A stretch of DNA of 25,581 bases from a virus (taxonomy: Duplodnaviria; Caudoviricetes), in IMG/VR virus record IMGVR_UViG_3300035548_000644, positions 1 through 25,581 of that record; one strand, given 5' to 3'. Positions within the stretch are counted from its first letter, which is position 1, and every line of letters starts with the position of its first letter. The notes beneath the pieces were generated by a model. It did no database searches and was not told where the DNA came from. It saw only the letters and a list, made by a program, of their open reading frames with translations. Of this stretch, positions 1 through 25,581 are shown in pieces. Both the position numbers and the translations under genes were made by a program.

Positions 1-441
1 AGCTGCAACAGGAAGAGTGGTACCTGGTGCGATACTAATACTACGATCAGAACATATTCTTTGCATGGCGGCAGAAACGGTTGTATCGATCAAAGCTATT
101 TCCGTCTCGGCTCTTGCTTTCAGCAATTGCGTGTGGTCTTTTATCTTTATGGTAAACGATTCTATTGGGAACGGATTGCCAACATCTTTCCAACTGGTAT
201 CGACGTTGATTATTCCTGTAAAACACGTAGCAGAACCATCTTTTATGACGGCTTTAATGGTTTCGTTTCCTACTATCCAAGATAGTAGTTCATTTGAATA
301 ATTCAAATCTATAGAAGCAGATTGCTCTTCATGTTGCAAAGCAGTATTACATACCGGTCGTGTTATCGTTAGAGATCGAGGATAGATGATCAGTGTTTCG
401 TCACTGGAATTTGTTAAAACCAGACTGATATCTGTTGTCAT
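1..441 (-). CDS. Tail-tip/hub-like protein, N-terminal part (runs off window edge; missing from ORF track)
   Basis: ATG at 441-439, 6 nt after the TMP stop; open to base 1 (MTTDISLVLTNSSDETLIIYPRSLTITRPVCN...FTGIINVDTSW...); function from position only. Confidence 0.7.
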   Translation of the reverse strand, partial: MTTDISLVLTNSSDETLIIYPRSLTITRPVCNTALQHEEQSASIDLNYSNELLSWIVGNETIKAVIKDGSATCFTGIINVDTSWKDVGNPFPIESFTIKIKDHTQLLKARAETEIALIDTTVSAAMQRICSDRSISIAPGTTLPVAA

Positions 442-447
442 TTACGC

Positions 448-3400
448 TTATCCCAGCATCGGCGACAAGCGGCCATCTTCGATTCCATCGTTGATACCAT
501 TGTAGATCACGTCAACAAGCTCCCTCTCAGTCAGAACAGAACCCTCTATGTTGATATTCGGACTTATATAATAGATATTACTTCCACCACCATTTTTTGA
601 ACCGCCACCAGAGAGCGTCAATTGTCCCGAGCGAATGCCTTGAGCAAAGGTGGCTGGTATGATCGTTTCTCCTTTATGGACCTTGGCATACATGTCTTTG
701 GGGATTTCTGGAGTACCAACATCAAACCACCCAGTAGCCCAATCCCAGACGTCTGATGCTGTATCTTTTACCCAATCCCATGCGTTACCAGCTGCATCGA
801 TCGCCCCACCACCAATATTACCAAGGAAACCAAATATCCTTTCAATCCATCCTGCTATAGTATCCAGAACATTGAACAAGCTTGACGAAAGGAAATCATA
901 TGTAGCTGATTCAACAGCCGATGTTGTTCCGGTATGCTCTTCGATCGCAGTCAGAGCATCGGCCATGGCTTGTTCAATATCGTATATTTCCGCATCGGCT
1001 GCAGCCTGATAGGCTTCTGCCTGATCATTGTATTGAGATCTCGTAATAAGACCTAATTCATACTGGCTCTGTAAGCTGCTAATTTGGCTGTCCAGCAGAT
1101 CATTGGCGCGGTCAATTTGTCGCTGATATTTATTGGTAATCTCGTCGGTCAGTTTTTCTATTGCTTCTGCCTGTTCTTCTGCAGCTTCTCCAACCAAACT
1201 CAACTTGTCGAGCTTGTCGATATCGACAAAGGGGATCAGATTGATAACATCGATTATTCCGTTAACCACATCAATAATGGTGTTTCCAACAGGGACGATA
1301 ACAGAGTTGTTCAGCCATTCATACACTGATCCTACCGCTTTTAAGATTGCACCGAGTACCTTTAGGGTAATCTGCAGTGGAATAAGAGCAATTTGAATCT
1401 TATTCAATATCGGCATAATAATATAACCGATTGTCTGTCCAAGCAGTTCTAAGAAATCAACAAGGGGTTGAAGTATTGTACTGATTGCCGGCTCTATCAC
1501 ACCGAACATTGCATCAACAATGGTCTGTGCAAAATTCAGCACCTTATTGACGTTTTCGATTTGTGTTACGGCATCGGCTATGGCATCAATAAAGGCAGTT
1601 ATTGGATTACCACCTGATAGAATCTGCCCTATATCCGTTCCTGCCGCCGCAAGCTGTGCGGTTCCGGATGCATAACTGCCAATATCCTGCAGCGAGAAAT
1701 TTCCGGAATCTATATTATGACGGGCCAAGGCTGTCTGGTATTCTGCCTCTTCTTTGTATTTGCGCATACGTTCCTGGCTTTCATTGATGATGCGCTTGCG
1801 TTCTTCTTCTGCTGCCTTATTGCGGTAATATTCCTCTAATGCGGCTTTCTCTTCGATGTACTTCTTTTGTATGGCAAAATTATCACCATAGATTTCCCTG
1901 GCTTTTTCGTTTAACTTGGTAAGACTTCTGGCCTGTTCTGCTGCTATGGAATTTGCTCCTTCTTTTACCTTCTCAACCCATTCCCCAATAAATTCAGGAT
2001 CAGCGTTCTTTGCATTAAAATCGTCCAAGGCTTGCTGAGCATAGGCAATAATTGCCTCTGTCTTTTCCTTATTGAGGCCCCAGACAGATCCATCTTCTTC
2101 TGTAATGGTTGCTGTTCTAAGCGATAGTGCCCATTCGAGCTGTTTCTTTAGGGCTTCTTCCTGTCCTTCATTTGTCTTTGCGTAGATTTTATCTCGTGCT
2201 GCAAGCAGCTCATTTCCTTCTTTGATCTTCTCGTTCAGTTCCCGCAGATTTATTTCCTTCGACAGGGTAGCAATACCGACCTGCAGTTCCTGGACACGTT
2301 TCTCGGCCTCAGCGGTTTTATCTGCCAGATCCTTCGCTTCTGATGCGTATTGAGATAAAGTACTTTCCTGCCCGGAATTCTCGATCCTAAAAACAGACGG
2401 GGCCATAGTATTGTATGGTGTTTCTGCAACAGATTGACTCTGTAGATTTTCCAGTTCTTCCTGGGCATCTTCGAGATCAGATTTCATGAGATCGAGCTGG
2501 AGCTTTAGCCCTGTTGTCTCTATGTCGGCAAGAGCTTCGTTATATCCATCGACAGATTCTTTCAGCGTATCATAGGCATCAGCAAGGTTATCGACAGATT
2601 CCTGATGACGTTTATTCTCAAGGGCGGCATCGGCGGCGGTATCCGCCGCCTTTTGCTGGGAAGCTGCATATGCCACAGCTGCCACAGTGGCTGCAGTTGC
2701 CGCAGCAATTCCGGCAAGGAGTAGCGGGTTTGTAACGGCAAGAGATGCGTTGAGTGCATTATGAGCGGCAACACTTGCCCAGGTTTTAATGGCAAGAAAG
2801 GCCTGCTTTACGGCCAGGGCCGACAGGTATCCTGTTATGGCTACCAGAGCACCTGCAAGGATTCCTCTTGCTAAGGGGCTATCGTTGATGGCATTAATCA
2901 GGTCAGTGAATACGGTTATCACGGCCTTTACCGCTGGCATAAGTGTATCGCCAAAACTTGCGGCAAGGCTTGCGACAGATTCTCTCAAACCGTCCTGCAT
3001 TGCACTCAGTGACTGGGCGCCAAGTTCCATACCGCCGTAATATCTGCCGCCTTCTGCAGTAAGATCGGCAAGGGCGTTCTGAAAATCCTTGAAACTGATC
3101 TTACCCGTACTTGCCATCTTGATAATTTCAGCGGTTGTCGTATCGTAAGCAGCAGCCAGGGCATCCAGTACCGGTACCCCCTGATCGAGATAGACATTGA
3201 GGACTTCCATATCGACAGCGCCCTTAGCCGCCCCCTTACTGTATGCGTTTATGAAGGAGGTGAACTTCTGGGCTTGCCCCTGGGAAAGGTCTCCAAACAT
3301 GGTAAGCTTGTCAGTGATATCATCGAGGGGAGTCTTGGCTGCAAGTAAGACTGCTGTTGCCTGTTTTGTTGTGGATAGGTCGAAAGGCGTCCACTTATTG

Positions 3401-3975
3401 AATTGCTGAATTTCATTGAATAGGCCTCGTCCAGCTTCCATATCCTGTAAGAGGATCCCAAGTTCTCCACGGGCCACCGCAAATGTGTCAGATTGTTTGA
3501 GAGCATATCCTGATAGATCTTTCGCAACGTCAAGGGCTTTCAGGGCCGCCATGGCTGCTGTCGTACTGGTTATAGCATTCTTCAGATTGCCGAAGGATGT
3601 AATGCTTTGACCGTTTGCCTCATCAAGTTTGTCTGCTTCACTGCCAAGCTTTTTATATTCCTTGACAAGGTTCTGCACTTCATTTGATTCCGGTCGGAAA
3701 CCTCGATCCGTAAGATCGAGAGCGGCTGATTTTAGCTGTTGCTGAAGATTTCGAAGCTCGGCGCTATTGGCTCCAAAAAGTTTAAAACTCGAAGCGACCT
3801 TTGTTGCCTGATTTTGTAAGCTGGCAAATGTCTGTTTGTTTTTTTCCGTATCACCAGACAGTTGTTTTGCTTTCGCGGCGAGATCTTTAAACTGAGACGA
3901 GAGAGAGGAAACAGCTTTTGCTGCATTTTCTGCCGCCACTTTAATCTGCAGCTCAAGTGTTTTTTTATCTGCCAT
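448..3975 (-). CDS. Tail tape measure protein
   Basis: 1175 aa, Ala-rich and helical; tape-measure N-domain (TPFDL...FGDLSQG...AYSK); C-terminal FDVGT...VHKGETIIP motif; follows tail chaperones. Confidence 0.93.
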   Translation of the reverse strand: MADKKTLELQIKVAAENAAKAVSSLSSQFKDLAAKAKQLSGDTEKNKQTFASLQNQATKVASSFKLFGANSAELRNLQQQLKSAALDLTDRGFRPESNEVQNLVKEYKKLGSEADKLDEANGQSITSFGNLKNAITSTTAAMAALKALDVAKDLSGYALKQSDTFAVARGELGILLQDMEAGRGLFNEIQQFNKWTPFDLSTTKQATAVLLAAKTPLDDITDKLTMFGDLSQGQAQKFTSFINAYSKGAAKGAVDMEVLNVYLDQGVPVLDALAAAYDTTTAEIIKMASTGKISFKDFQNALADLTAEGGRYYGGMELGAQSLSAMQDGLRESVASLAASFGDTLMPAVKAVITVFTDLINAINDSPLARGILAGALVAITGYLSALAVKQAFLAIKTWASVAAHNALNASLAVTNPLLLAGIAAATAATVAAVAYAASQQKAADTAADAALENKRHQESVDNLADAYDTLKESVDGYNEALADIETTGLKLQLDLMKSDLEDAQEELENLQSQSVAETPYNTMAPSVFRIENSGQESTLSQYASEAKDLADKTAEAEKRVQELQVGIATLSKEINLRELNEKIKEGNELLAARDKIYAKTNEGQEEALKKQLEWALSLRTATITEEDGSVWGLNKEKTEAIIAYAQQALDDFNAKNADPEFIGEWVEKVKEGANSIAAEQARSLTKLNEKAREIYGDNFAIQKKYIEEKAALEEYYRNKAAEEERKRIINESQERMRKYKEEAEYQTALARHNIDSGNFSLQDIGSYASGTAQLAAAGTDIGQILSGGNPITAFIDAIADAVTQIENVNKVLNFAQTIVDAMFGVIEPAISTILQPLVDFLELLGQTIGYIIMPILNKIQIALIPLQITLKVLGAILKAVGSVYEWLNNSVIVPVGNTIIDVVNGIIDVINLIPFVDIDKLDKLSLVGEAAEEQAEAIEKLTDEITNKYQRQIDRANDLLDSQISSLQSQYELGLITRSQYNDQAEAYQAAADAEIYDIEQAMADALTAIEEHTGTTSAVESATYDFLSSSLFNVLDTIAGWIERIFGFLGNIGGGAIDAAGNAWDWVKDTASDVWDWATGWFDVGTPEIPKDMYAKVHKGETIIPATFAQGIRSGQLTLSGGGSKNGGGSNIYYISPNINIEGSVLTERELVDVIYNGINDGIEDGRLSPMLG

Positions 3976-3997
3976 GAAAAGCCAGCCTCCAACCGCA

Positions 3998-4038
3998 ATG
4001 GTATGTCAAGGCTGCCTGTCTCTCTCCAATTCAGGCAC
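3998..4038 (-). promoter_or_regulatory. Putative late promoter for TMP operon
   Basis: GTGCCTGAATTGGAG (4038-4024), 20 nt, TACCAT (4003-3998); same architecture at 9868-9908 and 18431-18470. Confidence 0.65.
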
Positions 4039-4053
4039 AAACGCATACGGCAT

Positions 4054-4082
4054 AAAAAAGCCCTGTAGTGATTCCACAGGGC
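4054..4082 (-). terminator. Intrinsic terminator after tail chaperone genes
   Basis: GCCCTGTGG-AATCA-CTACAGGGC followed by TTTTTT on the minus strand. Confidence 0.8.
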
Positions 4083-4090
4083 CAACATCA

Positions 4091-4426
4091 TCAGTGATCA
4101 TGTTTTTTTTGCTTTTCTTCAAGCCGTTCTTTTTCCCACTGATTTTGTTCTTCTTTCAATATGGTCAATGCTCTTGTTACCCAATAGGGCCAGTCTATCC
4201 AGCCTCCTTCATACGGGTACCGTTCGAGCACCGAGGACGTGTGATAGACATACAGGCAGGTGTAAAACTCTTCGGTAAGATATGACGGTGCGTCTTTAAG
4301 TAGTATTGCAATGTCGTATCCGTTATCATCCTTAACTCCTGTAATCCATCGCTTTGTTGCACGCTTGCTTTTCCTTATGCGCGCCTTATGCTTTTCGCAC
4401 TTTACAATACGAAAAGCTATTCGAAG
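4091..4426 (-). CDS. Tail assembly chaperone C-terminal extension (gpGT-like, -1 frameshift product)
   Basis: 111 open codons in the -1 frame from the slippery site (LRIAFRIVKC...PYEGGWIDWPYWV...KKHDH*); no ATG of its own. Confidence 0.85.
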   Translation of the reverse strand, partial: LRIAFRIVKCEKHKARIRKSKRATKRWITGVKDDNGYDIAILLKDAPSYLTEEFYTCLYVYHTSSVLERYPYEGGWIDWPYWVTRALTILKEEQNQWEKERLEEKQKKHDH

Positions 4427-4432
4427 TTTTTT
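4390..4432 (-). other. Programmed -1 ribosomal frameshift signal
   Basis: A-AAA-AAC heptamer (4432-4426), 8-nt spacer, hairpin GCTTTTCGTATT...AGTGCGAAAAGC (4417-4390). Confidence 0.85.
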
Positions 4433-4818
4433 TCGTCTACATCCTGTTCAAGGAGTTTCTTACACTTTTTGACAATATCTGCTTTAAGGCCACGAAATTG
4501 TACAGGGGCCGCAAGTAATTCTTTCGCATTCTGCACTTGCACCTCTGTTCCCGCTCCATCATCGTATGAACAGTTGGTAAGAGAGATCAGCATATCGCGG
4601 ATGATTAAATCATCATTCATTTCGATACCGATCTCCATGTGGTCGATGTTTCCCGATACGTCACTGATGGCTTTTGCCGAGGTCCGTGCTTCCAGTTTCT
4701 CCTTCATTGCCAGGGTCGGATTCCTTAGCTTTGCCACAATCTGTTCGCTCGGAGAAATTTCTTTGTTGTCTCTCCAGGCGGGAATATAGATCACTTCTTT
4801 TGCTATCGTCAGCTTCAT
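4417..4818 (-). CDS. Tail assembly chaperone (gpG-like)
   Basis: 133 aa between tail tube and TMP; GGAGG RBS; ends at slippery sequence. Confidence 0.85.
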   Translation of the reverse strand: MKLTIAKEVIYIPAWRDNKEISPSEQIVAKLRNPTLAMKEKLEARTSAKAISDVSGNIDHMEIGIEMNDDLIIRDMLISLTNCSYDDGAGTEVQVQNAKELLAAPVQFRGLKADIVKKCKKLLEQDVDEKNFE

Positions 4819-4826
4819 ACATCCTC

Positions 4827-5531
4827 CTACGCTGCCGGTATCTCGACCGAATAAAATACGGGATCGTTACCGGTCAGACTAAACTCGGAATTATATGACT
4901 GAGCACTGCCGGTATTGCCTCCCAGGGTGGTGTTTGCCATATTTATTTCGGCAAACATATAATCTTCAAACTCTCCGGGGACTGATCCTTTTCGAACATA
5001 TCCAAGGAGATACAACGAGCTTCCGTCGGGAACATGCACGGTGACGGTACTGCCGCTACGGGTAAACAGCTTCATGGTACGGCCGACGGCTCCGGTTTCC
5101 TGATCGGTAATTCCCATGGTGAAGATAGATGAAATCGTTCCGCTTCCATCCTTCTTTCCGTAGCGGTATTTCTTGAACGAATGTTTGAGCAGCGATGTTT
5201 CGATCTTATCCTGACTGATAGAAAACGACCAACCTGATGCATCACCTACCTGAGTAAGATTGATCTTTTTTGCCTTATCGCCTATAGCGAGCACCTCAGC
5301 ACCGAGGGATGGGTACATATCCCCGAGTGTAAGGCCGTCGGGAAAGATACTGCCACTTTCGGCCTTGGCAGTGATGACGAAAAAACCAGCTCCTGACTTA
5401 TCACCTGCTGTTCCACCGGCAAGCTCGTCAAGGCTTTGAGTTCCGTCACCGACCATTTCTGTATCGGATATGGCACCGGTGTAGATATCACAATCATCAC
5501 CGATCAGTGTCAGTTCATTGGGTGTGGCCAT
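4827..5531 (-). CDS. Major tail (tube) protein
   Basis: 234 aa, Gly/Thr-rich; 'GWSFSISQDKIETS...YRYGKKDGSGTIS' resembles siphovirus tube proteins; synteny. Confidence 0.8.
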   Translation of the reverse strand: MATPNELTLIGDDCDIYTGAISDTEMVGDGTQSLDELAGGTAGDKSGAGFFVITAKAESGSIFPDGLTLGDMYPSLGAEVLAIGDKAKKINLTQVGDASGWSFSISQDKIETSLLKHSFKKYRYGKKDGSGTISSIFTMGITDQETGAVGRTMKLFTRSGSTVTVHVPDGSSLYLLGYVRKGSVPGEFEDYMFAEINMANTTLGGNTGSAQSYNSEFSLTGNDPVFYSVEIPAA

Positions 5532-5534
5532 ACA

Positions 5535-5678
5535 TTAGTCCTCCTTCTTTGTACTGCCGGAGGCAGTGGTAGTTGATACGCTTTTCTTAGCGCCTGATTC
5601 GTCAGCTTTACCAGCCACAGGTTTACGGGAAAGTTTTCCTTTCCCATCTTTCACATACTCAGTTGTATAGGTCGGCAT
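5535..5678 (-). CDS. Small basic hypothetical protein (47 aa; below ORF-track cut-off)
   Basis: MPTYTTEYVKDGKGKLSRKPVAGKADESGAKK...KKED*; AAAGGAG RBS; fills the operon gap. Confidence 0.7.
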   Translation of the reverse strand: MPTYTTEYVKDGKGKLSRKPVAGKADESGAKKSVSTTTASGSTKKED

Positions 5679-5689
5679 ATCGTCTCCTT

Positions 5690-6148
5690 TCATCCCTCAT
5701 TCGGGATGGTAATCACCAGTGTTCTAACATCTTCGACGTCTTGTACGGAGGTCGAATCGACAGCATCGAGGAAAGAATCTTCCGGACTAACTGTCTGGAC
5801 AATACGAGTGTTGGGGATTGGCGTTCCATCATCATCATTACGCTCGAGCCTGATAGATCTGTCGTCAAGATAGTCGTCCAGCTGATCGATGAGGCTGAGC
5901 GCCATTTCGAGGCCTCGAGGGCTTTCCGCTGATCCTTTAACAGCAAGCCTGACGCGGAGCATCCTCGATGGTTTCGCCCCCATATTTGGGGTCTGCTGCT
6001 TATAGGTTTTCAGTATGGCAACCTGCATATGAACGCCTTTGCCGGAGAATGATGACGGCGCCATGACTATTCTCGTGGCAAAATCATCACCGGTAATATG
6101 GCGTTTTAATTGATGATAAACGAGTGTAAAAGCCTCATAAGAGTTCAT
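5690..6148 (-). CDS. Putative tail terminator/neck protein
   Basis: Position between morphogenesis and tube genes; likely start ATG 6148 after GAGG. Confidence 0.6.
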   Translation of the reverse strand: MNSYEAFTLVYHQLKRHITGDDFATRIVMAPSSFSGKGVHMQVAILKTYKQQTPNMGAKPSRMLRVRLAVKGSAESPRGLEMALSLIDQLDDYLDDRSIRLERNDDDGTPIPNTRIVQTVSPEDSFLDAVDSTSVQDVEDVRTLVITIPNEG

Positions 6149-6713
6149 TTGGAAGCACCTCATCGATAAGCTGGTTCTGTTCGGATTCGGTCAAAAAGAA
6201 GAACTCCCGCTTTGGTATTACTACCGATTTTTTCAGGTAATAGATGACGATAGATTTTCTCCTTTTCCCTTTCCCTCTGCTGTAGCATACTGTTCGACCG
6301 ATGCGGAATATTTTATGTCCACTATCTTTCAGTCCCCGGCATACGTCTGACGGCGTTGGCCCATATCTTCGTTCAAGCTGTCGTGTCCCGGAGGCCGGGA
6401 TCCAAAGCCATTGCTTTTTCGCCCGTATTATGGCCCCATTGTTATGCACCGGTGCATATTTCTTTGTCGTTCCAACGCTCACCGTATCGGGACGTATAAC
6501 CTCGCTGGTAATTGATCCCAAGAGACTCATGGTATCCTGCAAGGGTTTCCCCTGGCCACGGTATGACACTGTTGCTGCAGATAACGGATCAAAGCCGTCA
6601 CCGGTATAAATATGGTTCTGGATAAAGCCGGAGGCCATTTCACCGATAATGGAAAGCTTTTCCGGCTTGCGTAAATCCTTTGCTATGGCGTCTAAGGTAT
6701 CCTGCGGCCCCAT
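6135..6713 (-). CDS. Virion morphogenesis protein (Mu gpG / tail completion family)
   Basis: Motifs PLSAAT, KPLQDT.SLLGSI, VGTTKKYAPVHNNG, IPKREF. Confidence 0.88.
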   Translation of the reverse strand: MGPQDTLDAIAKDLRKPEKLSIIGEMASGFIQNHIYTGDGFDPLSAATVSYRGQGKPLQDTMSLLGSITSEVIRPDTVSVGTTKKYAPVHNNGAIIRAKKQWLWIPASGTRQLERRYGPTPSDVCRGLKDSGHKIFRIGRTVCYSRGKGKRRKSIVIYYLKKSVVIPKREFFFLTESEQNQLIDEVLPNELL

Positions 6714-7186
6714 GGTCTCCCCGCATCGACATCGAGAGCATTGGTATAATCTCGTCGTTTTCTGGGGCGTGCAACGGCGGCTGTCTGTACCGGGACTTCT
6801 CCCGAGGCATCAGTATCTTTGTAGTTTCCCCAGGTGACGAGGATGATATCTTTTGCTCTGGTCCGATACTCACGGCCAGCCTCTTCATGGCCGTGAGCCA
6901 TATGCATTTCGTAGATAGTGTTCAGGATGACCAACTCTCGGATGACGCGATTATCAAGATCGAAGGTCACACCGAAATTCCGCAAGATTGATCCGACATA
7001 CACCTGAGCGGATGTTATTCTTTGAGATACAGTGACATCATCTCCATCGGAGAGCTGATCATAGAGGTTATCCTCTAGTCGGTCTGCAATATCTGCTGCA
7101 CCAACAGGCGTCCCGTATGGGGAGTTCTCGGTATCTTGATTCGTCACTACAGGACGTATGTCATCAATCCCGCATTCGTCGATCAT
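6692..7186 (-). CDS. Head-tail connector (Mu gp36/DUF1320-like)
   Basis: 164 aa directly after the capsid gene; 'LYDQLSDGDD..V..RI..A' pattern. Confidence 0.65.
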   Translation of the reverse strand: MIDECGIDDIRPVVTNQDTENSPYGTPVGAADIADRLEDNLYDQLSDGDDVTVSQRITSAQVYVGSILRNFGVTFDLDNRVIRELVILNTIYEMHMAHGHEEAGREYRTRAKDIILVTWGNYKDTDASGEVPVQTAAVARPRKRRDYTNALDVDAGRPWGRRIP

Positions 7187-7199
7187 CCCTACACCTCTT

Positions 7200-8192
7200 C
7201 TACGACGTCTTGACCACCGATCTGGTCATATAGCTCATGGCAGTGGCCGGGAGGGGTTTTGACTCGGCGATGAACTTAATACCAGAGGGATCGTCGACAT
7301 TCACCGGCTTTACAAAAAACGGTAGTGGTGCCAGCTTGGAATCGAGATCGTCAAGGGCCGCATAGAACAACATCCCCGGACGGGTGAGATCGATCGTCTG
7401 GACGGCATCTGCAGGGATAACCGGCACGTCCTTGTTTGTTCCGGGCAGTACATAACTGTACGGCATAGAGAGAATTTCCCACTTACCAAACAGCTTGCAT
7501 CCGGTGTCGGTCCAGACAACAGGAGCGGTACTGCCTGCCGCAACGACAATGGCAACGATTTTATTGAAGACATTCTCTCCAACCATAAACGCCACCTGAC
7601 CGGCTGCTCCGGTTGCCACCTGTTTTTGATACAATCCAGCAAGCCACTTCTGCAGTCCTGCCAGATCAGCATTTGCAATGTTGGTACCGCCCGCATCTTT
7701 GATAGAGCCAAGCTTTACCTCGTAGGTTCCGCTGGCCTCGGTCCCGTTGAACAGGGGATAGGCAATCTTTCCGCTCAGGCTCTGGCGGACCAGGAGCTCT
7801 GTCGTGTTTGATACCACATCACGCAGCTGCTCTTCTTTTTCCAGAAGATATGCCTGCAAACTTTCGGTATCTCCAAGTGCAATGATGTCGTTGATATCCT
7901 TCCCTGTCGAGAATATGCTGGGGTTGATCGGTGCTACTTCGATGAGATTTTTCGCGTTGGTAGCTCCATCAACGGGATACGATCTCGATCCCCGCTGACT
8001 TACAGGGATAGCACCGGTCTGTGCCATAATCTCATCAATAAACAAATAGGGGCTTGTCTTCTGACGCTGCCGGGCAGCAGGAAAAAGCAAATCCTTGACC
8101 GGCGTTACCGGCTTTGGCATGGTACTAACCATGTCGGCCTGTGCCTTACGGGTAAAGTAAGGGCTCAATTTACCTGATAGCTTAATAGGCAT
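7200..8192 (-). CDS. Major capsid protein (lambda gpE-like family)
   Basis: 330 aa; 'TTELLVRQSLSGKI', 'DDPSG...IAESKPLP' motifs; synteny. Confidence 0.9.
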   Translation of the reverse strand: MPIKLSGKLSPYFTRKAQADMVSTMPKPVTPVKDLLFPAARQRQKTSPYLFIDEIMAQTGAIPVSQRGSRSYPVDGATNAKNLIEVAPINPSIFSTGKDINDIIALGDTESLQAYLLEKEEQLRDVVSNTTELLVRQSLSGKIAYPLFNGTEASGTYEVKLGSIKDAGGTNIANADLAGLQKWLAGLYQKQVATGAAGQVAFMVGENVFNKIVAIVVAAGSTAPVVWTDTGCKLFGKWEILSMPYSYVLPGTNKDVPVIPADAVQTIDLTRPGMLFYAALDDLDSKLAPLPFFVKPVNVDDPSGIKFIAESKPLPATAMSYMTRSVVKTS

Positions 8193-8205
8193 TTGGTACT
8201 CCTTT

Positions 8206-8865
8206 CTACGAAATGGTTACGGTAGCGGCCGACGAGGCCCTTGTTGCTGTTGAAACACCCAGGGTGTTGGTTGCCACACAGTAGTAATAGGACGTTCCTG
8301 TGGTATCCGTCGGGGGACTGTAGATCGCCTCTGTTGCTCCGGAGATAGCATCTCCGCCACTGTTTGACGCTTCGGTGTTTGAATACCACTGATAGGTCAC
8401 ATCGCCCCCATCGTTTACCTTAACTCCGAAGGCAAGCTCTATGTCTTCGCCTGCGGCAGCAGAGGCATCCGCAATGTCAGATACGATAACAGGGGCCTGG
8501 GCCGCCTTCGCAACAGCACCGAGCACATAGATGCCTTTATCCCTCAAGGCTTCTACCAAAGCAGCCGTAGCAGCAGCCTTGTCTGCAAACATCACTTTAT
8601 CTCCCCTTGCCGCACCATGTACGGCCGCAAGGGCAAAAGCTCCCGATGTCGGTCCTTCGATATCCACCAAGAGGATTGCCGCAGGAACTTCGGTTGTGTA
8701 CGTGCTGGGTACTGGGGTATAGGTTCCCTCTGATGTTTTGTACAAGGCCATTCCCGCCAGAAGGCCCGATAGGCCATCGGTGAGAGGAAGGCTCGTTATG
8801 ATGTGGTGGTCTCCATGCAGGATCGACTGCTGTTTGGATTTCAATGTTCCGATAACTGCATCCAT
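8206..8865 (-). CDS. Head decoration/cement protein with C-terminal Ig-like domain
   Basis: Decoration-like N-domain (AAILL...AVHG...LRDKGIY) plus 'VTYQWY...GAT..Y.P...YYYCVATN' Ig signature. Confidence 0.8.
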   Translation of the reverse strand: MDAVIGTLKSKQQSILHGDHHIITSLPLTDGLSGLLAGMALYKTSEGTYTPVPSTYTTEVPAAILLVDIEGPTSGAFALAAVHGAARGDKVMFADKAAATAALVEALRDKGIYVLGAVAKAAQAPVIVSDIADASAAAGEDIELAFGVKVNDGGDVTYQWYSNTEASNSGGDAISGATEAIYSPPTDTTGTSYYYCVATNTLGVSTATRASSAATVTIS

Positions 8866-8880
8866 TGATTACTCCTTCAT

Positions 8881-9270
8881 TTACATGTTTTCGCGCATCC
8901 GGGCCGAATCACTTTTTTCCTGGATGACTATCGGGGATGCATCGGGATCACTCAGATTCATCATCCCAGGCTTGACAGGAAGCTTCATGCTGGAAAAGAC
9001 CTCCGTCAGTATCGAGATGGGGTTTACGCTTCGCTTTGCATCACCATCCGATAATTCGATCTTTTTTCCCTGATCAAAGCTATCGGCAAGGGCAAGGATT
9101 TTTGCCTGATCTCCTTCGGTAAACTTTCCAGCCATGGCTTTTTTTAACGCCTCTTTTCCTGCTTTTTTACGATCGGAAAACTCATCGGATAGGAGCTTGT
9201 CCTTCGCTTCTACATCGGTTTTTAGCCGCACATTTTCTTCCTGCAAGGCCTTGATTTCTTCGTCTGTCAT
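8881..9270 (-). CDS. Nested in-frame scaffolding protein (Mu gpZ-like)
   Basis: Internal ATG 9270 (MTDEEIKALQEEN) preceded by AAGGAGAGG RBS, as in Mu I/Z. Confidence 0.7.
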   Translation of the reverse strand: MTDEEIKALQEENVRLKTDVEAKDKLLSDEFSDRKKAGKEALKKAMAGKFTEGDQAKILALADSFDQGKKIELSDGDAKRSVNPISILTEVFSSMKLPVKPGMMNLSDPDASPIVIQEKSDSARMRENM

Positions 9271-9861
9271 TCGCCTCTCCTTCGTGGTTTGTAAATCCGC
9301 AGATCCTCCGGAAGCAGCAAAGGAGGTCGAAACTGCCCCGGAGGCTGCGGAAGAGTCTACATTTTTACCTGTGGCATTCGTTTGTTTTGGTTTTTCGTCT
9401 GAAAGATACAGTTCTTTTGCTGCTGTACTGGGGAAGCGTATTACAGAAGGGTCATCGCTGGCAGCAAGACTATCTTTTATGTTTTTCTTGAGATCTTTGA
9501 TTGCGGGAGCCTCTTCCCCGAGATACGCAAGATGATGCAAATACATTTTCCCGTCTGATGCGCGCTGTTTAGCCCCTATGGATACGTCGGGATAGTATCC
9601 GTCATCGACCGCTTTTGCCAGGACATCATCTTCTTCGATGGTTCCCGTCATTACTTTTTTTGTATCATCGTAGCTAACCGCTACAACATTGGCAAATCTT
9701 GGGTTTGCCGCCTCTGCCCAATGGCCGAACTGTATTGGTGCGGTCTTCTGATCTGGGAATGTCTCATTGATCTCTTTGAGGTCTTTTTCCGTGACGATAA
9801 TAGGGTTGTCGATTGATCCGAATATGCCTACATGGGCAATTTCCCGTGTTCTTGTTCTCAT
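8881..9861 (-). CDS. Mu-like prohead protease (gpI) with scaffold C-terminus
   Basis: 'APIQFGH', 'GYYPDVSIG', 'YLHHLAYLGEEAPAIKDL' motifs; charged coiled C-terminal half. Confidence 0.85.
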   Translation of the reverse strand: MRTRTREIAHVGIFGSIDNPIIVTEKDLKEINETFPDQKTAPIQFGHWAEAANPRFANVVAVSYDDTKKVMTGTIEEDDVLAKAVDDGYYPDVSIGAKQRASDGKMYLHHLAYLGEEAPAIKDLKKNIKDSLAASDDPSVIRFPSTAAKELYLSDEKPKQTNATGKNVDSSAASGAVSTSFAASGGSADLQTTKERRMTDEEIKALQEENVRLKTDVEAKDKLLSDEFSDRKKAGKEALKKAMAGKFTEGDQAKILALADSFDQGKKIELSDGDAKRSVNPISILTEVFSSMKLPVKPGMMNLSDPDASPIVIQEKSDSARMRENM

Positions 9862-9867
9862 GCGTCA

Positions 9868-9908
9868 ATCGTACCGCTGTGGGACGGTGTGTACTCAAAT
9901 CCGGGCAC
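9868..9908 (-). promoter_or_regulatory. Putative late promoter for head/tail operon, probably leaderless
   Basis: GTGCCCGGATTTGAG (9908-9894), 20 nt, TACGAT (9873-9868), 6 nt, ATG; no SD. Confidence 0.65.
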
Positions 9909-9935
9909 GGTGTCTTATCGTAGCAGCATCAAAAT

Positions 9936-9970
9936 AAAAAAGCCTGAAAGCTTTCACTTCCAGGCTTTTT
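9936..9970. terminator. Bidirectional intrinsic terminator
   Basis: AAAAAAGCCTG...CAGGCTTTTT inverted repeat with T/A tracts on both sides, downstream of the lipoprotein gene. Confidence 0.8.
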
Positions 9971-9990
9971 CCTGTAAGAAAAGGATCAAT

Positions 9991-10368
9991 CTATCGATCA
10001 AGGATGAGCCGAATAACCACATCATTGTCGTCGGTATTTCCTTCAAATAAACAGGTATAGTATTTATCTGCTTCAACTGTCTTTGCCGAATAAGTCATCG
10101 TTATCCAATATCCTTCCGAATTTAAAAGTTGCAGACTGTATGATCCCTCAGATGTTGCATAATAACCAGTCACAGAGCCCGAGGAAAGTTGGCCAATATG
10201 TTCGGCGTATCCGACACGAATACCATAGTGAAGGTCTGCGCCTGATCCCGTCATAAGGTTTTGATAGCGGATATATGCATCGTCATTTTCGTCGTCATCA
10301 CTTTTTCCAAGCAGATCACAAGAAAAAATCAGAAGCGATGTCAGCAAAAGCAGAACAATTTTTCTCAT
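9991..10368 (-). CDS. Lipoprotein (moron), function unknown
   Basis: Signal MRKIVLLLLTSLLIFS-C, acidic linker, beta-rich body; AGGAG RBS; own terminator. Confidence 0.8.
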   Translation of the reverse strand: MRKIVLLLLTSLLIFSCDLLGKSDDDENDDAYIRYQNLMTGSGADLHYGIRVGYAEHIGQLSSGSVTGYYATSEGSYSLQLLNSEGYWITMTYSAKTVEADKYYTCLFEGNTDDNDVVIRLILDR

Positions 10369-10571
10369 TATACATCTCCTTATCTTTTACATTTTCACAC
10401 TATATCATACCCAAAGCCCCGATATGCACGATTTTTTAATCTTTGCTATACGGGGCGTTTTCGGCATTCCCTGTCAAATTATATACTTTGGCACTGTTAA
10501 CAGTTTTTTAATGGCATTTCGAGCGTTACAGGCTCATTTATCCATAAAACCGTGATTTCAAATCGTATTGT

Positions 10572-11258
10572 TTACCGGCGAATCAAACGGTTTTGATGAA
10601 CCCAGGCAACAACACGGCCAAAAAGGTGAAAACGTTCAGCTTGTTCAGGATCTTCCACAGCCAACGATAGGACTTGTTTCTTGGTACCGTCAGGCATCAT
10701 GCTGTAGGCAGTGATGGTCCTATCCATGGCATCGAATACCAGGAACTTTACATAGACGTCACCATCGACAGCAAAGACATAGATATCGTCATGCGTTTCC
10801 TGGCCCTCTCTGCTATCGAACAGAACAATGTCGCCGTCGACTATACCCACTCCTGCCATTGACGTTCCTGAAACGGTAAAGGCGTACGGATGCACGGCAG
10901 CAATGCCGGGAAACAGATCAAGGGGACGGACATACTTCTCAATGTTCACATCACTATTCCATTCCTGTCCGGGCCCTGCGCTTGCTCTCTGGCGAAGGAC
11001 AGGGATTCGATAGACCTCAAGAGACGTTTCCTCTTTTTCCTTATCGAAGAACATCTCGCCGTCACCTGTTAGTAACCAGTTTGAATTTACTTGGAAAGCT
11101 TTAATAAGAGACAAAATCAATTTCTTAGATGGTTCTTTTTCTCCCCTCTCAATATCACTTACTAAACTTGGAGAAGCTTGGATTGATCGTGCAAAATTTG
11201 CCTGTGACATAGCTACTGATTCCCTTATTTCTTTAAATCTTTCGCAAATATCCACCAT
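10572..11258 (-). CDS. CI-like repressor (XRE HTH + S24 peptidase)
   Basis: N-terminal HTH (MSQANFARSI...LVSDIERG); ASAG cleavage site; GTSM Ser and VYVK Lys; divergent from early operon. Confidence 0.93.
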   Translation of the reverse strand: MVDICERFKEIRESVAMSQANFARSIQASPSLVSDIERGEKEPSKKLILSLIKAFQVNSNWLLTGDGEMFFDKEKEETSLEVYRIPVLRQRASAGPGQEWNSDVNIEKYVRPLDLFPGIAAVHPYAFTVSGTSMAGVGIVDGDIVLFDSREGQETHDDIYVFAVDGDVYVKFLVFDAMDRTITAYSMMPDGTKKQVLSLAVEDPEQAERFHLFGRVVAWVHQNRLIRR

Positions 11259-11270
11259 ATTAAAAACCTA

Positions 11271-11405
11271 CACTAAACGTGATTATTATTTCTTATAAAA
11301 GATCACAAAAAGTGTTGACAATTCACGAATTGTGACCGATTATAAATGTACACGATACGTGTACACAAAAAACAATGTTATCATGTTTATTGTACACGGT
11401 ACGTG
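11271..11405. promoter_or_regulatory. Operator array: five CAC-N5-GTG palindromes overlapping the early promoter
   Basis: Sites start at 11271, 11304, 11324, 11351, 11395; TTGACA at 11315-11320 lies between two of them. Confidence 0.75.
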
Positions 11406-11411
11406 TATGTT

Positions 11412-11472
11412 GGTTGACAATGTAAACCAAACGAACCGAACCGTTTAGAAAAAACGGTTGACGATGTCAACC
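11412..11472. promoter_or_regulatory. Second operator pair, 17-bp palindromes
   Basis: GGTTGACAATGTAAACC (11412-11428) and GGTTGACGATGTCAACC (11456-11472). Confidence 0.65.
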
Positions 11473-11669
11473 ACCAACATAAAGAGATTATCGGCACAAA
11501 GGACCATAACCTCATACAGGTTACATGATTTTTTGCCGAGTATCGAGCTTTTTTCGGGAAACCGAATATTGGTCTTTGACAAGCAGCGTACGACACCGCC
11601 AGTCCGGGCACGGCGGCGGGCTTGTTCGTAACGCGGGGAAGAGAAGGAAACACAAGGGAGGAAATTACT

Positions 11670-11855
11670 ATGAAGGTAGAAATAGGTGTCAATGACGCTG
11701 ATATGATTGAAACCTTTTTACGAAGAGCAACCTTCGACGACTTCCGCCGAAGAAGTGAAAATAATCAGGAAGCCTACGACATGATCGATGCAAGCGAAAG
11801 GCTCAGGAGGGCGATCGTGACCAATATCGATCATCACTTCGACTCTCGGTCATAA
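11670..11855 (+). CDS. Small early hypothetical protein (61 aa)
   Basis: ATG 11670 after GGGAGG RBS, within track ORF 11622..11855. Confidence 0.75.
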   Translation: MKVEIGVNDADMIETFLRRATFDDFRRRSENNQEAYDMIDASERLRRAIVTNIDHHFDSRS

Positions 11856-11936
11856 CACTATGAAATCAATTGTTCGCCCGATTCATAACCTGGAGTGGAG
11901 AGGGCTACCGGGCGCCGGGGAAACGTGGCGCAATCT

Positions 11937-12074
11937 GGGACCGTGGCGAAATTGGTAGACGCGGGGCAGCGAGTTGGGGGCGCCGTGAAAGAAAAACAGT
12001 AGCGGGTAAGTGTGCCTCTCCCAGGGCTGAGTGTTGGGGACGGCCCTGTGCAGGTTCGAGTCCTGTCGGTCCTA
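11937..12074 (+). ncRNA. tRNA-like RNA with expanded anticodon region (no assignable anticodon)
   Basis: Acceptor GGGACCG/CGGTCCT-A; Leu-type D arm TGGCGAAATTGGTAGACGC; T arm GCAGG-TTCGAGT-CCTGT; 86-nt interior. Confidence 0.75.
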
Positions 12075-12147
12075 TTGGGGATCTGCCGCCGGCCAGTGAA
12101 CCGGCAATCAAATCTGCGTTGATAACGCGGGAAAGGAGGAATATCAA

Positions 12148-12441
12148 GTGAGAATAATCGAGATTAACGCATGCGCTAATCGCCCTTACTCGTCAATTGA
12201 TCATTTTGCATCTCATTGTCAGAAGATGGGCAGAATTATTGATGTCGATATCATTGGAATACCGGAGTGGTGTCCGCTTGAAAAACAGCACTTTGGCATA
12301 CACACAGGCAACAGAGAAAAACTAAAGAAACAACTGCTTGATTTAAACAAGGATCAAGAAGCAGTAAAAGCATTTGTCAACGACCTTGAAACGGTCATCA
12401 CAGAACTCAAGGATATCGTAAATGTTAAGCGTGCTGAATAA
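12148..12441 (+). CDS. Hypothetical early protein
   Basis: GTG start with AGGAGG RBS; Cys motif 'IPEWCPL' and coiled C-terminus. Confidence 0.7.
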   Translation: MRIIEINACANRPYSSIDHFASHCQKMGRIIDVDIIGIPEWCPLEKQHFGIHTGNREKLKKQLLDLNKDQEAVKAFVNDLETVITELKDIVNVKRAE

Positions 12442-12458
12442 GAAGAAAAGGAAGATCC

Positions 12459-12725
12459 ATGGCAGACGAAGCGTTTCAGAAAGAGGTATCAGCAAAGATC
12501 CTTTCGCTATATGAGAAGGAAGTTGACTCGTATTACATGGTAACGGCCATGAATAAAATCGCGGCCAATGAGAGGCTTATGGAGAACGCGAAGATTCTCC
12601 AGGCGGCCTTCATGCAAAGACTTACTGCATTTGACGGAATACTTAAGTCTTTTCATTTAACCGAAGATGCCGCCCGGATATCAAAAAGAATACGAGATAA
12701 GTATGACATCGATTTATTAGATTAG
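12459..12725 (+). CDS. Hypothetical early protein
   Basis: 88 aa, AAGGA RBS, operon position. Confidence 0.7.
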   Translation: MADEAFQKEVSAKILSLYEKEVDSYYMVTAMNKIAANERLMENAKILQAAFMQRLTAFDGILKSFHLTEDAARISKRIRDKYDIDLLD

Positions 12726-12745
12726 CAAGTGAGGCAGGGGGATAT

Positions 12746-13057
12746 ATGACAATCAACAGTTTTGGAGGCCTTACAGGAAGGCCTTATCCAATCGATTACG
12801 AACGAAAGACGCGCGTCAGGGTAGAGCTTGCAAGAAGGAATATGAGCATCACTGACCTTGCAAATGCATTAAAACTTGACAGGGGGAATGTGTCAAAAGT
12901 TATAAGTGGTCGATCAATATCTCAAACGTATGAGACCCTCATAGCAACATTCTTACAACTTGATGTCAAGTATCTATTCCCTCCCCGGAGCCCTATGGAA
13001 CTTTTGGGCATGGCAGAGGTGGAGGGGAAAAGGGACGAGCGCGAGAGTGCGGCATGA
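12746..13057 (+). CDS. Ner/Cro-like HTH regulator
   Basis: 'VELARRNMSITDLANALKLDRGNVSKVISGR' HTH; directly upstream of and overlapping the transposase start (ATGA). Confidence 0.85.
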   Translation: MTINSFGGLTGRPYPIDYERKTRVRVELARRNMSITDLANALKLDRGNVSKVISGRSISQTYETLIATFLQLDVKYLFPPRSPMELLGMAEVEGKRDERESAA

Positions 13058-14973
13058 ACGGTACAGTACGAACAAAAGAGCTTGCCGAAGTCCTGCATAC
13101 CAGTCGCAAACAGGTACTTGAGCGAGCACGGAAAGAGGGATGGCCGTGTATACGGAAAAGCGGCGGAATTTGGTGGATTGAAAACCGCTTGCCAATGGAC
13201 ATACGGTTTACGCTGGCCAATAAACAAGATCAAAAATCAGAGAAAAATAGTGAACAAACCGCCCTTATACAGAGTGCAGGAGGGGTTTTTATTCATGCCA
13301 GTGATAAGGGACGAAACATTGCCACATGGAGAAGCAGCCTGATCTATGCATGGAAATCAAGCGGACTCAAGAAGCATGAATATATCGAAGCTTACAATGA
13401 TCAGGTAGCTGACCAGGCAATTTACAAAAAGTTGGGACCAGTAAGCCTTTCAACATTTTACCGTTGGCTCAAGGATTTCCACCAAGAGGGGGCCAGCGGT
13501 ATCACCCCACGGTATGGCATGAGTCGGGGAGGCGCCGGGGAAAGTTTGACGGACATCGAAAAGATATTATTGAAACGGTTCTGGCTGAAAAGCACCCAAC
13601 CAACGGCATCACATGCATATCGATTGATGAAGGAAAACGTTCCATATTCCCGTTGTAGCTATCAGACTGCATTACGCTACCTGAACAGCCTGCCAAAGGC
13701 GTATGCCGATTACCATAGGCTGGGAAAGAGCAGATTCGAAAATCTTCATCTCCCCTACCTTGAACAGGACATCTATCGCTATAGAAGTCTTGATATGGTG
13801 GTATCAGATCACCACTGCATGGATTGTGTTGTTGACTACCGAGGGAAGCTGGTCCGTCCATGGATGACAACGTTTCAGGATTACCGGAGCGGCAAGATCC
13901 TCGGATGGTGCCCATCGATAAAACCGTCGTCATTATCGATTATCGTAGCATATTACATGTGCGTTATGCAGTATGGCGTACCGAAGGTTTTACTCTTCGA
14001 CAACGGTAAGGATTATCGAAGCAAGCTTCTCAATGGGAGCATCGAAAAAGTAAAGGTTCTTACACCTGAAGGCACGACTGAGGAAGGGGAAGTCGAGCTG
14101 CAGGGCATATTCGGACTCATCGGATCATCGGTCCGTTTCACCAGGGTTTACAACGGAAAAAGCAAGGGACGACAGGAGCGATACTACCGCCTACTGGGAG
14201 AATATCTTGCCAAGGATATCGGCTCGTACATGGGTTCGGACACCAGGACGAGGCCGGAAGAAGCAGCTCTTATGTTCAGGTCTATCAATGGGATGGCAAA
14301 GCGGCATGATATCCCGACATGGGAAGATTTCGTTGAGGCTGCTGACAACATGGTCCGGGGAATCAACGACAGGTTTGAAAGTCACGGCAAGGGAATGAAT
14401 GGGAAAACCAGAAGTCAGGTATTCGCAGAGAACCTTCCACCTGATAGTGAGAGACGCTATGTAAACAAAGAGGAGCTGGTAAAGGCTCTTCGGGGTGGTC
14501 AGATTCGAAAATGTAAAAGAAATGGTGTCAAGGTAAACGGTATCAATTACTGGGATATCGAATTAACGGCATTCAGCGGTATGGATGTCGTTGTCTATAC
14601 ATCACTGATCAGCGATGAAGAGGTATCGGTATTCTCAACGAACGGACAATTTATCTGCCACGCAAAGGGAGATTTCTTCCGAGAAGGTTCCGATTTCAAG
14701 GAAACGATCGAACGGCTATCGAGAGCTAGGAAGGCTGGATTACAAAAGATGGCGGAGCTGGGCCGTGACGAGGTCGATATAGATCCAGCATACAAGACCA
14801 TGCTTGATGTCAATGCATCCATCTATGGCCAGAATCACACAGCATCGGTTGACGATCTATTGGAATTGCCGGTGGCAGCCGGTGCAGAAGACCGAAAAAG
14901 GGAACCATCGAAGCGAGAAAGCAATATCAAGGGCCTGCTCCAGGCGAGCAATGACGACTGGAGTGATGAATAA
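13054..14973 (+). CDS. MuA-like DDE transposase
   Basis: N-terminal Mu DNA-binding domain, HTH 'SLSTFYRW', catalytic SDHH / FDNGKDY / KGRQER, Mu C-terminal domain. Confidence 0.95.
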   Translation: MNGTVRTKELAEVLHTSRKQVLERARKEGWPCIRKSGGIWWIENRLPMDIRFTLANKQDQKSEKNSEQTALIQSAGGVFIHASDKGRNIATWRSSLIYAWKSSGLKKHEYIEAYNDQVADQAIYKKLGPVSLSTFYRWLKDFHQEGASGITPRYGMSRGGAGESLTDIEKILLKRFWLKSTQPTASHAYRLMKENVPYSRCSYQTALRYLNSLPKAYADYHRLGKSRFENLHLPYLEQDIYRYRSLDMVVSDHHCMDCVVDYRGKLVRPWMTTFQDYRSGKILGWCPSIKPSSLSIIVAYYMCVMQYGVPKVLLFDNGKDYRSKLLNGSIEKVKVLTPEGTTEEGEVELQGIFGLIGSSVRFTRVYNGKSKGRQERYYRLLGEYLAKDIGSYMGSDTRTRPEEAALMFRSINGMAKRHDIPTWEDFVEAADNMVRGINDRFESHGKGMNGKTRSQVFAENLPPDSERRYVNKEELVKALRGGQIRKCKRNGVKVNGINYWDIELTAFSGMDVVVYTSLISDEEVSVFSTNGQFICHAKGDFFREGSDFKETIERLSRARKAGLQKMAELGRDEVDIDPAYKTMLDVNASIYGQNHTASVDDLLELPVAAGAEDRKREPSKRESNIKGLLQASNDDWSDE

Positions 14974-14982
14974 GGAGGAAGT

Positions 14983-15894
14983 ATGAATATCGAGGTAAAA
15001 AATAAACTTGAATCTGTCATGGAAAAATACGGTATCAGCCAGAACGAGGCGGCACGTGATGTCGGGTATTCGAGCCCCGTGCTTTCGGCTTACCGAAAAG
15101 GAACATACGCTGGTGTTGTAGATAAACTTGAAGACGCCATCATGTGCTGGGTTTCTCGCGTCGAGCAAGCTCATGCACGAAAACGGGTCCCTATTACCGA
15201 AACCGATGACCTCAGACAGATTGTGAATGCCATTGCGATGGCACATAACGAACAAGATCTTGCGCTAATCATAGCAGATGCCGGGGCAGGAAAGAGCACG
15301 GCGGCAAAGTGGTATGCGGCAAGAAATCAGAGGACAACGGTCCTTATCAATGTTGTATCCGGGATGAATCGAAAAATGTTGGTCCAGGATATTGCCAAAC
15401 AACTCGGCATCGATACCGTCAAGGTACAGCAAAATACATTGATTCAAAATGTATCAACAGCACTCAAGGATAGAGATATGGTTGTTATCCTGGATGAGGC
15501 CGACTACCTCAAGGCAGACGCGCTTGAGTTCTCCCGGCGCCTTGTATACGACCTCGGAGAAAGCGGCCTGGTATTGATCGGTCTTCCACGCCTTAAAGGG
15601 ATGATCCAGGGATTGCGTAATGACCACCGCCAGCTTGAGAGCAGGATCGGGGTTTATCTTCATATGGGTGGCCTGACAAAACGAGATGCATCGACTTTGG
15701 CAAAAACCGTATGGCCTGATGTTGACAAAGATATTGTCGACGCCATCTATGATGTTTCGAAAACTGATATCCGGCAGTATTGCAAGATCATCGAACGGAC
15801 GCAGATGACCATGGCGCTTAACAAACGTAGCGATCCAGATCTTGATTGTGTCGCAAGTGCCTCACAGTTGATTATTCGGCGACAGTGGAGGTAG
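14983..15894 (+). CDS. MuB-like transposition AAA+ ATPase
   Basis: N-terminal HTH; Walker A ADAGAGKST; Walker B VVILDEAD; 'QLESRIG' arginine finger. Confidence 0.95.
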   Translation: MNIEVKNKLESVMEKYGISQNEAARDVGYSSPVLSAYRKGTYAGVVDKLEDAIMCWVSRVEQAHARKRVPITETDDLRQIVNAIAMAHNEQDLALIIADAGAGKSTAAKWYAARNQRTTVLINVVSGMNRKMLVQDIAKQLGIDTVKVQQNTLIQNVSTALKDRDMVVILDEADYLKADALEFSRRLVYDLGESGLVLIGLPRLKGMIQGLRNDHRQLESRIGVYLHMGGLTKRDASTLAKTVWPDVDKDIVDAIYDVSKTDIRQYCKIIERTQMTMALNKRSDPDLDCVASASQLIIRRQWR

Positions 15895-15898
15895 CACC

Positions 15899-16603
15899 AT
15901 GGGAAGGGCAGCTAAAGAATCACCTGCCATGAAAAAAAGTGGTGGGGATTTAATGCTTAACGGGTCATTACTGCTAACCTCTGACGAGCTCAAGCAGCTA
16001 AAGGGAAACTGGAAAACAATAGATAGCTACGGGACAAAGATTGCAAGCCTGATGATATCGGCAACGCAACGGTACTATCTTTCCGGAGAAATCCTGTGGG
16101 AAGCCGCCATGCGATACAAAGGTAAGATCAACTACAAGATTCTTTCCAAAGCCGTAGGGGCTCCCTCATATAAGATTTCGAACTCTATCAAGATCTATCA
16201 GCTGTTCAAAGATCATCCGGATGAGATCGAACATCTATCTGTGCAAGATGCGTTCAAACTTATCAGGGATCGGGAGTCATCCGGAGGAAAACAAAAGCGA
16301 ATCGAATACGGCCCAGGCAATGGCCAGAAGGAGTTTGACTGGGAACAGGTCTTCGAGCAGGACCCTGTTGCATCGGTACCGCTTAAAAATTACCGAATCG
16401 CCTGCCCTGATGATCATGCGTTATGGCTGTATCGCCGAGGCATGAATTTCCCAACTCAGTTTCTGGAGATCAAAGCAGGAAACGAAACTGATCCAGTGAT
16501 GAAGCTTGCCTATAGCGAACTGGTGAAAGAAATCCAGATGGCGAGCGAAAAGTATCTTTTGATCAAAGAACAACGAGAGGAGCAGGAGGAAGAAAATGCC
16601 TGA
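15899..16603 (+). CDS. Hypothetical protein (possible DNA-binding)
   Basis: 234-aa ORF in early operon; family not recognised. Confidence 0.7.
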   Translation: MGRAAKESPAMKKSGGDLMLNGSLLLTSDELKQLKGNWKTIDSYGTKIASLMISATQRYYLSGEILWEAAMRYKGKINYKILSKAVGAPSYKISNSIKIYQLFKDHPDEIEHLSVQDAFKLIRDRESSGGKQKRIEYGPGNGQKEFDWEQVFEQDPVASVPLKNYRIACPDDHALWLYRRGMNFPTQFLEIKAGNETDPVMKLAYSELVKEIQMASEKYLLIKEQREEQEEENA

Positions 16604-16817
16604 ATCAAATGTACGGATTGCATTAGACACTAACGGCTATCATGAGCTTGAAGACAGACTGTCAGCAATACAGGGAATTATTTCTCGCGCTGGATCAGGA
16701 GAGATCGAAGCGAGAAAATCACTTATGGAAATTGGGTCACATATCTACAAGATCCAGACAACCTTACAGGACCATGCCATCATCACACCAGATAATCACG
16801 GCGGTGATGCCGCATAA
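16596..16817 (+). CDS. Hypothetical protein
   Basis: 73 aa, AGGAGG RBS, overlaps upstream stop. Confidence 0.65.
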   Translation: MPESNVRIALDTNGYHELEDRLSAIQGIISRAGSGEIEARKSLMEIGSHIYKIQTTLQDHAIITPDNHGGDAA

Positions 16818-16842
16818 AAAATTGCAAGAAGGAGCTTAGTGT

Positions 16843-17355
16843 ATGGGAACACGGTATAAACCGATTGAAGGCGGAAAACTTGAATCTCTCGACGACGTCA
16901 ACATGGCGCTACGGGATATCGGGTTGATCGAGCGTGAGCTCGAGGATATCAACACCGATTTAAACAAGCAGACTGCAAAGCTTAAAAGTGATGCCGAGAA
17001 ACGAGCGAAACCGCTCAAGGCAAAAATCAAGGAGCTTACAACCAGGGTCAAGGCTTATGCAGAATATAATCGAGACGACCTTTTCGATGGAAGAAAGTCG
17101 ATTGAACTGACCTTCGGCATGTTCGGCTATCGAAAAAGCACGAAGATTAGCATCAGGAAAAGTACTCTGGAATTACTCGAGAAGCTAAAACTCAATGAGT
17201 TTATCAGGATCAAAAAAGAGCCTGACAAGGAGAAAATGGCTGAAATGAGTAACGAAACATTGGCACAAGTTGATGCTGTTCGGAAGGTATCGGACGCGTT
17301 TTTCTGTGAAGCAAAGGTTGATGTTGTTCGGCAGGATGTACAGCAGTCGGCATAG
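16843..17355 (+). CDS. gam: Mu Gam-like host-nuclease inhibitor
   Basis: Coiled N-terminus, 'KSIELTFGMFGYRKS', 'IRIKKEPDKE', 'DAFF' motifs. Confidence 0.92.
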   Translation: MGTRYKPIEGGKLESLDDVNMALRDIGLIERELEDINTDLNKQTAKLKSDAEKRAKPLKAKIKELTTRVKAYAEYNRDDLFDGRKSIELTFGMFGYRKSTKISIRKSTLELLEKLKLNEFIRIKKEPDKEKMAEMSNETLAQVDAVRKVSDAFFCEAKVDVVRQDVQQSA

Positions 17356-17399
17356 GTTGTCATGACCGGGAGGAAACTCCCGGGACTTTCAAAGGGGGA

Positions 17400-17543
17400 A
17401 TGATGAACAGTACAAAAAAACGAAACGTACGAACATTACTCAGTACGATAATAGGCTGGGTAATAGGAGTAGCGATACTGATAGCTGTACTTGCTGCAGT
17501 GGTCAAGGTTGTCGTTATTTCTGTCTCTTGGCTGATTGGATGA
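17400..17543 (+). CDS. Small single-pass membrane protein (47 aa; not in track)
   Basis: MMNSTKKRNVRTLLSTIIGWVIGVAILIAVLAAVVKVVVISVSWLIG*; AAAGGGGG RBS. Confidence 0.65.
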   Translation: MMNSTKKRNVRTLLSTIIGWVIGVAILIAVLAAVVKVVVISVSWLIG

Positions 17544-17555
17544 CAGGAACAGAAT

Positions 17556-17996
17556 ATGAATAGCTGGATCAGGGTAATCCATGTTGCCAAGCGAGAAGTG
17601 GGTATCGATGATGAGTCATACCGGAATATTTTGCAAGGTTGTGCCGGTGTCGATACGGCAAAGGATATAAAAACAGTTGCCCAATTCAAAATGGTTATGC
17701 ATACATTCGAGAAACTGGGATTTCGCAGGCAGAAACAACCACAGAAACGATTACCGGTAAATGAATCAGAACGGGGCAAGTTATGTACAGAAAGACAGCG
17801 TTATTACATAAAGGGCCTCTGGGAGCTGGCAAGCAATAATAAGGACGAAAAAAGCTTGCATGCAATGCTCAAGCGCATAGCTCATGTTGATGATCTTCGA
17901 TTCCTTGATAAGAAGAATGCTTCTGCAGTTATTCTCGCCCTGCGGGATATCACTCAAAAAGCCGGGTTCGATCCGGATGGTCCTTCGGAGGGGTGA
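17556..17996 (+). CDS. Mu gp16/GemA-like protein (DUF1018)
   Basis: 'IHVAKREVGIDDESYRNIL...G..TAKD', 'F..LGF', 'Q..YI..LW', 'VILAL' motifs. Confidence 0.9.
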   Translation: MNSWIRVIHVAKREVGIDDESYRNILQGCAGVDTAKDIKTVAQFKMVMHTFEKLGFRRQKQPQKRLPVNESERGKLCTERQRYYIKGLWELASNNKDEKSLHAMLKRIAHVDDLRFLDKKNASAVILALRDITQKAGFDPDGPSEG

Positions 17997-18388
17997 TGGT
18001 TCTGACGGTAAAAGAAACGGCAGATACTCTGGGAGTAAAACCAATGCATGTGTACTACTTGATCCGCATGTGTGTTATTGATGCATTCCGAGTACGAAGG
18101 AATTGGAAGATTCCGGTGGAATCACTGGAGGAGTATTGTGATAAGCGAGAAATTCAAGGAGGCATTGTCGGAGCACTATCTTGCGATCATGGACATGCAG
18201 GATGTTATGGATTGTCTCAGAATATCACGACGCGGAGCATACAGACTATTGGTCGAAGATCGGGAAATACCGTCATGGAAAGACGAGGACGGGAATTGGA
18301 ACGTGCTGCGAGACGATGTCATAGCGTACATCGAAGAAAACGGCAATGCATAGAGGAAGACGATAAAAAGCAGTTATGGCTTTTTTAA
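17993..18388 (+). CDS. Excisionase-like HTH protein with long C-terminal extension
   Basis: 'LTVKETADTLGV....VYYLIR...I.AFRV...WKIP..SLEEY' HTH_17 pattern. Confidence 0.8.
   Translation: MMVLTVKETADTLGVKPMHVYYLIRMCVIDAFRVRRNWKIPVESLEEYCDKREIQGGIVGALSCDHGHAGCYGLSQNITTRSIQTIGRRSGNTVMERRGRELERAARRCHSVHRRKRQCIEEDDKKQLWLF
18138..18353 (+). CDS. Second excisionase-like HTH protein, nested out of frame (71 aa)
   Basis: GTG 18138 after GGAGGAG; 'MDMQDVMDCLRISRRGAYRLL...IPSWK....WNVLRDDVIAYI'. Confidence 0.75.
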   Translation: MISEKFKEALSEHYLAIMDMQDVMDCLRISRRGAYRLLVEDREIPSWKDEDGNWNVLRDDVIAYIEENGNA

Positions 18389-18392
18389 CATG

Positions 18393-18425
18393 AGCCCGGC
18401 GAGAAATAAGATCGCCGGGCTTTTT
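18393..18425 (+). terminator. Intrinsic terminator ending early operon
   Basis: AGCCCGGCGA-9 nt-TCGCCGGGCT followed by T tract. Confidence 0.88.
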
Positions 18426-18430
18426 ATTGC

Positions 18431-18470
18431 GTGCCTCGATTTCAGTCTATCTACTTCCAATAGGTATAAT
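18431..18470 (+). promoter_or_regulatory. Putative late promoter for lysis/packaging operon
   Basis: GTGCCTCGATTTCAG (18431-18445), 19 nt, TATAAT (18465-18470); no canonical -35. Confidence 0.7.
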
Positions 18471-18506
18471 TAGAGCAGATTGATGATGATCCGATAAGGA
18501 GTTTTT

Positions 18507-18815
18507 ATGAACCTTACTAATCTGCTTTTGCCGAGTGTATTGCTTGCTGTAATACTCGTAGTTCTTTTTCTTGAGCTCATCAAAAAGGCTGATAAAACCA
18601 AAAAGCTGAAAGGCTTCTATGTGTACATTTCTGTACTAATTTCTGCTGCATTGGCCCTGGCATTAGGATATGGAGACTTCTTCCCCATTAAGCAAGTTCC
18701 GTTCTACTGGGCTGTAATATTCGCAATATCAACTTTTGGGTACGAAGGCATCTTGAAAAAGATACGAGTTTGGATAGGAAGCGGAACCAATGATGATGTT
18801 GAAAAAAATAGGTAG
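18507..18815 (+). CDS. Putative holin
   Basis: 102 aa, three hydrophobic segments, charged C-terminus; first late gene. Confidence 0.7.
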   Translation: MNLTNLLLPSVLLAVILVVLFLELIKKADKTKKLKGFYVYISVLISAALALALGYGDFFPIKQVPFYWAVIFAISTFGYEGILKKIRVWIGSGTNDDVEKNR

Positions 18816-19098
18816 ATGGATATGCAGCGCCGCTGGCTGGATTGCGTGCGGTGCCACTGCTTTGTTTTTTTGGCGTAAGACTACTGATCAAACAACGTTC
18901 GATAGCAGTTTTAACACCAATAAAATAGCGGAGAAAGCTGCAAAAGCCGAGGAGGAAGTGCGAAGTGAAATCAAAAAGAGTGATCCTGCTGAGCTTATTT
19001 CTGGTTCTGCTAATAGCGATGCCCATAATGAGCGAGTCACCGAAAAACAGCGAGCATTCAGAGAACGAGTTCGGATTAGATTTAAGCAGAAGCTATAG
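18790..19098 (+). CDS. Membrane-anchored protein, possible spanin component
   Basis: N-terminal hydrophobic segment plus helical charged domain; overlaps both neighbours. Confidence 0.5.
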   Translation: MMMLKKIGRWICSAAGWIACGATALFFWRKTTDQTTFDSSFNTNKIAEKAAKAEEEVRSEIKKSDPAELISGSANSDAHNERVTEKQRAFRERVRIRFKQKL

Positions 19099-19375
19099 CG
19101 GACAAGAGGTAAACGATCTCTTACAGATTATGACCGAAGAAGCTGATACAGCTATCCAAGAAGCATACGGAGAAGGATACAAAGCAGGTGTTCTCGAATA
19201 CAAGCCAGAATCGGCAGGGCAAAAAGCGATAAACCAAGAACTTGAAAGCGAATCGGCAAAAATGCAATCAAGGTTAGCGTCTAATGTCCCATGGTGGTAT
19301 GTCCCTGTATATTCAACGGGTAGTTTTGTCCTTGGTATCGTCACATCGGAAATCATCAACAAAATTAAGGATTAA
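18965..19375 (+). CDS. Exported protein with C-terminal hydrophobic segment, possible spanin component
   Basis: Signal peptide MKSKRVILLSLFLVLLIAMP, coiled coil, C-terminal anchor; 134-nt overlap with previous gene. Confidence 0.5.
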   Translation: MKSKRVILLSLFLVLLIAMPIMSESPKNSEHSENEFGLDLSRSYSGQEVNDLLQIMTEEADTAIQEAYGEGYKAGVLEYKPESAGQKAINQELESESAKMQSRLASNVPWWYVPVYSTGSFVLGIVTSEIINKIKD

Positions 19376-19378
19376 GAT

Positions 19379-19735
19379 ATGACCGGAGTTTCAGAGGCGG
19401 GTAGTATTTTACGGCTGGTTACAACGCTCGGTCCGGTATCGACCTTGATTATTGTTGGAGTATGCATGTTCTTTATTCTGCGCGAGCTCAAGAAACAGAC
19501 ATCTGATCTGCAGAAGGGTTTAGCAGAATCGAAAAAGCAATCAGACGAAGCTGACGCAAAAATAATGGATCAGATCAAAGAGCTCAATCAGAAGGTTGAC
19601 GCTATCAAGGATGATGCAGTCTTGAAGGAACAATACTATAGAGACTGGGGAGGATGGCGTACGGAATTTGACAACCTTAGATCTCTGATTATTGGTATTT
19701 ACAAGCAAGGGGCGAACAATGGGAATAAAGGCTAA
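19379..19735 (+). CDS. Membrane-anchored coiled-coil protein (Mu gp25-like position)
   Basis: One TM segment then coiled coil; synteny upstream of terminase genes. Confidence 0.6.
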   Translation: MTGVSEAGSILRLVTTLGPVSTLIIVGVCMFFILRELKKQTSDLQKGLAESKKQSDEADAKIMDQIKELNQKVDAIKDDAVLKEQYYRDWGGWRTEFDNLRSLIIGIYKQGANNGNKG

Positions 19736-20018
19736 TGTGCTACGGGGTATACTGCTAAGGCTTCTGAAAGAAGTATATCCGGACGGCCTTAACGAAATCG
19801 AGATAATCGGTATCGAATACCAGTACTACAAACCTGACGAGGTTCGTCCTGCATTGTCGTACCTAACTGATAAGGGCTATTTGTTACGATGTGAATCACC
19901 ACATCCCTACAAACAGCTCGAGAAAATTATTGGATACAAACTTCTCCCCCCTGGCATTGATTTACTTGAGGGAAACATAGACGCCGACCCAGGCATTACC
20001 TTAACCCCGGAGGTATAG
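19719..20018 (+). CDS. Winged-helix protein (Mu gp26-like)
   Basis: 'LRGILLRLL', 'LSYLTDKGYL', 'L.P.GIDLLEG....PGI' pattern; likely start ATG 19719. Confidence 0.75.
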   Translation: MGIKANVLRGILLRLLKEVYPDGLNEIEIIGIEYQYYKPDEVRPALSYLTDKGYLLRCESPHPYKQLEKIIGYKLLPPGIDLLEGNIDADPGITLTPEV

Positions 20019-20019
20019 T

Positions 20020-20559
20020 ATGGGCCGAAAAGGTAAACCTGAAGAATTGGGCCTAACGGAATTCATTATTGAAAAATGGGACGGCGGTAAAAATACGATT
20101 GTGTATGTAACCGAAGAAGTTGCCAAGAGAATAGAAGAGAAAGGGTGTCATATCACTATTAGCAGGGAGTCCGTCAGACGGGTAATCAAGTCTCATCAAG
20201 AAGAAATAGAAGATGCAAGGAAGGCTGTTGATGCTGCAAAGGCGATGGCCGAGGTACTTAAAGACTATCCTGCCACAGAAGCAAGCGAAGCGACTTTGAT
20301 GCAACTATCCCATCTCATAGCTCAGGATATTAGACAATTCGAGTCGATTGAGTTTGATAATCCTGTTGATGCAGTTAATGCTGCATCTAAGATAGCAAAT
20401 GCACAGCTGAAAATGTCGCAGTATCGTACAAAAGCGGTGGCTGCACTTGATAAAGCAAAGAAAGCCTTGAAAGATGAGATTCGAACAGCAATACAGTCAG
20501 ATCCTGAGTTGTTAAATCGCCTTATTGAAATCATAGACAAGGCAAAGGTTGCCGCATGA
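20020..20559 (+). CDS. Terminase small subunit (Mu gp27/DUF3486-like)
   Basis: 'MGRKGK', 'ISRESVRR' motifs; directly upstream of TerL. Confidence 0.8.
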   Translation: MGRKGKPEELGLTEFIIEKWDGGKNTIVYVTEEVAKRIEEKGCHITISRESVRRVIKSHQEEIEDARKAVDAAKAMAEVLKDYPATEASEATLMQLSHLIAQDIRQFESIEFDNPVDAVNAASKIANAQLKMSQYRTKAVAALDKAKKALKDEIRTAIQSDPELLNRLIEIIDKAKVAA

Positions 20560-22103
20560 ACAACCTGCTGTCCGATCTTGTCGGAAATGATAAAAGTGCT
20601 CTTGAGAAATCGGCCCGCGTAAAACGGGCGAATAATGATTTCGGCTTTTTTTGCCAGTATTATCTTTCCGATTATTTTTATACAGATTCGGCGGACTACC
20701 AAAAGATCCTTTATGATATTGCAGATACTCAGGCGCTTACAAAAACAACAGCACAGAAAATTAGGCCCTTTGTGAAAGAGAAATATCGGCATCTCCTTGT
20801 CCCAACCAGTAAAATAGCAGGAGCCATGTTCATTGAACCTCGTGAGCACGGAAAGACTGTAAGGTGGAGTTTTGCATATCCATTATGGAGAGCATTGACA
20901 GGAAAATCACGATATACACTTTTGATTGGAGCAAGTAGGGATGCTGCTAATGACAACCTTTCTAATATACGACTTGAGATAGAGGAAAATGAAAAGATAC
21001 TGAGTGACTATGGGGATCTCCGGGGAGATGTTTGGAAAAACAATCGCATTGAATTATCAAATGGCCGGTGTATTCAGTCGAAGGGGGCCGGTATGTCTAT
21101 GCGTGGTACCCGTTTCAGACAGTGGCGTCCCGATCTAATTATTCTTGATGATATCCTTAAAGATGAAGAAGCTGATTCGTATGTAGTCAGAAATAAAATA
21201 TATCGCTGGTTAAAACGGGTTGTTTTCAATTTAGGAAAAGGATCCATGATAATTTGGGTAAATACCATCTTCCATAACGACGACCCGATATCTCGACTTT
21301 GTAAAGAAGTTGAGGAGAAAACACTAAAACGTTGGATTGCAGTAAGGCTTTCGTGCTTCCTCCAAAATGGTGAACCATTGTGGCCTGAATATTGGAGAAA
21401 AGAGGATCTTGAAGAAAAGCGAGAGCAATTAGGCTTTTCCATATTCGCTACAGAATATAAAAACGAAGCTCTATCTGAAGAAGACCTGATTATCAAGCCG
21501 GAATGGATTGAAGCCTGGAAATATATACCCGCCGAACTTCCGGCAGCTGATGAACTTACTAATTATTTAGGAACAGATCCTGCGACAGGTGCCCATGATC
21601 ATACTGCTATGTGTCCTATTTCTGTGCATAAAAAGACCGGAATCATTTATGTTCGTCCTTGCTTTGCAAAGGCTTGTTCGGAAAGCGAGACAACAGAGCA
21701 AATGATCCTATTACACACGCTTTATCATTTTGCGCAGATAGGCTGGGAGGATGTCGTCTTCTCTGGAATCTATGGTAACTATGTACAAAAAACCGGAGTC
21801 GAAAGGCATATATATCTTCCAATAAAACTATTGAAAGTCGGGGGAATGTCAAAAGAGGCCCGAGTTAGATCTGTTTCTACGTTAATACAAAATGGCTTTA
21901 TTCGTTTTGCAGAGAAAGGAAATGAAGATATCATCAAGGAACTGACGGAATTCCCGAAGGGCGCTTTTGATGATCTGTGTGATGCCTTGGTACACGCAGT
22001 TAATGTTATTTCCAAGGGTGATAAACCTACAGTAGTTTCAAAAATCCCGACAAAAATAAGGACCACGGCAAAATCAATAATTGCAAGAACAAGAGGTTGT
22101 TAA
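20556..22103 (+). CDS. Terminase large subunit
   Basis: PREHGKT Walker A, RPDLIILDD Walker B, nuclease GTDPA and 'FPKGAFDDLCDA'. Confidence 0.95.
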   Translation: MNNLLSDLVGNDKSALEKSARVKRANNDFGFFCQYYLSDYFYTDSADYQKILYDIADTQALTKTTAQKIRPFVKEKYRHLLVPTSKIAGAMFIEPREHGKTVRWSFAYPLWRALTGKSRYTLLIGASRDAANDNLSNIRLEIEENEKILSDYGDLRGDVWKNNRIELSNGRCIQSKGAGMSMRGTRFRQWRPDLIILDDILKDEEADSYVVRNKIYRWLKRVVFNLGKGSMIIWVNTIFHNDDPISRLCKEVEEKTLKRWIAVRLSCFLQNGEPLWPEYWRKEDLEEKREQLGFSIFATEYKNEALSEEDLIIKPEWIEAWKYIPAELPAADELTNYLGTDPATGAHDHTAMCPISVHKKTGIIYVRPCFAKACSESETTEQMILLHTLYHFAQIGWEDVVFSGIYGNYVQKTGVERHIYLPIKLLKVGGMSKEARVRSVSTLIQNGFIRFAEKGNEDIIKELTEFPKGAFDDLCDALVHAVNVISKGDKPTVVSKIPTKIRTTAKSIIARTRGC

Positions 22104-25009
22104 TGATGCAGAAAAAGACTACCCAAAAGGAAATGACTACTCAGATAATTACCAGCAATATGCTCGGATCTTTCCTTGGGTATATGCCAAATCCTGATGA
22201 TATCATTTCAGGTACGCTTGAATCATATAAAACCTATCGACAAATGAGAACTGACCCCAGAATAAAGTCGTTGATTAATAAGCTCAAAACATCTGCTTTA
22301 AATTTTCCTATGTCGATCTCTCAGGGGAGTAGTTCAGATAAGATTTATGCATTTATCAAGAATGTAAAACTTTTTGAGAACATGTATAAAAAGCAAAAAA
22401 GAATGTTGACAGCATTAGACTATGGATTTTCTATCTCGGAAATAGTATGGAAAGACCCAGTAAAAAATGATGGAAAATGGATCCCGGAAAATATCATCAC
22501 AAGAAAGCCTGATTATTTCTATTTTGATTATAACTGGAACCTGTTTTACAATAATCTGGGACAAAGAGATGAACTGAATCATGAACATAAATGGTTAATT
22601 TATCAGCACGATCCTGATGATGAAAATCCTTATGGAACATCAGTTTTACGATGTGTATATTGGCCATGGATGTTTAAAAAGGCTGGCTATGAGTTTTGGC
22701 TCCAGGCAACGGAAAAGTTCAGTGTCGAATCGTTAGTTGCATTATTTGATGCAGAAGGCGACGAAGAAACTCTGCAAAAACGTGCTGGTATTATTGCTCG
22801 TATGCTGATGGGGATAGAATCCGGATCTTCAGCAGCAGTATCAAATATTAAAGAACTGAAAGAAATTGGTATGTCCGGAAAGTTGGAAGCCTTTGAATCT
22901 TTGGTTAAGTCCTGTGATGAGCAAATAAGTTATGGTTTAACAGGGCAGTCTATCGCTACAAACAGCACGGACGGAGGATCTCTTGCTCTTGGAGAGGTTC
23001 AGGTCGATCTGCTTTACGAAGACAGCAAGGGAATTATCCTCGAGCTGCAGGCAGTATTACAACATGTCATTGACTGGACAGTAGAATTGAACTATGGACC
23101 GAATGAAAAAGCTCCACAAGTTGTATTTAATACAGACAGGAAAGCAACATTCGACCAAGTAATAAAGGCTATCGAAAAAGGGGTATCGGTATCAAAATCA
23201 GCATTCTATTCTGATTACGGTATTACTCCGCCTGCGAATGAAGACGATGTTCTCGTAACTTCTTCAGAAGAAGATAAGCTATCTATTGTTGAACAAAACA
23301 GGAATCATGAAAATGACGAAAAAACAACAGAGAATATTCAGCAAACAGTATTAAACGGTGCACAGATTTCATCCTTGATTGACCTATCTACACAGGTTTC
23401 TCAAGGAACCCTGCCATTAGAGACCGCCAGGGCCATGGCCAAAGCATCATTTCCTGCAATAGAAGAGTCAGATATCGATACTATATTTAATTCCCTAAAA
23501 GGATTTAAGCCGGAAACTATAAAGGCTTCTGATGATAGCAAAAAAAAAAGCCCTGAAAGAAAGCCATCGTTTCACATTATTCGATTAAGCGAAAGTGAAG
23601 TAGCCGAGGAAAAAGCGAAATTCAGAGAGCTCGAAAGCTTTGAGAATATAGCAAAGAAGCAGCTTTCAAAACATATTTCATCGGTACTAAAACGGTTTTT
23701 GAATACTATTCCAGATACTCCGGAAAGGGTTGATATTAATAAATCCTATATTATAAATGTGAATAGTGATGCTGTTAAAAATGTCGAAACATTGATTGCA
23801 GGGGCAATACTTCTCGGTATAGACCATATCAGCACTAATAAGATTTCTGCAGCCGATGAAAGTAATGAGATTCCAAAGATCCCGTATAAAGACGCTATGG
23901 ATTTTCTCAGTACAAAGGTCCCGATAACAAAGGCTGAATGGCAAAAATTAGAACCAAAACTGCGTTTTAGGGCATTTACAGCAGTTCGTCTGACTGAACT
24001 CGATTATATCAATCAGGCAAAGAATATGCTTACGAAATCTATCGAAGATGGGACCGGATATAAAGAGACATACAATCAGATAAAAAGAGTATTGGAAAAA
24101 GACGGTATGCAACTCAAACCTGGATACTGGGAAAATGTATATAGAACCAATATTGAAAGTGCCTATAACGCCGGAAAAGTCATGGCCATTGAAAAAACAA
24201 AGCCTGATGCTATACAGCTTTTTATCGTAGATGATGAGAGGACTTCTGATATTTGCAGGCATCTTCTTTCAGAAGTTGGAACTGGAATCGTATTACCACG
24301 TAATCATGTTTTCTGGAAAAAATATGGTTTTCCACCATATCACTATCAATGCAGGACTAATATAAGGGCAATCTATCAATCTCAGATAAAGCATGGTATT
24401 TCTGTTGACAATCCTCCCATTACGGCATTTAGCAATTTTAAACCGATGAATGGCTTTGGCGGGAATCCAGTTGAAAAAGAAAGCTGGTGGAAATTGACTG
24501 ATGCCATGGCCATCAGATCGGCCGATATGGGAATCTTTAATGAGATTGAAGACTATGCAAAGAAAAACGGCTTAAAGAATTTCAGCATGAACCTTGTAAA
24601 GGGATCTGATTATAGACGACTTGAGGGAACAAAATATTCAGTACAGAAAGCCTCTTTATCGAAACCATTACAAAAAGAAATATCTGTCGCAAAAATCTTG
24701 GAAGAAAATAATCATAGCGTCTATTTCACTCCAGAAAATCAGTCAGTAAAGAACTATGACGCAATTGTCGATGGCCACACTGCTGAGTTCAAGATCATCA
24801 CCAGTAAAAACATTGAAAAAATAGTTGACAGGATACGAGATGCAAATAAGCAAACCGCTCAGATTGCAGTTATTCAAATACCAGCAGATTCGTATCCAAA
24901 GGATGATGCTATAGAAATTATCAAGCATACGATCAATGAAAAAACCATTGATTCTATACAGTATGTTTATTTGATTTTTAATGGTGGAGTCGAAGTGGTA
25001 AAAAAATAG
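22103..25009 (+). CDS. Portal (Mu gp29/DUF935) - MuF minor head protein - PD-(D/E)xK nuclease (CdiA-CT-like) fusion
   Basis: Portal motifs (ALDYGFS.SEIVW, NPYGTSVL, GSLALGEV); MuF motifs (RAFT, VYRTNI.SAYNAG, DDERTS.IC, PPYHYQCRT); C-terminal 'YDAIVDG...EFK...ANKQ'; likely start ATG 22103 overlapping TerL stop. Confidence 0.88.
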   Translation: MMQKKTTQKEMTTQIITSNMLGSFLGYMPNPDDIISGTLESYKTYRQMRTDPRIKSLINKLKTSALNFPMSISQGSSSDKIYAFIKNVKLFENMYKKQKRMLTALDYGFSISEIVWKDPVKNDGKWIPENIITRKPDYFYFDYNWNLFYNNLGQRDELNHEHKWLIYQHDPDDENPYGTSVLRCVYWPWMFKKAGYEFWLQATEKFSVESLVALFDAEGDEETLQKRAGIIARMLMGIESGSSAAVSNIKELKEIGMSGKLEAFESLVKSCDEQISYGLTGQSIATNSTDGGSLALGEVQVDLLYEDSKGIILELQAVLQHVIDWTVELNYGPNEKAPQVVFNTDRKATFDQVIKAIEKGVSVSKSAFYSDYGITPPANEDDVLVTSSEEDKLSIVEQNRNHENDEKTTENIQQTVLNGAQISSLIDLSTQVSQGTLPLETARAMAKASFPAIEESDIDTIFNSLKGFKPETIKASDDSKKKSPERKPSFHIIRLSESEVAEEKAKFRELESFENIAKKQLSKHISSVLKRFLNTIPDTPERVDINKSYIINVNSDAVKNVETLIAGAILLGIDHISTNKISAADESNEIPKIPYKDAMDFLSTKVPITKAEWQKLEPKLRFRAFTAVRLTELDYINQAKNMLTKSIEDGTGYKETYNQIKRVLEKDGMQLKPGYWENVYRTNIESAYNAGKVMAIEKTKPDAIQLFIVDDERTSDICRHLLSEVGTGIVLPRNHVFWKKYGFPPYHYQCRTNIRAIYQSQIKHGISVDNPPITAFSNFKPMNGFGGNPVEKESWWKLTDAMAIRSADMGIFNEIEDYAKKNGLKNFSMNLVKGSDYRRLEGTKYSVQKASLSKPLQKEISVAKILEENNHSVYFTPENQSVKNYDAIVDGHTAEFKIITSKNIEKIVDRIRDANKQTAQIAVIQIPADSYPKDDAIEIIKHTINEKTIDSIQYVYLIFNGGVEVVKK

Positions 25010-25070
25010 ACTTTCTTTATTGTGGTGGTCGATATGCATCGGCCATGCTCCACAACGCTGAAAGTCTTTA
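25000..25070 (-). ncRNA. Candidate ~70-nt hairpin small RNA convergent to the nuclease gene
   Basis: Three nested stems (25008-25067), U7 tract at 25006-25000, upstream minus-strand promoter. Confidence 0.5.
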
Positions 25071-25075
25071 TATAA

Positions 25076-25103
25076 AGCATACTACTTTTTGAACGGAAGT
25101 CAA
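25076..25103 (-). promoter_or_regulatory. Sigma70-like antisense promoter
   Basis: TTGACT (25103-25098), 16 nt, TATGCT (25081-25076). Confidence 0.55.
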
Positions 25104-25125
25104 GAGTTTAAGGGGAGGATTGAAT

Positions 25126-25581
25126 ATGTATTATCAAAACAGTGTCGGCATGCCGGAACGCATACAGGAATGGGGCTGCTATACTACGGTAATTTCTGCA
25201 GCGTCTGCCGGACGAACCAAAAAGGCAATTACACAAGAGCAGTTTGTCAATTCTGTCATAGAGGCTGAACGGCGTCGTTACCTTACCGAGGATCCGGACG
25301 AACCAGGAACATTTATGTATGTGTCAGCACCGGCAGAGATTTTTCGTCTTTTCGGCCTGAATGTTCGCTACCGCGGCAAAAAGGGTGTTGGTTACATATG
25401 TCGACCGAATGAGATCGAGATACTCCTCTGGCGCAGATTTGACCAAGGAAAAGGGAAATTTATCTATCACTTTACTCTTGGAAACGGACAAGGAAAGACC
25501 ATCTATGATCCTTGGGCACCGTATAGCCTTACCGCCAGTGATGGAGAGCTTCGTTCAAAACGAGTTTTTCTTATTATCTGA
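25126..25581 (+). CDS. DUF261-like / C39-like cysteine peptidase, candidate endolysin
   Basis: 'Q...IQEWGCY' Cys, 'YHF' His, 'IYDP' Asp arrangement; GGGGAGG RBS favours ATG 25126. Confidence 0.65.
   Translation: MYYQNSVGMPERIQEWGCYTTVISAASAGRTKKAITQEQFVNSVIEAERRRYLTEDPDEPGTFMYVSAPAEIFRLFGLNVRYRGKKGVGYICRPNEIEILLWRRFDQGKGKFIYHFTLGNGQGKTIYDPWAPYSLTASDGELRSKRVFLII

Follow-up and report, generated by a model that had tools for sequence, protein, structure and literature searches.

The window, a 25,581-nt stretch of DNA, contains at positions 11937 to 12074 of the plus strand a real, non-decoding, tRNA-Leu-shaped element. For this frame, a role as processing signal and scaffold in the early transcript of a Mu-like prophage is considered likely, with a probability of about one in two. 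Among the roles offered in an earlier note on this DNA, that of an RNase P or 3'-processing signal appears from the sequences to be the best supported, since the relatives at the same site conserve only the acceptor, the GG of the D loop, the T arm and A73, down to forms of 40 nt. Position, strand, stripped-down conservation in related phages and a free interior are established for the frame, while its transcription, cleavage and purpose are predicted.

The element and its genomic surroundings

The window is a provirus record of a Mu-like phage, 45% complete. The relatives of its MuB protein are 58-69% identical and stem from records titled Treponema or Spirochaetia, many of them Treponema, labels which describe these relatives. 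On the plus strand, the order is DUF7706 ORF, element, two ORFs without a family, Ner, Mu transposase, MuB, Gam and GemA, with a portal-MuF protein ending in a CdiA_C-like domain farther on. The element itself sits about 680 nt from the repressor start, behind an ORF. The following features were identified:

10572..11258, minus: divergent repressor (HTH plus S24 peptidase), from Pfam
11315..11343, plus: candidate early promoter TTGACA-17-GATTAT, a 10/12 consensus match; the site count (4, compared with 3.2 in shuffles) is not above chance
11535..11586, plus: start of a structured early leader, homologous to that of the relatives (relatives-only profile, E 0.0026; alignment)
11670..11855, plus: first early ORF, DUF7706, upstream of the element (Pfam, E 1.6e-10)
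11912..11931, plus: hairpin immediately 5' of the element that contains CCGGGG at -22 (sequence, relatives)
11937..12074, plus: tRNA-Leu-shaped element of 138 nt, without anticodon loop and without encoded CCA (sequence)
11937..11943, plus: 5' strand of the acceptor stem, pairing with 12067-12073 (7/7 pairs, G1-U72 a wobble)
11944..11962, plus: U8, G9 and Leu-type D arm (sequence)
11963..12018, plus: predicted stem at the anticodon position, 11963-68/12013-18, GGGGCA/TGCCTC (constrained folding)
11964..12048, plus: diverged internal repeat, 11964-11987 and 12024-12048 (19/25 columns identical)
12022..12048, plus: variable-arm-like hairpin of 8 bp (12022-29/12041-48) with an 11-nt loop (folding)
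12050..12066, plus: T arm, 5/5 pairs, canonical loop TTCGAGT
12074, plus: discriminator A, A73 (sequence)
12088..12106, plus: GCCGG..ACCGGCA hairpin 3' of the element, the only copy of the motif in the window
12116..12139, plus: small hairpin, then the Shine-Dalgarno (SD) sequence of the next ORF (sequence); the hairpin-then-SD layout also occurs in relatives
12148..12441, plus: ORF of 97 aa directly downstream of the element, without Pfam or PHROG match, atlas hits below 0.9
12746..15894, plus: Ner-like regulator, Mu transposase and MuB-like ATPase, the operon after the element (Pfam)

Between the repressor and the early leader, operator-like repeats and palindromes are present at 11340-11476, among them repeats of 17 and 18 nt that lie 44 nt apart. 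The motif TAACGCGGG is repeated at 11624-11641 and 12118-12135, ahead of the SD sequence of each of the two early accessory ORFs. A lipoprotein-like ORF with a weak DUF4397 match (9991-10368, minus strand), located directly downstream of the repressor, is possibly a superinfection factor expressed in the lysogen. For the ORFs downstream of the element, no function was found with Pfam, PHROG or the atlas; an early ORF of 88 aa (12459-12725) gave ferritin/rubrerythrin-like feature hits at 0.91, which are a lead only, as these families are on less than half of the cluster members.

The tRNA-like frame proposed in the earlier note was found to hold in its coordinates, its acceptor, Leu-type D arm and T arm, its A73 and its lack of CCA. 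With a strict descriptor of this frame and both strands counted, the window gave 1 match and 1,500 dinucleotide shuffles gave 0. None of the 12 acceptor and T pairs is broken, the bases of the tertiary core are intact as well, and the acceptor pairs reach a probability of 0.89-1.0 in unconstrained folding. In the tRNA numbering that we take to apply to 11937-12074, the 3-bp D stem GCG/CGC (11946-48/11960-62) closes an 11-nt loop with G18G19 at 11954-55, and A15 (11951) lies opposite U48 (12049), a pair that is a habit of tRNA-Leu. The D-arm pattern is shared with host-type tRNA-Leu genes and with RNA1 of phage T5. An inner alternative acceptor (12023-29/12067-73; 7 pairs, 2 of them wobbles) was rejected; it competes with the variable-arm-like hairpin, and the outer acceptor has the probability given above.

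In the interior, the 8-bp variable-arm-like stem described earlier is present, with a pair probability of about 0.7 when the frame is held and of 0.47 without constraints. The absence of a 7-nt anticodon loop was likewise confirmed, as no such loop closed by at least three pairs occurs in the interior of the element. The earlier wording that the anticodon arm had been replaced was correct for the loop and not for the arm: a stem is predicted at the anticodon position, so that a 44-nt insert takes the place of the loop. This GGGGCA/TGCCTC stem starts straight after the D stem and encloses the purine-rich insert at 11969-12012. With acceptor, T and D arms held, it was calculated at -45.3 kcal/mol with a pair probability of about 0.45, compared with -43.2 kcal/mol and about 0.27 for the GGGGGCGC/GTGCCTCT stem that the note had suggested; without constraints, the latter is the likelier of the two (0.38 versus 0.00). 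The note's stem is favoured in free folding and less favoured within the frame, and in these models either central stem may form. The 5' strand of the central stem, GGGGCAGC, is identical to that of the relative in locus L128. The folding energy of the whole 138-mer is no better than that of shuffles (z +0.34), which leaves the interior fold without energy support. The score of the internal repeat was matched or exceeded in 9 of 1,000 shuffles.

ARAGORN, which had been recommended as a check, and Rfam did not recognise the element: ARAGORN reported 0 genes in the window, and the only Rfam hit was a tRNA match to the 3' part of the element below threshold (18.2 bits, gathering score 29). The exclusion of a group I intron stands, given the insert of 44 nt and the absence of an Rfam match, and so does that of a tmRNA, given G3-C70 in place of G3-U70, the absence of a tag reading frame and the negative ARAGORN result. 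A decoding role is unlikely, and the description as a tRNA mimic that does not decode and that lies in the early operon and not at an attachment site is supported.

Relatives at the same site

Related loci, designated by L numbers, were fetched from three collections with a MuB alignment; with the transposase as single query, no loci were found. In 62 close loci, a descriptor requiring the D arm gave no credible element, only one chance-like frame of 267 nt. The D arm was dropped, and the interval from repressor to Ner was scanned in the 40 loci reaching upstream of the transposase. In this interval, a perfect T arm was identified on the early strand in 20 of the 40 loci and on the other strand in none, and 17 of these 20 have a nearby acceptor of 6-7 bp; L149, L151 and L156, with poorer acceptors, were excluded from later counts. 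The other 20 loci, 4 of them incomplete upstream, contain no such T arm, which implies that the element can be dispensed with or replaced. When 218 genomes of one family were searched by pattern, 6 matched and 5 new elements were added, giving a set of 22 distinct relatives (17 + 5), or 23 sequences with the window. Among six more distant MuB loci, one T arm was found.

In most relatives, the distance to the repressor start is 350-470 nt; the element sits there where a conserved structured leader ends, and a small hairpin, an SD sequence and the first ORF come after it. Predicted folded structure was identified at most 24 nt 3' of the discriminator in 21 of the 22 relatives (two weak), usually just before the SD sequence of the first ORF. 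The acceptor and T stems are paired in 97.7% of 264 cells of the alignment, compared with 25-63% for slid controls, and 5 of the 12 acceptor/T pairs show two-sided changes; the 5' end is misaligned in three rows of this alignment, the shuffle test is inflated by kinship, and since the relatives are kin, the counts are not independent. RNase P has preferences at positions -1, +1 and 73; position +1 is G in 23/23 sequences, -1 is T or C in 20/23, and the discriminator is A in 22/23. A GG is located at most 14 nt past the acceptor in all 22 relatives. About 20 of them have no D stem, short D-like stems being seen only in L187 and L446. The interior measures 8-82 nt in the relatives and 106 nt in the window. 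In the minimal elements of 40 nt (L127:619-658 and L181:2758-2797), an acceptor, an 8-nt linker with GG, a T arm and an A directly precede the SD sequence.

In L441, two elements were identified, each ahead of its own ORF. Two T-arm elements per early region were observed in three loci (L149:1586 and 2684; L156:2915 and 4679; L441:1446 and 2183), which suggests that a cassette has been repeated ahead of accessory genes. A conserved structured leader, TTTGACAGCGGG...TGACCCTGAGCGC...GCGCCCAAAA, with two-sided pair changes and no Rfam match, was noted about 250 nt upstream of each element in L128, L129, L130, L132-L137, L147, L184, L187, L209 and L441-L446; the window keeps only the first part of this leader (11535-11650). 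Several element-free relatives have short leaders. Three other element-free loci (L122:1420-1640, L123:3300-3560 and L125:4260-4470) share another long GC-rich leader after the same TTTGACA motif, also without an Rfam match. On 9 element-bearing and 4 other related loci, Rfam gave nothing at threshold.

The kinship of the RNA in the window with these relatives has been shown in part. The element and the relatives occupy the same interval on the same strand, and the case for its orthology is made by position, by three short flanking motifs and by the acceptor. CCGGGG occurs at most 45 nt upstream in 12 of the 22 relatives, 11 times at -19 to -23, and has 6 copies on the plus strand of the window; the GCCGG..ACCGGCA motif is found at most 220 nt downstream in 4 of the 22, these flanking motifs having been chosen by eye before counting. 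The RNA body of the window is no closer to the relatives than an ordinary tRNA: the relatives-only profile gave E 3.6 for it, and a covariance model that included the window scored it at 33 bits, compared with 45.9 and 44.6 bits for two phage tRNA-Leu genes. The 5' strand of the acceptor is the same as in the phage tRNA-Leu(TAA) genes of L452 and L460, which makes a tRNA-Leu origin of the element likely. It may have kept an ancestral D arm, or a tRNA-Leu-type module may have been recruited anew into the slot.

Elsewhere, the earlier proposal to search for homologues of the insert was not rewarded, as no close homologue of the interior was found. A blastn search of the element against 50,697 phage records gave only fragments of the D arm or T arm and 0 records covering 80%, and an exact 16-nt pattern matched 8 viral loci, none of them tRNA-like. 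Among 401 genomes of the spirochaete phylum, 39 contained a pattern of D arm, long gap and T loop, the matches listed being mostly tandem tRNAs; four of these loci taken in full included 2 long-insert frames with unrelated interiors.

Proposed role and alternative explanations

In the proposed mechanism, the early transcript would fold the frame, be cut by host RNase P at 11937 and be trimmed at or near 12074 by a 3' processing nuclease. These cuts would split the early transcript and free a stable small RNA, and the downstream message would be uncoupled from the leader and the DUF7706 cistron, its new 5' end presumably shielded by the hairpins past the discriminator. The purpose would be a post-transcriptional control of the ORFs of 97 and 88 aa, Ner, MuA and MuB. 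The interior would be an exchangeable cargo, an anti-SD-like loop in many relatives and a purine-rich, partly duplicated insert in the window, and the released RNA may act via this cargo. The relatives' interior of 8-82 nt, mostly without a D stem, favours processing and scaffold functions over leucylation or a nuclease decoy. Against the processing role, the full Leu-type D arm exceeds the needs of processing, and in the window an ORF precedes the element, whose distance to the repressor start is about 680 nt, compared with 350-470 nt in most relatives.

An extension of the processing role is that the freed RNA would repress early or lytic translation by base pairing, like P1 C4 and P4 CI, its frame displaying an SD-pairing loop. 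CTCC is present in 15 of the 23 interiors, compared with 5.6 in base shuffles (maximum 12 in 2,000), and CCTCC in 10 of the 23, compared with 1.8 (maximum 7 in 2,000), counts which are inflated by the relatedness of the sequences. In the relatives, the CTCC motif is mostly located in a U/C-rich loop on the central stem, perfect matches of 8-9 bp to the own downstream SD region were identified for L138, L441a and L441b, and the element lies in the early leader upstream of the first ORF. However, 18 elements gave no sign of a preference for own over other SD sequences (p 0.27 by permutation, with two doubtful SD choices), 8 of the 23 interiors contain no CTCC, the 40-nt forms included, and in the long-insert D-arm class CCTCC was found in 0 of 74 frames. 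The only such motif of the window, CCTCTCCC at 12015-22, is predicted to be mostly paired and ranks 7/18 against its own SD sequence, so that the anti-SD idea fits the family more than the copy in the window. With both strands of the window considered, perfect complementarity to the interior extends to 12 nt at most, within a tail-region ORF, a length estimated to be at chance level, and the C4 models of Rfam matched neither the element nor the related loci. Such an RNA repressor is regarded as doubtful. A broader proposal, put forward only tentatively, is that of a modular tRNA-frame regulator in Treponema-type Mu-like phages, in which RNase P would release a swappable guide at the anticodon position: in most members a mimic of the anti-SD tail, broadly damping translation initiation of lytic genes, superinfecting phages or the host, and in the window another cargo on a still leucylatable frame. 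Should such anti-SD loops be functional, they would give phages a new way to control translation.

The RNA might instead act in trans as a tRNA mimic which, charged by leucyl-tRNA synthetase (LeuRS) or uncharged, titrates a tRNA-binding host or defence protein via its elbow and acceptor end. A73, U8-A14, G18-U55 and G19-C56 are described as critical for LeuRS, together with how the variable arm is oriented, and the anticodon arm as dispensable, in the available text of one study (PMC2377443); the element contains all of these bases. An encoded CCA is also missing from host-type tRNA-Leu genes (5/5), and the design is widespread, with about 860 stretches estimated and a complete frame in 74 of 110 distinct sampled matches. 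Leucylation of the copy in the window is therefore possible as judged from its bases, but the spacing of the variable arm on the 5' side is unlike tRNA-Leu, and since about 20 of the 22 relatives have no D stem, recognition by LeuRS is unlikely as a shared role. The idea of a decoy for anticodon nucleases, raised in the earlier note, is weakened by the absence of an anticodon-like loop, and a trans-acting mimic of either kind is judged unlikely. Slightly less credence is given to a decayed or interrupted tRNA-Leu which, after a recent insertion or internal duplication, would be functionless or restored by a splicing step. The acceptor and D arm match phage tRNA-Leu(TAA) genes, the interior contains the diverged repeat without close homologues and folds no better than shuffles, and the removal of one block can leave U33 plus AAG. 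Single-block excision, however, yields a canonical loop in 0 of 8 cases, with no pyrimidine at 32 and no purine at 37, and the acceptor/T pairs (12/12) and the tertiary-core bases are intact while the two copies of the repeat differ at 6 of 25 columns. Moreover, the relatives hold anticodon-less frames in the same slot, and this design is retained in T5 as a stable RNA. An intron-containing tRNA was rejected, as none of the 8 excisions gives Y32-U33...R37 and the 44-nt insert has no group I core.

A partnership with a tRNase-like domain of the phage, also suggested before, would make the RNA an antitoxin or substrate decoy of the CdiA_C-like nuclease domain that ends the portal-MuF protein. 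CdiA_C is associated with tRNase activity; Pfam recognises the domain in the window (PF18451, E 4.3e-6), and the 110 nt past it show no evident immunity ORF. This reading fails on co-occurrence, because the domain was identified in 6 of the 14 phage records that carry the element and in 5 of the 7 that do not, all of these records being 7-58% complete. In addition, element and domain lie 10 kb apart, one in the early and one in the late region, and each MuF gene has its own short hairpin region behind it, so that the partnership is considered highly improbable. In the window (25009-25070) and in 19 related loci with downstream sequence (within L478-L497), the MuF stop is followed by variable hairpins, often with a shared A/T-rich motif ending in GTCAAG/GCAAG; this region is possibly an RNA antitoxin or a terminator.

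Comparison with known systems

The long-insert design is common in uncultured phages. The estimate of 860 stretches of viral contigs was obtained with a pattern of D arm, 70-100 nt and T loop; 120 loci were sampled, and among the 74 complete frames from their 110 distinct matches, 59 contain A73 and 3 an encoded CCA. The sampled frames fall into 59 unrelated interior clusters, none with a likeness to the interior of the window beyond 12 nt, and a tRNA recognised by ARAGORN lies nearby in 13 of 48 longer sampled loci. When viral contigs were searched with a pattern of T arm plus acceptor, most of the matches were tmRNA ends and ordinary tRNAs. In L379, L451, L453, L461 and L466, other tRNA-like phage genes were noted that have a class I D arm but lack a regular anticodon arm, and a phage tRNA array in L452 and L457 (about 2420-2654, minus strand) contains three tRNA-Leu genes of 74-76 nt without a long variable arm. 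The literature was covered by titles and the first lines of abstracts, a scope outside which the original work on T5, C4 and CI and most subscription papers fall; within it, no entry dealt with this class or with tRNA-like elements of Mu-like prophages, and the candidate list of PMC10690425 could include the family.

The element resembles RNA1 of phage T5 (AY543070.1, 30501-30644), which has an acceptor, a Leu-type D arm, a long insert at the anticodon position, a hairpin before the T arm and no anticodon loop in 144 nt, compared with 138 nt in the window. This likeness comes from a side-by-side reading of the sequences and describes an architectural class, not a curated family; the T5 stretch was absent among the matches listed in the blastn search of the element against phage records. 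T5 RNA1 belongs to a tRNA gene cluster of a lytic phage, whereas the phage of the window is temperate and Mu-like and has its element alone in the early operon. T5 RNA1 is annotated as 'tRNA-like stable RNA with unknown functions'; RNAs of the T5 type lack an explanation, and their design is missed by ARAGORN and Rfam.

With class II tRNA-Leu (Rfam RF00005), the element shares the D arm, A73, the tertiary-core bases and a long variable hairpin; in contrast to it, the 44-nt insert replaces the 7-nt anticodon loop, and the element falls below the Rfam threshold and is missed by ARAGORN. The acceptor, stemless D loop and T arm of the stripped-down relatives are like the tRNA-like domain of tmRNA, the sequence of the T arm being as at tmRNA 3' ends, but the tag reading frame is missing, the element is too short and the window has G3-C70 and not G3-U70. 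The YrlA Y RNAs are also non-decoding and mimic D arm, T arm and acceptor, and one member is cut by RNase P and given CCA, as described in the available text (PMC4201824). According to the same text, their acceptor is an internal stem-loop between T and D arms and their genes lie beside that of Ro60 (PMC4201824), whereas the element has the normal order of 5'-acceptor, D arm, T arm and acceptor and no Rfam match. As for a Ro60 gene within 4 kb, no such family was found among 17 scanned ORFs of the window, which included the flanking early genes.

The C4 and CI RNAs exert antisense control of neighbouring genes. Like the element, C4 of P1/P7 and CI of P4 are small phage RNAs in an early transcript; they are RNase P substrates in the available parts of the sources (PMC5499578, PMC4919922), and excision by RNase P is predicted for the element. 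Plant mitochondrial t-elements, which set mRNA 5' and 3' ends, are tRNA-like structures in a protein-coding precursor with ends made by RNase P and RNase Z, and minimal forms of them suffice, as far as the available text describes them (PMC1920247). The frame in the window, with its conserved T arm, likewise lies inside a predicted mRNA precursor. The t-elements differ in being organellar and in having mapped cleavage, which is predicted for the window, and the available text reports no exchangeable cargo loop (PMC1920247). The novelty lies in the series of stripped-down forms at a single locus and in their anti-SD-like loops. As a natural deletion series at one place, from the 138-nt Leu-type form to the 40-nt forms of acceptor plus T arm, it reveals which parts are kept and which are free, and it makes the processing hypothesis directly testable.
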